DNA from: Candidatus Poribacteria bacterium | GTDB taxonomy: Bacteria; Poribacteria; WGA-4E; WGA-3G | NCBI GenBank assembly: GCA_965198235.1 | Contig: OZ240248.1 | Span: forward strand, 1,088,001 to 1,152,000 | Direction: 5' to 3' | DNA length: 64,000 nucleotides | In this document: positions 1 to 64,000 of the stretch, piece after piece | Position numbering within the stretch: the stretch's first letter is position 1 | How the letters are laid out: every line of letters begins with the position of its first letter | Notes under the pieces: generated by a model | Told to the model about the DNA's origin: nothing | The model's input: only the letters and a program-made list of their open reading frames with translations | Databases searched by the model: none | Translations under genes and position numbers: made by a program

Positions 1-633
1 CTCGGCATTGCTTATAGCAGGAAAGGCGATTTTAAATTGGCTATTGCAAACTATACGAAAGCAATCGAATTGTCTTCTGATCTTGCCTATCCCTATTATG
101 AGCGTGGCATTGCTTACAGCAACATAGGCGAGTTTGACAAAGCTATCACAGACTATACACAAGCGATAAAGTTGACCCAACATCCTGCTGCGGTTTATTA
201 CAATCGTGGCAATGCTTACATGCCCAAGGGCGATTTTAATAGGGCCCTTGAAGACTATACGCGGGCTTTAGCATTAGATCCTGACTATGGACCAGCTTAT
301 TACAATCGCGCTCTTGCTTGGTTACACAAGCAAGAATGGGAGAAAGCCAGATCCGACCTGGTTGATGCTAGAACTCGGGGTATCAATTCATTCCGCAATA
401 CTCAACAAAGCGTAAAAAATTTTGAGAGGGAGATCGATATCGAGTTACCTGAAGACATCGCTACAATGTTGACGTTGCAGGATGAGCAGTCCCAAACTCA
501 ATCTACAGGGAAAATTCTATTCCGGTCTCAAAGCAGAATTGAAGATGACCCATTTGAGGACAGCACAGCAATGCTTCAACAAGTGGAGCCGTTTGCTATT
601 CCTTCCGTATCAATAAATCAATTCCAAGGTTAA
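1..633 (+). CDS. TPR-repeat protein, 5' end outside the window
   Basis: Frame is open from base 1; repeated YYNRG/AI.DYT.AI.L TPR motifs. Confidence 0.85.
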   Translation, partial: LGIAYSRKGDFKLAIANYTKAIELSSDLAYPYYERGIAYSNIGEFDKAITDYTQAIKLTQHPAAVYYNRGNAYMPKGDFNRALEDYTRALALDPDYGPAYYNRALAWLHKQEWEKARSDLVDARTRGINSFRNTQQSVKNFEREIDIELPEDIATMLTLQDEQSQTQSTGKILFRSQSRIEDDPFEDSTAMLQQVEPFAIPSVSINQFQG

Positions 634-802
634 AGAAGATTTATAAACTAATGTGAGTTTGATAATAGGCGAGGTTTCCCAACCTCGCCAGCGGCGCGGG
701 GCGTTTTCGGAACTAAAATGGGTTGAAATCGTCCGTTTTCCTCTGGTTTCCAAGATTTTCTAATCAATGTTTCCACATTGGGATTTACTCAAAGGGAACA
801 AG

Positions 803-831
803 TTGACTCCACACACATTTTGTGCTATTCT
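803..831 (+). promoter_or_regulatory. sigma70-type promoter for the sulfatase genes
   Basis: TTGACT-N17-TATTCT with extended -10 TG. Confidence 0.55.
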
Positions 832-887
832 ACAGGCACGGATGACATTCGTAAAACCAACTAAAATCTCTGAAATTTAGGAACACC

Positions 888-2300
888 ATGCCTGCAAAGC
901 AACATCCCAATCTTCTCATCATCATGTCCGACGAGCACGCACCGATGTACAGCGGTCCGTACGGACACTCTCTCGTTCAAACCCCGCACATGGATAGACT
1001 CGCTGAAGAGGGTGTTACTTTCACCAATGCTTACTGCAATTCACCCCTCTGTATGCCGTCCCGGATGTCCTTCATGACGGGTAGGTACATCCATCACATC
1101 GGCGCGTGGGACAACGCGGCACCCCTGCGTCCAGATGCTGTCACGTGGGCACACCTCTTACGGGCAGAAGGCTACGATGTCGTTCTCTCTGGAAAACAGC
1201 ACTTCGGTGGGCTGGATCAGCTCCACGGGTTTCGCGCCCAACTCGCCCGAGATTTACACGCAGAACGACAGCACGGACTTACAGACTGGGATAACGGCAC
1301 ACCACCAGCACCGCGCCCGTGGCAGGGGTTGGCACAAGCCGGTCCGGGAACAACAGAGGAGATTGAAGTAGACGACCTCGCAGAAGCAGAGGCTCTGACG
1401 TATCTCCGAGATCCAGCACGGCACGAACAGCCGTGGGCACTCAATGTTTCGTTTATCGCACCACACTTCCCGCTCGTTGTGCCGCAACGATTTTGGGACC
1501 TTTACCCACTTAAGGAAATTGATCTCCCCGACATTCCGGAGGGACACCTCGAAAACCAACATCCCGTCTACCAACGGATGCGGCGCATGTTCGGTTGTGT
1601 TGATTTTCCCGAAGAACTTGTCCGCCGCGGGAGGGCTGGCTATTATGGGTTGATTACTTATCTTGATGAAAAAATTGGTAGGTTGCTCAAGACACTTGAG
1701 GAGACGGGACAGTTGGAGAATACGGTTGTCGTCTGTACCAGCGATCACGGCGAGATGAATGGCGAGCACGGCATGTGGCGAAAATCGAATTTCTATGAGG
1801 CATCCGTTCGCGTGCCGCTACAGATAATGTTCCCTGACCGATTGTCTGCAGGCAAGCGTATTGATGAGGTCGTCTCGCTTGTGGATCTTACAGCAACGCT
1901 TGTTGATATTGCGGATGCTCCGTCCTTAGGTCAACTGGATGGGGACAGTTTGCTGCCTTTGATGCGCGGTGCCGAAAGTGATTGGAAAGATTTCGCGTTC
2001 TCCGAATACCTCGCACATGGAGTCGAACGACCGATGGCGATGCTGCGGAAAGGGAGATACAAATTCAACTATGGCCTCGGTGATGCACCAGAACTTTATG
2101 ATATTGCCGAAGATCCCAATGAATTTCGGAATCTCGCCAATGAAGTGGCATATCAAGCAATCTGCCAAGAACTTGAAGCACAACTATTAGCGGAGTGGGA
2201 TCCCGTTGGAATCGAAAAACAGGTTCGAACGAGTCAAAAAGCCCGTATTCTGGTGGATCAGGTCACTGAAGGACAGTGGAGAAAACCTCCTGATTCGTAG
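888..2300 (+). CDS. Choline-sulfatase-like formylglycine sulfatase
   Basis: N-terminal IMSDEH, CMPSR (CxPxR), GKQHF and SDHGEM motifs. Confidence 0.85.
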   Translation: MPAKQHPNLLIIMSDEHAPMYSGPYGHSLVQTPHMDRLAEEGVTFTNAYCNSPLCMPSRMSFMTGRYIHHIGAWDNAAPLRPDAVTWAHLLRAEGYDVVLSGKQHFGGLDQLHGFRAQLARDLHAERQHGLTDWDNGTPPAPRPWQGLAQAGPGTTEEIEVDDLAEAEALTYLRDPARHEQPWALNVSFIAPHFPLVVPQRFWDLYPLKEIDLPDIPEGHLENQHPVYQRMRRMFGCVDFPEELVRRGRAGYYGLITYLDEKIGRLLKTLEETGQLENTVVVCTSDHGEMNGEHGMWRKSNFYEASVRVPLQIMFPDRLSAGKRIDEVVSLVDLTATLVDIADAPSLGQLDGDSLLPLMRGAESDWKDFAFSEYLAHGVERPMAMLRKGRYKFNYGLGDAPELYDIAEDPNEFRNLANEVAYQAICQELEAQLLAEWDPVGIEKQVRTSQKARILVDQVTEGQWRKPPDS

Positions 2301-2417
2301 TCGACCATTTCCGAGAGCGGCAAGCGACTTACCGAGTTTTTGGCTTGAAGAATCTGCTGGGGTATGCTATGCTGCAGGCATCACAAATCAAAAGAATTCT
2401 TGCGTCGGAGTGTTTTG

Positions 2418-3839
2418 ATGTCTCGTTCAATATCTAAGCAACCCAATCTCGTCTATGTTTTCGCCGATCAGCTCCGCTACCAGTCATGTGGCTACGCTGG
2501 CGATACCCGCGCGCACACACCCAATATTGACCGACTTGCCACGGAGGGTGTGAATTTCTGCCACGCTGTCTCCGGTAGTCCAATGTGTGCTCCGTATCGT
2601 GCCTCACTCTTCACCGGCAAATACGCAAGTAGCACCGGTATGGTGATTAATGAACTCCGCATGAACCCGAACCATGACTGTTTCGGCCATGTTTTACATC
2701 GCAACGGTTACCAGACAAGCTACATCGGCAAGTGGCATCTGTGGGCAAATCAATTAGGGAGGCACAGCGACCCCAAGAATTCCTACATTCCCCCCGGACA
2801 GCATCGGCTCGGTTTCGATGGCGAGTGGTCGGCTTACAATTTTCATCACTTGTACTTTGACACATATTATCACAAGGACTCGCCTGAAAAGATCGTGCTA
2901 CCCGGTTATGAACCGGACGGTCAAACCGATATGGCAATCGATTACCTACAATGGGCATCAACGAGTGATGATCCGTTCGCGCTTTTCCTCTCAATTGGGA
3001 CACCGCACGACCCATGGACGCAAGACAACGTTCCAGCCGCTGATTATGAGATGTTCCGGGATGTTGATTTCCCGTTACTGCCAAACTATCGCGATGAAAA
3101 TGATCCTTACGGCGATACATGGGCTATTATGTCCCCTGCAGAACGTACTGCGCTGCCTGAATGGATGCGCGTCTATTACGCCATGACTACCAATCTGGAT
3201 AGGAATATCGGAAGGTTGTTGCACGCTGTTGACGATCTGGGATTGCGCGACAATACAATCTTTGTTTTCACTTCCGATCACGGTGAAATGTTTGGTGCGC
3301 AGGGTCGCCGTGCAAAGAATATCTTTTATGAGGAAGCGGTGCGCGTTCCATTTCTGGTTCGGTGGCAAGGACAAATTCCGGAAGGACACGTCTCAGATGC
3401 ATGCCTGAACACGCCGGACATCATGCCAACGCTGTTGTCAATGATGGATCTGCCGATTCCAGAGGATGTTGAAGGGACGGATCTCAGCGACGCTGCGTTT
3501 GACCGACCCACTGATGAACCGGATGCGGCGTTCATGCAGGGAATGGGATGTACCGCCAAGTGGGAGGACGGTTACGAGTGGCGCGCACTCCGTACAAAGC
3601 GATATACCTACGCCATCCATCGTCCAGATCGGAGTGAGAAACTCTTCGATAATATCGCTGATCCGTTCCAAACCCGTAATCTAATTGATGAACCCGAATC
3701 AACCGAACTCCGAGAGCGGTATCGGGCAATGTTAAAGCAGCGCATGGATGCGCTCAACGATACCTTTGAGGCGTGTACGTGGTATCGCGATAATTGGACA
3801 AAGGATCGGATTATCCTGCGTACAGCGACATTGACTTGA
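2418..3839 (+). CDS. Sulfatase (arylsulfatase A family)
   Basis: FADQLR, CAPYR, GKWHL and SDHGEM motifs; start taken at ATG 2418 after GGAG. Confidence 0.85.
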   Translation: MSRSISKQPNLVYVFADQLRYQSCGYAGDTRAHTPNIDRLATEGVNFCHAVSGSPMCAPYRASLFTGKYASSTGMVINELRMNPNHDCFGHVLHRNGYQTSYIGKWHLWANQLGRHSDPKNSYIPPGQHRLGFDGEWSAYNFHHLYFDTYYHKDSPEKIVLPGYEPDGQTDMAIDYLQWASTSDDPFALFLSIGTPHDPWTQDNVPAADYEMFRDVDFPLLPNYRDENDPYGDTWAIMSPAERTALPEWMRVYYAMTTNLDRNIGRLLHAVDDLGLRDNTIFVFTSDHGEMFGAQGRRAKNIFYEEAVRVPFLVRWQGQIPEGHVSDACLNTPDIMPTLLSMMDLPIPEDVEGTDLSDAAFDRPTDEPDAAFMQGMGCTAKWEDGYEWRALRTKRYTYAIHRPDRSEKLFDNIADPFQTRNLIDEPESTELRERYRAMLKQRMDALNDTFEACTWYRDNWTKDRIILRTATLT

Positions 3840-4042
3840 CTGATCTCTATGTTAGAGTGAAGGTATATGGTTGGACAGTTTTTAATATGATATCTCTAAT
3901 GCCCTTAATCTCACGCAAGGCGAACAGGATGGCGTGTATGAAGCGATTGTTAATCTTGTAGAATTGCTCCTGCGGAAAGCGAAAATTTTGAAGGGGAGAT
4001 AGGAGTTGATAGGAGAACGTAGTACATAGCGACTCTGGTTTT

Positions 4043-4791
4043 GCTCCAGCGGAGCAATATGTCTATAGCGCGAGTGGCGTTTCCAGTCTTCTGCTCCAGC
4101 GGAGCGGTATATAATTTTGAAAACTCACCGGCAATGTGGTGTAATTTGAGAAATCAGACGAGTTGGATGAAGCCATTCTTCGACTAAGGTCTCTCCGAGG
4201 ACTGTTCTGTTGCTCAGGCCAATTTGAGTTAGCATGGTAGAATCTTGTAATCTACATTGTGGAGGTTTTATGGCACAAAGAATGATTTTTACTTGGAATC
4301 TGGATTTGGAATCGTTCAATAAAATTTTGGGAGAGCCCAATCTGTTGGACCTACGCAGTGAATTTGAAATGAGAGGGAATTCGCTTTCTCGGAGTTTACT
4401 AATTTGGGAAAGAAATGGGATGGCCAACAATTGGTCGTTATTAGATGTTGGGAACGAGAGGTTTTATCATATTGTCAACCGACATCGCCAGAGGGCTCTG
4501 GACACTTTCCCTGAGCTTGTAGAATCATTAGGGAACAATCCGGAAACGCGGCATGCTATATTATCAGCAGCGACGAATGCGATTTTTGATGCGAATCAAA
4601 GCGGTTATTTGTCAACCAAAACCAGGACCACTGAAAATACAAATCCAATGCAACAAGTATTTAAAGCAGGGATGCCCGATTCATCAACAAAATCTGATTA
4701 ATATCCAGTTAATTTGATTAGGCACATATCGCTCTGCTGGAGCGAGGCCTGAAGCGATTCATGTGCTATAGACATCCCGCTCCGCTGGAGC
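4043..4791. repeat. Two nested inverted pairs of GCTCCAGCGGAGC REP-like hairpins bracketing an ORF
   Basis: 4043-4069 gctccagcggagcaatatgtctatagc matches the reverse complement of about 4765-4791; about 4091-4112 matches the reverse complement of about 4726-4745. Confidence 0.8.
4270..4701 (+). CDS. Hypothetical protein (AT-rich)
   Basis: GGAGG RBS at 4261 before ATG 4270; no recognisable family. Confidence 0.55.
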   Translation: MAQRMIFTWNLDLESFNKILGEPNLLDLRSEFEMRGNSLSRSLLIWERNGMANNWSLLDVGNERFYHIVNRHRQRALDTFPELVESLGNNPETRHAILSAATNAIFDANQSGYLSTKTRTTENTNPMQQVFKAGMPDSSTKSD

Positions 4792-4810
4792 GAAAGTTGA
4801 GAAATCAACA

Positions 4811-5041
4811 ATGATTCAGAACGATCAAGAACTTGAGGCAACATTGGCGCGCATCAGACGCTTTCAAAAACAGATCAAAAGACTCCGGGAAGTCGAAACC
4901 AACCCGCAGAATTATCGACTCTCCGTGGGCGGTTTCCTTGCTGAAATCGATCGAATGAATCTGGATGTCAGAGAATATTTATCTATTCATCTGAGCGAAT
5001 TGATAGAACAGATGAAATGTGCTTTTCAGTCCAAGCAATAA
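4811..5041 (+). CDS. Small hypothetical helical protein
   Basis: 76 aa, MIQNDQELEATLARI start; function unknown. Confidence 0.65.
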   Translation: MIQNDQELEATLARIRRFQKQIKRLREVETNPQNYRLSVGGFLAEIDRMNLDVREYLSIHLSELIEQMKCAFQSKQ

Positions 5042-5089
5042 CAGGTCTGATTTTCGCGGGTAGCAGTCTATTGATAAGGAGGTAAAACC

Positions 5090-6199
5090 ATGGATAAGAA
5101 ATACCGTATTCATAACGTTGAAACGATACCGAGTCCATCGCTGGTTGTCTATCTCGAACAGGTTCAATATAACATTGAGCATGCAATTGCGACCGTCGGT
5201 GGAGATGTCTCGAAGCTCAGACCGCATGCGAAAACGCATAAAACTGCTGAGATTATCACTATGGAACGTGATGCTGGCATCCTTAAGCACAAATGCGCGA
5301 CGTTGCGAGAAGCAGAAATGCTGGCGCAGAACGGCATAGAGGATATTTTGATTGCCTATCAGATGGTGGGACCGAATGTCAACCGTTTTGTTTCGCTACA
5401 GCAGAAGTACCCGGATGCTGATTTTAAGGTCATCGTCGATCACCAAGAAGCGGTAACGGCACTCTCGTCAGCAGTAGCAAAGTATGGCTTGAACGTCAAA
5501 GTCATGCTGGATCTGGATGTCGGGATGCACCGCACAGGTGTACCCGTCGGTGATACCGCTGTGGACATCTACGCGCAGATTGAAGCGGCAGACGGGTTAC
5601 AGCCCTGGGGATTACACGTCTATGATGGACATATCCACGATGAAGATGTCGCCGAGCGGAAGGCATCCTGTGATAAGAGTCTTGTGCAAGTAGAGGAGAT
5701 GCAGGATAGACTCGTTGCCAAAGGGCTTGCGGTGCCGTTGATTGTGATGGGTGGCACACCGACCTTTCCTATTTATGCGGAGACTCCGGGTGTGGAGGCA
5801 TCGCCTGGCACTTTCGTTTTTCATGATTACGGTTACAGCACTCACTTTCCCGATCTCGGTTTTACCCCTGCCGCACTGCTCCTGAGCCGTGTGATTAGTA
5901 TTCCGACGCCTCATAGAATTACCCTTGATTTAGGGCATAAAGCCATCGCCGCGGATCCTGATGGCGTGCGAGGGATCGTTTTGGATGTTGACGGTGCTGA
6001 AGTGGACAAGCAGCACGAGGAGCATTGGGCGATTAACGTTCCTGACAGTTCGCCGATGCACATCGGGCAAGAGATTTATGTCTGTCCGACACATATCTGT
6101 CCGTGTGTGGCACTACATCCTTTTTACTATGTCGTAGATGCCGATGGGTATTGCCGGGGGACATGGGAGGTCACAGCACGCAATCGGACTGCTGCGTGA
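5090..6199 (+). CDS. D-threonine aldolase/DSD1-family PLP enzyme (alanine racemase fold)
   Basis: LRPHAKTHK PLP-lysine motif, HVYDGH, GGTPTF, EEH and PTHICP. Confidence 0.88.
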   Translation: MDKKYRIHNVETIPSPSLVVYLEQVQYNIEHAIATVGGDVSKLRPHAKTHKTAEIITMERDAGILKHKCATLREAEMLAQNGIEDILIAYQMVGPNVNRFVSLQQKYPDADFKVIVDHQEAVTALSSAVAKYGLNVKVMLDLDVGMHRTGVPVGDTAVDIYAQIEAADGLQPWGLHVYDGHIHDEDVAERKASCDKSLVQVEEMQDRLVAKGLAVPLIVMGGTPTFPIYAETPGVEASPGTFVFHDYGYSTHFPDLGFTPAALLLSRVISIPTPHRITLDLGHKAIAADPDGVRGIVLDVDGAEVDKQHEEHWAINVPDSSPMHIGQEIYVCPTHICPCVALHPFYYVVDADGYCRGTWEVTARNRTAA

Positions 6200-6471
6200 G
6201 CTTTTTAATTTACGGCCCCTGGCCCGCTGCGTCCGTTGTCCTTGCGGGTTTTCGGTTAAATTTCAACGTCTTATAGCATAAACTGTTAGTTTGGGCAAGT
6301 CTAACAAAACCCAAGCCTGCAACAACGGCGCAGGGTGTTTTTGCTTGGGGTTTTTGATAGGGCGTTTCTGCGGATTTCTGCGTATTGCTTGGGTGTTTCT
6401 TCAACTCGAATACGAAAACTGCTAAATCCTCAAATACCGATACTTATCCGCAAGGTATAATTAAAAAACGC

Positions 6472-8424
6472 TCAGGGCCACGGAAAGAAGGGGGCTGGCA
6501 CATTCGCGCCCCAACTGATGAGCGTCCATATAACCGCCATGCTGAATTCCCCGAAGACCATGCCTAAGAAGAACGGACGGAGTCGCTGATATTGTCGAAT
6601 ACCGCTGTAACGTAGGAGCGGCGTTTTAATGCCCCATGCGATGAAAACCGGAAACCAGAACACAATCAGGGTCCACGAAGCCGATAGCGCGTACCCAAGG
6701 GGATGAAGGGGCCACCACCAATATAACATCCTCAAGACGACTAAGCCTGTTGTCACTAACGCTCCAATGCCAAAAAAGAGTCCCCCTGTTGTGCGGAGAT
6801 CTGTCCCTAATCCTTCCATCGCCGCAACGTTGTCCTGAAATGCCCAAAGCGGATTGCCGCGATAAGTGTAGCTATACATATAATTGGCACCGTAGGTATA
6901 CGGAAGCCATAAATGAATGATTGCTGCGCATAGAAATGCGAGCGTACTGCCTAATACAAACACGCCTACCAATGAACGGTGAGACATTCCTACCCGATCC
7001 CTAATTTTTAAACCATCTAAAAATCCTGTGAGGATTAATCCGCGCTGATCGCGGGTGAAGATCGCATCGAGGAGTGACAGCACGGTGAGGCTCTGCGCGC
7101 CCAGTGCGGCTTTGGTTGAGATGAGTTGGTAGAGATCCAGTGGTCGGAACGATGTTTCTGTCATTAGCAGCCCACCTTCTGCCGTGCTACGTGCCATCAC
7201 CACGGCAACAATGCCCACATAGACCAGTATCTCAAACGCCGCGAACCCTAAATTCAGTCCTGCTGTATAGCACCACCCTATCGCGAGAATTAAACTGATG
7301 ATGAGTCCCCAAACTGCCGTGCGGTAAGGCAAAAGTTCCGCCGTATCATCCGCTTTAGTTGCAGTAAAAGCGCGACGGAACACCTGCCGAAAGTGCGGGA
7401 ATCCCATATAGATAAATGAAATTACGAGTACCATATAAGCCCCAGCAACTTGGTAACCGATATAAAGTCGAGTTGGGTAGAGCGGCATGGTGCTTACCCG
7501 CCAACCAAATATTGCAGCGACAACATCTTGAAACCGTGTGAGGAGAAAAAAGAACCATAGACTGAAAAGGAGTTGGGTGGGGAGTAGATAAAAGAACCCT
7601 ACCGCCGCGAAGGAGAGAAAAATCGGTGTGTAAACCATAGCATTGAACGGTCGTTCTGTGAAGTATTGATTGAGGATGTACCTCAGCGGTAGATTCGGAA
7701 TTTGGGGCCAAATTTCATGAAGTCCGTTCAACGTAAAAATGAGGGCGGGCAGTGCAAACCCTAACCACATCAGGCGGTTCCGAAGAAAGCCGCGTCCCTC
7801 GTGTACAAACTCAAGCGGTAGGGAGACTAACGGAAATGTGAGTTTTTCGTTTTCAATCCATTGTTTACGTAAAATTGCTGCTAAGCAGAGAAACGCCGTG
7901 AACACCAAAAAGACAAGCACACCCCAGATGCATAGTGGCTCTACCCATGCGCGCCACGGAACACTGTCTCCTGTTTGTATACCCTCATAGAAATTGATGG
8001 CGATAGCTGCTTGTCCTTTCTGTTCAGGCGAAAAGGGGATTAACCACGGCTTGATATGTGGGAAAAAGAGGGTGTCCCAACTGTTGGTTTCGTTGGTAAA
8101 GTAGTTGACGGCGATGAGGGCGGGGATGAGTTTCTCCATGACACCGCGTGATGATATCATCGATGCAACGAGCATCATGCAGTAAATGCACATCAATTCG
8201 CGAGGGGACAACCCAAAACGGTCATTCAATCTTTCAAGCAACCGATTCCCTAATACCAGAAAGAAGAATAACCCAATAACCGCAGGTGGCAGCTGTAAAA
8301 ACCCGATTTGGATGTAGGTAATTACTAATTCGGCGTAAGAGACGATGCAACATATAGCGATAACGAAACAGGTGCCGAGCAGGAAGGAACGTCCTGAGAG
8401 ACGGTTTTCATTTGCAGGAAGCAA
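6472..8424 (-). CDS. Large polytopic membrane protein, DUF6785/DUF6784-like putative transporter
   Basis: Many TM helices; LRKQW..EKL.FPL and WWPLHPLGY motifs. Likely TTG start at 8424, because the annotated start at 8454 lies inside the IS end. Confidence 0.7.
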   Translation of the reverse strand: MLPANENRLSGRSFLLGTCFVIAICCIVSYAELVITYIQIGFLQLPPAVIGLFFFLVLGNRLLERLNDRFGLSPRELMCIYCMMLVASMISSRGVMEKLIPALIAVNYFTNETNSWDTLFFPHIKPWLIPFSPEQKGQAAIAINFYEGIQTGDSVPWRAWVEPLCIWGVLVFLVFTAFLCLAAILRKQWIENEKLTFPLVSLPLEFVHEGRGFLRNRLMWLGFALPALIFTLNGLHEIWPQIPNLPLRYILNQYFTERPFNAMVYTPIFLSFAAVGFFYLLPTQLLFSLWFFFLLTRFQDVVAAIFGWRVSTMPLYPTRLYIGYQVAGAYMVLVISFIYMGFPHFRQVFRRAFTATKADDTAELLPYRTAVWGLIISLILAIGWCYTAGLNLGFAAFEILVYVGIVAVVMARSTAEGGLLMTETSFRPLDLYQLISTKAALGAQSLTVLSLLDAIFTRDQRGLILTGFLDGLKIRDRVGMSHRSLVGVFVLGSTLAFLCAAIIHLWLPYTYGANYMYSYTYRGNPLWAFQDNVAAMEGLGTDLRTTGGLFFGIGALVTTGLVVLRMLYWWWPLHPLGYALSASWTLIVFWFPVFIAWGIKTPLLRYSGIRQYQRLRPFFLGMVFGEFSMAVIWTLISWGANVPAPFFPWP

Positions 8425-8505
8425 TATTGCACTGTCCTCTGTCAAGGCACCCACTGCCTAAAGGCAGGGGCTTGTGCTTCATAGACAGCAGCCTTTCAGA
8501 AGGTC

Positions 8506-9371
8506 TTACGCTATCTCCACAGAGGGACCACAAGCAGCCCTCAATATGTTTATCGCAGCGTTGACATCCCTATCGTGGTGAGAACCACATTCAGGACACG
8601 TCCACTGCCTATCCGAAAGTGAAACATTGTTATTGTGATGTCCGCAATCTGAGCAAGGTTTCGTCGTCGCAGTCCACTGTCCGACTTGAAAGAACTCACG
8701 ATTGTGTTTGAAACACTTGAAATCCAATATCTCAACAAACTGGTAAAAGGCGAGGTCAGAGACTTTCCGTCCCCAGAGCCGTTTCATCGCCTCAAGGTTC
8801 AACGTCTCGGTGGCGATGGTATCAAAAGGAAATTAAGGATTTGGAGATACCGGACTTCACCTTCCCAGTCGCGATGGTGATGATACAGGATATTGCGACG
8901 GACAAAGACGAACTTCTGTTTATCTGCGTCCCATTCCTTAAAGGACAGGCGAACCGTGCCTTTGGGAATCGGAGACACTTTTTCGTCTACGGGCTCCCTC
9001 CAAATCGTGTATCCCGTTTGAAACTTCGCAGAGCGGTATTTGCCACGTTTTTTGAACTTCGGGGGACCGACACGTCTGCCACGTCTACCGTTTTCAATCC
9101 AATCAAAGAACCGTTGGTAAGCGATATGGATACGGATAATCACTTGATCAAGCGTATCTCGCGGGATCCACGCCCAGTGTTGCTTCGTGCGTTGGAGCAA
9201 CTTCGTCAAGTGTGGTTGCAAACGATACCGACCAGCGTATTTGCCATAGATACGGTAGTATCGCTTCTCCAATGCTAAGAAATGGTTATGCACATCGCCA
9301 AGATCATCAAGCAGATTACCCAAGCGTATATTCTGTGGGTGATTGCGTATCTTTTCTTTATGGGTTCTCAT
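8506..9371 (-). pseudogene. tnpB: TnpB with internal deletion and frameshift
   Basis: N-terminal part contains RFF...GPPKFKKR; C-terminal part contains IATETLNL, TTKPCSDC..CPECGSHHDRDVNAA.NI. The RuvC-I region is absent and the frame breaks at about 8800-8845. Confidence 0.8.
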
Positions 9372-9469
9372 GGATTCTCACGTATCACGCCTTTAACCCC
9401 TGTATAGTGGGTAGGCAGACACGTTACCAAGCGGTAACGCTATACATGTCTGCCTAACGTGATATTCTA

Positions 9470-9498
9470 ATTATATTACAATTGGGGCTGACAGTCAA
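9470..9498 (-). promoter_or_regulatory. IS-internal promoter upstream of tnpB, followed by a long 5'UTR hairpin (9412-9456)
   Basis: TTGACT-N17-TATAAT; taggcagaca...tgtctgccta inverted repeat. Confidence 0.6.
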
Positions 9499-9599
9499 AT
9501 ATTTTTGACGTTTTGGCCCTTTCCAAAAGGGAAACCTATTTTCCTCCCACAGCTGAAGCAGTGGGTCTCCAATCCATATATTCTGATGAAATTTGATAG

Positions 9600-9628
9600 A
9601 GTTTATCACGATGTCCTGAATTTGTCAA
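9600..9628 (-). promoter_or_regulatory. Probable original promoter of the DUF6785-like gene, now displaced by the IS
   Basis: TTGACA-N17-TAAACT with extended TG, about 10 nt upstream of the TTCAT insertion site. Confidence 0.6.
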
Positions 9629-9745
9629 ATGCAACTTAACAAGGTTGCTGCATCATAACAGGCTACAACGCTTGTATATCTAAAAAAAAATGCCATAAGT
9701 TTATTTTTTTGTAACCGTTCTGTAAATAGGAACGTTATTCAAAAT

Positions 9746-10066
9746 ATGAGTAATTCTATGAGTAATTCTATTTCTTTATGGACTGAAGCAATGCGGAATG
9801 GATCACTTCAATCCTTTGCTAAAATTAATCCCCTTGTTGGGTTACCTCCGAAGACTTTGCGTTTGTATAGCGTGCTGGGGGTTTTTAAAAAGGAATATTG
9901 TTCTGGTGAAGAACCGGGGTGGTTTCGCGTACCAGAATCCGACCAGCGTCTTAAGAACATCGGGTTTTCTAAGCGGAGTCTTAGGAGCGCGTTACAAGAG
10001 CTGGTCCAAGTAGATTTGTTGCAAATCCGCACCGAACAAGGTACACGGTGGTATTCCCTAAAATAG
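9746..10066 (+). CDS. Hypothetical protein, possibly winged helix-turn-helix
   Basis: GFSKRSLRSALQELVQVDLLQI..GTRWY resembles a wHTH; ends 1 nt before the maf start. Confidence 0.5.
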   Translation: MSNSMSNSISLWTEAMRNGSLQSFAKINPLVGLPPKTLRLYSVLGVFKKEYCSGEEPGWFRVPESDQRLKNIGFSKRSLRSALQELVQVDLLQIRTEQGTRWYSLK

Positions 10067-10067
10067 C

Positions 10068-10739
10068 ATGCGAACGCGCGAATCCGTTTTAAAAATCTCG
10101 CGTCTGATATTAGCCTCTGCATCCCCTCGCCGTGCCGCTCTGTTATCACAGATTGGGCTAACGTTTGAGGTACGTCCAAGTGATGTTGTGGAACCACCGC
10201 TCAACGTGCATGTAGGAGGGGAAATCCGCAGAGGAAACACCCTATCAAAAACCCCAAGCAAAAACCCCAAGCAAAAACACCCCGATGCCGCCAGTCAGGT
10301 GACACAAAAACTTGCCTTGCTGAAGGCAGCAGATGTTGCACAGCACTTTGATGAAGCTATAATTATCGGTGCAGATACTTTGGTATCCCTCGATGGGAAA
10401 CTTCTCGGTAAACCGACTGACGATGCAGATGCATTCGAGATGTTGACACACCTTAGCGGCACCTGCCATGAGGTTGTTACAGGTGTAGCCTTAGTTGACG
10501 CGAGGACAGGACGTGAAATCGTCTGGGCAGAAACAACACAGGTTTATTTTCGGGAGTTGCATAGTACCGAGATAGATGCCTATATTGCGAGCGGAGAAGC
10601 ATCAGATAAGGCTGGCGCATACGGGATTCAAGGACAGGGTGCGGCTTTCGTTCGGCGTATTGAGGGATGCTATTTTAATGTTGTTGGGCTTCCGTTAGCG
10701 AGCCTCGTTGAACGCCTATCCAATTTTCAATTTTTCTAA
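10068..10739 (+). CDS. maf: Maf-family nucleoside triphosphate pyrophosphatase with an in-frame repeat insertion
   Basis: LILASASPRR, IGADT, GKP, DKAGAYGIQG and NVVGLP motifs. Confidence 0.92.
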   Translation: MRTRESVLKISRLILASASPRRAALLSQIGLTFEVRPSDVVEPPLNVHVGGEIRRGNTLSKTPSKNPKQKHPDAASQVTQKLALLKAADVAQHFDEAIIIGADTLVSLDGKLLGKPTDDADAFEMLTHLSGTCHEVVTGVALVDARTGREIVWAETTQVYFRELHSTEIDAYIASGEASDKAGAYGIQGQGAAFVRRIEGCYFNVVGLPLASLVERLSNFQFF

Positions 10740-10975
10740 TTATTAGGTTTTCGCTCTGCTCTCCATTCCATTACGAGCAGGTTTTGGTTAATCCATGACC
10801 GATTTTGGAAGTCTGTATGTTCTTTAATACGTAACTGCGAGCCCGTAATGAAATGGAGGGCGGATTTAAAAAACGCACGTAGAAGATTCAGATTCATGTT
10901 GTTTCTCCGCAAGGTATAATTAAAAAAAATTACACGCCTACCGAGGGCTACACTGAAATTGTAACGCCCGGCGAA

Positions 10976-11581
10976 ATGGGCATCACGAAACTCCATTTCG
11001 GAATTCTTAATCTTACCCCCGAGGCAACTTTTTTTCACCATTCTGATGATACTGAAGTCGCGTTGATTGCGTTAGGTGGACATTGCACCTTGCTGGTGGG
11101 ACATAACGGGAACAAAGCGTACGGGGTGTTGGGCGAGCGTCCAGACGTTTTTCACGGCGAGGCGTGTGTGGCACATATTCCACATCACACCACTTATGAA
11201 GTGCTTGCAGGCGAAGCGGGAATTGAAGTCGCAATTTGCAAAGTACCATCCTATGCCGAATCCGCTGCAATTATTTTAGAAGCAGGGGAGACAGTCGATG
11301 AAGGTGAGACACACCTCAGGATATGGGAAAGTGCCTTATCGGGAGAGGCAAATGTAAGGGCAAGGGACGCGCACATGAGGCTTGCGGGAGAGGAAGCAAT
11401 CTGTCTGCACAGGTTCCGAGATGCCGATGGTGTTGCTACTTTCGATATCACGCGCACCGTAGAGACGGTACGCGTGCGATTGTATCACAACGATGTGTTA
11501 GCGGTTCCAGAACACGATAGCATTGTGGCATTGACTTCCGAAGGGGTTGGCTACCAGTTGTGGGTACAGCCAGATTTCTAG
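10976..11581 (+). CDS. IolB/KduI-like cupin protein, shorter than typical IolB
   Basis: EVALIALGG.C..GERPDVF.G...IP resembles the N-terminus of 5-deoxy-glucuronate isomerase. Confidence 0.55.
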   Translation: MGITKLHFGILNLTPEATFFHHSDDTEVALIALGGHCTLLVGHNGNKAYGVLGERPDVFHGEACVAHIPHHTTYEVLAGEAGIEVAICKVPSYAESAAIILEAGETVDEGETHLRIWESALSGEANVRARDAHMRLAGEEAICLHRFRDADGVATFDITRTVETVRVRLYHNDVLAVPEHDSIVALTSEGVGYQLWVQPDF

Positions 11582-11614
11582 GGAGACCAGATACTTATTT
11601 CTAACTATGAGCCT

Positions 11615-11735
11615 CTGGGCTGCCCTCCATTACATTTCGGGCAGGTTTCTGGTAAAGTAAAAAACCTGCTTTAGGTTTGAAAAGGATTTAGACTTAACCG
11701 AAAACCATCGTGAAACGAAGTGGAACGATGCCCAG
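11615..11735. repeat. Inverted pair of CTGGGC-hairpin-GGTTTC(T)GG repeats; related copies at about 6218-6260, 44208-44250 and 63939-63971
   Basis: tctgggctgccc..gggcaggtttctggtaa and the reverse complement of taaccgaaaaccatcgtgaaacg..cgatgcccaga; 63940 ctgggcatcgtttcacgatggtttctggttaa. Confidence 0.6.
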
Positions 11736-11744
11736 ATTCTAATA

Positions 11745-11896
11745 ACCTAAGTTGCGACCTTGTAGCAGAACCTTTTAGGTTGTGCCTTTTCACACCGAAA
11801 ATGACACGAAACACTCCAAATTTTTCAAAAAAATGAACGTTTCTCGCTGAAAAACGGTGTCCGTGGGTCTAAAATCTTGTAAGCAGCAACTTGGGT
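11745..11896. mobile_element. 152-bp MITE with IS982-like ends
   Basis: TIR acctaagttgc / gcaacttgggt; 7-bp direct repeat tctaata at 11738-11744 and 11897-11903. Confidence 0.75.
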
Positions 11897-11912
11897 TCTA
11901 ATAGTTAAAAAA

Positions 11913-12215
11913 CTATTCACCTTCAATGAGTTCGCCGCCCTTTTTGAGAAAGGCGACAGCACTCTGCGAGATTTGAACCTTTACCTCTTGGCTATTCACT
12001 TCTCCAACAGTGATGAGGATAATATTCTTATCATTGCTAAGTCCAAGAATTTTGCCGTGCAACCCGCCATTCGTTACGATTTCATCGCCTTTGGTCAGAT
12101 TCTCCAGCATATTCTGATGTTTTTTGCGTTTGGCTTGTTCGGGTCGCCATAGTAAGAAATACATGATGGCACCCATCGCGATGAACGGAACAAGCAAACC
12201 TGTTATCTGGTCCAT
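11913..12215 (-). CDS. yajC: Preprotein translocase subunit YajC
   Basis: YFLLWRP..L.KGDEIVTNGGLHG; adjacent to queA. Confidence 0.92.
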   Translation of the reverse strand: MDQITGLLVPFIAMGAIMYFLLWRPEQAKRKKHQNMLENLTKGDEIVTNGGLHGKILGLSNDKNIILITVGEVNSQEVKVQISQSAVAFLKKGGELIEGE

Positions 12216-12249
12216 AAAGTGTCTCCTTCTCTTCTGACGTAACTTGCTT

Positions 12250-12276
12250 GTAGGGGCTGGGTTACCCAGCCCCTAC
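12250..12276. repeat. GTAG-type REP palindrome
   Basis: gtaggggctgggttacccagcccctac. Confidence 0.7.
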
Positions 12277-12289
12277 TGCTGTTAAAAAA

Positions 12290-13318
12290 TCAAAGAATCA
12301 GCATGGCATCGCCATAACTATAAAAACGGTAATTATGTTGGAGTGCCTCTTGGTAAGCCTGCTGAATCAGGGCCTTTCCAGCAAAGGCGCTCACGAGCAT
12401 AAGTAGGGTTGATTTGGGTAGATGGAAGTTGGTGACCAACGCATCTACTGCATTAAATCGGTGCCCGGGATAGATAAAAAGTTCACTATAGCCGCTATAA
12501 GGATGAACAGTGCCTGTCGTGCCTGCGGTTTCCAAGGATCGCACGACTGTGGTCCCGATAGCAACGGTTTTTCTTCCTGTCTTCCGCGCTGTGCGGATCC
12601 GGTTCGCTTCTGTTTCGGCGAGGTGGATATATTCGGCATGCATCTTGTGTGTCTGAATATTTTCCACTTTCACCGGTTGGAACGTTCCAGGTCCAACATG
12701 TAGCGTTAGCATCGCTATTTCTATCCCGCTGTTTTTCAATTCCTCCAACAATTCTTGTGTGAAATGCAGACCTGCCGTGGGGGCTGCGATTGCACCTTCC
12801 GTAGCTGCATAGACTGACTGATAGCGAACCTTATCTTCAGCGTTCGGTGGACGGCGAATATAAGGAGGCAAAGGCATCATACCCACATCTGCAAGAATGG
12901 CTGAAAACTCACCGTTATAGTCGAAACGGACGATGCAGTGTCCGTCATCCGGTTTCGCGAGGACCTCTGCTGTTAGGTCACTGTTACCGAATACAATCTG
13001 TGTGCCGATTCGGAGGCTCCGCCGCGGCTTGGCGAGCACTTCCCATGTGTCTGGCTCTGTTTCATGGATGAGAAGCAGTTCTATCTTTCCGCCAGTTCCG
13101 CTTTTGCTACCGATTAACCGTGCAGGGATTACCTTCGTGTCGTTCAGAACTAACAACGCAGCGTTGGGTAAGTATTCTCCAATCTGCGAAAACTGAGTGT
13201 GGTGAAAAGCACAAGTGTCGCGGTCAACTACCAAGAGTCGTGACGCATCACGCTGTTGAAGTGGGCTTTGCGCGATCCGATCGGAAGGTAGATGGTAGTC
13301 AAAATCTGTGAGTTTCAT
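12290..13318 (-). CDS. queA: SAM:tRNA ribosyltransferase-isomerase
   Basis: DFDYHLP, PLPPYI, AAPTAGLHFT, TNFHLPKSTL and YRFYSYGDAM. Confidence 0.97.
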   Translation of the reverse strand: MKLTDFDYHLPSDRIAQSPLQQRDASRLLVVDRDTCAFHHTQFSQIGEYLPNAALLVLNDTKVIPARLIGSKSGTGGKIELLLIHETEPDTWEVLAKPRRSLRIGTQIVFGNSDLTAEVLAKPDDGHCIVRFDYNGEFSAILADVGMMPLPPYIRRPPNAEDKVRYQSVYAATEGAIAAPTAGLHFTQELLEELKNSGIEIAMLTLHVGPGTFQPVKVENIQTHKMHAEYIHLAETEANRIRTARKTGRKTVAIGTTVVRSLETAGTTGTVHPYSGYSELFIYPGHRFNAVDALVTNFHLPKSTLLMLVSAFAGKALIQQAYQEALQHNYRFYSYGDAMLIL

Positions 13319-13383
13319 AACTGTGTGCAGCGGAAACGCCCAAGCAAAACACCTCGTCGGTAAAATAGATGGACGATTTGCAA

Positions 13384-14409
13384 CTAATAGAACAGCGATG
13401 TTTGGGACCCTATAGGATAGTCGAAGTACTCATGGGCGGCATCGGTTGCGACGCGTCCGCCTGGTGTTAGCATCAAAAATCCCTCTTTGATGTAGTAAGG
13501 TTCGTAAACCTCTGCGATAGTGCGTTCGTCCTCACTCAGGGCGACAGCGAGTGCCTTGAGTCCCGCACGTCCATTGAATTTTTCAATAAGTGTCTGAAAA
13601 TAAGCGTAGTCTTGTGCGTTGAGTCCGCGTTCATCAATGTCAAAGAATTTGAGTGCCGCTTCCACAACCCCAAGCGAGAGAGAGCCGTCTGCTTCGACTT
13701 GGGCATAGTCCCTAACGTTAGCGAGCAGTTTGTTTGCAATTCGCATCGTGCCGCGCGAGCGGCAGGCTAATATGTATTCTGCATCTTCGTCGATATTAAC
13801 GTTGAGTTTTGCACTGTTAATGCGTATAGCCTGCTGGATGTCTTTTGCTTCGTAGTAATTGAGATGGATGCGGATGCCGAACCTGTCGCGAAAAGGACCG
13901 GAAAGCAAACCTTCGCGTGTTGTCGCACCAATGAGTGTAAATTGCTTAAGAGACATTTGCACGACATCTGATGCGGGACCTTGACCAATGGCTATATCCA
14001 ATTGATAATCCTCCATCGCAGGATAGAGCAATTCTTGAACATACCCTTTCATCCGGTGAATTTCATCAATAAACAGAATATCGCTCTGCTCAAGGTTCAT
14101 CAAGGTTGAGGCGAGGTCAAGTTTCTCCATGACGGGACCGATCGCTTGTTTATAGTTGCTCTGAATTTCATTGGCGATGATCCTTGCAAGTGTGGTCTTC
14201 CCAAGCCCTGGTGGGCCAACAAGCAGCACATGCTCAAGCGCGTCCCCGCGCTTTTTGGCAGCTTCAATATGGATACGGAGCTGTTCTTTCGCTTTTTCCT
14301 GTCCGATAAATTCGTTCAGTGTTTCCGGACGGAGACTATATCCAAAGCCCTCTTCTTCTTCTGCCAAATCTTGCATCCGGTCGAAATCTGGTTTTTCGTG
14401 ATTATCCAT
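13384..14409 (-). CDS. ruvB: Holliday junction branch migration helicase RuvB
   Basis: SLRP, GPPGLGKTT, FIDEIHR, GATTR and DRFG. Confidence 0.96.
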   Translation of the reverse strand: MDNHEKPDFDRMQDLAEEEEGFGYSLRPETLNEFIGQEKAKEQLRIHIEAAKKRGDALEHVLLVGPPGLGKTTLARIIANEIQSNYKQAIGPVMEKLDLASTLMNLEQSDILFIDEIHRMKGYVQELLYPAMEDYQLDIAIGQGPASDVVQMSLKQFTLIGATTREGLLSGPFRDRFGIRIHLNYYEAKDIQQAIRINSAKLNVNIDEDAEYILACRSRGTMRIANKLLANVRDYAQVEADGSLSLGVVEAALKFFDIDERGLNAQDYAYFQTLIEKFNGRAGLKALAVALSEDERTIAEVYEPYYIKEGFLMLTPGGRVATDAAHEYFDYPIGSQTSLFY

Positions 14410-14554
14410 TTTTGGGTCCTAACACGGGAGTTTCAAGAGCGTTTTCGTTTTGAGATCTGCTTTGCCAACTTGGAAAAATTTGTTTATCAAGGAAGCCATT
14501 GCGAAAACGTCGCCTTTCTAACCATATCCCCATAGTTAGAAAATCGTTAAAAAA

Positions 14555-15157
14555 CTAATTTCGGATATATCGAAGTGCTTGCGCGATTAGGTTTTCCCGT
14601 TGTGCAGACTCACCGAGAACTTGTTGTGCCTTATCGACGGCTTGTTCTGCTTCAAGTTCCGATGCCCCAAGATTATTGACGAGGATTCTGATTGCCTCTG
14701 CATCTGGAGCTCCAGTGGATTTTCCGAGGTCAACATCACCTTCGAGTTTCATTTTCATAATGTTCTTTTTGAGTTTAGTGATGATGATTTGGGCGATGTC
14801 TTTGCTTAAGCGTGGAACCCGCATGAGGGTTGTTGCATCTCCGCGGTGCACAGCACTCTGGAATTGTGAAGGTGACAGCCTCGCGACGATGTTTTGTGCG
14901 AGTGCTGGTCCTACACCGGAGACAGTCAGAGCCAATTCAAAAACTTTAAGGGCATCTTTTGACGTGAACCCGTAGAGCGTAATTTTGTTTTCGCGGTTTT
15001 GATGATAGTATGTATAAAGGATAACAGTATCACCTATAGGGGGTAAGTCCGTTACGGTCCTCGGGGGCACGTTGATACTATACCCAATGCCGTTTACATC
15101 TACAACAATCTGTGTTGTTTCTTTATCTGCGAGAACCCCTTTGATATAAGAAATCAT
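14555..15157 (-). CDS. ruvA: Holliday junction branch migration protein RuvA
   Basis: MISYIKG..VNGIGY, LYGF and VSGVGP; position in ruvCAB. Confidence 0.93.
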   Translation of the reverse strand: MISYIKGVLADKETTQIVVDVNGIGYSINVPPRTVTDLPPIGDTVILYTYYHQNRENKITLYGFTSKDALKVFELALTVSGVGPALAQNIVARLSPSQFQSAVHRGDATTLMRVPRLSKDIAQIIITKLKKNIMKMKLEGDVDLGKSTGAPDAEAIRILVNNLGASELEAEQAVDKAQQVLGESAQRENLIAQALRYIRN

Positions 15158-15190
15158 CCTGACATTCCTTTAGACAGTTGTAATCAATTG

Positions 15191-15691
15191 TTATTGAATA
15201 TATTTTTCACGGAGTTTAAGGACTTTATAGGAACGGGCATGGCATAGTGCGAGCGCAAGGGCATCTGCTGCGTGGTCAGGGCGAGGTGGTTCCTTGAGTT
15301 TAAGCAGTGCTTGTGCCATCTTCTGCATCTGGGATTTTGTGGCTTTTCCGTAACCAACAACTGCCTGTTTGACTTGGGTCGGTGTATACACAGTAACGGA
15401 GCAGTCCGCATTCGCGGCTGCAAGTTTCACGATACCTTTAACTTCACCTACGGCGAACGCACTGCTTATATTTTTACTAAAGAAAATATCCTCAAGCACT
15501 ATACTCTCGATAGCGAATTTGGCAATCAGATCAGTTACGGCATCGTAAATTTGTTTCAACCGTACCTCCGACGCTGTTTTGGGGCTGGTTCTGATATTTC
15601 CGAAACCCCGCGAAGTGAGCCGATTCGCGTGAACTTCAACCACGCCGTATCCAGTATTCGCAATGCCCGGGTCGATGCCAAGAATTATCAC
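15191..15691 (-). CDS. ruvC: Crossover junction endodeoxyribonuclease RuvC
   Basis: ILGIDPG, YTPTQVK.AVVGYG.ATK and DHAADALA. Confidence 0.96.
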   Translation of the reverse strand: MIILGIDPGIANTGYGVVEVHANRLTSRGFGNIRTSPKTASEVRLKQIYDAVTDLIAKFAIESIVLEDIFFSKNISSAFAVGEVKGIVKLAAANADCSVTVYTPTQVKQAVVGYGKATKSQMQKMAQALLKLKEPPRPDHAADALALALCHARSYKVLKLREKYIQ

Positions 15692-15823
15692 TTTTTGTTT
15701 TTCACGTTGTAGGGCGAAGCTTACAAGTCCATATTCAAAGGCGCAAGCCGAAACTTGCTGTTAAAAACTCGCTGTAATATGTCTGCCCGAATGGACTGGA
15801 GAGTCGCGAGTTATGTGCAGCAG

Positions 15824-16570
15824 CTAAGCTGCAGCTTCTAAGAGGTTATCGGGGATATCGAAATTGGCGTAGACTTTCTGTACATCATCGAGTTCGTCAA
15901 GGGCGTCCATAAGGCGAATCATCCGTTCCGCTTCTTTCCCATCAAGCTTCACGGTATTTTGCGGAATCATACTAATTTCAGCGAGTTGGATTTCAGCGGA
16001 TGTTTCCTGGATTGCCGTTAAAACACCATCGAACATCTCAAACGGTGTGATTACTTCCATACCTGTTTCGGAGGCAATTACATCTTCAGCACTAGCTTCA
16101 GCCGCGATCAAAAACAGTTCTTCTTCATTAATACTATCAGGCGTAACGACGATCAATCCGCATTTATCAAAGCCCCATGCGACGCATCCACGCTCTCCGA
16201 TTCTTCCTTCGTGTTTGGTGAAAGCGTGTCGAATCTCTGCAACCGCCCGATTGCGGTTGTCGGTCAAAACTTCTATCATTACTGCGACACCCCCAGGTCC
16301 GTAGCCCTCATAGAGGATTTCCTCGTAGGTTTCGCCCTCAAGTTCACCGGTGCCTCGAAGTATAGCTTTCTCAATGTTATCGTTAGGGACGTTGCTTGAT
16401 TTTGCTGCTGCAATTGCAGTGCGAAGTCTTGGGTTCATGTCCATATCGCGGCCACCGACGCGTGCTGCTGCGGTAATCTCTTTCACCAACTTTGAGAAGA
16501 GTTTGCCGCGTCTGGAATCGTTTGCTGCTTTTTTATGTTTAATTGTTGACCATTTGGAGTGTCCTGACAT
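15824..16570 (-). CDS. yebC: YebC/PmpR family protein
   Basis: [22 protein letters not shown] and TDNRNR. Confidence 0.96.
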
Positions 16571-16808
16571 AGCCTGTGTCCTTTCTGTTCTGGTTGAGTT
16601 AGTATACCATGAAAAGAAAAAAGATACAACGTAAATCTGCGCTGCGCACAGATTTATGGTTTCCTTGAACTCGTGATGAAGGCAAACCTCATCGGACAGA
16701 CAGTCGACAGCTCCCTCGTTAACTATCTATATATTTTTGGTTGGACAAAACTCGAAATCTATGATAAACTTGTTACATCCTTCATTTAAGGAGTCTGTAT
16801 AGGTTGCT

Positions 16809-17591
16809 ATGTTACCTTTTATTTTGAAAATCGCAGACCAACCGGTAGAGCGTCTACAGCGTATCAATGATGAAAACCAGTCGATTGATGTCGACGTGCA
16901 GGTGGAGCTTTACTCACGGGAAATTGACCGTGCCGATATAGAGCGGACATCGCAGCCTCGGCGGTTGAGTCAGTTAATCTTGCATGAAGCTACAGAGAAC
17001 GCTTATACGACTTTTATTGCGTTCCTCCGGGATAGCGCGGAGCCGGAGGCTTTTCTACCGTTTGAACGCCTCTCTCAACACCCTTGTCGACAATATGCGT
17101 TGATTCTCTCAGCGTCCCGTTCTCATGAACTCTTTGAAATCTGCCAGATGCAACCTGACACCAGTCCTTCTATCCTGCACTACGGAGGCTATGAAATAGC
17201 AATCAAACCGCGCAGATACATTTTGGATACAGCGGCTTATTTGGTAGCACCGGATAAATATACGCTTTTTATACGACAGGTGCGGGAAGATGACACAATT
17301 CGGGTCTACCGTAGCGATTTTATCAATCTTACTCGAAATTCACCGCCGCCGTTTAAACTGGATACCCGCGATATAATTGAAAATGTACAATTGGAACTCG
17401 TGGGAGAACGGGGGCAGGCTTTGCCAATAGAGCAATTGCTCATGTTTCCACCGAGTACCGAAGAGGCGAACTCCCTTCGCCTTATGAAATGTCCTGAGTG
17501 TGGCGGGCGTGTGCGCCAACTCGGCAGAGAAGGCATTTTCTGCCTTGAGTGTGATTGGGATAACCTACCACCTCTGAAACATCCACGATGA
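16809..17591 (+). CDS. Hypothetical protein with C-terminal zinc ribbon
   Basis: CPECGG-x10-CLECDW near the C-terminus. Confidence 0.65.
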   Translation: MLPFILKIADQPVERLQRINDENQSIDVDVQVELYSREIDRADIERTSQPRRLSQLILHEATENAYTTFIAFLRDSAEPEAFLPFERLSQHPCRQYALILSASRSHELFEICQMQPDTSPSILHYGGYEIAIKPRRYILDTAAYLVAPDKYTLFIRQVREDDTIRVYRSDFINLTRNSPPPFKLDTRDIIENVQLELVGERGQALPIEQLLMFPPSTEEANSLRLMKCPECGGRVRQLGREGIFCLECDWDNLPPLKHPR

Positions 17592-17691
17592 TATAACGCT
17601 GAAGCGTGGACTAAAATTTGCTGGATTTATCGGGTTATAGTAGGCGCGTCTTTCCAGTCAATTCCGCAGTAAAGATGGGCGCTCTTGTTTT

Positions 17692-18306
17692 CTAACTTTG
17701 ACCCCCAAGTTTTGCCATATACAAAATGAATACCGTGTTGCCAACAGCGAGCACTGCGCCGACGACGGTTTGGAGAAGTGTGTGTCGTTTTCGGTAAACC
17801 CGCGCCCAAGCAATCAGCGGAGTCAGCAGAAATAGCCAACCGAATTGTGGATTGACGAGCATGACGAGAACGGTAACACATCCAGTAGCGACACTGCTGT
17901 GAAAGCTTATTTTCCAGATCGGGGTAATTGCAGAAAAAATAAGGCTATTTACAATGTAAGCGATGCCTGCCCAGACGATTTCCCGCGCCGCACCCAGCTG
18001 ATGCAGCAGGACAGTACCTACAACCATGCTGACAAGCGTGCAGCATAAAGGTAGGAGTCGTTCTTCCCTATTATGCAAGTGCAGATTGCTTACTTTAGCA
18101 TACCGGGCCATCACCGCAATTGAAAGTACTGGCAGCACGGTAACAAATAGGACAACAATTGCCAACCAGCGGAGTACGTTTTGGGGAGCCGCATGTTTTT
18201 GGATAACGCCAATAGCGGTTGCGATTGGGACCAAAAATGGGCTGAAAAGAACAGAGGTACCCCACGCGATGCGCGCCGGAATTGTCGATAAATCGCTACG
18301 CTCCAT
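17692..18306 (-). CDS. PAP2-like membrane protein
   Basis: KISFH and WARV..KRHT..Q motifs; about 6 TM helices. Confidence 0.7.
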   Translation of the reverse strand: MERSDLSTIPARIAWGTSVLFSPFLVPIATAIGVIQKHAAPQNVLRWLAIVVLFVTVLPVLSIAVMARYAKVSNLHLHNREERLLPLCCTLVSMVVGTVLLHQLGAAREIVWAGIAYIVNSLIFSAITPIWKISFHSSVATGCVTVLVMLVNPQFGWLFLLTPLIAWARVYRKRHTLLQTVVGAVLAVGNTVFILYMAKLGGQS

Positions 18307-18309
18307 CAA

Positions 18310-19320
18310 TTAATTTGACGTTTCCAAAGTTTTGAAGAAATCAACTAAGTCCGCACCGTGTGTGCTCGCGTTGACCCCTTTATCAATTTCAAGAATTTTT
18401 CCTGTTTTATCAATAATAACAGCGAACCGTTGAATCTTTCCATCTGGCGCATTCGTCGCACCAAAGAGGAGTGCAAGGTTGCGTCCGGTGTCTACCAAAA
18501 GCGGGAAATTCAACTGATTGTCTTCCGAAAATTTTTGGTGAGAATCGGCATCATTTGATGTAATCCCAAAAATCTGTGCATCGTATTTCGTAAAACTACT
18601 CGACTCATCACGGAGTGAGCAAACTTGAGCCGTTCAGCCACGCCCAAAATCGCGTGGGTAGAATGCTAATACGACGTTCTTTTCCTGATGCAATTCGCTT
18701 AATTGGTGCGTTTTACCGGTTCCATCGGTTGCAATAAAATCTGGAGCAGGTTGCCCAACCTCTATCTTTGGTAGGACTTCCTTGAGCAGTGCGGCGACAT
18801 CTTCGCCGTGCGTTTTGACATTGACATCTGTATCAATGGCACGGATGTATCCCGCTTTATCAATGATGAAAGTTGTCCGTTTTGAGGCGTTGAAGCTTTC
18901 AATGATACCGCTGTACTGATTGCTCACCTCAAATTCGGTGTCGGCTAAGAGTGAAAATCCGAATTTTTGTTCTGTTCTAAACCGCTTGTGCGATTCAACA
19001 TTATCAACACTGACTCCGAAAAGGACGCTTTCGGTTGCTTCTATCTCGCTCAAATTATCCCGGAGCGAGCAAAGTTCAGCCGTTCATCCACCTGTAAAAT
19101 CTTTTGGGTAGAAAGCGAGGACGATATTCTTTTTTCCTAAATAGTCGCTGAGGTTCCGCTCAACATCCTCTTCATCTTTCAATGTAAAATCGGGGGCGAC
19201 CATGCCCACCTTTAATGTGTTTGGCGTTGTCACTGCTTCCTCCCCTGAAGCTGCTGGAATCAAAATTGCTGTTATGAGGATAACAGCCCAGACGCTTGCA
19301 TTCAGCCGCGCTTGAAACAT
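18310..19320 (-). CDS. Exported tandem two-domain BCP/PrxQ peroxiredoxin, 336 aa, with two in-frame UGA codons (probable selenocysteines)
   Basis: ORFs 19084-19320, 18634-19053 and 18310-18513 share one frame; joined they read FYPKDFTGG-U-TAELCSLRD and FYPRDFGRG-U-TAQVCSLRD; N-terminal signal peptide. Confidence 0.88.
18599..18619 (-). promoter_or_regulatory. Candidate bacterial SECIS hairpin 2
   Basis: ctcactc-cgtgat-gagt(c)gag, starting 14 nt after the UGA. Confidence 0.55.
19045..19069 (-). promoter_or_regulatory. Candidate bacterial SECIS hairpin 1
   Basis: ctcgctc-cgggataattt-gagcgag, starting 14 nt after the UGA. Confidence 0.6.
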
Positions 19321-19359
19321 CGCGTTATGCCTCCGTTAAATAAATACGTTGTTAGTAAA

Positions 19360-19388
19360 ATTATACGCTATTTTGCTATAGGGGTCAA
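19360..19388 (-). promoter_or_regulatory. sigma70 promoter of the peroxiredoxin-PAP2 operon
   Basis: TTGACC-N17-TATAAT; GGAGG RBS at 19330-19334. Confidence 0.65.
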
Positions 19389-19492
19389 GTAAATTTGCAT
19401 TTAGCATGCCGCTAATTTGGGCTTCGGTGACCTTAGGCTGCCGTCTATGAAGCACAGGTTTCCCCACGTTTTAGCGTGTCGGTGCTATGACT

Positions 19493-20356
19493 TCAGTTAG
19501 AAATGATACCTTTTTCTTCAAGCCATACCTTCAGAGGCACGTCTGCATCTTTGGGTGAAAAATGCCCGTTTGCGTTGGTGCCGCCACCAAGTAACTGCTG
19601 TCGAATCGGATCGTTCCACTCAAACATCTCTGCGGGTATGGTCATGTTGTCTTTACTCCGTAGCCATCGGTACCCGTATCCATAGAAAAGCCCCTTTCGG
19701 GTGATGTCTGAATCGTTTTCGCTGCGGGCGTGCCATATCCGCCGGTCGAAGAAGACGGCATCACCGGGCTTGCAGCAGACTGGTGTTGCATCGTCCGGCA
19801 TCGAACCGTCTTCTGGCTTCTCAAGTTTATCCCAGAGATGGCTTCCCGGTATAACATAGAAATTACCGCGCCCTATTTCGGAGCAGTCGGATAGCCAGTA
19901 AACAACTTTTATGGAAAGACGGGGTCGCGGCGAACTTTCAATCTCAAAGTTGACGCGTCCACTATCCTGATGCCAGCCGAGTGGAGCAGATTTATCCCGA
20001 ACCTCATCGGGACGCGGCGGCGTGATGATGAAATGGCTGTGGTAGGAGTAGATATTCCATCCCAAGATTCCCCAGACCTTCGGGAACGTTTTATACCAAT
20101 CCAAAATATTCACGAATATCTGGTCTGTGCCGAGAAAATTCGGATAGAAGAAGTTGTTATGCTCAGTAAGTTGACTTTTGCTATATGGATCGTAACCAGC
20201 GTCAAGATGGTTCTGGTAGATGTGATCTACCTTTGTTTCAAGCCGTTCGACGAGATCTGACGAGAGCGCGTCTTCAACGGTAAGATACCCGTTTTCGTTC
20301 AGTTCGCGGAGTTGCTCGTCGGTAATCTGGTGTTGTAGATGACGTTCGTCAAGCAT
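19493..20356 (-). CDS. Phytanoyl-CoA dioxygenase (PhyH) family 2OG-Fe(II) oxygenase
   Basis: WHQD, VIPGSH and PGDAVFFD..IWH. Confidence 0.88.
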   Translation of the reverse strand: MLDERHLQHQITDEQLRELNENGYLTVEDALSSDLVERLETKVDHIYQNHLDAGYDPYSKSQLTEHNNFFYPNFLGTDQIFVNILDWYKTFPKVWGILGWNIYSYHSHFIITPPRPDEVRDKSAPLGWHQDSGRVNFEIESSPRPRLSIKVVYWLSDCSEIGRGNFYVIPGSHLWDKLEKPEDGSMPDDATPVCCKPGDAVFFDRRIWHARSENDSDITRKGLFYGYGYRWLRSKDNMTIPAEMFEWNDPIRQQLLGGGTNANGHFSPKDADVPLKVWLEEKGIISN

Positions 20357-20402
20357 AGGTTAAATCTCCAATTTGTGATATTTATCCCCGTACACGGATC
20401 GG

Positions 20403-21356
20403 TTAATCCGGTAGAGGACCCTCTATCTGGTCAACAAAATGAATAGAATGTATAACATCACGGAGGTCTGTAAGCGGAACTTGCCGGTTGCGGACGCAAT
20501 CGACGAAGTGGCGATGCATAGTCAGCACGCCTTCGTAATTGGGTGTATCGCGTTCGTCCACGCCGTCAACTTCCCAACCTCCCATAACGCTTCTGTTGTT
20601 GTCTTCATAAATTTCGATTTCTTCTGGGATTTTCATGTAACAACCGATACCGACACCGTGCAATTCGGAGCGCAGCACACGTCCACCTGACGCGCGACTC
20701 CCAAGAAGCACACCTGTGGCGTTGTTATCGAAACGGACAAAGGCGGTATAGAAATTACGTTGTTCCGCTCCAAATGTGTCGCGATGCGCCGTGACTTCCA
20801 CTGGCTCGCCGCCCGCCATATAGCGGAGTAGATCGACGACGTGGCAGACATCGTTCCAAAGCGTCGTCGTAAATTCCCGATTCTGTCCCAGCATTTGCTT
20901 GTTAAAGGTGGTAATAGCTAATGTAACGGGTCCCATTTCTGAGACGCGTCGCATGGCTTCGCGCGTAACAGCAGCAAATCTGCGCTGAAACCCTACCATG
21001 CAATAGACATCGTTGGCGACTGCTGCCTCAAGGAGTTGTTGCGTTTCATCGCTGTTCGCACCCGGTGGTTTTTCAATGAACAGATGCTTGCCGGCGTTGA
21101 GGCAATCCAGAGCGGGTTGCAAAATCCACTTCTCGTTCATTACACAATAAACGACGTCTAAGTCTAAGGTGTCCAGCATCTTCCGGTGATCTGTGAAGGT
21201 GTGCGGAAACTCATATTTCTGGGCAACCTGTGCGAGTTTCTCCTCATCCAGTTCACAGGCTCCAAGCATCTCAACATCATCTTCCAGCCGATTCACGCTT
21301 GGATAATGTGCGCCTTGACTGCGTCCCCCTGCACCGATAAATCCTGCTTTAAGCAT
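20403..21356 (-). CDS. Gfo/Idh/MocA family oxidoreductase
   Basis: GFIGAGG, HLFIEKP, VGFQRRF and H..D. Confidence 0.88.
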   Translation of the reverse strand: MLKAGFIGAGGRSQGAHYPSVNRLEDDVEMLGACELDEEKLAQVAQKYEFPHTFTDHRKMLDTLDLDVVYCVMNEKWILQPALDCLNAGKHLFIEKPPGANSDETQQLLEAAVANDVYCMVGFQRRFAAVTREAMRRVSEMGPVTLAITTFNKQMLGQNREFTTTLWNDVCHVVDLLRYMAGGEPVEVTAHRDTFGAEQRNFYTAFVRFDNNATGVLLGSRASGGRVLRSELHGVGIGCYMKIPEEIEIYEDNNRSVMGGWEVDGVDERDTPNYEGVLTMHRHFVDCVRNRQVPLTDLRDVIHSIHFVDQIEGPLPD

Positions 21357-21560
21357 TATGGCCTCTCCTTCGTCTCAATATTCACTAAATTTTGTGGGTC
21401 GGAGTATCCGTACTTTAGCACAAGGCTCAATCGATTGCAAGAAAATTTTTCAAACATTAGGTGACACTCGCGTATCACCGAAAAGTTTGATTTTCGCAAT
21501 CTTTTGTGGTATTCTTAAACTACATTAATCTTCGAGTCGTTAAGACATTTCTTTTTAATA

Positions 21561-21843
21561 ACGTGGGTTCGATGACAAAAATAGAAATAGATGTAGGTTG
21601 GGTTGAGCGGTAATGGACAATGATCCATCTCGTTTATGTGGATGCTGCTTTTCGATAACCTATCCGTTTAGATGGATACGGCGAAACCCAACAACTGAAC
21701 GCTGTCCGTGTGAGAATGCGTTGGGTTTCACTCGTCCTTGGGTGGTTTTTAGTTGCTTAATGAATCTTGAAAGTCATTTTTTGTGTGCGATTTTTGGGAG
21801 GACCCCGTTCAACCCAACCTACATGCTTAAGTTGAACTCACAC
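21561..21843. mobile_element. 283-bp IS982-like MITE containing a GTAG REP doublet (21593-21822)
   Basis: Ends acgtgggttcga / ttgaactcacac resemble the IS982 TIR at 28815; 7-bp direct repeat tttaata on both sides; internal gtaggttgggttgagcgg...ccgttcaacccaacctac. Confidence 0.7.
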
Positions 21844-21861
21844 TTTAATAAGGAGGGACTC

Positions 21862-22680
21862 ATGTCAGTTTTTGACGCAGAAGCCTTAGAATTTTGGGAA
21901 GAGAATGGTTACGTCGTTGTGCCGGAGGCGGTACCTCTTGGAAATTGCCAAGCCGCCGAACAAGCCGTCTGGGATTTTCTTGAAATGGACGGTGATAATT
22001 CGGACAGTTGGTACCCTGACCCACCGCGCCGGAGCATCATGGTGGAGATTTATCAACACCAAGCGTTATGGGACAATCGCCAATATCCTCGCATACATCA
22101 GGCATTTTCAGAGATTTGGGCAACTGAGAAGCTCTGGGTTAGTTTTGATCGGGCAAGTATGAACCCGCCTGAACGTCCGAATTATGAGTTCACCGGTCCC
22201 TATTTGCATTGGGATATGTCGTTGGACGATATGCCGGTGCGCCTAAAGGTGCAGGGTGTTTTGTATCTGGCGGATACCCCTGGGAATCAAGGCGCATTTA
22301 CCTGTATTCCGGGTTTCCATCGCAAGTTGGAAAAATGGTTGAAGGACTTACCTGATGACGCGAACCCGCGGGAAGTTGTGCGTGACTATCAAGTTGAGGC
22401 GGTTCCGGTCGCAGGGAAAGCCGGAGATCTCGTAATTTGGCATAGTGCCTTGCCACACGGCAGTAGCCCGAACTCCGCTGAGCGTCCTCGAATGGCGCAG
22501 TACATCACGATGTCCCCGGCACCAGACAACGGAAATCCTGAGGCTCGGATTACAGGGTGGCGCGAACGCCTAACGGGACTCGGAAAAGAGGGGAAAGAGA
22601 AGGAACATTACCACGGTAAAACAGCCGAATTGACTCTTTTAGGAGAAAAGCTCCTTGGACTTGAATCGTGGGGTGCGTAA
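21862..22680 (+). CDS. Phytanoyl-CoA dioxygenase (PhyH) family protein
   Basis: LHWD, CIPGFH and AGDLVIWH.ALPHG; AGGAGG RBS before ATG 21862. Confidence 0.88.
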   Translation: MSVFDAEALEFWEENGYVVVPEAVPLGNCQAAEQAVWDFLEMDGDNSDSWYPDPPRRSIMVEIYQHQALWDNRQYPRIHQAFSEIWATEKLWVSFDRASMNPPERPNYEFTGPYLHWDMSLDDMPVRLKVQGVLYLADTPGNQGAFTCIPGFHRKLEKWLKDLPDDANPREVVRDYQVEAVPVAGKAGDLVIWHSALPHGSSPNSAERPRMAQYITMSPAPDNGNPEARITGWRERLTGLGKEGKEKEHYHGKTAELTLLGEKLLGLESWGA

Positions 22681-22747
22681 TGAATCCTTGTAGTTAAAAC
22701 AAGTAGGGTGGGTTTTTGTACCCACCCATCGGTATGTAGTTGGGTGG

Positions 22748-24055
22748 ATGACGGAGGTTCCTCTTGTGACGGATTTGTTGGCAGCACGCGCACAGATGGC
22801 GATGTCCCTCGCGTTTCATATTATCTTTGCAGTCATCGGTATAGCGATGCCATTACTGATGGTAATTGCCGAGGGGTTATGGCTCAAAACGCGGGAGGAG
22901 GTTTACCTGACGCTTGCGAAGCGGTGGGCAAAAGGGACTGCGATTATGTTCGCTGTCGGAGCGGTCTCTGGCACCGTCTTGTCTTTTGAACTCGGTTTGT
23001 TGTGGCCCAATTTCATGGCTTATGCCGGTCCGATCATCGGCATGCCGTTTTCGTTGGAGGGATTTGCGTTCTTCCTTGAGGCGATCTTCTTGGGGCTTTA
23101 CCTCTACGGTTGGGACCGTATTCCAAAATATGCACACTGGTTTGCCGGTATGATGGTACTGATTGGCGGTACTTTATCGGGTATTTTCGTTGTCACTGCA
23201 AATGCCTGGATGAACACGCCTACCGGATTTTCGGTTGTTGATGGGGAAGTGACAAACGTCGATCCGATTGCGGCGATGTTGAATCCCTCGTCATTCAGCC
23301 AAGCACTTCACATGACCATCGCTGCCTTTCTGGCAGTCGGGTTTGCGGTGGCTGGCATCCACGCCTATTTTCTGCGACGTGATCCAAACAACCTTTTCCA
23401 TCGCCGAGCGTTTGCTATCGCCTTGAGTGTTGGCGGTCTATTCGCACTCCTCCAACCGATTTCCGGCGACATCAGTGCGAAGCGACTCGCGAAACACCAA
23501 CCTGTCAAACTCGCGGCGATGGAAGCACAGTGGGAGACAGAACGCGGCGCGCCTTTACGCATCGGTGGTATTCCTAACGAAAACACTGAAGAAACCCGAT
23601 ATGCACTTGAGATCCCGAAAGCACTGAGTTTTCTTGCATATTCCGACTTCAACGCTGAGATTATGGGACTCAAGGCGGTGCCACGGGAAAATCGTCCACC
23701 TGTGGCAATCGTGCATTTCGCATTTCAGATTATGGTTGCGTGTGGGATAGTTCTTATTACTGCTGGTGTTCTCGGTGGTTGGCTCGCCTGGAAACACAAA
23801 AGCCTACCAGACCAACGCTGGTATCTTCGGTTTGTTACGCTCTGCACACCGCTTGGGTTTATCGCGATCGAAGCAGGTTGGACGGTCACAGAGGTAGGGC
23901 GACAGCCGTGGATTATCTATAATTACATGCGCACGGCAGAGGCGGTGACTCCAATGCCGAACCTTGTTGTGCCTTTTATCTGTTTCACGGTCCTTTACAT
24001 TTTCCTCTCAATTATCATTGTTATCCTATTACGTCGTCAAATATTTTTAGACTAA
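22748..24055 (+). CDS. cydA: Cytochrome bd oxidase subunit I (short Q-loop, CioA-like)
   Basis: FHIIF, EGFAFFLE, QPVKLAAME and EVGRQPW. Confidence 0.95.
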   Translation: MTEVPLVTDLLAARAQMAMSLAFHIIFAVIGIAMPLLMVIAEGLWLKTREEVYLTLAKRWAKGTAIMFAVGAVSGTVLSFELGLLWPNFMAYAGPIIGMPFSLEGFAFFLEAIFLGLYLYGWDRIPKYAHWFAGMMVLIGGTLSGIFVVTANAWMNTPTGFSVVDGEVTNVDPIAAMLNPSSFSQALHMTIAAFLAVGFAVAGIHAYFLRRDPNNLFHRRAFAIALSVGGLFALLQPISGDISAKRLAKHQPVKLAAMEAQWETERGAPLRIGGIPNENTEETRYALEIPKALSFLAYSDFNAEIMGLKAVPRENRPPVAIVHFAFQIMVACGIVLITAGVLGGWLAWKHKSLPDQRWYLRFVTLCTPLGFIAIEAGWTVTEVGRQPWIIYNYMRTAEAVTPMPNLVVPFICFTVLYIFLSIIIVILLRRQIFLD

Positions 24056-24096
24056 CGCGAAGCGTTAAACAACGTGCGGACAGTTTATGGAGAGTT

Positions 24097-24330
24097 GGTT
24101 ATCGGCTATCGGTAGGACGGGTGGCTGTTGTGAACATTCTCACCTACTGCTTTGTCAGGTTTTTTCGGCTGATAGGTTTACTTGTTTGTAGTAGGGCAAT
24201 TCATTGCCCGTTTCTCTCACTGCGCGGCAGTGCGATAAATCGCACGACTACGAACCTACCCTTAACTTGAAGGTTGACAAGGCACTGCCACAAAAGACTA
24301 TTACTGATAGCCCATAGTTTCCAACAGCCA
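24097..24330. repeat. Composite repeat cluster between cydA and cydB
   Basis: ggttatcggctatcgg heptamers, tgctttgtca../..tgacaaggca inverted ends, and gtagtagggcaattcattgccc / gcgataaatcgcacgactac REP pair. Confidence 0.55.
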
Positions 24331-24335
24331 GTACG

Positions 24336-25388
24336 ATGTTAAGTCTTGAATTCTGCATCGCATGCGTGATGCTTATCTCCCTGATTATCTATATGTTGAC
24401 AGGTGGCGCGGATTTTGGTGGCGGCATCTGGGACCTATTTGCGACAGGTCCACGTGCGAAGGCGCAGCGCTCGCTTATCGCACAAGCTATCGCGCCGATC
24501 TGGGAAGCGAACCACGTCTGGTTGATTGTGATTGTTGTTCTGCTTTTCGTGGCGTTTCCTGTTGCATTCGCTGCGATTAGCACGGCTTTGCATATCCCGC
24601 TGACGTTAATGCTCGTCGGTATTGTGCTTCGCGGTACGGCGTTTGTATTTCGGACCTATGATGCCCAATCGGATGCAATACATCGCCGTTGGAGTCGGTT
24701 GTTCGCCGTTGCGAGTGTCATTACGCCTGTGATGTTAGGCATTACGTTGGGTGCGGTCGCGTCCGGCACGATTCGTGTTGACGTGGAAAGTGGACAGGTA
24801 GAAACAGATTTCATCTCAGCGTGGTTTGCGCCATTTCCGTTTACGATCGGTCTTTTCACCTTGACGTTGTCTGCCTTACTTGCGGCGGTGTATCTCACCC
24901 TTGAGACCGAAGACCCCGCATTGCGGGAGGATTTTCGGCGGCGCGCCCTTATCGCGGCAGTGAGTGTCGGTGCAATGGCAGGACTGAGTCTTCTCTTATC
25001 TGCTGAGGGGGCACCGGCGATCCGACATGGACTCGGTAGCACGCCTTGGTCGATTCCGTTTCACATCTTGACAGGTGCGGTGGCACTGTGGGCGATCTGG
25101 ACAATTTGGAAACGTCAATTTCGCCTTGCGCGTATCCTCGTTCCGATACAGGTTACGTTCATTGTTTTCGGTTGGGGATTGGCACAGTATCCGTCCCTTG
25201 TCACACCGGACTTAACCTTTTCAAATACAGCTGCACCGGATGCAGTGCTGCGTCCGATACTGATTGTGCTGGGTGTGGGTGGTATGCTCTTAGTGCCTGC
25301 ATTCTGGTATCTCTATACCGTGTTTAAAGGTACAGCTCGGAAGACGGAGGGAGTTACGTCCGAAGTTGATACTTATGATGACGATTAA
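24336..25388 (+). CDS. cydB: Cytochrome bd oxidase subunit II
   Basis: GADFGGG, PIWEANHVWL and LRGTAFVFR. Confidence 0.94.
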   Translation: MLSLEFCIACVMLISLIIYMLTGGADFGGGIWDLFATGPRAKAQRSLIAQAIAPIWEANHVWLIVIVVLLFVAFPVAFAAISTALHIPLTLMLVGIVLRGTAFVFRTYDAQSDAIHRRWSRLFAVASVITPVMLGITLGAVASGTIRVDVESGQVETDFISAWFAPFPFTIGLFTLTLSALLAAVYLTLETEDPALREDFRRRALIAAVSVGAMAGLSLLLSAEGAPAIRHGLGSTPWSIPFHILTGAVALWAIWTIWKRQFRLARILVPIQVTFIVFGWGLAQYPSLVTPDLTFSNTAAPDAVLRPILIVLGVGGMLLVPAFWYLYTVFKGTARKTEGVTSEVDTYDDD

Positions 25389-25433
25389 GCATAAATTGTC
25401 CATCTTTTTCTCAAGTTATATTTTCAATTTTAT

Positions 25434-25461
25434 TTGACAAACAGTTTTTAGTCTGTATAAT
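25434..25461 (+). promoter_or_regulatory. Consensus sigma70 promoter about 460 nt upstream of the GNAT gene
   Basis: TTGACA-N16-TATAAT. Confidence 0.55.
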
Positions 25462-25925
25462 TTTTTGTATATTACCCTCTCAGGGGAGATAATGAGAGCA
25501 ATGACTTGACGATTTTATCTGAACATCTCAGTTAGAAACTTATTGAACAGGGTGCTAGTCGCTTTGACAATTGCTGCGCGCGTTAAATCACGACTTACCC
25601 TATTTCTGTTCTCCAAAGTTAACAATTGGTTTTCCCTTCCTCAAGATGTTAACTTCTCACAGTTAGTTTTATTCCTCTGCACTTCCATTATTCCCGGTGC
25701 CCTACCGGGTAATTCCTATAGGTTTGAACCTCTTAATATACGCCGACAAGACCCCTTAGTACCGCGTCGTATGTGGTTACTTCAAGGGGTGTATCTATTT
25801 TGTCAGGGAAATGGAAACTCTCGGAAACCATTAGCATGCCTCCCAGTGAGAGTCACAAGAAATATTGGGAGTATCATATCCCTCTTTACTGATTGCTGAT
25901 TGCTATTAATAAAGGAGACGTATGT

Positions 25926-26765
25926 ATGCGCAACACAATCATTTACAGACACTGGCAACCCGGTGATGATGACACTATCTTGGCGTTTCGACCTAATACC
26001 AATGAGGACTGGTATCGACATAAGTTTGATGATGAGGACCTTGAGCCTGAAGGGATTCGCTTGGCATTTCTCAATGAACGGATTGTTGGACATGTAATGG
26101 GTGAACGCACTACACTCTTTATTGAAGGAAAGGTCCAGAAATTCGGAGAGGTTATGGATGTCTTTGTTGCCCCGGACATGCACCGACGAGGCATTGCAAC
26201 CCGCTTGATGCAAGAGGTGCACACCTATTTTGAGAGGAAAGGTTATCGCGGAAGTATCCTTGACCCAGATACGGAGGCCTCTCGTCGGTTATATCAGAAA
26301 GTTGGGTATCAGGAAGTGACCAGAGCGTTACGGACACAACTTTTGCCGAGGACCGGTGCCTCTCAACTCAAATGGACAAACGCTCGTCTTGAAGATTTAA
26401 GGGGCTTACGTCAATTAGATGAGAGATGGGCAAGACAAAATTTCCGCGTTTTGTGGGAACCAGGGTACATAAAAGTAAATCGGTCCAATCTGAACGATTA
26501 CCGTGTACTGCGTCGCGATGGAGATGTGGTTGGTTACGCAGAATGGTCTGAGTCGTCTGAAGGTTATCCAGGCGGACTGATTTGGGACCCAATTGTGCCA
26601 GATACAGATCCGACAGAAATTATCCAATCGCTGCGGGCAGCAATTTCCGCGCCGCTGGCATGGGAGACGTGTGTCGGAAGCAGATATGAAGACCCGCTTC
26701 GGAACCTTGGAGGCTTACTTGAGGAGACACAGGACGTTAAAATGATTTTATTTTTTGGGCGGTAA
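25926..26765 (+). CDS. GNAT family N-acetyltransferase (Eis-like N-terminus)
   Basis: VFVAPDMHRRGIATRLM and LYQKVGY; AAGGAG RBS. Confidence 0.8.
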   Translation: MRNTIIYRHWQPGDDDTILAFRPNTNEDWYRHKFDDEDLEPEGIRLAFLNERIVGHVMGERTTLFIEGKVQKFGEVMDVFVAPDMHRRGIATRLMQEVHTYFERKGYRGSILDPDTEASRRLYQKVGYQEVTRALRTQLLPRTGASQLKWTNARLEDLRGLRQLDERWARQNFRVLWEPGYIKVNRSNLNDYRVLRRDGDVVGYAEWSESSEGYPGGLIWDPIVPDTDPTEIIQSLRAAISAPLAWETCVGSRYEDPLRNLGGLLEETQDVKMILFFGR

Positions 26766-26842
26766 ATTGATTTGAGGCAACAATTCCGAACCTTTTCGTA
26801 GTCAACAGAACCGGGTTTTCGGTAGGAACATTTAGTTTTGTG

Positions 26843-26900
26843 GTAGGAGGGATTTCCGAATCCCGACCCCTCTTCTGTAGGAGCGATCTCCTGATCGAGG
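26843..26900 (+). repeat. Tandem GTAGGAG REP-like elements; further copies at 48097-48120 and 39764-39787 (minus)
   Basis: gtaggagggatttccgaatcccga and gtaggagcgatctcctgatcga. Confidence 0.7.
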
Positions 26901-26960
26901 CACCTTAATGGGGTTTGGCTTTACTAAACACTCTTTGCTGATGGCTGATTGTTAACAACT

Positions 26961-28054
26961 TAGGACTTACGCAGTATCCATTTTTATAGAAGGAGCCTTG
27001 AGTTGTTGTCGTAGATATTCAGAAAACATGCCATATTTGACCTGATAAAGCGTTTGACCGGTTTCATGTGCCCGACGCATGAGTCGAATCCAAACCAAAA
27101 ACGCACACCCAATGTGATTGCGAACAATCCGGGCTAAGCGACATTGACATTTTTCCAGGCCCGTTAGCTGTTTCGCTTCACGGTGAAATTGTTCAATCTT
27201 CCAACGCCAGGCGCAGGCGATTTCTGTGACCGACGCATCTGATTGACTCAAGTCGTTTGAGACGACATAATCCGTGCGCCGAGATGTAGACGCAACCCGG
27301 AAGACTTTCACTTTGTGATTTTTTGGAAACCCACGTATTTTGATACGTTTACCGGCTTGAAGTTCTGAAGTTGTCCACGTCAGACTGTCTATACGTTGAT
27401 ACGGCAGTGCCTCATGAGAATCGTCAACGCGTCGATTCGATTTCAAGGGACAATAATAGAGCTTCCCCAGGCTTTCAATATGAAGCATAACCCGTTTGGT
27501 AGCATACCAAGCATCCATCAACACCGTGCTGAAAGCAACGTCGCGCGAATCAACGAAGACCGAGAGCATCTCTTGAACATGATCCAACTTCGTTTTACCA
27601 TCACTTTGAATATCGTAAATGCGGTAATCAATCAACCAAAAACGGTCTAACACAGGATTCACATAGATACAAGTAACAATACCTATGCCATTTATCAGAC
27701 CTCTCGCACTGCCACTATATTGTTTTTTCGTGAGTGCGATCGCTTTGGCATGGCGTTTGTCAACAACCGTGTCATCAAAGATCACATATCCATCAGGGGT
27801 CTGCTCCAAGTGCGGTTTGACTGCTTTCCAAACGTCTCTGGGACGTAGACGATCGCCAGCGAGATAACGATTTATTTGGTCATGACTGAATCTTTCACAA
27901 TGCTCCGCAAAATGAGTCAGTGTATAGTTGATAGGCGTGCTGAGTAAATACTGACAGTAATCAAGGCGTGTCGGTTTTACCATTTTCATAGACCTCCTCG
28001 CTGACCATATTAGCCGGTTCAGAAGACTCTGTCAATGAGTTTGCGTAAGTCCTA
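26961..28054 (-). mobile_element. IS701-family insertion sequence
   Basis: Perfect TIR taggacttacgca / tgcgtaagtccta enclosing a transposase gene. Confidence 0.88.
26967..27989 (-). CDS. IS701-family DDE transposase, intact
   Basis: FDDTV.DK, LMDAWY and RWKIEQFHRE.KQLTG; stop codon lies inside the TIR. Confidence 0.88.
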   Translation of the reverse strand: MKMVKPTRLDYCQYLLSTPINYTLTHFAEHCERFSHDQINRYLAGDRLRPRDVWKAVKPHLEQTPDGYVIFDDTVVDKRHAKAIALTKKQYSGSARGLINGIGIVTCIYVNPVLDRFWLIDYRIYDIQSDGKTKLDHVQEMLSVFVDSRDVAFSTVLMDAWYATKRVMLHIESLGKLYYCPLKSNRRVDDSHEALPYQRIDSLTWTTSELQAGKRIKIRGFPKNHKVKVFRVASTSRRTDYVVSNDLSQSDASVTEIACAWRWKIEQFHREAKQLTGLEKCQCRLARIVRNHIGCAFLVWIRLMRRAHETGQTLYQVKYGMFSEYLRQQLKAPSIKMDTA

Positions 28055-28814
28055 AATAAGTAGAACTAAAGAACTAAAATTCTGGGGAATCATAAATGAA
28101 AGCGTTTTTTAACCTCAGTCAGCGTGGACAGATTATACGTCTTAGGAAACTCGCGAATGCTGTACTCCAACGGTATGGTATCGGTGAAGCCTCATTGCGC
28201 TTTTTGTCAAACACCGATAACATGGTCTTCCGCGTAGATCAAGCTACGGAACAAAGTCAACGGTTCATCTTGCGAATCATTCGTCCAGAAAAGTATCTTC
28301 GAGAAGAGAGGATAAGAGCTGAATTTTATGGCTATCTGCCCTACAGACCCAGGCGAATTTGGTTGTTCCTGAACCTGTGCCAGCCGCTGATGGAACATTC
28401 GTTCAAGAAGTATCTGTTGCTGGTGTGCCTCAACCGAGACACTGCGTCTTATTCCATTGGATCCATGGTCGCTTTCGGAATCATGATCTGTTAACACTCA
28501 AAGAACTCGAACGCGTGGGTTCATTTATCGCTAAAGTCCATTGCCACGCTGAAACGTTTACGTTGCCAGATAAATTTGATAGACCGCGCTTGGATGAAGA
28601 GATTCTGCTTGGTGAAACATCTGTTCTCCGCCCTGGTGTTGGGGATCGTTTTTTCTCGCATAGGGATCTCTCCGTGTTTGGCGCAGCGATTTGGGAACTT
28701 TGCTCACAGATGGAACAGATCGGCAAAAGTTCAGATGTTTTCGGATGATTCATGGCGATTTCCAACCAGCCAACTTCCTTTTTCACGGTCGGAATGTCCA
28801 TTTTATTGATTTTA

Positions 28815-29837
28815 ACGTGAGTTTGAAAAAAGTTTAGTCGTTAGAAAAGCACCGGCAAATCGCTGATCTCCTGAAGTTCATGGATGTTCAGCGAGGGTTT
28901 GTTCTCCAACAACTGATACGCGATCAAAGCAGAGAAGACATTGACTTGGAAGTTTTCAAAACTTCTATGCCGACTGTGTTCCAACTGCATCTGTGTTTTG
29001 AGTTCCCGGATCACCGATTCAATCAGCATCCGCTTTTTCAGCAGCACTTCATCGGACACCGATAAGTCCAGCGGTTCCATGTTCTTACGGACTTTGTAAA
29101 CCAAGTTTACACCTTGCTCACGGAGTTCTTCGCGAAGGTCCTTGGAGATATACCCTCTATCTGCGTAGAGACTCCCGTGAAGTCGCTCTGCGAACTTTCG
29201 CAGCGGTTTGCGATCATCTATATTCCCGGGGGTCAACGCAACATCTAAGAGGGCACCTGTGTGATTGATAACGAGGTGAAGTTTAAACCCGTAAAACCAC
29301 CCCATAGACGTTTTTGAGCATTCCGCAACATCTGCGAAGACGCGATGTGAGGAAATCCGCCTGTTATCGCAGACTCGCACCCGTGTCGAATCCACGAAGG
29401 ATACACCGCTACAGTCTCCGAGGGTCGTGGCAAGATAAAGTCTCAAAAGCGTCAAGACTTCTTTTTTCAACTGCACCAAGCGCGTATAACTCACCAGGTG
29501 TGGGAACTCGGAGCGCCAATAGACGCAGGCATGTTTGAGATAAAAATGCTTAAACGTCCGATAGTTGCTTTGCTGGAAAGCGATCAGGATCGTCATCACC
29601 TCGCTCGGATGGAGCTGTCTCGGGCGCCCGCGTGTTTCAAGGGGGGTGTCTCAGGGAGGCACTGTGTTGACACCCATTTCTCATAAGCAAGAAAAAAGTC
29701 GTCTATTTCGCAGAAAAGTGCTATAATATCCATTGGAGAACTCCTTTTGGTTGAAGATAAACAATCTGAATAACTTCATTATACTAAAAGGGTTCTCTCT
29801 ATTCAAAAAATTGTTCAATTATTTATCAAACTCACGT
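28815..29837 (-). mobile_element. IS982-family insertion sequence
   Basis: TIR acgtgagtttga / tcaaactcacgt; 8-bp target duplication tgatttta / ttatttta. Confidence 0.88.
28841..29733 (-). pseudogene. IS982 transposase with an N-terminal frameshift in a C-run
   Basis: MDIIALFCEIDDF (from 29733) is out of frame with SEVMTI..FVDST..WFYGFKLHL..ADRGY; shift at the G6 run near 29641-29646. Confidence 0.75.
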
Positions 29838-30243
29838 TTATTTTAGCGACTGCGGTTTGGGTTACTACCTCTACGATTGCGTGCCGACCCTCTCTTATTT
29901 GCGACACCGTCCAGATTTCCAAGCACAGTGGTGTGCTTTTTTCAACGGGTATCAGAGGGTGCGATCGCTGCCAGTGAATTATAAAATGCAATTTGAGACG
30001 TTCACTGCTTTACGTACGATCTTCTTAGTTAACTGGGTTTGCAGCTTGCCAAATTCAATGCATCAACCGTGGATGGAAAGTTTCTTAAAAGAATCTGTCA
30101 GGCGGTTGAAGCATTACCTCCAGGAAGGATGGGTCCCCCTCCAGTTCAGTTAAATCAGATTGGAGGCCTGCCTTTTGTGTCGTAGGAAAATGGATAACAG
30201 TGCTAAAAGTGAAAATATCTGAAAATCCCCAAGCGAGGCATCA

Positions 30244-32328
30244 ATGAGAAAACAACAGCATACACCAACCATCACGGATACGATCTCTCTTCCCTTCATC
30301 ACTGAAATTTCTGTTGCCCCGGATGGGAAACGTGTTGCCTATGTGGCCCGAACGGCGGATTGGAAAGCAAACAGGTATGTCCTGACCTGCTATGTTCATA
30401 ACATTGATCAAAACGACACGCGGAAAATAGCAGAGGATGCTTGGCATCCGCGGTGGTTGGATGACAGGACGCTTGCGGTGCTGCGTCGCGATACAAAGGC
30501 ACATTTTGGTGAAAAGCCACAGATATGGATTTTCTGGGACGCTGATGTGAACGGCACGCAAATTACGGCCTCGCCGTCCGGTTTGGAGAAGTTCTGGTGC
30601 TACGGTAACGGGCTTATCTATCGGGCTGACGCACCCGCCGATGCTTGTGCTGTCGAACGAGAGCAGTGGTATGGCTCTTATGTTCATGTGGGTCGCGAAC
30701 AGCGAACAACCCAACTTTTCTATACGAGTTTGTCCAACGAAGAAACATCGATAGGCATGCTCTCGAACGATTCACCCCAAACGTTGAGGTTAACGGACAG
30801 TTTGGATGCGTCTTTGCAGATACGGGATCTCTGTGTATCAAGTAACGCTCTTTACCTGAACTGTCAATTTCAGCAGGATTTCGATGAGGTGTGGGTCTGG
30901 CGACTTGCCGCTAGTCCTGCGGAGCTAGAACAAATTGCTGTATCTGGAGTAGGTGGAGAATCGCTGCTGTCCTGGGAGCAACTGGATTTACCTGACAGGG
31001 CAGTTGTTCTAGATGTGGCTTCCGACGGGCAGACGCTTCTGCTCAACTGGGACGGGGGACGTTCTGAATTCTTTTCAAACGAACCGTGGTCGCTCTGGGC
31101 ATGTTCCCCATCTTCCGGGGCATCGGTATCGGACTTACGTTGTCTGACACCTCATTTTGAGAGTCAGATCCTTACGGCAGAATGGAACGCACAAAGCATT
31201 TATCTCCAATATATTGATGGCACAGTGCCCTGTCTCGCGCGACTTGACCCATCCAATGAGTTAACTGTTCTGGATTTCGGGGACGTGTATCCGCTTTACA
31301 CACCACCTTTCAAGTGTTTTGACATTTCCGATGCGGGAATCATGGCATTCGTGGCAGGCGGAGCGAACGATGTTCCGGACCTTGTTGTGGTCTCCGATGC
31401 GGAATGCTCACCTGCCCGATTCTGCTCAAGGCAGCGTCAGAAAATTACTGATTTCAGTACGCCTTGTAAGGACTGGGTACAGGGGACAAGAGAAACAGTT
31501 CACTGGGACAGTCGCGATGGTACAATGATTGAGGGTGTTTTGTTTAAGCCCGTTGATTTTGATCCTGCTCGAAAATATCCACTCGTCGTGATAGTTCATG
31601 GAGGTCCAGCAACAGCGTCCCTTCAACTTCAACTCGATTGGGAAGATCGCTGGTTTTATCCAACGCTTCAGTTCATCACTCGCGGAATTCTGGTACTCAA
31701 GCCTAACTACCGCGGTTCAGACGGGCGAGGACATGCTTTCCTTGAGTTGAACCACAGGAACATTGGGACAGGTGAATTGTGGGATGTGGAAAGTGGGATC
31801 GACCATCTGATTGCACAGGGATACGTAGATTCAGGGCATGTAGGCTGTGCGGGTTGGAGTTACGGAGGGTTCGTGGCGGCCTTTGCAGCGACACATTCAG
31901 ATTGCTTTGCCGCAGTAAGTGTAGGTGCGGGTATCACCAACTGGACGGTCTATCACGCCACATCTGAATTTCATCGTTTTGCTGAGAAGGTGTTCGGTGG
32001 CACTCCACAAGCGATTCCAGAAATTTATCGACAGGCATCTCCTGGAACTGCCGAGGTAAAGAAAAGAACGCCGACTCTCATTCAGCACGGCGATACCGAT
32101 GCTGTCGTCCCTTTCACGAACGCACAGGAATTACATCGTGCACTCGAAGCACAAGATGTCCCTGTCGAATTCTTCCGCTATCCGGGTATGGGACACGGCG
32201 TGCCTAACGTGAATCCGCGGGCTGCCAGGGCAGTGATGTCGCATAACTTGAAGTGGTTCTGCCACCACCTTCTTGGGCAGCCACCCATTTGGGATTACCC
32301 CGGTGAGTGGGAGTACCCCCTAGACTAG
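30244..32328 (+). CDS. S9 family (prolyl oligopeptidase/acylaminoacyl) peptidase
   Basis: HGGP, PNYRGS, GWSYGG nucleophile, HGDTD and GHG. Confidence 0.9.
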   Translation: MRKQQHTPTITDTISLPFITEISVAPDGKRVAYVARTADWKANRYVLTCYVHNIDQNDTRKIAEDAWHPRWLDDRTLAVLRRDTKAHFGEKPQIWIFWDADVNGTQITASPSGLEKFWCYGNGLIYRADAPADACAVEREQWYGSYVHVGREQRTTQLFYTSLSNEETSIGMLSNDSPQTLRLTDSLDASLQIRDLCVSSNALYLNCQFQQDFDEVWVWRLAASPAELEQIAVSGVGGESLLSWEQLDLPDRAVVLDVASDGQTLLLNWDGGRSEFFSNEPWSLWACSPSSGASVSDLRCLTPHFESQILTAEWNAQSIYLQYIDGTVPCLARLDPSNELTVLDFGDVYPLYTPPFKCFDISDAGIMAFVAGGANDVPDLVVVSDAECSPARFCSRQRQKITDFSTPCKDWVQGTRETVHWDSRDGTMIEGVLFKPVDFDPARKYPLVVIVHGGPATASLQLQLDWEDRWFYPTLQFITRGILVLKPNYRGSDGRGHAFLELNHRNIGTGELWDVESGIDHLIAQGYVDSGHVGCAGWSYGGFVAAFAATHSDCFAAVSVGAGITNWTVYHATSEFHRFAEKVFGGTPQAIPEIYRQASPGTAEVKKRTPTLIQHGDTDAVVPFTNAQELHRALEAQDVPVEFFRYPGMGHGVPNVNPRAARAVMSHNLKWFCHHLLGQPPIWDYPGEWEYPLD

Positions 32329-32335
32329 GCGATCA

Positions 32336-33631
32336 TTATCCGTTCCGAATATCCGATACTTCTTCAAAAATGACACGGTGGTAACGCTTTTTCCCGGCGC
32401 GAAGGAGTAATGCATTCTCCTCAATCATGCTAGCATCAACAGTAGTATCTATCGCACGATACTGTTTCTCGTTGATGTAGGCACCGCCTTGTTGAACGAG
32501 CCGTCGCGCCTCGCTACGTGAATTCGCCAATCCGACCTCATGGAACAACTCCATAATCGGGATGCCACTTTCAAATCGCTCGGGAGCGATAACAGAAGTG
32601 GGCATTGCTATATCATCTAGCTTACCGCCACCAAATGCGGCACGCGCCGCTGCTTGTGCTTTGTCTGCCTCCACTTTTCCATGGGCAAGTTGTGTGACTT
32701 CATAGGCGAGAATTTCTTTTGCTTCCTGAATGTTTTCGTCTTTAAGTTCCCCTAATCGCCGGATTTCCTCCATGGGAAGGAAGGTAAAACAGGCTAAGAA
32801 CCGCGCAACATCTCGGTCGTCTGTGTTAATCCAGTATTGATAGAATTCGTAAGGAGATGTCCGGTTTGCATCGATCCACACTGCACCACCTGCGGTTTTT
32901 CCCATCTTCGTCCCATTTGCGGTAGTGAGCAACGGCACTGTGACTGCGTATACCCGTTCGCCTGCGATCCGGCGGACGAGATCGACTCCAGCAAGGATAT
33001 TGCCCCACTGGTCGTCTCCGCCGAGCTGGAGGCGGCACTCGTATTTTTGAAAAAGACGCAAATAATCGTATGCCTGGATGAGTTGATAATTAAATTCAAG
33101 GAATGAGAGCCCTTGCTCGCGCTCAAGCCGCTGCCGGTAGCCTTCTGCGCGGATCATTTCATTGACTCGGAAATGTTTACCGATGTCGCGTAGAAATTCG
33201 ATATAATTTATAGAAAGTAGCCAATCGGCATTGTTAAGGAACCTGCCGGCTTTCGGGACAGTTTCCGAATTATCTGCCCTTCCTGTTCCATTATTCAGAT
33301 CTAAGTAACGTTGCAGCTGTGCAAGGATACCCTCACCGTTAGCTGCGATTTGTTCCTTTGACAACATGGAACGCATCTCGGTCTTGTCTGTCGGGTCGCC
33401 AATCATAGTTGTTCCACCACCGATAATAGCGATCGGTCTATGTCCTGCGCGCTGCAGATGTGCCATCGCCATTACAGGGACCAGATTCCCGATATGCAGA
33501 CTCGTCGCTGTCGCATCAAAACCGACGTAGCAGGTGATCTGTTTTTCCGATAACAGGTTTGCGACACGCGCTTCATCGCTACATTGTTGAATGAGACCCC
33601 GTTCCTTCAGGGTTTCAAAAACGCTTCCCAT
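32336..33631 (-). CDS. tyrS: Tyrosine--tRNA ligase
   Basis: YVGFDAT, HIGN, QLGGDDQWGNI, KMGKT and a C-terminal S4 domain. Confidence 0.97.
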   Translation of the reverse strand: MGSVFETLKERGLIQQCSDEARVANLLSEKQITCYVGFDATATSLHIGNLVPVMAMAHLQRAGHRPIAIIGGGTTMIGDPTDKTEMRSMLSKEQIAANGEGILAQLQRYLDLNNGTGRADNSETVPKAGRFLNNADWLLSINYIEFLRDIGKHFRVNEMIRAEGYRQRLEREQGLSFLEFNYQLIQAYDYLRLFQKYECRLQLGGDDQWGNILAGVDLVRRIAGERVYAVTVPLLTTANGTKMGKTAGGAVWIDANRTSPYEFYQYWINTDDRDVARFLACFTFLPMEEIRRLGELKDENIQEAKEILAYEVTQLAHGKVEADKAQAAARAAFGGGKLDDIAMPTSVIAPERFESGIPIMELFHEVGLANSRSEARRLVQQGGAYINEKQYRAIDTTVDASMIEENALLLRAGKKRYHRVIFEEVSDIRNG

Positions 33632-33642
33632 TTTTCACCCCT

Positions 33643-33682
33643 AAAAAAAATACCCAACATTGAATCATTTTCAACGTCGGGT
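33643..33682 (-). terminator. Intrinsic terminator (attenuator) immediately upstream of tyrS
   Basis: 13-bp stem acccgacgttgaa/ttcaatgttgggt followed by A and U8. Confidence 0.82.
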
Positions 33683-33735
33683 GGTGATAATTTGAACTGA
33701 TTAAAAAACCTTAAAACATCATTGTTTACAAACCT

Positions 33736-33885
33736 TCACCACCTCCCGTTGCAGTATAAATAGTAATACAGTCCGAGCGTAAAAAGGGCGTACGTGTAGG
33801 AACCACCGGAGCGTAAGTACACCTGCACGAGCCGGACGCTGCTTATTTGTACTGAAGAGAGAGTATTGTGGTAAAGTGTGTGCAT
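33736..33885 (-). CDS. Putative Tyr-rich attenuator leader peptide (49 aa)
   Basis: MHTLYHNTLSSVQISSVRLVQVYLRSGGSYTYALFTLGLYYYLYCNGRW*; 8 Tyr, including YYYLY. Confidence 0.75.
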   Translation of the reverse strand: MHTLYHNTLSSVQISSVRLVQVYLRSGGSYTYALFTLGLYYYLYCNGRW

Positions 33886-33953
33886 GTTCGATTTTTTTTC
33901 GTAGTGTAAGGCTGTGGTTAGATCGAAACCTTCCTACATTCTTTCCTAAATAT

Positions 33954-33982
33954 ATTATATCAGAAAGTGTTCGGCACATCAA
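33954..33982 (-). promoter_or_regulatory. sigma70 promoter of the leader-tyrS transcript
   Basis: TTGATG-N17-TATAAT with extended TG. Confidence 0.7.
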
Positions 33983-34086
33983 GTGTTTTCAACCAAACCG
34001 TATTGTATCATAACCCGTGGGAGCACCCGCGTAGTTGCTACAAAGAGATAAGACAGGTTCGCGCATGAAGTAGCGGTGTTTTTGTG

Positions 34087-36492
34087 TCAAAATTCATATG
34101 TAGCTCCGAAAGCGAAGTTAAAAGGGAACCGCACCGGACTTCTATACTCCGAGGTTTCCAAGTCTATGGGTAATTCTTCGGCATCTGCCTTTTTGAATTC
34201 TGTAACGAGTTTATCAGGGAAACTGAAATTAATTTTATTTTGGCTGTTATAGACATTCCAGACCTCGATGAACTCTGTTACAGGGATGCCCCATTGGGTT
34301 CTTTTGCGACTCAAGCGCAGATCTAGGGTGTGATACGCTTGAAGCGCAGCGGGCGCAATCGCACCAGCAACATCGGAGAGGGCTGGATGCATACCGAGCG
34401 TCACTGGGTCTTGAATCATCAAGAGTGTACTCAGGGGAACTGCAGAAGTACCGCTTGCATATTGCCACTTTATGCCGATATTGTTTATCGGTGTTGGGCT
34501 ATAGTTAGCGACGACACTGACGATGTGCGTATTGTCAAAGAGGAACGGTTTGTAGGCAGCATCGAGTGTCTCACGGCGTTCGGCATGCGTATAGGCGTAT
34601 GAGACCCATCCGAAAAACTTTTCGCTGATGCGGTGTCGCAAGAGTGCCTCTACGCCGTTCACATAACCTGTTCCTTGATTGAGATACGCAGTTGTAATCG
34701 GTGTATTCGTGTCATCAAAAAAGGCATCCGTGTTGACGGACCGAGTGACTAATTTTTTCAGATCTTTGTAATAAAGCGCGAGTTTGAGTTCGGTTTGTGA
34801 TGAGAGATGATGTTCTAATTCTACGACATAATGCTCGGCAATGCTCGATTTTAGGTTCTTATTTCCATCTCTGCTTAGCACCTGATATGCGAATGGGCTC
34901 TGTTCGTATCTGCCGTAGGCGAATCGGAGCTTGGAAGTTGTTGGGAGCGTGATGCTAAGGCTCCCGCGCGGTTGAATTGAGAGTTCTTCGGTCAGGTTGA
35001 GGTAATCAAATCTCACACCCAGGGCGAGCGACAGAAATGATAGCGGATCGTAGCGTGCTTGTAGGTATCCCTCGGCACGCTGGAAACCGTAGTTAAGTGT
35101 ATCGTATTTCTCTTTCCAAACGAGTTTCTCATCATCGGAACTGATGTTCTCTGGGAGAATGGTGCGTGTTGAACTTTCGGCTGGACTGAAGGCAAAGAGA
35201 AATCCCGGCTCGACTTGAAGGGTGGGTGTGAACTTATAGGACAGGTCTTCGCGAAGGGTATAGGTCGGGGCATTGACCAGGGCAGTGTAGACAAATTTCT
35301 CACTTGGGGAGCTGTCCTCTCGGCTGGAACCGCCACCGAAATTGAGATTCAGAAAATTATAGGAGTGTGTAAACGAGAGGTGGGATGTGAGTCTATCAGT
35401 AAGATGTGAGCGGAGATGGATGCCTTCTGCCTGAAACCCGTTTTTGAAATAGGCGGAAAAATTAGTGGATTCTTCTGTGTCATTAGATCCAGCACTGGAG
35501 AAGTCGAAGTGATCTGTCGCGCCTATAGCGTTAAGCGTTAGGTGATGTTTTTTGGTGAGTTGATAAGCAAATTTGAGTTGGTAATCCGACCAGCTGGGAA
35601 ATGTCCAATCAACGAAATACCTTAAAATGAGATCGATAGTCATGATACGCCCGGAGACCGATGCGTATCCTTTGTCTCCAATTTTTGCTTCAAAGAATCC
35701 AGAGGGTGCTATAAAGTTCATATCGAATACACCACCCCATTTCTTCTTCAAGTGTTCTCGGGAACGGATGTCAATAATAGCTTGTGAATCTAATCCAAAT
35801 TCCGCACCATAGCCACCGGCGTAAACGTGCATCGCCTCAATACTATCTGAATTCGTCGTTGTGAAGAGTCCACCAAAGTGAAACGGATAGCCAAGCGGGG
35901 TTCGATCGAGGTAGATGAGCGTGTCCCCTGGCGCGCTCCCGCGGATATAGAGGGCGCGAAAGAAATCGTTGGGAACACCGATGCCCGGCAGGGTCATGAG
36001 TGCTCTGAGGGCATCACGTCCGGCACCCGGAATCCGTATCATTTCGCTGCCTCGCATCACTTTACGGCTAATCGTTGGCGGAAGGCGTTGTCCTTCCACA
36101 ACCACTGTTTTGAGTTGGACAGTTGTTCCGACGTACATTTTCACCTGTGTGGTATCACCGGCTGTGACCTCTATTTTCGCAGTTGTCGGTGTCTTGGACG
36201 TTGGATGCAGAATCGACAGGGTATAGGTGCCGGGTGCGATACCGGTGAACTGAAAATTCCCGGAAGCGTCGGTTCTCGTAGACACATCGACTTCAATGCA
36301 GTGCACCTCTGCCGCAACTAAGGGTGCGTCGGTGTCATGTAAGTAGACGGTGCCTTCTATATCACCTGTGGTCGGCAAGACCAGCTGTCGGATGCTTTCG
36401 GACTTATCTTCTTTAGCAGTGTCTGTTTCGGCGAACACAGGGAACGGCATTATGAGCCCTATAAACAGGGCGGAATATAAGCAAAATTTCAT
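34087..36492 (-). CDS. TonB-dependent receptor with N-terminal carboxypeptidase-regulatory-like domain
   Basis: Signal peptide, plug motif LPG..IRG, GGYGAEFG, NVYN and C-terminal Phe. Confidence 0.85.
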   Translation of the reverse strand: MKFCLYSALFIGLIMPFPVFAETDTAKEDKSESIRQLVLPTTGDIEGTVYLHDTDAPLVAAEVHCIEVDVSTRTDASGNFQFTGIAPGTYTLSILHPTSKTPTTAKIEVTAGDTTQVKMYVGTTVQLKTVVVEGQRLPPTISRKVMRGSEMIRIPGAGRDALRALMTLPGIGVPNDFFRALYIRGSAPGDTLIYLDRTPLGYPFHFGGLFTTTNSDSIEAMHVYAGGYGAEFGLDSQAIIDIRSREHLKKKWGGVFDMNFIAPSGFFEAKIGDKGYASVSGRIMTIDLILRYFVDWTFPSWSDYQLKFAYQLTKKHHLTLNAIGATDHFDFSSAGSNDTEESTNFSAYFKNGFQAEGIHLRSHLTDRLTSHLSFTHSYNFLNLNFGGGSSREDSSPSEKFVYTALVNAPTYTLREDLSYKFTPTLQVEPGFLFAFSPAESSTRTILPENISSDDEKLVWKEKYDTLNYGFQRAEGYLQARYDPLSFLSLALGVRFDYLNLTEELSIQPRGSLSITLPTTSKLRFAYGRYEQSPFAYQVLSRDGNKNLKSSIAEHYVVELEHHLSSQTELKLALYYKDLKKLVTRSVNTDAFFDDTNTPITTAYLNQGTGYVNGVEALLRHRISEKFFGWVSYAYTHAERRETLDAAYKPFLFDNTHIVSVVANYSPTPINNIGIKWQYASGTSAVPLSTLLMIQDPVTLGMHPALSDVAGAIAPAALQAYHTLDLRLSRKRTQWGIPVTEFIEVWNVYNSQNKINFSFPDKLVTEFKKADAEELPIDLETSEYRSPVRFPFNFAFGATYEF

Positions 36493-36667
36493 GGATGGAT
36501 TTCGGCTTCCTTTAGAATAGGTTTGTAAGTGGATGCTCCCTGAAGTAACATCTTGCATCGAGGTGTAACACATACTGAAATGCCAGAAAATCGTCAATCT
36601 CGGTATGCTGAATGGCATAGTTATCGCCAGTTGGAATCACCCACATTTGCAGATAACGCTGATACCG

Positions 36668-38224
36668 TTACGGTTTCTGAAAAATCGTATCGTCCAATGC
36701 GGTATCAATCTCTGTTTTTGTAAAGGCGTAATTGACCGTTAACGCACCGTCCCCAATGAAGATTCCGTAGGAATTGGGCAACATTACACCTTCATAATCC
36801 GTGTAATCGTCGTAGTGAAGGACTGCGATAGCATTTTTGGCATTCATGCTTGTATAGGTGGTCTTCGCTCCGACGAGTAGGTTGGAAGCCTTATCGATAT
36901 AGAATACATCTTCCGTGTCAATGACGCGAATCACTGAGCATTCCTTACCTCGGAACAGTTCATCTTCATTTTGTTGAAATACGCTGCTACCAAGTTCTTC
37001 GTAGATTGCCTGCAATGGATAGATATAGGTTGTGCTTTTGGCACGCCCATATTCTGTTTCTGGAAGGATTGTTGGGCTGTTTGCCATAACAGATTTCCAA
37101 CCGTCTGTGCCATTCCAGATGGTGATCTCACGGAAAAGTTCACCGAAGTCGAGCTTAGTATACGATTTTTTTCCAACGATTGCTGCTATTTCAACGCTAC
37201 CCGATTCTTTCACGGGTTCTCCATTCCATTGCGTCAGTTGCGCGTCGCCGGAACGTTGGACATTCCGAATTTCTGAGAGCCGCGCGAGGCCGCCAATGGC
37301 ATTAAAGTGTGATTCAAGAATATCGTTAAGTTTCATGCCTGTTCCATTCCTTTTATTGGTGCCATCGGTATTTCCAAGCTGATTTCGCGCATCCGGTTTT
37401 GATAAGAGATCGAGAACAATGGGTGCGTCAATGAGTTCTACTGTCATTTCGGAAGTGGCATCAAAACTGTAGGGCTGCTGGAAGCGCGCCAAGTATTGGT
37501 TACTGATTCCTAACATCATTACAACAAGGATAGCCGTTGAGGCAGCAATTGCCCAGGGTACTATCGGTGGGTTGCCCCCGGTAGGTGGTAAGGGTTTGAT
37601 ACGCGGGATTTCACGCATGATATTCTCGGTTAAATTGGGAGATAGTTGAAAGCTGCCGAGAGCCTCTCGAATCATTGGTTCGTACTTCTTCAAACGTTCT
37701 CGTGCCCGGTGGACACGCGTCGCAACTGTATTGATGGATACGCCTAAAAACTCGCTTATCTCTGCGTATGTCATTTCGCCGAAATAGTAGAGCGTGATAA
37801 CGGTGCGATCGCTTTCCTTCAATTTCGCCAGTAAATTTTTTACGAGTTCGCGTTTTGTTTCCGCTGCACTTTCTGCCTGCTCTGCAGCGACATGTCTGGA
37901 ATAAGAACTCCTCTCTGTCATTGCTATATCTATCTCCTCTAAGGATTGCGTTTGGACACGTTTCTTGCGGAGCCATGCAAGGCAGCGGCGACTGGCGATG
38001 ACATAAAGCCACCCCGGAAACTGGCTTGGATCTTTCAGCGTCGCTAATTTCCGATAGACTTGTAGGAACGTTTCCTGCGTAATATCTTCGGCGGTATGGA
38101 AATCTCCTATTTTTCGCCATACAAGCGCGTGAACCCGCTTCTGGTACTTTCTAACCAAGCACGCAAAAGCAGCATCATCGCCTTCAAGGATACGTTGAAT
38201 CAGTTCAATATCGTTGTTTCTCAT
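36668..38224 (-). CDS. ECF sigma factor fused to a TM helix and an extracytoplasmic domain
   Basis: AEDITQETF and EISEFLG.S.NTV..R.HRAR; hydrophobic WAIAASTAILVVMMLGI; about 270-aa C-terminal extension. Confidence 0.85.
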   Translation of the reverse strand: MRNNDIELIQRILEGDDAAFACLVRKYQKRVHALVWRKIGDFHTAEDITQETFLQVYRKLATLKDPSQFPGWLYVIASRRCLAWLRKKRVQTQSLEEIDIAMTERSSYSRHVAAEQAESAAETKRELVKNLLAKLKESDRTVITLYYFGEMTYAEISEFLGVSINTVATRVHRARERLKKYEPMIREALGSFQLSPNLTENIMREIPRIKPLPPTGGNPPIVPWAIAASTAILVVMMLGISNQYLARFQQPYSFDATSEMTVELIDAPIVLDLLSKPDARNQLGNTDGTNKRNGTGMKLNDILESHFNAIGGLARLSEIRNVQRSGDAQLTQWNGEPVKESGSVEIAAIVGKKSYTKLDFGELFREITIWNGTDGWKSVMANSPTILPETEYGRAKSTTYIYPLQAIYEELGSSVFQQNEDELFRGKECSVIRVIDTEDVFYIDKASNLLVGAKTTYTSMNAKNAIAVLHYDDYTDYEGVMLPNSYGIFIGDGALTVNYAFTKTEIDTALDDTIFQKP

Positions 38225-38525
38225 CAAACACCTCTAAAAAGAAAGTACCTTATTTGGTATGGTATATAGTGACGCGACTTGGGAATAAAAACTTACATAA
38301 TTCCACGAAAAAGTGGTGTTTTATGGAAAATGATGACTTGTGATTAGGACAGTGCTTCTACTTGAAAATTGAATAGTGACGCGCTTTCCCTTTTCCTTGA
38401 CTTCCGTCTCATTTCCTGCTAAACTTAAAGAGATTTGGGCAATCTGTTATTCGCCTGTAGTCCAGTGCGTCAATTGCATGGGCTACTTGAGCACTTCGTC
38501 CCAGAAAACAGGTTCGGTTAATCTA

Positions 38526-40568
38526 TTGATACAAAAGTTAAAGGATAACATCTTTCTTGTAGTCGCAGTGCTGCTGTGTCTCTTTATCTTAGCCGAGGTC
38601 AACTATCCGCAGCTGACACCGCAATCAGAGTTAGCACTCTTCGCGATGCTGGGCTTAATAGTGGTATTTTTGAGATACCCTGTTCATCCACGTTTTGTGA
38701 ACAATCGTGCTTTCCGACTTTTGGATGTCGTGCTAATAGGCAGTGTGGTTATCTGTTTTGGCTACGTTCTGGGTCAGACGGAACCTATTTTTCAGACGTT
38801 CTGGTTAGACGGTAGGTCCCTCGGTGACCGGGCGGGAGCGGAGTTGCCACTGGATTACATCATCGGTGGGATTGGACTTATCTTAATATTAGAAGCGACG
38901 CGCCGTTCTATTGGTGTGACGCTTCCACTGCTCTCTCTCGCATTTCTTCTCTATGCCGGCTTTGGGCAGTTTATGCCGGATTGGTTGTTCCCGCATCGCG
39001 GGTATTCCGTTCAACGCATCGTCAGCCAGACGTTTTTACACAGTCAAGGTGCTTTTGGTATCGCACTTCGGGTAATGTTCACCTATGTTTTTCTGTTTGT
39101 ATTGTTTGGGACGTTGTTGGAGCGAACAGGGGCGACTAATTATGTCTTGGATTTGGCGGGGCGCGTGTTCGGTTCGAGTACAGGTGCACCTGCAAAGGTC
39201 GCTGTCCTGAGTAGCGGCATGATGGGATCGCTATCGGGTTCGGCTGTGGCAAACACGGCAACGACCGGTACATTCACGATTCCGTTGATGCAACGCGCAG
39301 GATTTCAACCAGCAATAGCAGGCGGAATTGAAGCCGCAGCGAGTTCTGGTGGCGCGTTGGTTCCGCCTATTATGGGCGCAGCCGCGTATATGATGCTGGA
39401 AATCGTGGAGCCTGCTGTTACGTATCTGGAGATTATCAAGGCGGCACTGCTTCCTGCAATTCTTTACTATACAGGGATGCTGTGCATGGTACACTTTGCG
39501 GCGAAGAGTAGTAGACATGCACTCGGTGCCATTCATAGTCCTGAAGAAGTGACTGACGACGATCGGGAGGAAAAACACGGGGAATTTCTGACGCTGCAAG
39601 GCGGTATCTTTCTCGCCGCGTTTGTTACGCTTATCGGGGTCCTGCTGATGGGTGCGACAGCGTTCCGCGCGGTGAGTTGGAGTCTATTGGTAGTCGTCGT
39701 GATAAGCCTGTTGAACTTCTTGGTCCGCCGAATCCACGGACAGCACTCGGCAACTGAAAGGCATCGCGATTTGGAGATCGCTCCTACCGGTATTGGCGTT
39801 TCGGATTTGCTGAAAGGGGTGAACTTCTTAATATCGCCTTGTGAGCGGGCAGCGCAGAGCGGTGTGTCATTGATTGCGGCTGCAGCATGTGTCGGTATCA
39901 TCTTAGGGGTGGTGACGCTGACGGGCATCGGTGGCAAGTTGCCGTCGATGCTCTTACCGCTTGCGTCTACGAACCTGATGTTGGCACTGTTCTTCCTTAT
40001 GATTTCAACGATTATTCTCGGGATGGGGTTGCCTTCATCGGTCTGTTATCTGCTAATGGCGATCTTGGTAGGTCCCGTACTTCTGGACTTAGGAGTCGTT
40101 CCGCTTGCGGCGCACTTTTTCATTTTCTATTTTGGGATGATGTCGATGGTGACCCCACCTGTCGCATTGGCGGCGTATGCTGCGTCTGCCATCGCGGGTT
40201 CCGGGATAATGGCAACGGGGTTCGCGGCGTTCAGGTTCGCTCTCGTCGGTTTTGCGCTGCCTTACGCGTTTGTTTTGAGACCCGCACTGCTCTGGCTCAG
40301 TGAGAGTGGGGGAACACCAGGGCTATGGACAGTTTTCGTGAATTTTTCGCTGACGCTCATCGGGACGGTTATCTTGGCAACTGCTATCGCTGGTTATATC
40401 TTTAACAGATTATCGTTTTGGACGCGCTGCCTCCTGTTTGCTGCGGCACTCATTCTCTTTTTTGTTCCGACGGGTATACAATTTGTGTGGATTCATGGGA
40501 TAGTAGCCCTTACGAGTGTTGCCATTTTCTACTATAATAGCCGTCAGCCATCAACCATCAGCGATTAG
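38526..40568 (+). CDS. TRAP transporter fused 4TM/12TM permease
   Basis: SGSAVAN, IEAAASSGG..PPIMGAAA, LGMGLP and TPPVALAA; start approximate. Confidence 0.88.
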   Translation: MIQKLKDNIFLVVAVLLCLFILAEVNYPQLTPQSELALFAMLGLIVVFLRYPVHPRFVNNRAFRLLDVVLIGSVVICFGYVLGQTEPIFQTFWLDGRSLGDRAGAELPLDYIIGGIGLILILEATRRSIGVTLPLLSLAFLLYAGFGQFMPDWLFPHRGYSVQRIVSQTFLHSQGAFGIALRVMFTYVFLFVLFGTLLERTGATNYVLDLAGRVFGSSTGAPAKVAVLSSGMMGSLSGSAVANTATTGTFTIPLMQRAGFQPAIAGGIEAAASSGGALVPPIMGAAAYMMLEIVEPAVTYLEIIKAALLPAILYYTGMLCMVHFAAKSSRHALGAIHSPEEVTDDDREEKHGEFLTLQGGIFLAAFVTLIGVLLMGATAFRAVSWSLLVVVVISLLNFLVRRIHGQHSATERHRDLEIAPTGIGVSDLLKGVNFLISPCERAAQSGVSLIAAAACVGIILGVVTLTGIGGKLPSMLLPLASTNLMLALFFLMISTIILGMGLPSSVCYLLMAILVGPVLLDLGVVPLAAHFFIFYFGMMSMVTPPVALAAYAASAIAGSGIMATGFAAFRFALVGFALPYAFVLRPALLWLSESGGTPGLWTVFVNFSLTLIGTVILATAIAGYIFNRLSFWTRCLLFAAALILFFVPTGIQFVWIHGIVALTSVAIFYYNSRQPSTISD

Positions 40569-40604
40569 CAAGAAAATCTCTTTGCTCAAAACAGTCAGAA
40601 GAAT

Positions 40605-40680
40605 GGTTATCGGTTACAAGAGGTCTCTGTTAAACGAAAATCTCTTAACTGACAACCGACAGCCGACAACCGATAGCCAT
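40605..40680. repeat. Element with heptamer-repeat (CTGACAR/CCGATAR) inverted ends; similar at 48130-48155, 51997-52118, 53580-53693 and 60640-60663
   Basis: ggttatcggtta...taactgacaaccgacagccgacaaccgatagcc. Confidence 0.55.
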
Positions 40681-40701
40681 TAAGAAAAAAGGAGGGGCCT
40701 C

Positions 40702-40902
40702 ATGAAACGTCCGATTAGATGGTTCTTATACTGTTTGCTCGTGCTATTCTTCCTACTTCACAACGATTTTTGGCTCTGGGAAACCCCTCAGTTTGTTTTA
40801 GGGTTGCCGGTAGGGTTGCTCTATCATATAGGGTTCTGCCTTGCAGCAATGTTGCTGATGGCGGCTTTCGTCAAAGAGCGAGGGGATTGGGGAGCACGAT
40901 GA
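40702..40902 (+). CDS. DUF3311-like small membrane protein partnering the symporter
   Basis: LHNDFWLW..P..VLGLPVGLLYH; overlaps the symporter start (ATGA). Confidence 0.75.
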   Translation: MKRPIRWFLYCLLVLFFLLHNDFWLWETPQFVLGLPVGLLYHIGFCLAAMLLMAAFVKERGDWGAR

Positions 40903-42359
40903 GCCTTGCGGTCATTTTTATATACCTTGCTATGGTCTTGGTTCTCGGTGCGCTGAGCCATAAACTTTTCCGAAATACCGGAGAAGATTACTTTGTTGCG
41001 AGTCGGACGATTAATTGGTTTATCTTGTTGATGACGCTTTTCGGCACGAACATGACAGCGTTCTCGATCCTCGGTGCATCGGGTGAAGCCTACCATAGGG
41101 GTATCGGTGTTTTTGCCCTGATGGCTTCTTCCTCGGCGATAGTTGTGCCGTGTGTATTCCTCTTTATCGGGACTCGTCTATGGCGGCTTGGAAAACGGTT
41201 TGGTTATGTGACACAGGTACAGTACTTCCGGGACCGGTGGGAGTCCGATGGTTTAGGATTGCTCCTCTTCGTCGTGTTTGTGTTGTTGCTTATCCCGTAT
41301 CTGCTTATCGGTGTGATGGGCGGTGGCGGAACATTGGCAACACTCACGGATGGCAAAATTCCGCAGTGGGTAGGCGGCTTACTCATTTGTGCTGTTGTTC
41401 TCTGTTACGTTACCTACAGCGGTATGCGGGGCACTGCCTGGGTGAACACATTCCAAACGCTCGTTTTCATGACCCTTGGAGGCATCACCTTTTTTGTCAT
41501 CACGAATCGGATGGGCGGGTTTTCAGATGCTATTTCTAAAGTGGACATGGGTTTACTGATGCAGGCGGAGCATATCAAGCCGTTGGAACTGTTAACGTAT
41601 CTCTGTATTCCCCTTTGTGTCGGCATGTTTCCACATATCTTTTCGCATTTCCTAACGGCGAAAGATGTCGGGACGTTCCGTTATGCGATTATTTTCTATC
41701 CGTTGTGTATTGCGGTTGTGTGGATTCCGAGCGTGCTGCTGGGAATATTGGGAAACGTGGATGTCCCAGGTTTGCAAGGGGCGCAGGCGAACAATGTGCT
41801 GATTCAGATGATTCATATACACGCCCCTGGCGTTTTAGCTGGGTTTTTGGGGGCGGGAGTCTTCGCGGCGATTATGTCATCGTTGGATTCGCAATCGCTT
41901 GCTATCGGAAGTATGTTCACGCACGATATTGTCGGACATTATCGTCGGGAAGCGTTTTCGGAGAGGCAACGGGTGTGGGTAGGACGGTTATTTGTGAGCG
42001 GCGTGCTTTGCGTTACCTATCTCATCTCGCTCATTGCGACACCGAGTATTTTTAGACTTGCTGTTTGGTCGTTCACTGGATTTGCGGGTCTTTTTCCGAT
42101 TGTAGTTGCGGCGTTGTTCTGGCAGCGTAGCACAAAGCAGGGCGTGTTCGCCGCAATCATAAGTGTTATTCTGTTATGGTTCTATTTCTTGCTCCAAAAC
42201 TGGCAGACACCAGGGTATAGTGTCGGTGGCATTGGGATTATGCCTGCTGCGATTCTAATCGTTGTTTCGTCTGTCGCGCTGATAATTGTTTCTTTGCTCA
42301 CGAAACCGCCGCAATTACAAACGCTTGAGAAGTTTTTTGATGAATTAGGGTCTCACTAA
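40899..42359 (+). CDS. Sodium:solute symporter family protein
   Basis: EDYFVASR, GMRGTAW and AAIMSSLDSQ. Confidence 0.9.
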   Translation: MSLAVIFIYLAMVLVLGALSHKLFRNTGEDYFVASRTINWFILLMTLFGTNMTAFSILGASGEAYHRGIGVFALMASSSAIVVPCVFLFIGTRLWRLGKRFGYVTQVQYFRDRWESDGLGLLLFVVFVLLLIPYLLIGVMGGGGTLATLTDGKIPQWVGGLLICAVVLCYVTYSGMRGTAWVNTFQTLVFMTLGGITFFVITNRMGGFSDAISKVDMGLLMQAEHIKPLELLTYLCIPLCVGMFPHIFSHFLTAKDVGTFRYAIIFYPLCIAVVWIPSVLLGILGNVDVPGLQGAQANNVLIQMIHIHAPGVLAGFLGAGVFAAIMSSLDSQSLAIGSMFTHDIVGHYRREAFSERQRVWVGRLFVSGVLCVTYLISLIATPSIFRLAVWSFTGFAGLFPIVVAALFWQRSTKQGVFAAIISVILLWFYFLLQNWQTPGYSVGGIGIMPAAILIVVSSVALIIVSLLTKPPQLQTLEKFFDELGSH

Positions 42360-42438
42360 CGAGACACGAAGACTTTGCACCACAAATGCGACTTAAAGTA
42401 AATGTAAAAGATTTGAGAAAAAGGATGGTAAATACACC

Positions 42439-43218
42439 GTGACGCTCAAAATAAATATCTCGCTTTTCCTACTGATGGCTTGCATTTTCGCATGCGGGGA
42501 AGCGGAAGAGACAACTGAACCCGAACCTGAAAAACCGGCAATGCTCGAATACGGCACGGTCTCTGGAACCATCACCGATGCTGGAACAGGAAATCGTATT
42601 CCCGGGGCAACTGTGACGCTACTGGGACAGTCCTTTGAAACTGGCGTGGATGGCAAGTACACTTTTCAAGGTGTTCTTTACAGAGATGTTCATACCTTGA
42701 CCGTTACGGATCCAGATTATAAGCCGTATAGCCAGCCGCTTGTGCTTAGACAAGAACGATTGGTTGCCGATATTGCGTTGACACCACTGAAGGATCCAGT
42801 GGTGGAGATACAGGAATTTTTTGACAATTTTGCTGCCCTGCTTGAGTCGGTAGATATGGAAAACATAGAGGCGATTCAAGCACTCTTCTCGGAAGCCTAC
42901 GTCGCTGCGGACGATCCAGCCACACTTTTCGGCGTGGCGTCAGGAATTATTCCTGAAAATTATGCAGATGTCGCTCCGGCGATGACACAACTTTTTGAGG
43001 AGTACGTCTCGCTTCAATTCCTATTCCAAGATATAGAAATGGATATAACGCATGCACGGAAGACGGCAGCGACGCTTCAGTTAGATGTTAACGCCGAAAA
43101 AGGGGAGGAACGTGACTTGCGGGAGATTAAAGCCAGCTGCAAATTTGAATTCCGTCGTGAAGAATCGGATTGGAAAATTGTGTATTGGCAGCTTTTTGAG
43201 TTAGATATCCGCTTATGA
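42439..43218 (+). CDS. Lipoprotein with carboxypeptidase-regulatory-like domain
   Basis: Lipobox IFAC; GTVSGTITDAGTG..IPGATV. Confidence 0.7.
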   Translation: MTLKINISLFLLMACIFACGEAEETTEPEPEKPAMLEYGTVSGTITDAGTGNRIPGATVTLLGQSFETGVDGKYTFQGVLYRDVHTLTVTDPDYKPYSQPLVLRQERLVADIALTPLKDPVVEIQEFFDNFAALLESVDMENIEAIQALFSEAYVAADDPATLFGVASGIIPENYADVAPAMTQLFEEYVSLQFLFQDIEMDITHARKTAATLQLDVNAEKGEERDLREIKASCKFEFRREESDWKIVYWQLFELDIRL

Positions 43219-44190
43219 TTCTGATGGTTTTACGAGTGTGCCGTCCCTCTCGGACTCAAGACCTTTGGTCGCGGACAAAAAATTTGCGAGGGCTGCAAAT
43301 TCCGTGATGTCCAATGTTTCAGCACGCCGCTCTGGAGCTATACCGAGTTCCTCAAAAGCAGTCTCCAATACCTTCGCCGATGTCAGCCTACTTCTAACTA
43401 ATGAATTTTTTAGCATCTTCCGCCGCGTCCGAAACGCTGTCCGTACGACTTTAAAGAAGAATTCCTCATTTTCAACCCTAACCTTTGGATTTTGGCGCAT
43501 TGTCAGTTTTAGGAGCGCAGAGTCTACTTTGGGTGCCGGATAAAAGTTTTCTGGTGACAGCGTGGTGATGAGCGTCGCATCAGTACGATAAGCGACACCA
43601 ATTGTCAATGCGCCGTAGTCCTTTCCGCCCGGTTCAGCAACAATCCTTTCTGCTACTTCCTTCTGCATCATCAAAACGCAACTATGAATCTGTTTGTAAT
43701 GATCGAGGATTTTCCACAAGACGGGAGTCGTGATGTTATATGGCAGGTTCGCTATGACTTTAAATGTAGTGGGCACGGGCTCTGTACCGGAACACAATAG
43801 CGAATGGAGTTCCAGTTTGAGGATGTCAGCGTTAAGGAGTTGAACGTGTGAATCTATCGATTTCTGTATAGCAAGTTTTGGAAACCCGCAAACTGCGCTA
43901 CTTTCAACAGCAAGTTTTGGCTTGCAAGCTGCGCCAAAACGGGCTGCTAACGCGTTGTATAACAATGCGTCCACTTCAACGGCAATTACGCGTTTGGCAC
44001 GCCGTGCCAAAGCATCCGTGAGACATCCTAAACCGGCACCGATTTCTATGACTGTGTCGGTATCCGTGAGTTCTCCTGCTTCGAGGATAATTTCGAGGAT
44101 TTCTGGATTAACGAGGAAGTTTTGTCCTAATTGTTTTTTGGGGCGGGTATGATTTAGCGCAAAAAAGCCGCGGATCTGTTGGTGATTCAT
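43213..44190 (-). CDS. rsmA: 16S rRNA m6,2A dimethyltransferase with an in-frame repeat insertion
   Basis: KKQLGQNFL, IEIGAGLG, ANLPYNI, QKEVAER and PAPKVDS. Confidence 0.95.
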   Translation of the reverse strand: MNHQQIRGFFALNHTRPKKQLGQNFLVNPEILEIILEAGELTDTDTVIEIGAGLGCLTDALARRAKRVIAVEVDALLYNALAARFGAACKPKLAVESSAVCGFPKLAIQKSIDSHVQLLNADILKLELHSLLCSGTEPVPTTFKVIANLPYNITTPVLWKILDHYKQIHSCVLMMQKEVAERIVAEPGGKDYGALTIGVAYRTDATLITTLSPENFYPAPKVDSALLKLTMRQNPKVRVENEEFFFKVVRTAFRTRRKMLKNSLVRSRLTSAKVLETAFEELGIAPERRAETLDITEFAALANFLSATKGLESERDGTLVKPSES

Positions 44191-44318
44191 TTTTTAATTT
44201 ATGGGCACCTGGGCTGCGCTCCACTACGTTACGCACAGGTTTCCGATTGATTCGCGACTGGATTTGAAGATTTGATTGATTTTTCAGAAGAACTGGTTAA
44301 TCCCTATTCTCAAGGGAT

Positions 44319-45554
44319 TTACTTCTTTCGCATCCTGAGGGAAACAACCTTTGTCAAAATGATGTCTGCCACGTCGCGCTTTGAGGAACGTGGCAGTTGT
44401 TCGCAGGTGCCATCTTGGTCCAGCAAGGTTACGATATTCGTATCGACTTCGAATCCCGCTCCCTCCGCAAGGATGTCATTCGCGACAATGAGATCGCAGT
44501 TTTTGCGTATCAACTTCTTTTTGGCGTTCTCAAGGAGGTCGTTCGTTTCGGCGGCAAAGCAGACGAGGATTTGGTTCGTTTTCTGTTCGCCAAGCGTCTG
44601 CGCGATGTCCGGATTCCTTTCAAGTGGAAGTGTCAAGGTTTCGGTAGTTTTTTTGATTTTATGGGGCGTAAATTCGCTCGGTCGATAATCGGCAGGCGCG
44701 CCCGCCATGATGACAATGTCTGTTTCGTTGAAAACTTTCAAAACCGCATCGTGCATCTCAAGCGTCGTCTCGACGTGCTGGATCTCAATGCCGACGGGGG
44801 CGGGGACAGTGGCGGTACCGCTAATTAGACGCACCTCTGCGCCTCGCTGTGCAGCCGCTTCAGCAATGGCGTATCCCATCTTGCCGCTGGATCGATTGGT
44901 AATAAATCGGACCGGGTCGATGTATTCGCGCGTTGCCCCTGCTGTGACGAGAACGCGTGCCCCTTGTAAATCGTGTGCTTCGACTTTGGGTCCAGGGTCC
45001 GATCTCGTATCAGCAAGAATATTACTTGCCCCTTGCAGGATTGCCTCTATTGTATTCAGGCGTCCTGTGCCTTCATAGCCGCACGCTAAGTCACCACTGT
45101 CGGGTTCAATGAAATGGATCCCATGCTTTTTCAAGGTATCGATATTCCGCTGCACAAACGGATTGTGGTACATGTGTCCGTTCATGGCGGGTGCGAGGAG
45201 GATTGGGCAGTGAACGGAAACAGCAACGGTGGAAAGCGCGTCATCAGCGATGCCGTTTGCCATTTTACCGATGATATTCGCTGTAGCAGGGACGATTGTG
45301 AGTAGATCCGCACGGTCGGCGAGGTCGATATGAGGAGGTTTCCAGTCTGTTCCAGCGTCAAATAGGTTCAGGAGAACAGGATTCCGCGAGATGACTTGGA
45401 ATTGCAAAGGTTGGACAAGACGGGTGGCGTTTTCCGTCATTACAACGTGGACAGAGGCACCGTCTTTGACGAGCTGGCTTGCCAAGTCAATCGATTTGTG
45501 GATGGCTATGCCGCCTGTAACACCTAAGATAATCGTCCGCTCTCTAAATTCCAT
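44319..45554 (-). CDS. coaBC: Bifunctional phosphopantothenoylcysteine decarboxylase/synthetase
   Basis: GVTGGIA, PATAN, APAMN, LACG..G.GR and DPVRFITNRSSGKMG. Confidence 0.96.
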   Translation of the reverse strand: MEFRERTIILGVTGGIAIHKSIDLASQLVKDGASVHVVMTENATRLVQPLQFQVISRNPVLLNLFDAGTDWKPPHIDLADRADLLTIVPATANIIGKMANGIADDALSTVAVSVHCPILLAPAMNGHMYHNPFVQRNIDTLKKHGIHFIEPDSGDLACGYEGTGRLNTIEAILQGASNILADTRSDPGPKVEAHDLQGARVLVTAGATREYIDPVRFITNRSSGKMGYAIAEAAAQRGAEVRLISGTATVPAPVGIEIQHVETTLEMHDAVLKVFNETDIVIMAGAPADYRPSEFTPHKIKKTTETLTLPLERNPDIAQTLGEQKTNQILVCFAAETNDLLENAKKKLIRKNCDLIVANDILAEGAGFEVDTNIVTLLDQDGTCEQLPRSSKRDVADIILTKVVSLRMRKK

Positions 45555-45565
45555 GTTTTTCAGGA

Positions 45566-45736
45566 TTACAAGATTTTATTGGGGCAATCTGATTGTTTCT
45601 CAGCATCGGCCTTTGCTTGTTTCTCGTAATATTCGGCTTCTATACGTTCTATGCGCGCCTCTTCGTAATCTCCAAGATCCCAAACCTCTAAAATGTCAAG
45701 CAAGGTATCCTGATCAGGTTCCGGCCACTCCCTCAT
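45566..45736 (-). CDS. Small acidic hypothetical protein (56 aa), not in the ORF track
   Basis: GGAGG RBS; MREWPEPDQDTLLDILEVWDLGDYEEARIERIEAEYYEKQAKADAEKQSDCPNKIL; ends 11 nt before coaBC. Confidence 0.65.
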   Translation of the reverse strand: MREWPEPDQDTLLDILEVWDLGDYEEARIERIEAEYYEKQAKADAEKQSDCPNKIL

Positions 45737-45905
45737 GAGCAACCTCCGGTAGGTTGAATGTAAGTCTAATTGTGTTTAGGGCTTACGCAATTTCTAATAA
45801 AGGTCTACGGCCCGTACGCTGCCGGCGAGGCTTCAAACCTTGCCGGCATAGCGAGCTGCGTAATTCCTGGTGTTGCAAACTGATAATTTTTGTTTGTCGT
45901 GTGCT

Positions 45906-46709
45906 TCATGAAATATCGCTGTCTTGGCGATGAGCGAGTTGCTGACGGAGCCGTTCTAGCTCGGCTTCCATTTCCTGTCGTTCCTGTTCTGCTGCTGCTG
46001 CGCGCCTTTCTGCTGCTGCTGCGCGCCTTTCTGCCTCTATCCGAAGGTAATGCTCCTCCATAGAAGTCGTAATCGGCGTGCCATCCGGTAAATACGGACG
46101 TAAAAGCCGCACCTGCGTATCTAACTGTGCTTCCCACCGAAAATAGAGATTTAATGCCTCACTGAACAGCCCCCCTTGTGCGTCAGAGGCAATCTCAACG
46201 ATGTTACCAGACGGACTGCGCCGCCACCCTCGAAACTCCAGCGGCTTCTCCATTTCGGGTTGATGCAGGAAATACTCCTGCGCACCCATATCCCTGAGAT
46301 AGACCTGAACTTTCTCACCCCGATCCTGATCCGCCGTCGCATCCGAAAGGAACTCAAAGATAACCGTGGGGACAGCACCCTCTGACCACGTATAAAAACT
46401 CCGCCGGAGTGGAAACTTAGCAGCACCTAAGACGACGTAAACATCGGGGGCAACGCACTTCGTCATATCGTCTTCACGGTAATAGATAAACGTGTCAACG
46501 CCTATATGGACGTGTGGATGGATCGCAAAATATCGTCCGAGTTGGTCAGCGAGGTTCCTCACCTGTTCGGCGTGAAATTCTGTTGCAGGCATCGGCTCAT
46601 CGTCCTCATAGGGGTATCCTTCTATGTAAATCGTCGGTCTTCCACTCGCTTTTGGAAAGACGGGCATATATTTTTTCTGTTTGAATGCAAAGTCGTTGAG
46701 GGTACCCAT
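45906..46709 (-). CDS. Uma2 family PD-(D/E)xK protein with coiled-coil tail
   Basis: APDVYV, VIFEFLS..T...DRGEK...Y and AERRAAA repeats. Confidence 0.88.
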   Translation of the reverse strand: MGTLNDFAFKQKKYMPVFPKASGRPTIYIEGYPYEDDEPMPATEFHAEQVRNLADQLGRYFAIHPHVHIGVDTFIYYREDDMTKCVAPDVYVVLGAAKFPLRRSFYTWSEGAVPTVIFEFLSDATADQDRGEKVQVYLRDMGAQEYFLHQPEMEKPLEFRGWRRSPSGNIVEIASDAQGGLFSEALNLYFRWEAQLDTQVRLLRPYLPDGTPITTSMEEHYLRIEAERRAAAAERRAAAAEQERQEMEAELERLRQQLAHRQDSDIS

Positions 46710-46748
46710 AATTTCCTCCGTATCCGTTTACCGTAAATCAAACTTACC

Positions 46749-47402
46749 CTAATCTACGCCATCAATACCGAGTAAAGGGTTGATTGTCTCTATCAGTTTA
46801 GTATCAATGCGAGATCGTTCGGCGGTAATGATAGTCTGAATCTGGTGAACTGCCTGTTGGGTTGCGTTCTCTGGGTTGCTAACCCAGTAGTCGTAATGCT
46901 CAATCTCAAGAACTTCGGATTTTGCTATATCCAATCGTTGTTTCAGTTCCCTCTCCGATTCTGTATCTCTGCGGCGGAGACGTTTCTCCAAGATAGCGAA
47001 TGATGGCGGGACGATAAAGATGAGGATACTTCTTGCCGGTGCGAGGTCTTGCGCTCGGATTTGCAAGGAACCCTTTACCTCAATCTCTAAGATAGCGTCT
47101 TTTCCAGCGGAACGGGCATCGGCAATTTCAGATTTGAGCGTACCGTAGCGGTTGTCGCCATATTCTGCCCATTCTAAGAAACGGTTCTGCTCAATATACT
47201 TTTCAAATTCCGCTTTTGACAGAAAGTGATAATCAACGCCATCTTCTTCACCGGGACGCCGCTTACGCGTTGTCGCAGAGACAGATAAGTGTAAGGTTTC
47301 ATCTGCTTTACAGAGGACATCGATGACGGTGCTTTTCCCTGAACCGGACGGTCCAGAGATGACGATGACGAGGTGCGGTTTATAGAGATGTGTGTTCGCC
47401 AT
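46749..47402 (-). CDS. gmk: Guanylate kinase
   Basis: SGPSGSGKST, SVSATTR..RPGE.DGVDYHF and YGT. Confidence 0.96.
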   Translation of the reverse strand: MANTHLYKPHLVIVISGPSGSGKSTVIDVLCKADETLHLSVSATTRKRRPGEEDGVDYHFLSKAEFEKYIEQNRFLEWAEYGDNRYGTLKSEIADARSAGKDAILEIEVKGSLQIRAQDLAPARSILIFIVPPSFAILEKRLRRRDTESERELKQRLDIAKSEVLEIEHYDYWVSNPENATQQAVHQIQTIITAERSRIDTKLIETINPLLGIDGVD

Positions 47403-47449
47403 TGGAAGCATCGCGCCCTTAGAAAAGATATGTATTGCGTCCGCAAGCG

Positions 47450-47908
47450 TTAGTCTGCGGCTTCAGCAAGTTCCACAAGCACGGGTGATTCAATGCGGAT
47501 AGCGTCCTTGATGCAGACCTCTTCGCACAACTTACAGCCGACACAGTCTTTGGGTTTAACCAATTCGCAGATGCCGAAGAAGCTTTCGGCGTGTTCGCCG
47601 GTTTCTGGGTCCTTGAGCTCAAGACAATCCCATGGGCAGATATGGACACAGAAGTCGCATCCCGAGCAGAGTTCTTCGTAGATAACGGCGACAGGTCGGT
47701 GTGTGGGTCGACGAATGAATTTGCACACCTCTCCGAACTGGTCACGGATTGCCTCGACTGGACAGACCATCCCGCACGCGCTGCAATCAATGCAAATATT
47801 CGGATCAATGATGTGTAGCATGTTCCTATCGCCGGTTATTGCATCAACCGGGCAGTTCGTCAAACACGCCATACACCCGATACATTCGTCAGTGATATAG
47901 TATGCCAT
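47450..47908 (-). CDS. Polyferredoxin with four [4Fe-4S] motifs
   Basis: Four CxxCxxCxxxC motifs. Confidence 0.88.
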   Translation of the reverse strand: MAYYITDECIGCMACLTNCPVDAITGDRNMLHIIDPNICIDCSACGMVCPVEAIRDQFGEVCKFIRRPTHRPVAVIYEELCSGCDFCVHICPWDCLELKDPETGEHAESFFGICELVKPKDCVGCKLCEEVCIKDAIRIESPVLVELAEAAD

Positions 47909-48029
47909 AAGTCTTTTTCCTGTTTTTGGCGCAGCTTACAACGCCGGGGCCCCCACCCGTTACTGGGAAGGGGCTAAACTTGCTATTCTAAAATCAGGCA
48001 AAATCTTTACTAATACGCTCAGTACATAT

Positions 48030-48058
48030 ATTTTAACACAATCTTTATAAATTGTCAA
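48030..48058 (-). promoter_or_regulatory. sigma70 promoter of the ferredoxin-gmk operon
   Basis: TTGACA-N17-TAAAAT. Confidence 0.6.
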
Positions 48059-48252
48059 GCGTGTTTTTATTTCAATCAAGGTCATTCAATTTTCCTGTAG
48101 GAGGGATCTCCGAATCCCGACTCCTTCTTGCTGACCGCTGACGACTGACGACTATCCCGTTGATATTTTTCACGATTATCCGCTATAATAGCAACATAGA
48201 AATATTAGGGCTTGCTTTTAAGCCCATACTACAAAAGGAAATGGGAGATCTA

Positions 48253-49023
48253 ATGGACTTAGGACTAAAGAACAAAGTGGTAGTTGTAACAGGTGCGAGT
48301 CGCGGAATCGGACGTGCTATCGCGCACGGTTTCGCTGAAGAAGGAGCACGGTTGAGCATCTGTGGCAGAACCCAAGATACACTCCAGAACGTAAAGGATG
48401 AACTGTCGGCAAAAGGCGCGGAGGTCTTCGCCAAACTCACAGATGTTACGGATGGCGAACAAGTTGACGCGTTCATAGCAGAAACAGTAGAAACTTATGG
48501 CGGAATTGATGTCGTTGTGAACAACGTCGGTGGCAGTCGGTGGACCCCTCTGGAAGAGATTTCAGATACCGAGTGGCACGAAATCCTCGACCTGAATCTT
48601 GTATCTGCGGCGCGGGTGAACCAACGCGCCATCCCTGAAATGAAAAAGCAGGGAAGCGGTGTGATTCTGATGATAACCTCCATCTACGGTAGAGAAGGCG
48701 GCGGACACATCACCTATAACGCTTCGAAAGCCGCCGAGATCAGTATGACAAAGTCGTTAGCAAAAGAGCTCGCTCCGGACAATATCCGCGTAAATAGCGT
48801 CGCCCCGGGTTCCATTCTCTTTCCGGGTGGGGGTTGGGCTCGTCGCATGGCAGCAGACCCGGAGGCGATGGAAGCCTTTGTGAAAAGCGATATGCCGCTT
48901 GGGAGGTTCGGAAAGCCCGAAGAAATCGCGAATGTTGTGGTCTTTCTCGCATCCGAACGCGCAAGTCTTGTAACGGGTGCCTGTGTGAACGTTGATGGGT
49001 GTCAGTCACATTCAAACATTTGA
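48253..49023 (+). CDS. SDR family oxidoreductase
   Basis: TGASRGIG, VNNVG and YNASK. Confidence 0.92.
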   Translation: MDLGLKNKVVVVTGASRGIGRAIAHGFAEEGARLSICGRTQDTLQNVKDELSAKGAEVFAKLTDVTDGEQVDAFIAETVETYGGIDVVVNNVGGSRWTPLEEISDTEWHEILDLNLVSAARVNQRAIPEMKKQGSGVILMITSIYGREGGGHITYNASKAAEISMTKSLAKELAPDNIRVNSVAPGSILFPGGGWARRMAADPEAMEAFVKSDMPLGRFGKPEEIANVVVFLASERASLVTGACVNVDGCQSHSNI

Positions 49024-49609
49024 GATGTTCACGAAGCACACTATAGTTTCATCTGGGAAACCCTTTATTGAGGTAGCCTATACTTAATTTACAGAGTTTC
49101 TCGTCTTTTTCATCGCACGACACTAAGAGTTCATACCATTTCAGGTTTGGCATGGTGTCTATGTTTGTATTGAGACATAGCGATTGAGATTTCGATCCGG
49201 GGAAAGTGGAGAAGAAAGTAGTGCCCACCACTCTTTTTCCTCACTTTTATGCTGTCCCGTCACCATTTCCATTGGGGATACCAGGTCCAGTCTTTCTCCT
49301 TGATACACTTCTCATTTTTCTCTTCCATCCCAGGCTCAGACAACATCAGCGGCTTCGGCTTTTCCGGCTCTATTGCAAGCGTGTAGAGAAGTTGGCTTCG
49401 TATGCTACGGGTTTTCTGCTTTCATGTCAGCTGCTTTAGGGTATTAATATAGATGGAAAAGCCTTACAGGAGAGGATGCTATTGCTCCAAATTGCCGATG
49501 CAGCAATTTTTGTGTGGCGGTGGGACCCCGCATCAAAAATCTGGATGTCACGAGTGTCTAAAACGGGACGTTCATATCACTAAACAAACAATAGGAGCAT
49601 ATATTTTTT

Positions 49610-49882
49610 ATGGCAACCGTAAAAGCATTGACAGTAAACCAAACGGCGGAACTTTTAGGGATCTCTGTATCCAAAATTTATGCCGACATCAAGAAGGGAG
49701 TTATCAAACCGCGGAAGGATTCGGGTGGTAAATTCGTCTTAGAGATTGAAGACATTAAAGCGGTTTACGGCGATTTTAACACACAAGATTTGGATATCTT
49801 TGAACATAGTCTTGAAGACCCTCACGACATACCCCGCGCCTTTAACAAAAACCTCGTTATCGCTATTTTAAGACAAGAATAG
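49610..49882 (+). CDS. Excisionase/MerR-like HTH protein, possibly truncated by a MITE
   Basis: LTVNQTAELLGISVSKIY..IKKG; its TAG stop is the first bases of the MITE TIR. Confidence 0.65.
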   Translation: MATVKALTVNQTAELLGISVSKIYADIKKGVIKPRKDSGGKFVLEIEDIKAVYGDFNTQDLDIFEHSLEDPHDIPRAFNKNLVIAILRQE

Positions 49883-50011
49883 GACTTACGCACTTCCTCT
49901 TAAAGTCCCCCTGATAAGGGGGATTTAGGGGGTTAAAAACACCAAAATATGCTCACTGTGAGGCATTTTTCACAAAATATATCCTTCTCTGTTCAATTTG
50001 CGTAAGTCCTG
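49880..50011. mobile_element. 132-bp MITE sharing TIRs with the IS701 element
   Basis: taggacttacgca...tgcgtaagtcctg; internal ccccctgataaggggg hairpin; solo similar ends at about 45777 and 52717. Confidence 0.8.
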
Positions 50012-50178
50012 ATTATATTAAGTCGTATAACTACGGCAAAAGGGTCACTTTCGGATGAAAAAAATGATTTTTTCAGAAAAATCAACGTTTTCTTACGTTT
50101 TTTCTAACACATTCTCTGTTGTTCAAGAGACTTTGTGTAGGAGGTAGGACGATTGAGTTTCCAATCCTACGAGATCAT

Positions 50179-50590
50179 CTATTTCGGCAGGAGTGTATCT
50201 GTCTGCAGATATTCGTGTATCATCTGCCGAAACTTGCGAAGCCGAGATTTCGCTGTCCCATCGGGAATCTCTAATCGCTCGGAAATCTCGCGGAGGGTGT
50301 GTCCTTGGATATGCAACTCGCCTACATCTCTATAGATAGGCTTCATCTGCGAAATTACAGTGCGAATCTCTTTGACGACAACCGCCTGATGCTGATCATC
50401 GGCAATACTTACACCGCCACCGAACGCAGCATGGCTGATAATAGATGCGAAATCAATATCTCGGTTTGTATCTCTTTTCTCACGTCGATGAAAATCAGCA
50501 CACTTGTTTTTCGCAATCCCTGCCATCCACGCTTTCGGGTGTTCCACCGACTTTCCCTTACGAAAATGTTCGAGGTCAGACGTGCACATA
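50179..50590 (-). pseudogene. ECF sigma factor fragment (region 4 intact, region 2 partial)
   Basis: KAWMAGIAKNKCADFHRR and G.TLREISERLEIPDGTAKSRL; no normal N-terminus. Confidence 0.55.
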
Positions 50591-50657
50591 CTGATCCTAA
50601 CTTTTTCGTTTTTTCCTTGTTTAAAAAGACATAGGCGTGTTAAAATGGTAGGAATGA

Positions 50658-51989
50658 ATGATTGAGGAGAGCGTGGACATGGACGCGAAATTGTGGGTGC
50701 CAGAATACGACACACCAGAACTATGGCATAAAGAAATCTCACGCCGCTGTTTTGTCAAGAGCGGTATCAGCAGTTTTCTGGGGCTTGTCGCGATGCAGCA
50801 TTTCAGTTCAAATAGCCTTGCGCAGCTTGAGGATGTTCTGCCGCACGCCAAACACTGTATTGTGTTGTTCATGAGCGGTGGCGCAAGTCAATTAGACACT
50901 TTTGATCCCAAACCCGGCACCAAAAATGGCGGTCCCTTTGCAGCGATTCCCACAAGTGTTGAAAGCATAGAGGTTTCCGAGCATCTTCCATACGTTGCAG
51001 AACAGGCGCACCATCTCTCTATCATTCGCTCGATGGTTTCACGGGAAGGCAATCATGAACGCGCTCGCTATTTGCTGCATACGGGGTATGCACCTGGCGG
51101 TGCAGTCAGACACCCAACCCTCGGTTCGCTCACCTCTTATTACCTTGAGGACAGCCGCTCCGATCTGCCGAGTTGCGTTAATATTAATTCGCCGACCTAT
51201 TCCGGCGGTTTCCTCGGTGCAACGCACGATCCGTTCGTCGTCAAAGATCCGATGAAACCTGTAGATGATCTCTCTTATCCTTCACAGATGGATACGCACC
51301 GTTTTCGCGAACGCCTGAAAATGCTTAAAGCAATTGAGGAAGATTTTATAGCGAAACGGACTGGGCGCAGCACGGAGGCGCACGAAGCGATTTACAAAAA
51401 AGCCGATCAACTCATCAACTCCCCGAAAATAGATGCGTTTCAACTCAACGAAGAACCGATGGCTATCCGCGAGGCTTATGGTATGAATAAGTTCGGTCAA
51501 GGCTGTTTGATGGCGCGTCGGCTCGTGGAAGCTGGAGTCAAATTTGTTGAAGTTTCACTGGACGGATGGGATACACATGAAAACAACTTTGAGCGGACGA
51601 AAGAACTCCTTGCTATGGTGGATCCAGCGTTCGCAATGCTCCTGAGGGACTTGGCTGAACGGGATCTTCTTGAAGAGACTGTTGTGCTATGGCTCGGTGA
51701 ATTCGGTCGCACCCCGAGGATTAACAACAATGATGGGCGTGACCATCATACCACTGGCTGGTCGGCTGTCCTCGCTGGAGGTGGGACTCACGGGGGGCAG
51801 GTGATCGGAAGTACGAATGAAGATGGAACTGAGGTTGTCAGTAGTCCTGTCAGGGTGCCAGACCTATTTGCGTCACTCTGCTTCGCGCTTGGAATCGATG
51901 CTGACGAGGAAAACTATTCCCGCTCTGGACGACCGATCCGAGTCGTTGACGACGGTTCGATGGTAGAGGAGTTATTCAGGGCGTTGTAG
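50658..51989 (+). CDS. DUF1501 domain protein with Tat-like signal
   Basis: SRRCF, GGASQLDTFDPKP, ARRLVEAGV.FVEV, GWDTH and GEFGRTP..GRDH. Confidence 0.9.
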   Translation: MIEESVDMDAKLWVPEYDTPELWHKEISRRCFVKSGISSFLGLVAMQHFSSNSLAQLEDVLPHAKHCIVLFMSGGASQLDTFDPKPGTKNGGPFAAIPTSVESIEVSEHLPYVAEQAHHLSIIRSMVSREGNHERARYLLHTGYAPGGAVRHPTLGSLTSYYLEDSRSDLPSCVNINSPTYSGGFLGATHDPFVVKDPMKPVDDLSYPSQMDTHRFRERLKMLKAIEEDFIAKRTGRSTEAHEAIYKKADQLINSPKIDAFQLNEEPMAIREAYGMNKFGQGCLMARRLVEAGVKFVEVSLDGWDTHENNFERTKELLAMVDPAFAMLLRDLAERDLLEETVVLWLGEFGRTPRINNNDGRDHHTTGWSAVLAGGGTHGGQVIGSTNEDGTEVVSSPVRVPDLFASLCFALGIDADEENYSRSGRPIRVVDDGSMVEELFRAL

Positions 51990-52122
51990 CTTAATAGTTA
52001 TCGGTCATCGGTTAAGAGAGGGTGTTTTTGCTTGGGTGTTTCCCTGGTTAAACGAAAACCTCTTACTCTCACTGCGAGGCAACCTGACAACCTTTTCCTC
52101 CGATAACTGATAACCACTAAAA

Positions 52123-52716
52123 ATGAGAGTTATTGCTGGCACATTCAGAGGCAGACGCTTGGCTACTCCGAAAGGGAATCGTCTCGTCCGCCCTACTGCC
52201 GATCGGGTTAAAGAATCAGTTTTTAGTATTCTGCAGGAACGGATAGTAGATGCAAATTTCCTGGACCTTTGTGCCGGTACCGGGAGTATGGGAATTGAAG
52301 CGTTGAGCCGTGGGGCGAAACATGTCACGTTTTTGGAGCGCGACCCGCGGTGCATCGAGATAATAGAACGAAACCTTCACACGTGTGGTCTGCTTACTGA
52401 ATCCCAAGCGCGGTATTATCTGCTCCGTCGCGATGTTGTGAAAGGGATTGCGTACCTCTGTAAGCGATCCGTTATGTTTGAAATTATTTATTTCGATCCC
52501 CCGTATGGTGTTGATTTAGCAGGGGGATCGCAGCTGTATACAACCTGTTTACCACTGCTTGCCGAGAGTTCGCTGCTCTGTATCGGTGGCATTCTGCTTG
52601 TTGAACATGCCAAGCAGTGTGTTGTGCCAGATGCAGTCGGGAATTTAAGGCGGAGTCGGCAAGCGCGTTACGGGGATACGGTTGTATCGTTTTATAAAAA
52701 AAGCTATAAATATTAA
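52123..52716 (+). CDS. rsmD: 16S rRNA m2G966 methyltransferase
   Basis: MRVIAG..RG, RPTADRVKES.F, LDL.AGTG..GIEALSRGA and DPPY. Confidence 0.93.
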   Translation: MRVIAGTFRGRRLATPKGNRLVRPTADRVKESVFSILQERIVDANFLDLCAGTGSMGIEALSRGAKHVTFLERDPRCIEIIERNLHTCGLLTESQARYYLLRRDVVKGIAYLCKRSVMFEIIYFDPPYGVDLAGGSQLYTTCLPLLAESSLLCIGGILLVEHAKQCVVPDAVGNLRRSRQARYGDTVVSFYKKSYKY

Positions 52717-52839
52717 CAGGACTTACGCGGCTGCCTTGGCTGGCACGAACGTAGCCTGCAACACCGGCGCAGGCGGCTCGATCGCGAGAACCTTCAAATT
52801 ACAAATGCACGCGATTAACCCGCAAGGTAAATTAGAAAT

Positions 52840-53577
52840 ATGAAAATTTTGAATCTCCAATCCGGAACGCCCTTTCAAATGGGCAAAGGTAAAAATTGGC
52901 GTGTTGTGCATCCCGATATGGGTTCTGAACAATTGACCTTAAACCATGGGCTTCACGCCCCCGGTCAAGAGTTTACACAGCATTATCACGACGCATCGGA
53001 AGACGCGATTGTCGTTTTAGAAGGTGGTGGTACTATCCGCCAAGGAGAGGTCTATACACCAATTGCTGCGGGCGATGTCATCTTTGTGCCCGCAGGCGAG
53101 GTTCATGGAACGGTTAATACGACACCGAACATGGCGCGTTTAATTAGTTTCCAGGCTCCGCCGGATATGGCACTCTACCGAGGCGAACGAGATACACCCG
53201 ATGCAGCCCCCACACCTCAAGATGGACATCGAAGTAACGTCCAAGTCATCAATATGGCGCGCAGTGGTCCTGTTTTTGGAAAATCCACCGAATGGCGAAG
53301 TGTGGTCTCTCCGCAAAAAGGTTCTGTACATCTTTCTTTAGATTACATCTATCTCAACAAAGGGGAAAACTTTGCACATGAACCGATAGACAGCGAGTCA
53401 ATTTATGTGCTGAGAGATGGATGCACTGAAGTGACAACTGATGCTGGAGAGACGTGGACTTTGGAACAGCATGATGTCCTCTTCCTCGCCCCTGGAGACA
53501 CCTTTTCACTTTCTCAAGCCGGAGATGAACCCGCGGCGATCATATCTTGTTGGGCAGTTGCCTCTTCTCGGAGTTAA
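52840..53577 (+). CDS. Bicupin domain protein
   Basis: HYH...E and GDVIFVPAGEVH. Confidence 0.8.
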   Translation: MKILNLQSGTPFQMGKGKNWRVVHPDMGSEQLTLNHGLHAPGQEFTQHYHDASEDAIVVLEGGGTIRQGEVYTPIAAGDVIFVPAGEVHGTVNTTPNMARLISFQAPPDMALYRGERDTPDAAPTPQDGHRSNVQVINMARSGPVFGKSTEWRSVVSPQKGSVHLSLDYIYLNKGENFAHEPIDSESIYVLRDGCTEVTTDAGETWTLEQHDVLFLAPGDTFSLSQAGDEPAAIISCWAVASSRS

Positions 53578-53718
53578 TGGCTTTCAGCGCGTTCGCTACA
53601 CTTACTTTCAGCAATCGGCTTTCAGGAACCCGTTTGCGGCAGTAAAGGCGTTTGCAACTGCCACGCCCGCTACTGACAGCTGACAGCTGACGGCCACTAT
53701 AAAAAAGGAAATTGATGG

Positions 53719-56268
53719 ATGAGATCAGATGTGATAGCAATATCACGGCAGGGCAACCTCGCCGTGATAAACCACACTAATTTTGAGATTAAGTTTAACC
53801 TTTCAAAAGGAACATGGGATTACATTGATGAGAGTGGTGACACAATTATCCGAGACGGATGCGCACAGATAACCCTTGAAAATGGGAGCGTCGTCAAAAC
53901 TGAGGACGCTGGCACTCGCGAATTTATCACAGAACTGCCGAAAACAGATGCTTTCGGCAGTTATCACCAAATTCGCTTCTCACACGAGGCAACAGGTAAG
54001 GGGGTTCGGATAAACACCTACCTCAAGTGCTATGCCGCACACCCCGCGATACACCTTAAGGTTGGTGTTGAAAACCTAAAATCGGAACCGCTTCGACTCG
54101 ATAGTGTAACGGTGCTTGGGGTTTCAGCGAACCGTGGTGCTGTCTTGCTTGGCGGGCTTCCATCGGATTATCATCTCTTTATTAACATGCCACCTGTTTC
54201 TCCCGGTGTCAGTAAAAGGCTCTATGAAGGGTTTCTACTGAATGAGACCGACGCTATGCATCCGAGCAATGATGGTGTACTTTGTGATACAAAGGGTGGG
54301 AAAGCACTCGTCTTCGGTTTCCTGACGACTGAGAAATGGTGGCCCCGAATTCAAGTTGGCTGTCATAAAAATGGTGGGCGCGGCTCGCGAGGGCAGGGAA
54401 AGAAGTCATCCGCGTCGGGTGTTAATCCGTGGGCACTTTATCATGAGTGTAGGCAACAGTGCGAATCCGGTGAGGAAATCACCTCCGAAACTGCTTACAT
54501 CAACTTTGTAGGTAAGGCATCTGCAGCTTACGAACATTATACTTCGCTGATAGCAGCGCGGAGCATCGCGCACGAGAGTCCGCTTATTGAGGCTCAGCCC
54601 ACCCTCGAATACAACACGCCGGCTACTATGTGGACGCTTTCTGATACGGAAGGATCACTTGATGCGAATGCTATCTTAACCCAGACAGACGCGCTCGCCG
54701 AGAGTCCGATGTTTCAGCCGAACTGTCCAGGCGGTATTGATTATATTCAATTGAATGCAGTCTCGGAATCAGAATTGGGAGTTTTTACGCAAGGTGCTGA
54801 GGTTTCGGTATCGCAAAATCGTGAGGAAATGAAAGCGATTACCAGTCAGATCCGAGAAAAAGGTTTCAAGGCGGGTATCCGGTTCAATCCATTTTGTGCA
54901 GCACTTGATTCGGAGCTTGTCCAAAGCCATCCGGACTATTGTATACAAGAGAAGACTGCGTCCCGTGGCGGAAGAAGATATTCCCGTAATCGTTCAACGC
55001 GTAACGGCTCCAAACCTGCATCCGTTCATCTACCAGAGAGTGGTAAAGAGGTCGCACTCTTGGATGTTTCGCATCCAGAGGTGCAGTCCCGTATTCGTGA
55101 ACAGATTAAACAGGTAGTGGGCGAATGTGGATATTCATTCATCAACGCCGACTTTACAGCTTATACGGTGGGGCTCACGAATGCTGCACACAACTTGCAC
55201 TGGCATGATAGCAGCCTGACCTCAGTTCAGCTTTATCGTCTCGCTGGGAAATTGCTCAGGGAGGCAATCAATGAAGCACGGTTGGAAAACGCGCTTCTAA
55301 AGGATGATGTGCTACTCGCAGGATACAATACTGTCCCGGGTCCGTGCATTGGTAGTATTGATGTTAATGCCCCACTTCTGAGTCCTTCCCTTTCTGCTGT
55401 AGGTGCGGATTCCAAGCGTGCCAGTGACTCATGGCATCATCAGCGTGGCACAAAACATCGCCTGAGCAGATATGCAGCGCATATGAGGGAGCATAGCGTT
55501 CTCTGGGGACACGTCTTTGGTGAGATCGCTGTTGATGAACCGCGTCCGATCAACGAGGCAATCGTGGAAATGACAGCGGCTGCATTGAGTGGTGGGACAG
55601 TCTTGTGTGCAGACCAAGTTGCAACACTGACTTCGGCGCGTGCGGGTTACTTAGCGAAAATCTTTCCACTTATAGGTAAGGCTGCGACACCTATAGACCT
55701 TTACGATGACCCTTTTCCCAAAATATGGTGTCTACCAATGTCAACACCTCGCGAAGTCTGGTATCTCGCCGCAGTTTTCAACTGGGATGACTACGAGGAT
55801 GATGCCTATTTTGAACTGGAGGCACTTGGGTTACCTGAATCTAAGGAGTTCCTCGTCCACGACTTCTGGATGCGCCAATATCTTGGAAAGGTTTCACAGA
55901 GTGTAACCTTGTTGAACATTCCACCGCGTTCTGCGAAACTGCTCTGCTTCCGTGAAGAACAGGACGTACCGCAATTGCTCGCCACGGATATGCACTATAC
56001 GCAGGGCGGCGTTGAGATTCTATCTGCGGGTTGGGATGCGCACAGCCAAAGTTACATGATCGTCTGCAAACCGCTTAGACAGGCTGAGGGAACCTGCTTT
56101 ATTCATGTACCGGATGATTACCTACCGATAAGTGTGGCAACCTATGGAAGCGATTATCAATATAATTGGGACACACCGATTTATAAACTAACATTTACAG
56201 GAGCGCAACCGGATAAGTTAGTGCACGCCAGCGTTCACTTCGCGAAAACTTCGGGAAGCACCCTATAG
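53719..56268 (+). CDS. GH36 alpha-galactosidase-like protein with degenerate active-site motifs
   Basis: GFKAGI..PF, HPDY, LDVSHPEV, G(Y)..I.ADF and AVFNW..DFW architecture. Confidence 0.65.
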   Translation: MRSDVIAISRQGNLAVINHTNFEIKFNLSKGTWDYIDESGDTIIRDGCAQITLENGSVVKTEDAGTREFITELPKTDAFGSYHQIRFSHEATGKGVRINTYLKCYAAHPAIHLKVGVENLKSEPLRLDSVTVLGVSANRGAVLLGGLPSDYHLFINMPPVSPGVSKRLYEGFLLNETDAMHPSNDGVLCDTKGGKALVFGFLTTEKWWPRIQVGCHKNGGRGSRGQGKKSSASGVNPWALYHECRQQCESGEEITSETAYINFVGKASAAYEHYTSLIAARSIAHESPLIEAQPTLEYNTPATMWTLSDTEGSLDANAILTQTDALAESPMFQPNCPGGIDYIQLNAVSESELGVFTQGAEVSVSQNREEMKAITSQIREKGFKAGIRFNPFCAALDSELVQSHPDYCIQEKTASRGGRRYSRNRSTRNGSKPASVHLPESGKEVALLDVSHPEVQSRIREQIKQVVGECGYSFINADFTAYTVGLTNAAHNLHWHDSSLTSVQLYRLAGKLLREAINEARLENALLKDDVLLAGYNTVPGPCIGSIDVNAPLLSPSLSAVGADSKRASDSWHHQRGTKHRLSRYAAHMREHSVLWGHVFGEIAVDEPRPINEAIVEMTAAALSGGTVLCADQVATLTSARAGYLAKIFPLIGKAATPIDLYDDPFPKIWCLPMSTPREVWYLAAVFNWDDYEDDAYFELEALGLPESKEFLVHDFWMRQYLGKVSQSVTLLNIPPRSAKLLCFREEQDVPQLLATDMHYTQGGVEILSAGWDAHSQSYMIVCKPLRQAEGTCFIHVPDDYLPISVATYGSDYQYNWDTPIYKLTFTGAQPDKLVHASVHFAKTSGSTL

Positions 56269-56297
56269 TTTCATAGATTTCACTTTGGTGTGAAAAG

Positions 56298-56930
56298 ATG
56301 AGTAGTGTTCGGACACAAATGCAAGCCCTCAAAACGCGGGCAAGTGTTTGTACAGCTTGTAATTTAGCGAAAACCCGTGCGAATGTTGTTTTCGGTAGCG
56401 GCGATATCACCGCAAAGTTAGCGATTGTTGCGGAGGGACCCTCTGCTGCTGATAATCGGACAGCACTTCCATTTTCAGGTCCTGCCGGGGATATGCTGGA
56501 TGATGTTTTGACCGCAAATGGATTAACGCGTAGCGACATCTGGCTCACAAACATCATTAAGTGTCGGGCAGCAAGTCCTAAAGGGAATGTGTTAAAGAAC
56601 CGTCCACCGAAGGCATCGGAGATTAAGGCGTGCTCCAAATGGCTTGATGGAGAGCTGACTGTGATGCAACCTTCAGTAATTCTCTGTATGGGTGCGCCTG
56701 CCGCGAAAGTGCTTATTCATCGCAGGTTTCGCATTACAGAGGAACGTGGTGTCTGGTTTACGGATACCACGTATGCTCCCTTCGCTATGGCGACGTTTAA
56801 CCCGGCTTATGTCCTACGACAGGAGAGAGAGAATTTTACGGCACTACGACAAGTCGTCATTGACGATATCGCCGAGGCGGGGCAGAAATTACAGGAAGCA
56901 GTCGAAATTCCCAAACTGACTCTTTTTTAA
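56298..56930 (+). CDS. Family-4 type uracil-DNA glycosylase ([4Fe-4S]), atypical motifs
   Basis: CTAC, PFSGPAG, TNIIKCR and NRPP...EI.AC; AEGPS and NPAY variants. Confidence 0.8.
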   Translation: MSSVRTQMQALKTRASVCTACNLAKTRANVVFGSGDITAKLAIVAEGPSAADNRTALPFSGPAGDMLDDVLTANGLTRSDIWLTNIIKCRAASPKGNVLKNRPPKASEIKACSKWLDGELTVMQPSVILCMGAPAAKVLIHRRFRITEERGVWFTDTTYAPFAMATFNPAYVLRQERENFTALRQVVIDDIAEAGQKLQEAVEIPKLTLF

Positions 56931-57017
56931 ATACTTTATTGAGAGGTCGGGAAGCAGGACCCCGGGTAGACGCGTGTAAGCGCGCCTACCAGAGAATACC
57001 TATTCGCCAATATATGC

Positions 57018-57806
57018 CTATCTACTTTGCGTCCGTCCTAACTTAATTTCTCCCCAATTTGTTGTGAGTTTACCCGCCGGTTCGACAGCAAGCGTGACTT
57101 CTAACCCGTTATCCATAAGCATCTGAATGTCCTCTTCTTCCAGTGCGACATCGAAGAGTAGCATTTCGTCGAACATACCCTCCCACTCTCTTCCACCACC
57201 GCTCCATGAGCCGATACGTCCGGGTCCAAATTCCCCGGGCAAGGGTCCCCATTTACCTTCTGCGTCAAGTTCACCATCGAAGTAGACCTGAACCGATTCA
57301 TCGTTGCTGCTGTAGGCAACTGCGAGATGGAACCATTTATTCAGGATGTCTTTGTCCGCTGTGAAATCTGAATTCGGCCAACCCGGATGTCGCACTGGAT
57401 TGTTGGAGTGGATAGCCATCTCCATTTTGTTGTCCGGACGGAATTGATAGTGGACAAATCCAGGTGCCCAACCGTCACGGTTGAAGAAGCATCTCCACAA
57501 TCCAACCCTACCTGTCGAATTGAACCATTTCATGAGCGTAAAGTCCTCAAGCGGTCCAATCTCTGGAACGGTGACCCAAGCATCCTTACCGTTGAGTTCA
57601 ATGGCGTTGCCAAATTTACCCTTCACCCATTTAGCACCACCAACAAGGTCGCCATCGTTTCCATTGTCAGATGAATCTTTGGCGACTTTTCCACCTGTTT
57701 CATCAAACAACCACGCACCCACAATAGATCCCGGATCGACTTCAGCGTTGCAGAGTTGTGCGAACATGAAACCGACGATGATTAAACTAATTGTAAAACG
57801 AGCCAT
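57018..57806 (-). CDS. Secreted LamG-like jellyroll protein with Poribacteria-type C-terminal motif
   Basis: W.FDE..G..A.DSS, W.HLA..Y and C-terminal AVEPAGKLTTNWGEIK. Confidence 0.85.
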   Translation of the reverse strand: MARFTISLIIVGFMFAQLCNAEVDPGSIVGAWLFDETGGKVAKDSSDNGNDGDLVGGAKWVKGKFGNAIELNGKDAWVTVPEIGPLEDFTLMKWFNSTGRVGLWRCFFNRDGWAPGFVHYQFRPDNKMEMAIHSNNPVRHPGWPNSDFTADKDILNKWFHLAVAYSSNDESVQVYFDGELDAEGKWGPLPGEFGPGRIGSWSGGGREWEGMFDEMLLFDVALEEEDIQMLMDNGLEVTLAVEPAGKLTTNWGEIKLGRTQSR

Positions 57807-58052
57807 CTCAATTCTCCTTTGTTCACGTGTTCATGAGTTATTGATCTCTGAAAACTGGGAAATTTCTGGTTCAGATTCTATCACGAATCGTTAGAGAATT
57901 GAACATAATTTTTTTAATTTCGTATTGGAAGGCAAAAGATGCGACGGGGAATTTGATCCCGAGGTGAGATAGAAGTTACGAACAGATTACCTGTCCTACT
58001 ATTTTCTATCAATTTAAATTTGTCATATTCTGTGTGAAAATTGAAAAATTGG

Positions 58053-58081
58053 TTGACAAACTTTTGAAGACATGGTATAAT
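58053..58081 (+). promoter_or_regulatory. Consensus sigma70 promoter of the bc-complex operon; second candidate at about 58204-58233
   Basis: TTGACA-N17-TATAAT. Confidence 0.7.
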
Positions 58082-58301
58082 AATTAACGCTCATGCGCGA
58101 AATTGCGGTGGTGAACTTTAGTGTGCTATTACTTCAACCAATCTGGAATTGATGCGTGTGTCCTGTTTGTGCAGAGTGGACTTTCAAGTGCAGAAAAATT
58201 TTGGTGACATTTATTTGAGATTTGGGTTATAATATTTGCGGTTTACCTTGTAATTCGTGGGTGTTGCGCGTAAGCGTTACCCTACAAGATCGGGGGTATA
58301 A

Positions 58302-58790
58302 GTGGTATCTCGACGTAAATTTTTTAAATTTCTCGGCTGGGGGAATTTCGTTGCAGCGTTAGGTTTGACCTTCGGACCGGGATTGGTTCGGTATTTGTAT
58401 CCACGCGTGCTGTTTGAACCCTCCTCTATTTTTAAAGCAGGATTTCCAGCAGAATATCCACCGGGCAGCGTTAGTGAAAAATTCAAAAAAGAGCCGTTTG
58501 GTGTTTGGATTGTCCGGAAGCAAGACGGTGAATTCTACGCGCTCTTAACCACTTGCACACACCTCGGGTGCACGCCGCGCTGGCTCGGTTCTGAAAACAA
58601 ATTCAAGTGTCCATGTCACGGTAGCGGTTTCGACCGGGAAGGCGTTAACTACGAAGGTCCTGCGCCACGACCCCTCGAACGTGTTAAAATTACATTGGCA
58701 GAAGATGGTCAGATCGAAATCAACAAGGCTGTGAAGTTTTTAGGTGAGAAGGGGCAGTGGACGGACCCAAGCTCCTTTTTGAAAGTTTGA
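58302..58790 (+). CDS. Rieske iron-sulfur subunit of a cytochrome bc complex
   Basis: Tat motif SRRKFF; CTHLGC, CPCHGS and GPAPRPL. Confidence 0.93.
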   Translation: MVSRRKFFKFLGWGNFVAALGLTFGPGLVRYLYPRVLFEPSSIFKAGFPAEYPPGSVSEKFKKEPFGVWIVRKQDGEFYALLTTCTHLGCTPRWLGSENKFKCPCHGSGFDREGVNYEGPAPRPLERVKITLAEDGQIEINKAVKFLGEKGQWTDPSSFLKV

Positions 58791-58909
58791 AGAAAGGAGA
58801 GCATTTGTGCCTGGCTTCCGTCAGGTAGAAAAGGCGTTTCGACGTTGTAGGGCGCGCAGTTTCAAAGCCTATATTGCTAACGTACACGTCGAAACTTGCT
58901 AAAAAACGT

Positions 58910-59680
58910 ATGAACGAAGAACGTAAAGGGCTCAAAGAAAAGATTACGAATTCCGACATTTGGCGCTCTATGTTCCGCCACGGATATGAAGATACGGGGC
59001 GCCGTTACACCTTACAGGTCCTCCAAAACGTCTGGTTGCATCTCCATCCTCCCCGGATTTCTCGGCACGCGCTGAACTTCCGATTCACATGGTGCATGGG
59101 CGGCATCACGTTCCTTATGTTTCTCGTGACAGCCGTCACTGGCGTACTCCTGATGTTCTACTACCGGCCAACAGCTGAATACGCGTTCCACGATGTCCAG
59201 TACCTCGAATTTGACATTCCGTTCGGGATGCTCCTGCGGAACATGCACCGCTGGTCGGCACACGGAATGGTTATCTCAGTGATGCTGCACATGTTCAGGG
59301 TTTTCTTGACCGGTTCCTATAAGAAACCTCGAGAATTCAATTGGGCAGTCGGGGTCATCTTGTTGCTTGTGACATTTTTCCTGAGTTTCACCGGCTATCT
59401 ATTGCCGTGGGATCAGTTGGCGTTTTGGGCTGTGACTGTCGGGACGAACATGGCACGTGCAACACCGGTTTTAGGGCATGAAGGCCCATTTGCCCCGCAA
59501 GACATCACACAATCCAACGATGTCCGATTCGCGCTGCTCGCGGGTACAATCGTAGGTCCCTCAACGTTGTTGAGGTTCTATATTTTACATTGTGTTGCGG
59601 TTCCCTTGTTGGCAAGCGTCCTGATGGCTTTGCATTTCTGGCGGGTCCGTAAAGATGGTGGTATCTCTGGACCTCTATAG
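58910..59680 (+). CDS. Cytochrome b N-terminal (b6-like) subunit
   Basis: WCMGG, RNMHRW, HMFRVF, GYLLPWDQ and RFY.LH. Confidence 0.92.
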   Translation: MNEERKGLKEKITNSDIWRSMFRHGYEDTGRRYTLQVLQNVWLHLHPPRISRHALNFRFTWCMGGITFLMFLVTAVTGVLLMFYYRPTAEYAFHDVQYLEFDIPFGMLLRNMHRWSAHGMVISVMLHMFRVFLTGSYKKPREFNWAVGVILLLVTFFLSFTGYLLPWDQLAFWAVTVGTNMARATPVLGHEGPFAPQDITQSNDVRFALLAGTIVGPSTLLRFYILHCVAVPLLASVLMALHFWRVRKDGGISGPL

Positions 59681-59769
59681 AGAATTATAGGAGCGGGTCT
59701 TTTGTATAGGCGGAACACAGTTGCTGTTAGCACGGGTCAGGAATCCGATCTTCAAAGGAGCAGAACAAT

Positions 59770-60636
59770 ATGGAGCATTTTATAGCACTGGTGACGAAGC
59801 CGGATAATGTCCCCATTGTTGCTATTCTCTTTTTGATACCTTATTTTATCTGGCTTTCATACCGGCAGGCACGCCAGACAGATAAAGCAGGGGTCCCCTC
59901 GGATGCCGCTCTTAACGATAAGGTTTACGTGTGGCCCTATCTGTGTCGGAATGAGTTTATCTGCGCTATTATTGTGATGCTCGTGCTCGGTGTATGGTCG
60001 ATTATGATTGATGCACCGCTTGAGGAACCGAGCGATCCAACGATGACACCGAACCCTTCTAAAGCACCGTGGTATTTCCTCGCACTGCAAGAGATGCTCG
60101 TTTATTTCGATCCGTGGGTCGCTGGCGTGGTACTCCCAGGACTGATTATCGCAGGCTTGATTGCTATTCCATACATTGACATTAATCCGAAGGGTAAGGG
60201 GTATTATACAATAAAAGAACGTCCCTTCGCGCTCGCAGTATTCACCTTTGGATTTATCATTTTATGGATCGTTTTGATGGTAGTCGGTACATTCCTGAGA
60301 GGTCCCGGATGGAACTTCTTCGCGCCTTGGGAAGCGTGGGATCCACATCTTGTTGTTCCACTGACAAACGTGAATTTATCGTATCTTTTCGGCATCCGCG
60401 ATGCGGATACTGCGAACTTCTTCGGGTTTGTTGTGGTTGCAGGCTATTTCGCTATCGGTCCCATCTTCTACTTATGGAAATGTAAAAGTAGCCATTTCTT
60501 GCAGGAGCTCGGTCTTGTCCGATATATCGTCGTTTCATTTCTGTTTCTAACTATGTTCGCATTGCCGATAAAAATGATGCTACGCGTAGTTTTAAATGTG
60601 AAATACATCTGGGTATCCCCGTGGTTCAACATTTAA
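59770..60636 (+). CDS. Cytochrome b C-terminal (subunit IV-like) protein
   Basis: TPNPSKAPWYF (PEWY equivalent), PYID and RP. Confidence 0.85.
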   Translation: MEHFIALVTKPDNVPIVAILFLIPYFIWLSYRQARQTDKAGVPSDAALNDKVYVWPYLCRNEFICAIIVMLVLGVWSIMIDAPLEEPSDPTMTPNPSKAPWYFLALQEMLVYFDPWVAGVVLPGLIIAGLIAIPYIDINPKGKGYYTIKERPFALAVFTFGFIILWIVLMVVGTFLRGPGWNFFAPWEAWDPHLVVPLTNVNLSYLFGIRDADTANFFGFVVVAGYFAIGPIFYLWKCKSSHFLQELGLVRYIVVSFLFLTMFALPIKMMLRVVLNVKYIWVSPWFNI

Positions 60637-60815
60637 AAATAGCAGTCAGCAGTCAGTCGTCAGCAAAAAGGTTTGTGAGAGTTCTAACGTCTTTCTTCTT
60701 AGCCTAGAAAACGTAAGCCCAACCAACGGGCCGGGCTGGCTTTACGAAAAGGAACGTCAAAGTCCAAACCCGCTTGAACGAACCGCAAGGAAAATTAGAA
60801 AAAGGAGAAAATTTC

Positions 60816-63800
60816 GTGAGGGACAAAAAGGAAATTCCTGCTGAGAGTAAGTCGTACTCTGCTTTGTTCTTTATTCTGTCCGGATTGTTAGGGCTGGTAA
60901 CCTTATGGGGATTCTGGAATGAGATGATTACCCGTCGTCCATGGAAGCAGATCCAGCAGCAATTTTATCAATATGAGTATGAAAAAACACACGCCGAATT
61001 GGAGAACGCAAAATTGGTGCTACCTGAACTTCCTACACTTCAAGAGCCTGACGCGAAAGAACTCGGAAGGTTAACGAAGGAGGTCAGGAATGCCCAAGTT
61101 TCCTTAGACGAAGCCTTACAGGAACGTAAGTTCCGACAGAGCGAGTCGGATGCGATTAACTATAAATATCAGCACAGCCTCCACGAAGCGAAGGGTAAAC
61201 ACAATGAGACTGTTGACAAGTGGCAGAAAAAGTTAGCAGATTTTGAATCCCAAATTGAAGGTGAACTCACCGAAGCCGTTTTGGGAGCGGAAGTTACCTT
61301 TGCAAACGCGAACAAAGCTTTGGCGCAGTTTTATCAAGCCAATGGAGACGCACAAAGTGCCCTGAGCACCTACCTCACCGCCCAGAAATATAACCCTACA
61401 GATACGGAAATTGCTGCCGGTATCACCGCCGCGCAAGCATCCCTTCAATCACTGCAAGCCGACGAAGCAAAATACGACGAAGTTACGCGTCTTGAAGAAA
61501 AACTACATTCGGTGGGAGGTATCAAGCGAACCTTCCTCGGCAGTCTTTTGGAAAATCCTTTCCGTGAAACACGAACCATCGTTCAATACTATCTTGAAGA
61601 CTTTGATTACACCGCAGACAGGTGTGCTACATGCCACTTCTCCGCTGATGGAGACGGGTACGAACGATCCGCGCAAGAGATGTTTGAGGTGGAAGGTGAT
61701 GGTGAAAATCCTGTTGTACATCGTCTCAAACACGCAAGCGTTAAGGTCGGTAGTGAGAATGTTATAATAGATGGATTTGACGCAGAAGCCGATGAATATA
61801 AATTGGAAGAAAACGGGACGCTTACCTTCAGTGACGTAGATGTCTTTGGTGAAATTGAAATCTCTTATGAGACCGGTTACCAGCCCGTCCTTCAAACGCA
61901 TCCCCATCGCGATGTCCTTCTCGCCAAACACCCGGTTGATAGATTTGGATGTACCCCATGCCACGGTGGGCAGGGTCAAGCACTCACAGCGAAAGCCGCT
62001 CACGCCTTGACGCACGCCGAGTACTGGCTCACCCCTGCACTCGGATTGGATGAACATACCGGTAGAACGTCCGAAAAGACGAAAGGATATATGGAATCTA
62101 ACTGTCGCCGCTGCCACGATGGCGTGATGATGTTAGATTACGGCGTGAACCCCGATACAGATGAACCCCAGGACTATGCACCGAATTTAACGAAGGGATT
62201 GGCAGTCTTTGAAGACCTTGGATGTCACGGATGTCATGCTGTTGAAGGGTATAGTGCACTCGAAAACATCGCCAAAGTTGGTCCATCACTTGCGAAAGTC
62301 GGCAGTAAGGTGAAAGATACAACGTGGCTTGAAAGTTGGATTAAGAAACCCGAAGCGTACCTGTCGAATACGACAATGCCGAATTTCTTCCCCGCCGATG
62401 GCATGACGCAGGTCGTCTACCTTAAAAACGGTGGAATACGTACCGGCCTTGTTACCAAAACAGCCGGGGGCATCGTCATTAAAGCGGACGATGGCGCAGA
62501 GTATCCCTACCCTGACAGTTATGTCCTTCGCATTGTTGATGAGGTGAAATCTATCGCAGCTTACCTCGCCGGGATGAACGATGTGGACTTGGATGAATCC
62601 AATGCGACTTATTCCGAATCTGAGCGCGCTATTAAAGCCGGTCAAGAGACGGTCAAGACCGTTGGTTGTCTGACGTGCCATGCTGTTGATGGCTTAGGCA
62701 GTGATTTTGCCCCGGCACTCGACAGTGTTGGCACTAAGGTTACAGCGAGTTACCTCCACCAATGGATTAGCGATCCAAAAGCGTACGACCCAGATACGAG
62801 TATGCCGAGTTTGCGGTTAAGCGCCAGCGAAGTTGACAACGTTGTCGCTTATCTGATGAGTTTGCAACAAGCAACGACCCACGCAGTTACCGAATCCATC
62901 GGTGAGGTGGATGTAGCGGAGGGTGAGACACTCGTCAGGACCTACGGATGTTTCGGTTGTCACACGATTCCCGGTTTTGAAGATGAGTCAAAGGTCGGTG
63001 CAGATCTCGGAGAATTCGGCGCGAAGACTACTGAGGAGTTTGATTTCGGCGACACAGTGGACATTGAACACAGTTGGACGGGGTGGACGCTCGGTAAGGT
63101 TACCAACCCACGACGTTATCAAACCCGCCGTATCGTTTCTCGAATGCCTCTTTTCCAAGTCAGCGACGAAGACGCGAAGGCACTTGCAGTGCTTTTGAAA
63201 AGTTTCCAACCCGAGAAGTATCCGCTGGGTTATATTCATAACCGATCCGAGAAATTGAACGACATTGATGCTGGTAGGCGATTGGTCAAAAAATATAACT
63301 GCACCGGATGCCACGAGATTGAAGGTGCCGGTGGCGATTATCAGGATGTTATCATCGCACACGAAGGGTTAAGTGAGATGATTGCCAAGCAGTTGGCACC
63401 GCCACCGTTGAAAGCGGAGGGCGCAAGGGTCTACCCAGACTGGTTATTTGCGTTCCTCAAAGAACCGTCAGAAATCCGCTACGGACTCAAGGTACGGATG
63501 CCGACATTCGGATTATCTGATGATGAAGCGACAACGCTGGTCAGGTACTTCTCCGCGCTTGATGATGAACCGTTCCCTTATGAAACGCTCGAAACGCCAA
63601 TACCGACGAGTGCTGAATTACGAGTCGGTAAGCAGATTTTTGATACACTTCAGTGTATCTCCTGTCACCCGGCAAAAGGTGAGACAATTCCTGAAGGAAG
63701 TGACAAGGCAGGACGACCAGATCTTGCGTTGGCGAAAGAGCGACTCAAGGCGGATTGGCTCATTGATTGGATGAAGGATCCGCAGACGTTCCAACCCGGA

Positions 63801-63929
63801 ACAGCGATGCCGCAAGCATGGCCCCTCGTTGGTGGGCAACACATGCCACTTGATGGCTATGCTGACGATGATGCTGAAAAACAAATTCGACTCGTCCGAG
63901 ATTACCTCATCTCCTTGGGACGTTTTTAA
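60816..63929 (+). CDS. Membrane-anchored octaheme cytochrome c of the bc complex
   Basis: Eight CxxCH motifs (CATCH, CTPCH, CRRCH, CHGCH, CLTCH, CFGCH, CTGCH, CISCH); N-terminal TM helix. Confidence 0.88.
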   Translation: MRDKKEIPAESKSYSALFFILSGLLGLVTLWGFWNEMITRRPWKQIQQQFYQYEYEKTHAELENAKLVLPELPTLQEPDAKELGRLTKEVRNAQVSLDEALQERKFRQSESDAINYKYQHSLHEAKGKHNETVDKWQKKLADFESQIEGELTEAVLGAEVTFANANKALAQFYQANGDAQSALSTYLTAQKYNPTDTEIAAGITAAQASLQSLQADEAKYDEVTRLEEKLHSVGGIKRTFLGSLLENPFRETRTIVQYYLEDFDYTADRCATCHFSADGDGYERSAQEMFEVEGDGENPVVHRLKHASVKVGSENVIIDGFDAEADEYKLEENGTLTFSDVDVFGEIEISYETGYQPVLQTHPHRDVLLAKHPVDRFGCTPCHGGQGQALTAKAAHALTHAEYWLTPALGLDEHTGRTSEKTKGYMESNCRRCHDGVMMLDYGVNPDTDEPQDYAPNLTKGLAVFEDLGCHGCHAVEGYSALENIAKVGPSLAKVGSKVKDTTWLESWIKKPEAYLSNTTMPNFFPADGMTQVVYLKNGGIRTGLVTKTAGGIVIKADDGAEYPYPDSYVLRIVDEVKSIAAYLAGMNDVDLDESNATYSESERAIKAGQETVKTVGCLTCHAVDGLGSDFAPALDSVGTKVTASYLHQWISDPKAYDPDTSMPSLRLSASEVDNVVAYLMSLQQATTHAVTESIGEVDVAEGETLVRTYGCFGCHTIPGFEDESKVGADLGEFGAKTTEEFDFGDTVDIEHSWTGWTLGKVTNPRRYQTRRIVSRMPLFQVSDEDAKALAVLLKSFQPEKYPLGYIHNRSEKLNDIDAGRRLVKKYNCTGCHEIEGAGGDYQDVIIAHEGLSEMIAKQLAPPPLKAEGARVYPDWLFAFLKEPSEIRYGLKVRMPTFGLSDDEATTLVRYFSALDDEPFPYETLETPIPTSAELRVGKQIFDTLQCISCHPAKGETIPEGSDKAGRPDLALAKERLKADWLIDWMKDPQTFQPGTAMPQAWPLVGGQHMPLDGYADDDAEKQIRLVRDYLISLGRF

Positions 63930-64000
63930 ACTATGGCCTCCTGGGCATCGTTTCACGATGGTTTCTGGTTAATTCTGTGCTGGGTTTGGGAACGCTTACA

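Follow-up and report, generated by a model that had tools for sequence, protein, structure and literature searches.

A predicted tandem peroxiredoxin gene of Poribacteria with two in-frame UGA codons that very likely encode selenocysteine

We analysed a 64,000-nt stretch of the genome of a sponge-associated Candidatus Poribacteria bacterium (the window) and find that the minus strand between positions 18310 and 19320 probably carries one intact tandem BCP/PrxQ peroxiredoxin gene, in which both UGA codons very likely specify selenocysteine (Sec) and from which both an exported and a cytoplasmic form are predicted. Reading through the frame gives 337 codons, that is, 336 amino acids and a terminal TAA, and the only internal stops are two TGA codons, at 19084..19086 (codon 79, predicted Sec79) and at 18634..18636 (codon 229, predicted Sec229), as a preliminary description of this DNA had reported. 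The first TGA, in the context FYPKDFTGG-U-TAELC, is aligned with the peroxidatic Cys of homologues; the second, in the context FYPRDFGRG-U-TAQVC, occupies the same motif position, and both are conserved. Translation with table 11 splits the frame into a 78-aa ORF and a 139-aa ORF, while the third piece of the three-ORF split that had been described is absent among the listed ORFs of at least 70 aa. Judged from its sequence, the window gene is one intact gene and not a set of fragments.

Both halves of the predicted protein belong to the BCP/PrxQ type. Domain 1 (18769..19215, minus strand) and domain 2 (18313..18768, minus strand) are 39% identical to each other, and the two AhpC-TSA stretches match PF00578 with an E value of 1e-67. 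The best NCBIfam model of each half is BCP (PRK09437), which scores 175.8 bits on the whole protein and 99 and 82 bits on the individual domains, the latter two under the cut-off of 140; the PrxU model NF040737 reaches 104.4 bits, below its curated cut-off of 270. Domain 1 carries the PxxxT/SxxC(U) motif as P72-x3-T76-x2-U79, together with C84 and R148, whereas domain 2 departs from it with Gly226 in place of Thr (P222-x3-G226-x2-U229, with C234 and R298). All 109 domains have the catalytic Arg (R148 and R298 here); a pattern found it in 104 and inspection by eye in the other 5. An AlphaFold2 model computed on a 24-sequence alignment has a pLDDT of 90.6 and a pTM of 0.89, and the top Foldseek matches are BCP/AhpE chains of one domain each (TM-score 0.81–0.90), the fold of domain 1 matching BCP chains. 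Homologues carry Cys at the site aligned with TGA, and this alignment and the domain models bear out the earlier proposal that each TGA falls at the peroxidatic Cys of a BCP/PrxQ domain; the homologue comparison suggested at the time returned Cys in homologues and TGA in relatives at both sites.

The arrangement is conserved across the order. Of 150 genomes sampled across the phylum, 139 belong to the same order, and 136 of these match the query at E ≤ 1e-30; none of the 11 genomes outside the order does so, meaning that the gene was not found there with this query rather than that it is absent. The tandem form with two TGAs occurs in 36 of 40 relatives; three others, all of genus g3, have a single domain with one TGA, and one genome (81% complete) has none. 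We read 58 loci, 51 tandem and 7 with a single motif. Both TGAs are kept in 51/51 tandem loci, which answers the question of conservation in relatives that the preliminary description had raised, and TGA stands at the motif in 77/77 domains examined. Because the position within the motif is the same at both sites in all 51 tandem loci, TGA placement is not a matter of chance. Besides both TGAs, the tandem copy L059 contains a premature TAA, and another locus (L069) has an N-terminal frameshift before domain 1. Single-domain genes were observed in genus g3 (L060–L062, L067 and L068; two copies in genome G068), where the gene is of the domain-2 type and has no signal peptide, and in L064 (g13), which consists of domain 1 alone with a signal peptide. 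In a tree of 23 of the 58 loci and 12 Cys-type proteins, from which L059 was omitted and in which long branches make the outgroup placement unsure, the two domains resolve into separate supported clades, which also take in the single-domain genes; the tandem therefore predates the four families.

Searches further afield were narrower in scope. A metagenome pattern that demanded Thr in domain 2, and so excluded the form found in the window gene's own family (f1), returned 57 loci, of which 13 are tandem two-TGA genes and 44 are not tandem (a few of these by chance). The 13 tandem genes are 49–72% identical per domain to the window protein and have motifs like those of families f2–f4; within this narrow, Thr-requiring pattern, none of the tandem two-Sec genes came from a clearly different lineage. 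A GTDB search for related loci used W/C patterns, which are blind to TGA forms, and gave 0/80 outside loci with TGA; its apparent tandem matches were rejected as separate genes or as a peroxiredoxin fused to a different redoxin domain. Single-domain Sec-BCP genes occur in many metagenomes. At three further metagenome loci (L171, L196 and L215) a single Sec-BCP domain lies within longer frames of 320–497 codons, and these are possibly other Sec-BCP fusions.

Each UGA is followed by a SECIS-like hairpin. Hairpin 1 (19040..19073, minus strand; −11.5 kcal/mol) has an apical loop that begins with G, 24 nt after the UGA, and hairpin 2 (18596..18622, minus strand; −9.1 kcal/mol) has G and then U at loop positions 2–3, 21 nt after the UGA. 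Both conform to the consensus model in the accessible text of PMC13188914 (a loop 16–37 nt downstream of the UGA with G within its first two positions, and a folding energy of −7.5 kcal/mol or lower). Synonymous shuffles are as stable in 2.1% of cases for hairpin 1 and 5.2% for hairpin 2, so that the stabilities are modestly unusual (p about 0.02 and 0.05). Codon usage across 77 domains points in the same direction: Leu at +7 is encoded by CTC in 76/76 and Arg at +8 by CGG or CGT only, whereas Leu at −11 uses all six codons. An almost identical nucleotide motif follows the TGA of selD, in another reading frame, and two other TGA-containing redoxins in the genome have a related hairpin. In a covariation test on 56 distinct sequences, which are related and hence not independent, the covariation score exceeded 500/500 shuffles and all slid controls, and the percentage of paired positions also beat the shuffles; double-sided changes were not above shuffles (105/500 and 33/500), and the region is conserved also as protein (SLRDE), which confounds the covariation signal. 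The domain-1 hairpins of genus g1 have a shifted register. A short SECIS regular expression picked 86 of 185,747 TGAs, including that of domain 2 and those of two other redoxins, and missed domain 1 and selD. A de novo selenoproteome scan by motif and hairpin passed 227 of 1328 candidates, mostly noise, and we claim no selenoproteome size from it.

The genome holds the machinery for Sec insertion, the presence of which the preliminary description had proposed to check: selA, selB, selD and tRNA-Sec were all found. The tRNA-Sec scores 78 bits against a cut-off of 47; selB (G000:C1 3673008-3675162, minus strand) lies directly upstream of it on the same strand, and selD has its own in-frame TGA in a CxxU context. 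The set selA, selB, selC and selD that marks a selenoprotein-producing bacterium is thus complete. From machinery, hairpins and conservation together, Sec at both sites is very likely.

Two other readings of the TGA codons draw on the state of public databases. The 78-aa and 139-aa fragments are deposited there as separate proteins, in a cluster of 302 members, as one would expect of a pseudogene or of three small genes with TGA as true stops. Such readings are highly improbable: both TGAs are fixed at the catalytic codon throughout the 51 tandem loci, the frame is otherwise open in 50 of these, the codon constraint over the SECIS and the Sec machinery of the genome point to decoding of the UGAs, and neither fragment alone has an intact active site. 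Nor are the TGAs likely to be assembly errors, because a contig from a public RNA run spans 18177-19723 with 0 differences to the window, the run possibly not being independent of the window's source. The best-matching public runs are sponge metatranscriptomes; we rejected their contigs as proof of transcription, neighbouring genes and most intergenic DNA being covered equally evenly. The second reading, in which the organism translates TGA as Trp (code 4) or Gly, could appeal to the 17 close full-length database matches (P0002–P0018), where 15/15 copies with a printed motif have W at both sites. It is scarcely credible, since TGA terminates 488 of 2293 long ORFs in the genome and is therefore not reassigned in this organism, the sole tRNA with a TCA anticodon at default stringency is tRNA-Sec, and Trp would wreck the active site. 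A normal tRNA-Trp is present, and the W-bearing copies lie mostly on contigs of 1–2 kb; they are consistent with misassignment of the genetic code by a gene caller. Database clusters of the gene's fragments and of the window's RuvB have members labelled Candidatus Poribacteria.

The region upstream of the coding frame and the first part of the frame itself contain signals for two translation starts. A predicted sigma-70-like promoter (TTGACC-17-TATAAT; 19360..19388, minus strand) has 11/12 consensus matches and is the best of 5 sites, with 3.2 expected in shuffles. The first start is preceded by the Shine-Dalgarno (SD) sequence GGAGG at 19330..19334 (minus strand; −9.5 kcal/mol in a duplex with the 3′ end of the genome's own 16S rRNA) and opens a predicted Sec/SPI signal peptide of residues 1–26 (19243..19320, minus strand), for which a heuristic places cleavage after A-S-G. 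The hydrophobic stretch at residues ~6–21 reaches a Kyte-Doolittle 10-residue maximum of 3.3; by a hydropathy rule, 49 of 57 loci have a signal-like extension, and A-x-A-like ends occur in relatives. A further GGAGG lies at 19239..19243 (minus strand; −11.1 kcal/mol), 5 nt before an in-frame GTG at codon 30 (19231..19233, minus strand), a likely second start that would give a 307-aa form without the signal peptide. Because cleavage is predicted 3–4 residues ahead of this internal start, the exported and cytoplasmic products would be nearly identical. The protein had been described as exported: the hydrophobic N-terminus is real and the heuristic calls a signal peptide, but the conserved second start predicts a cytoplasmic form as well.

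Conservation of the second start is best read at its fixed position. In all 49 colinear loci codon 30 is a start codon, GTG in 31 and ATG in 18, amid neighbouring columns with 5–11 different residues; GGAG stands at −10..−7 of the internal start in 41 of the 49. Within the genus codon 30 is GTG in 24/24, whereas the other 10 invariant Val columns use 2–4 codons; of 46 invariant four-fold columns, only 3, that of codon 30 among them, use a single codon. An ATG or GTG with an SD of ≤ −5 kcal/mol is found at the second-start region of 56/57 loci versus 18% of 293 in-domain ATG/GTG codons, a figure that picks the best start per window and is not like for like with its background, so that the fixed-position 49/49 is the fair count, and kin share ancestry. 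Of 11 additional metagenome copies whose N-terminus is intact, 10 have the second start too. The six loci of g2 and g3 have no signal peptide upstream and ATG is their remaining start, directly preceded by a stop codon in two of them; where a signal peptide exists, the first start usually has a good SD as well. With crude ORF and signal rules, an SD and start behind signal peptides are not enriched genome-wide (10/276 signal-like versus 19/579 cytoplasmic-like ORFs), and the dual start would therefore be specific to this gene. On these patterns we consider dual initiation at this gene rather likely.

Alternatively, the two-Sec tandem peroxiredoxin would be made from the first start only and exported, the internal SD and ATG/GTG being a relic or reflecting a protein-level preference for acidic and then hydrophobic residues after the cleavage site. 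Acidic residues are common after signal cleavage sites, and this account fits both the missing genome-wide enrichment and the other 13 AhpC-TSA-family ORFs listed, which are without a clear SD and start just behind the signal. We nevertheless hold it to be somewhat unlikely, because several observations speak against it: across proteins that are 50–60% identical the codon swaps between ATG and GTG alone, never to GTT, GTC or GTA or to Leu or Ile codons; the Glu three codons upstream is written GAG in 43 of 49 loci and GAA in 2, although the genes favour GAA by 580:315; the G preceding the Glu codon is kept across five different amino acids; and lineages that lack the signal peptide retain this very start.

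The two domains differ in which active-site residues they conserve. Domain 1 has the Thr of PxxxTxxU in 51/51 tandem loci, and its Cys at +5 is present in 19/51, all in the window gene's genus, and replaced elsewhere by R, N, Q, E, K or S. In domain 2 the +5 Cys is found in 49/51. The UxxxxC motif ascribed earlier to both domains thus holds widely for domain 2 but for domain 1 only in this genus. Likewise, the replacement of Thr by Gly in domain 2 is true at residue 226 and confined to family f1 (37/37 loci), the 14 loci of the other three families all keeping Thr. Two intact loci, L042 and L070, have no Cys at all in the mature protein. The accessible text of PMC3322552 describes the Thr of PxxxTxxC as absolutely conserved in PrxQ proteins, and for this reason domain 2 may plausibly be a weaker peroxidase. 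Domain 2 would still be under redox selection, because Sec, SECIS and Arg are retained, and domain 1, always with Thr, is likely the stronger peroxidase.

Such a pattern could reflect a division of labour, in which domain 1 acts as the peroxidase, domain 2 as a selenol/thiol relay (Sec229–Cys234) that reduces domain 1, and a thioredoxin-like partner reduces domain 2. The complementary conservation (Thr in 51/51 and Cys in 19/51 for domain 1; Cys in 49/51 and Thr lost in 37/51 for domain 2) is in line with this idea, as are the separate supported clades of the two domains, which are older than the families of the order, and the high pTM, which suggests a fixed packing of the domains in the model. 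The idea remains tentative and on balance doubtful, given that L042 and L070 are intact without any Cys in the mature protein, that single-domain relatives exist (L064 with domain 1 only, g3 with the domain-2 type) and that domain 2 is fully canonical in 14 loci. More doubtful still is the combined proposal of a two-Sec peroxidase that serves envelope and cytoplasm via two conserved starts, with domain 1 reducing peroxide and domain 2, where Thr is lost, working as an internal electron relay; if true, it would describe a self-contained module of selenium peroxidase and reductant, kept across an order of sponge symbionts and free-living kin.

For the two-Sec tandem peroxiredoxin itself, machinery, hairpins and conservation suggest that Sec79 and Sec229 would be inserted by SelB bound to the hairpin that follows the respective UGA. 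By analogy with PrxQ chemistry, each selenolate would attack a hydroperoxide, aided by the conserved Pro and Arg; where a +5 Cys is available (Cys234 and, in this genus, also Cys84), it would resolve the oxidised Sec. Re-reduction would fall to a thioredoxin-fold partner, in the envelope likely a TlpA/ResA-type protein fed by DsbD and in the cytoplasm thioredoxin; as candidates the genome offers a DsbD-family protein, one domain of which contains CxxC, and several thioredoxin-like proteins that have both a CxxC and a hydrophobic N-terminus. The first start would supply the exported protein and the start just behind the signal peptide the cytoplasmic one.

Beyond this gene, the genome contains three more AhpC-TSA-family ORFs with in-frame TGA, at G000:C1 1596039 (+), 2532661 (+) and about 3191400 (−); two have UxxC with a clear short hairpin and one has UxxS with a weak hairpin. 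In total, TGA lies inside 5 of 15 PF00578 matches in the genome, two of the 15 being the window gene's own domains, and relatives have many similar one-TGA matches of the PF00578 type, suggesting a selenoprotein-rich lineage. The noisy scan also returned plausible Sec candidates at G000:C1 1567770 (+), 2453253 (+), 2526850 (−) and 1767219 (+); they comprise a small protein with CxxU and UxxC contexts that look like those of a reductase, of a heavy-metal-binding domain and of an unknown family. Three 200-aa paralogues (P0019–P0021) have the same style of N-terminus without the peroxidatic Cys/Sec motif. In the window, a gene for a 205-aa membrane protein (17692-18309, minus strand) starts right after the peroxiredoxin stop and resembles PAP2 only weakly (E 1e-4, under the cut-off); this gene adjoins in 36/36 family-f1 loci and in 0/20 others within the short flanks available. 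Upstream of the peroxiredoxin gene, 19493-22680 holds two PhyH-family genes and a Gfo/Idh/MocA oxidoreductase. Elsewhere in the window, the ORFs at 8506-9371, 26967-27989 and 28841-29599 resemble transposase genes, and those at 22748-25388 resemble genes for cytochrome bd oxidase subunits.

Sec-containing peroxiredoxins are known from bacteria, as had been noted for this gene at the outset: the accessible text of PMC9312934 and PMC13188914 catalogues TxxU proteins (COG1225/Bcp, PF00578) with one Sec, with an experimental prototype from Eubacterium acidaminophilum. The window protein shares with them a (predicted) Sec at the peroxidatic position of PxxxTxxU and the PF00578 fold. It differs from the one-Sec form catalogued there in its two domains, each with a predicted Sec and a SECIS-like hairpin, in the PxxxGxxU motif of domain 2, and in its predicted signal peptide and likely second start. 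Its best matches in sequence and fold, Sulfolobus Bcp1 (3drn), M. tuberculosis AhpE and BcpB, are single-domain proteins of about 150–160 residues, and no tandem chain is among the matches listed. Periplasmic PrxQ has a precedent in Caulobacter crescentus PprX, reduced via ScsB (DsbD class) and TlpA (PMC3322552, accessible text). Like PprX, the window protein is a BCP/PrxQ with a signal sequence, in a genome with a DsbD-family gene and exported-looking CxxC proteins; PprX, however, is single-domain and Cys-based, and the accessible text mentions no cytoplasmic form.

More than one Sec per polypeptide is likewise known from bacterial double selenoproteins, namely MduS, MbdU and the HUGP/GUXX-star fusion, and from Prx-like UxxC/UxxU proteins with 1–2 Sec (PMC13188914, Table 1); these belong to different families, and the Table 1 rows covered here contain no tandem true peroxiredoxin with two peroxidatic Sec. 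The accessible text of PMC1976440 reports one Prx selenoprotein and a rhodanese with UxU. For the second start, Salmonella OmpX and PagC offer a parallel, in which an internal in-frame start yields a form without the Sec signal peptide that nearly equals the mature form (PMC11005335; review PMC13515050; accessible text of both). Those proteins are outer-membrane beta-barrels, whereas the window protein is a redox enzyme predicted to be soluble, with a possible role in either compartment, and its second start is conserved order-wide. A similar architecture is that of a 375-aa Cys-type tandem from a metagenome (P0022), which likewise begins with a signal-like segment followed by two AhpC-TSA domains, each with a peroxidatic Cys. 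It is only 32% identical, and in the tree neither of its long-branched domains joins those of Poribacteria; it is possibly an independent duplication. Our literature search, which covered neither supplementary tables nor most subscription journals, found no description of this tandem two-Sec protein. Single-Sec peroxiredoxins, periplasmic PrxQ and double selenoproteins are thus each known, while the doubled two-Sec form appears to be undescribed; the likely second start behind the signal peptide and the opposite conservation of Thr and Cys in the two domains would also be new.

A tandem peroxiredoxin with two Sec would extend the bacterial selenoprotein catalogue, in which peroxiredoxins have one, and its recognition puts right a gene that stands split or mistranslated in public collections. 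It offers a natural construct for studying how ribosomes decode two distant UGA/SECIS units in one frame, and for asking (i) whether Sec makes the peroxiredoxin Thr dispensable and (ii) whether one gene can serve both compartments. With other Sec-type redoxins in the same genome, the finding indicates that an order of Poribacteria invests selenium in peroxide defence.

Follow-up and report, generated by a model that had tools for sequence, protein, structure and literature searches.

The second tyrosine--tRNA ligase gene (tyrS copy 2) of a Poribacteria sponge symbiont is likely controlled by ribosome-mediated transcription attenuation of the classical leader-peptide type, which would sense charged tRNA-Tyr and probably turns the gene up when ribosomes lack charged tyrosine tRNA. 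The elements of this putative switch were located in a 64-kb stretch of DNA (hereafter the window), and from them we infer ribosome stalling, a kinetic choice between two helices, and a response to tyrosine.

All parts of the putative attenuator lie on the minus strand of the window. Transcription would be driven from a sigma-70-type promoter at 33982-33954 (TTGATG at 33982-33977, a 17-nt spacer, and TATAAT at 33959-33954), which matches the consensus at 10 of 12 positions, has a TG preceding its -10 hexamer, and would place the transcription start near 33947, about 62 nt before the leader ORF. Two orthologous loci (L002 and L004) share both hexamers and the 17-nt spacing exactly, while their spacer sequences differ. 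The leader ORF (33885-33736) starts with ATG and comprises 49 codons plus a UGA stop. It encodes the peptide MHTLYHNTLSSVQISSVRLVQVYLRSGGSYTYALFTLGLYYYLYCNGRW*, which has eight Tyr residues and carries its putative regulatory cluster at 33768-33754 (UAU UAC UAU UUA UAC, i.e., YYYLY). Downstream is an intrinsic terminator (33682-33643) with a 13-bp stem at 33682-33652 (five G-C pairs and a loop of 5 nt), an A, and a U8 tract at 33650-33643; the hairpin has a predicted energy of -16.9 kcal/mol. Between the U-tract and the ATG of tyrS there are only 11 nt (33642-33632), which contain the ribosome-binding site of tyrS (GGGGUG); a separate promoter would not fit there, and transcription of tyrS must cross the terminator. 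An earlier sequence-only reading had claimed the promoter (TTGATG-N17-TATAAT), the 49-codon ORF with eight Tyr codons, and the 13-bp terminator with a U8 tail about 11 nt before tyrS, and every one of these features is present where that reading had placed it. In plain consensus scans, promoter-like sites (2, vs. 2.5 +/- 1.8 in shuffles) and terminator-like sites (3, vs. 2.0 +/- 1.3) showed no excess.

The same reading had proposed that the end of the ORF can pair with a strand overlapping the terminator. The pairing itself stands, as GGUGGUGA at the ORF end is complementary to UCACCACC at 33687-33680, but its extent had been underestimated: the full antiterminator, CAACG...GGUGGUGA with UCACCACC...CGUUG, occupies 12 of the 13 nt of the terminator 5' arm rather than 3-4. 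The antiterminator's 5' strand, segment 2 (33751-33729), is composed of C-AAC-G, GGUGGUGA (including the UGA stop), and GGUUUG, and its 3' strand, segment 3 (33694-33672), of CAAAUU, UCACCACC, and CGUUG, which from 33682 onward is the terminator 5' arm. For the window leader the antiterminator duplex was calculated at -21.9 kcal/mol (z -4.2, RNAduplex against shuffles) and the antiterminator fold at -26.0 kcal/mol. The antiterminator and terminator are thus predicted to be mutually exclusive helices.

In the proposed mechanism, plentiful Tyr-tRNA would allow the ribosome to reach the UGA within segment 2 (CAACG..GGUGGUGA) and to mask that strand, upon which the terminator (33682-33652 with U8) would form and RNA polymerase would halt 11 nt before tyrS. 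When Tyr-tRNA is scarce, the ribosome would stall at the first codons of YYYLY, 14-17 nt upstream of segment 2, leaving segment 2 free to pair with the emerging UCACCACC..CGUUG; the antiterminator would then take 12 of the 13 nt of the terminator 5' arm, and the polymerase would continue into tyrS. The last Tyr codon of the cluster is only 5 nt before segment 2, and a ribosome there would mask the antiterminator, which leaves the first two or three Tyr codons as the only ones that could work in the proposed way. In the absence of translation, segment 2 may be held by a segment 1 at the 5' end of the ORF, resulting in termination. The candidate for segment 1 is CUUUACCAC at 33876-33868 (codons 4-6), which can pair with GUGGUGAAG of segment 2 in minimum-energy folds. 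RNAalifold on alignment A1 (described below) gives a long-range helix with three doubly changed pairs; it did not recover the segment 1:2 helix on a wider 38-sequence alignment, and the energy of the 1:2 duplex is no better than that of shuffles (z -1.3 for the window leader, range -1.9 to +0.7).

The conservation check proposed with the sequence-only reading came out in its favor: start, frame, stop, and Tyr cluster are kept both among the leaders of orthologous tyrS genes and among 28 paralogous ones from the genus (alignment A1, consisting of 3 tyrS and 28 DAHP-synthase leaders; n = 31). In every one of the 31 leaders the frame runs uninterrupted between the aligned start and stop codons, one of them ending a codon early, and distinct gap runs come in multiples of three in 11 of 11 cases within the ORF vs. 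2 of 12 after the stop. Tyr is invariant at three homologous positions (31 of 31 leaders), and at two of these both TAT and TAC occur; the positions in between accommodate Leu codons, Phe, Val, and Met, and the (Leu-Tyr) run varies from 3 to 6 units among the leaders of the genus. Outside the Tyr cluster there is no third-position excess of variation (49/48/56 variable columns by codon position in A1). The conserved frame and the in-frame gaps show the leader ORF to be coding, with Tyr as the constrained element of its peptide. Such Tyr richness is rare in the genome, where Tyr accounts for 3.39% of codons in long ORFs: the probability of at least 8 Tyr among 49 codons is 2.3e-4, and at least 4 Tyr within 7 codons are found in 19 of 37,094 small ATG ORFs, including the window leader ORF and its DAHP-synthase paralog. 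The two inspected among the 17 other Tyr-rich small ORFs are inside or beside unrelated genes, lack terminator logic, and were dropped. In a wider set of 42 leaders from four families, 39 carry two or more Tyr among the 15 codons preceding segment 2 (about 0.5 Tyr would be expected at 3.4%), and the stop codon is within or just past the antiterminator strand in nearly all. The exception is G025 in the sister family (locus L029), whose homologous frame replaces Tyr with Phe/His and reaches the terminator without meeting a stop.

The downstream gene, tyrS copy 2 (33631-32336; 431 aa; TIGR00234, 9.8e-122; Pfam tRNA-synt_1b, 6.6e-85), is the second tyrS paralog in its genome, and the housekeeping tyrS has a different leader. 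Copy 2 together with this leader is present in only 3 of the 65 genomes of the genus, a scarcity that would suit an attenuator that is genuine by descent and is decaying here, i.e., one with a weakened ribosome-binding site that mostly terminates ahead of a near-silent relic destined to disappear. The ribosome-binding region of the leader ORF (33902-33886) also fits such decay, having ACGA where the paralogous leaders in A1 have AGGA 7-10 nt before the ATG; the Shine-Dalgarno is AAGGA in L004 and CGGA in L002. It thus appears degenerate in the window genome, and as a consequence translation of the leader, and hence regulation, may be weak there, although the region is A-rich and such a tract could support initiation without a strong Shine-Dalgarno. 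RNA coverage is weakly in line with decay, as a sponge metatranscriptome includes a 269-nt contig exactly on 33654-33922 with a depth of 14.8, compared to 4.2-4.4 for contigs on the tyrS body. A second run gave a contig on 33744-33935, so that the contigs over the leader begin at 33922 and 33935, and no metatranscriptome contig from this one study joins the leader to tyrS. Contigs do not give true ends, strand, or level, and the leader-only contig is no more than a weak hint in favor of the attenuator; in the metatranscriptome runs, X1 has no cover over 33296-33619 and X2 is sparse, and missing cover carries no evidential weight. Against decay, the frame of tyrS copy 2 is intact with motifs typical of the lineage (HIGN and KMGKT; the housekeeping TyrRS has HVGS for the former), every part of the switch is intact, and the window leader has even gained one Tyr codon (YYYLY, vs. 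YLYLY in the other two tyrS leaders). Further, the copy-2 clade is sister to all main tyrS copies of the genus (support 100/99), and being that old it must have been maintained. We therefore consider decay quite improbable.

The two helices are conserved too. Across 38 family leaders, the 13 antiterminator pairs are 96.1% paired (30-77% in slid registers) and the terminator stem has 98.0% of its cells paired (28-48% in slid registers). The antiterminator overlaps the terminator 5' arm by 10-14 nt in 41 of 42 leaders, and the z score of its duplex is -2 or lower in 34 of 42. Its strands are GGUGGUGA:UCACCACC in family f1 and GAUGGUGGGC:GCCCAUCAUC in f2-f4; as these wholly different sequences still pair, complementarity has been kept through sequence change. 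Both helices, for which the sequence-only reading had asked for a covariation test, persist across families despite differing sequences; covariation within the family is thin. One pair (268:355 in alignment A2, family f1) is A-U in 19 leaders and G-C in 12, and a column-wise test detected no covariation in the 8-bp antiterminator core because the core is too conserved. Shifted by 3 nt, this core is still 93% paired and becomes compatible with the full terminator; the minimum-energy fold of the window leader with all segments present combines the shifted helix with the terminator (-29.7 kcal/mol).

That the conserved nucleotides are those of the pairing strands bears on another explanation, in which the ORF is a gene for a small hydrophobic protein with an unconditional terminator, and tyrS is transcribed from a weak promoter embedded in that terminator (TTGAAA-N16-TATTTT, 33674-33647). 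The peptide is indeed hydrophobic and has a conserved N-terminus (M-x-T-L-x-x-N-T) and C-terminus (GRW), the consensus scan lists the embedded site with 9 of 12 matches, and the corresponding -35 in L004 is TTGACA. However, promoter-like sites are no commoner than in shuffles, and a start about 7 nt past that -10 would leave a tyrS leader of about 9 nt with at most a partial ribosome-binding site. The peptide is also free to vary outside the Tyr cluster, with 3-6 (LY) units and large in-frame blocks gained or lost, and a protein gene would leave unexplained an Ile-codon leader of the same layout before ileS (see below). A small-protein gene is, in our judgment, very improbable.

A T-box, the competing explanation named in the sequence-only reading, was looked for and not found: searching both strands of 33400-34300 with the T-box covariance model gave no match at E <= 10. 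Rfam at permissive thresholds gave nothing credible at the window leader, the housekeeping tyrS, the DAHP-synthase locus, or the ileS leader, and at E <= 1 no match in the paralogous loci. Four Rfam matches at the window leader (E 0.67-9.4) are to eukaryotic snoRNA/miRNA models and were rejected as chance. The least probable of the alternatives is that the helices are switched by a factor other than the ribosome (a ligand, an RNA-binding protein, or uncharged tRNA acting on a T-box-like RNA) and that the ORF is incidental. In its favor, T-boxes classically target tyrS, the leader with its roughly 300 nt is long, its GGUGGU presumably resembles the UGGN tRNA-acceptor-binding motif, and the 1:2 helix of the classical model is without firm support. 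Against it, neither the window leader nor the paralogous loci have a T-box or other credible Rfam match, and an incidental ORF would not have held its frame through all 11 indel types, retained Tyr at three positions through synonymous codon changes, or ended within or shortly past the antiterminator strand in almost all of the 42 leaders.

The putative leader-peptide attenuator before tyrS copy 2 is not the only one of its kind in these bacteria. It is paralogous over its full length to a (Leu-Tyr)n attenuator in the leader of DAHP synthase; of 20 upstream regions sampled throughout the Poribacteria phylum, 19 contain the latter. The gene behind this Tyr-codon leader of the same layout matches Pfam DAHP_synth_1 (1.6e-74). 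The tyrS leader would thus have originated by duplication of the aromatic DAHP-synthase attenuator that is widespread in Poribacteria. Among 11 genomes of sister family f2, 10 have an analogous leader before their sole tyrS copy. Further, ileS in the window genome (TIGR00392, 4.1e-290) has a leader of like layout with the Ile run AISIIIIAI, and this run is kept in 10 of 10 loci inspected. A genome-wide scan for ORFs with a codon run followed by a terminator returned 23 candidates, of which the tyrS and ileS leaders alone withstood inspection; two Phe-rich candidates and a Trp-rich one were rejected, either lacking a suitable downstream gene or being located in a repeat array. Judging from these sequences, the putative regulatory codon matches the gene downstream in each case (Tyr for tyrS, Tyr for DAHP synthase, and Ile for ileS). 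Between the ileS leader and the 42 Tyr leaders there are short collinear matches only (best E 0.002), which do not demonstrate a common origin.

We tentatively suggest, while giving it somewhat less than an even chance, that Poribacteria have a modular attenuator family, in which one antiterminator/terminator chassis has been copied and re-coded several times. Under such a scheme, Tyr codons would stand before DAHP synthase and Ile codons before ileS, and tyrS would have recruited the local DAHP-synthase leader twice (copy 2 in g1 and the sole copy in f2). If true, the family would be a ribosome-based counterpart of a T-box regulon, and gain or loss of six-base Leu-Tyr repeat units would adjust how sensitive it is; the variable (Leu-Tyr)n run points to a simple dial by which evolution could set this sensitivity. 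At tyrS, DAHP synthase, and ileS, tRNA charging would be tied to gene expression in an uncultured candidate phylum that appears free of T-boxes (none matched at the Poribacteria tyrS, aroF, and ileS leaders examined). For the biology of sponge symbionts, tyrosine and isoleucine supply would be among the signals that these bacteria monitor. The roughly 100 natural variants, with differing repeat numbers and two helix sequences, may make the rules of ribosome-mediated switching readable, and the parts are compact enough for trial as a tyrosine-responsive expression switch.

Leader-peptide attenuation of pheST is a textbook case, and the mechanism has been predicted for a few other synthetase genes. 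The pheM leader has about 14 codons, vs. 49 in the Poribacteria tyrS leader. The tyrS of Bacillus subtilis is controlled by a T-box riboswitch, which shares with the Poribacteria switch the gene, the terminator/antiterminator output, and the charging of Tyr-tRNA as the signal. The T-box binds tRNA directly, whereas the sensor in the Poribacteria leader, which has no Rfam T-box match, would be a ribosome on the ORF. In the literature we found no paper on a Tyr-codon leader attenuator of tyrS, although supplementary tables of surveys might list predictions, and nothing linking Poribacteria with attenuators. PMC2965389 contains none of the terms tyrS, tyrosine, aroF, aroG, and DAHP, and PMC1262725 reports having seen no conserved RNA structures for tyrosine genes and gives the T-box as the RNA-based control known for this amino acid.

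Among the closest known systems is the Escherichia coli pheM leader of the pheST operon, an aminoacyl-tRNA synthetase under leader-peptide attenuation, as cited in PMC11802643 and PMC1262725. In both, a short ORF rich in cognate codons precedes an intrinsic terminator located immediately ahead of the synthetase gene, the antiterminator's 5' strand overlaps the ORF end, and more synthetase would be made as charging falls. The pheM leader differs in responding to Phe rather than Tyr and belongs to another phylum; unlike it, the Poribacteria leaders alternate Tyr with Leu in an expanding and contracting unit, and the switch sits on a second, patchily kept paralog, or on the sole copy in f2. For the DAHP-synthase (aroF-type) leader from which the tyrS leader would derive, the counterpart is aroR-aroF of Corynebacterium glutamicum, where ribosome stalling on an aromatic leader peptide acts on a DAHP synthase gene (Neshat et al., 2014, as cited in PMC11802643). 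As described there, AroR carries Phe-Tyr-Phe and has a reported response to Phe, not Tyr, whereas the Poribacteria leaders have 2-7 Tyr; aroR is without sequence relation to them and is not reported there on tyrS. In Streptomyces, Seliverstov et al. (2005, PMC1262725) proposed classical attenuators for trpS and leuS. These are similar in being comparative-genomics predictions of leader-peptide attenuation for synthetase genes outside Proteobacteria, and concern other amino acids and another phylum. Thus the type of switch is a known one, and the amino acid, the target gene, and the lineage are new.

The second tyrS copy of this genome (33631-32336, minus strand) encodes a 431-aa tyrosine--tRNA ligase (TIGR00234 at 9.8e-122, Pfam tRNA-synt_1b at 6.6e-85). 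Upstream of it, on the same strand, all elements listed by the sequence-only reading are present where it placed them: a promoter (TTGATG-N17-TATAAT, consensus scan, 33982-33954), an ATG-initiated leader ORF of 49 codons (33885-33736) ending in GLYYYLYCNGRW and a stop codon, and a 13-bp terminator hairpin (terminator scan, 33682-33652) followed by an A and a U8 tract (33650-33643), with an 11-nt spacer containing GGGGUG between the U8 and the tyrS ATG. Promoter and terminator counts from plain consensus scans of the window are not above chance taken alone; the same promoter hexamers and spacing occur at both orthologous loci, where the spacer sequences are unlike. In the long ORFs of the genome, 3.39% of codons are Tyr, giving a probability of 2.3e-4 for at least 8 Tyr among 49 codons, and at least 4 Tyr within 7 codons were found in just 19 of 37,094 small ATG ORFs. 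A T-box match, which the sequence-only reading had named as refuting, was absent: an Rfam search of the leader at E<=10 returned no family, T-box included.

The 3' 130 nt of the leader have a relative, 71-77% identical, elsewhere in most genomes of the genus, and BLAST gave some match to the leader in 54 of its 65 genomes. In the window's own genome, BLAST located a leader with (Leu-Tyr)5 outside the window (C1:3081656-3081941, plus strand; L146:1157-1442), whose ORF ends in GLYLYLYLYLYSNDRW and a stop codon, followed by UCACCACCC and a terminator almost identical to that of the window. The gene 161 nt past this terminator encodes a DAHP synthase (DAHP_synth_1 at 1.6e-74) with a ferredoxin-like regulatory domain (5e-20). 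The stretch from this aroF-type terminator to the gene (L146:1456-1601) holds three tandem units of ~38 nt (containing CUUGCGAACCGAAAACUUGCUAUUAAGAAGGCGGUG), and similar GC-rich palindromic units occur in other Poribacteria intergenic regions (e.g., L078, L187). A leader ORF with 4-7 Tyr codons and a (Leu-Tyr) run of 3-6 units precedes DAHP synthase at 28 of 28 loci of the genus, and over the whole span between ribosome-binding site and U-tract these 28 leaders are collinear with the three tyrS leaders. Of 20 upstream regions from further genomes of the phylum, 19 have the leader ORF and terminator; 14 of these come from five other genera of the window's family and five from families f3 and f4. 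In the sole sampled genome of family f5, DAHP synthase lacks this arrangement.

Alignment of these 31 leaders, the check proposed by the sequence-only reading, upheld both the reading frame and the Tyr cluster. In all 31 sequences the frame stays open between the aligned start (ATG) and stop (UGA), with one ending a codon early. Within the ORF, each of the 11 distinct gap runs has a length divisible by three, vs. 2 of 12 downstream of the stop. Every one of the 31 leaders has Tyr in three codon columns of the cluster, with TAT/TAC swaps at two of them (8/23 and 29/2), while the columns between the invariant Tyr vary among five or six codons for Leu and codons for Phe, Val, and Met. Variable columns are distributed 49/48/56 over the three codon positions and the peptide is poorly conserved beyond the Tyr cluster, as would be expected for a leader peptide whose product is unimportant. 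The paralogs carry AGGA 7-10 nt upstream of the ATG and the two orthologous loci CGGA (L002) and AAGGA (L004), whereas the window reads ACGA within an A-rich stretch, and initiation may therefore be weaker there.

The alternative antiterminator of the sequence-only reading was recovered, and is longer than that reading had it. RNAduplex pairs the end of the ORF with the 5' arm of the terminator through CAACG:CGUUG, GGUGGUGA:UCACCACC, and additionally GGUUUG:CAAAUU, occupying 12 of the 13 nt of that arm at -21.9 kcal/mol (z -4.2, 200 shuffles). Folded in isolation, the antiterminator region reaches -26.0 and the terminator hairpin -16.9 kcal/mol. The minimum-energy fold of the full region combines a 3-nt-shifted helix with the terminator (-29.7 kcal/mol), and on these models the choice between helices would have to be made kinetically, as for classical attenuators. 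Of 42 leaders from four families, 41 have a best duplex that covers 10-14 nt of the 5' arm, and 34 have z <= -2; except in G025, a genome of the sister family f2, the ORF terminates inside or just past the 5' strand, 13-55 nt from where that strand starts.

Covariation, which had been suggested as a test of both helices, bears out the pairing in part. An alignment of 38 sequences of the family gives 98.0% pairing for the terminator (28-48% in slid registers) and 96.1% for the 13-pair antiterminator (30-77%), the latter with one compensatory pair (A-U in 19 leaders, G-C in 12); the 8-bp antiterminator core shows no covariation in this alignment, and its -3 register is 93% paired. The antiterminator strands are GGUGGUGA:UCACCACC in the window's family and GAUGGUGGGC:GCCCAUCAUC in f2-f4, so that both changed together between families, which is a stronger argument than covariation within a family. 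A further helix between the 5' end of the ORF and the antiterminator 5' strand (CUUUACCAC:GUGGUGAAG in the window) is possible: it appears in minimum-energy folds of the window leader and in the consensus of the genus, where three of its pairs are doubly changed, but was not recovered on a wider alignment, and its duplex energy is not better than that of shuffles.

The five codons of the cluster start 17, 14, 11, 8, and 5 nt upstream of CAACG. A ribosome usually reaches ~12 nt beyond its A-site codon. The antiterminator would thus stay free when stalling occurs at either of the first two Tyr codons and, marginally, at the third, while a ribosome stalled at the last Tyr codon, or positioned at the stop, would mask it. 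Further (Leu-Tyr)n units would provide additional sites for stalling upstream, where stalls are productive.

Besides the window copy of tyrS, the genome has a main copy (G000:C1:1720391-1721659) that is 79% identical, and G007 and G017 of the same genus likewise have two. In a maximum-likelihood tree of 54 TyrRS, the second copies of the three genomes form one clade (support 100/99), whose sister clade unites all main copies of the genus (97/86; both together 100/99). The full 319-nt leader was found by BLAST in these three genomes only among the 65 of the genus. Upstream of the main copies the region is different and without a terminator, and in other genera of the family tyrS follows a simple promoter with a short 5' UTR. 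Similarity between G007 and the window spans 33994-32336 only, from 12 nt before the -35 hexamer to the tyrS stop, which places the promoter-leader-tyrS unit between different flanks; in G017 it extends upstream into a TonB-dependent receptor gene and ends at the tyrS stop. Limits this sharp suggest that the unit was moved or exchanged as a cassette.

Other features of these tyrS genes were observed. The main copy has its own leader of ~230 nt (L147, G000:C1:1721660-1721960, minus strand), conserved in many species of the genus, with one hairpin directly after the promoter and a second formed by GGUCUACAAAC and GUUUGUAGGUUUCC; it has no U-tract, Tyr-rich ORF, or Rfam match. Upstream of tyrS in a Poribacteria MAG of another genus (L100), a window-like terminator hairpin ending in CCAAUGUCGAAAAUAUUUUGAUGUUGGGUAUUUUUUUU directly follows the promoter, preceded solely by a 6-codon ORF without Tyr, and may be a remnant of an attenuator. 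In all 54 Poribacteria TyrRS compared, the canonical HIGH signature is replaced, by H-x-G-S in main copies and H-x-G-N in the second copies (33488-33499 in the window), and KMGKT is kept, with KMGKS in one.

In family f2 (11 genomes), tyrS is single-copy. A promoter, an ATG ORF of 27-51 codons (containing AVRYLYLLYLCCSGGL), and a terminator (GCCCAUCAUCGA, UCGAUGAUGGGC, U6) lie upstream of it in 10 of 11, with GUGGUGGGC at the ORF end able to pair with the terminator 5' arm. The exception, G042 (L111), has tyrS without the leader; in G025 (L029) the helices are kept and the homologous frame has Phe/His for Tyr and runs through the terminator without a stop. The DAHP-synthase leader of G025 likewise looks degenerate. 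DAHP synthase lies ~340-400 nt downstream of tyrS in 10 of 11 f2 genomes; the two intergenic regions inspected give it a promoter and a same-type leader of its own. The f2 tyrS leaders resemble DAHP-synthase leaders of f2 and f3, and those of the window's genus resemble the ones of its own family; the window leader (ending in SYTYALFTLGLYYYLYCNGRW and a stop) is nearer to those of neighbouring genera (YLWALFTLGLYPFLYCGGRW and a stop; GYTYAWTLFALGVYLYLYLGRGW) than to the DAHP-synthase leaders within its genus, where a 21-codon insertion is present. Because tyrS leaders resemble local DAHP-synthase leaders, the pattern fits two independent recruitments of a local leader to tyrS; exchange between paralogs is a possible source of the same likeness.

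A search for the leader chassis in the window's genome gave exactly three sites, the two Tyr leaders and one outside the window at G000:C1:1238949-1239158 (plus strand; L198:250-459). The ORF of the latter ends in AISIIIIAIRRAVVG with its stop directly past GUGGUGGGC, which can pair alternatively with GCCCAUCAC that opens the terminator, and 140 nt past the terminator begins ileS (TIGR00392 at 4.1e-290). BLAST found this leader in 103 of 111 genomes of the family (the window's own not counted) and in 0 of 47 of f2-f4; an Ile run of 3-5 is kept in 10 of 10 pattern-matched loci (12 fetched), and there is no Rfam match. Ile codons thus precede ileS, and Tyr codons precede tyrS and DAHP synthase. 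The ileS and Tyr leaders share no more than short collinear matches (best E 0.002), and a common origin is therefore left as a possibility. A further ileS-type paralog (GAGGUGGGC, CCCAUCACUGAA, terminator) lies before a signal-peptide-protein gene in G082 (L212) and G007 (L215), its ORF ending in AVLIINSMYRAEVG and a stop without a clear codon run.

Contigs from two sponge metatranscriptome runs of one study give a hint of expression. In run X1, an entire 269-nt contig matches 33654-33922 with zero differences at a depth of 14.8, tyrS-body contigs have depths of 4.4 and 4.2, and no contig bridges leader and tyrS; run X2 has a contig on 33744-33935. This hints at an abundant terminated leader RNA, although contigs are blind to ends, strand, and level, and DNA carry-over is possible.

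From this comparative evidence, the window element is probably a ribosome-mediated tyrosine attenuator of tyrS, belonging to a larger, so far undescribed Poribacteria leader family on DAHP synthase, tyrS, and ileS. In agreement with the sequence-only reading, which knew of no such element in this lineage, a full-text search of main articles found neither a paper describing such a Tyr-codon leader for tyrS nor one that links Poribacteria to attenuators. Passages of PMC1262725 give candidate classical attenuators for trpS and leuS of Streptomyces, cite pheST, and state that T-boxes are the known control for tyrosine and that tyrosine genes of Actinobacteria showed no structures. In the portion of the review PMC11802643 on attenuation, which covers E. 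coli pheST, the C. glutamicum aroR-aroF attenuator contains Phe-Tyr-Phe and responds to Phe, not Tyr. The window element would resemble pheM-pheST in mechanism, and differs in its new pairing of amino acid and gene and in its new phylum.
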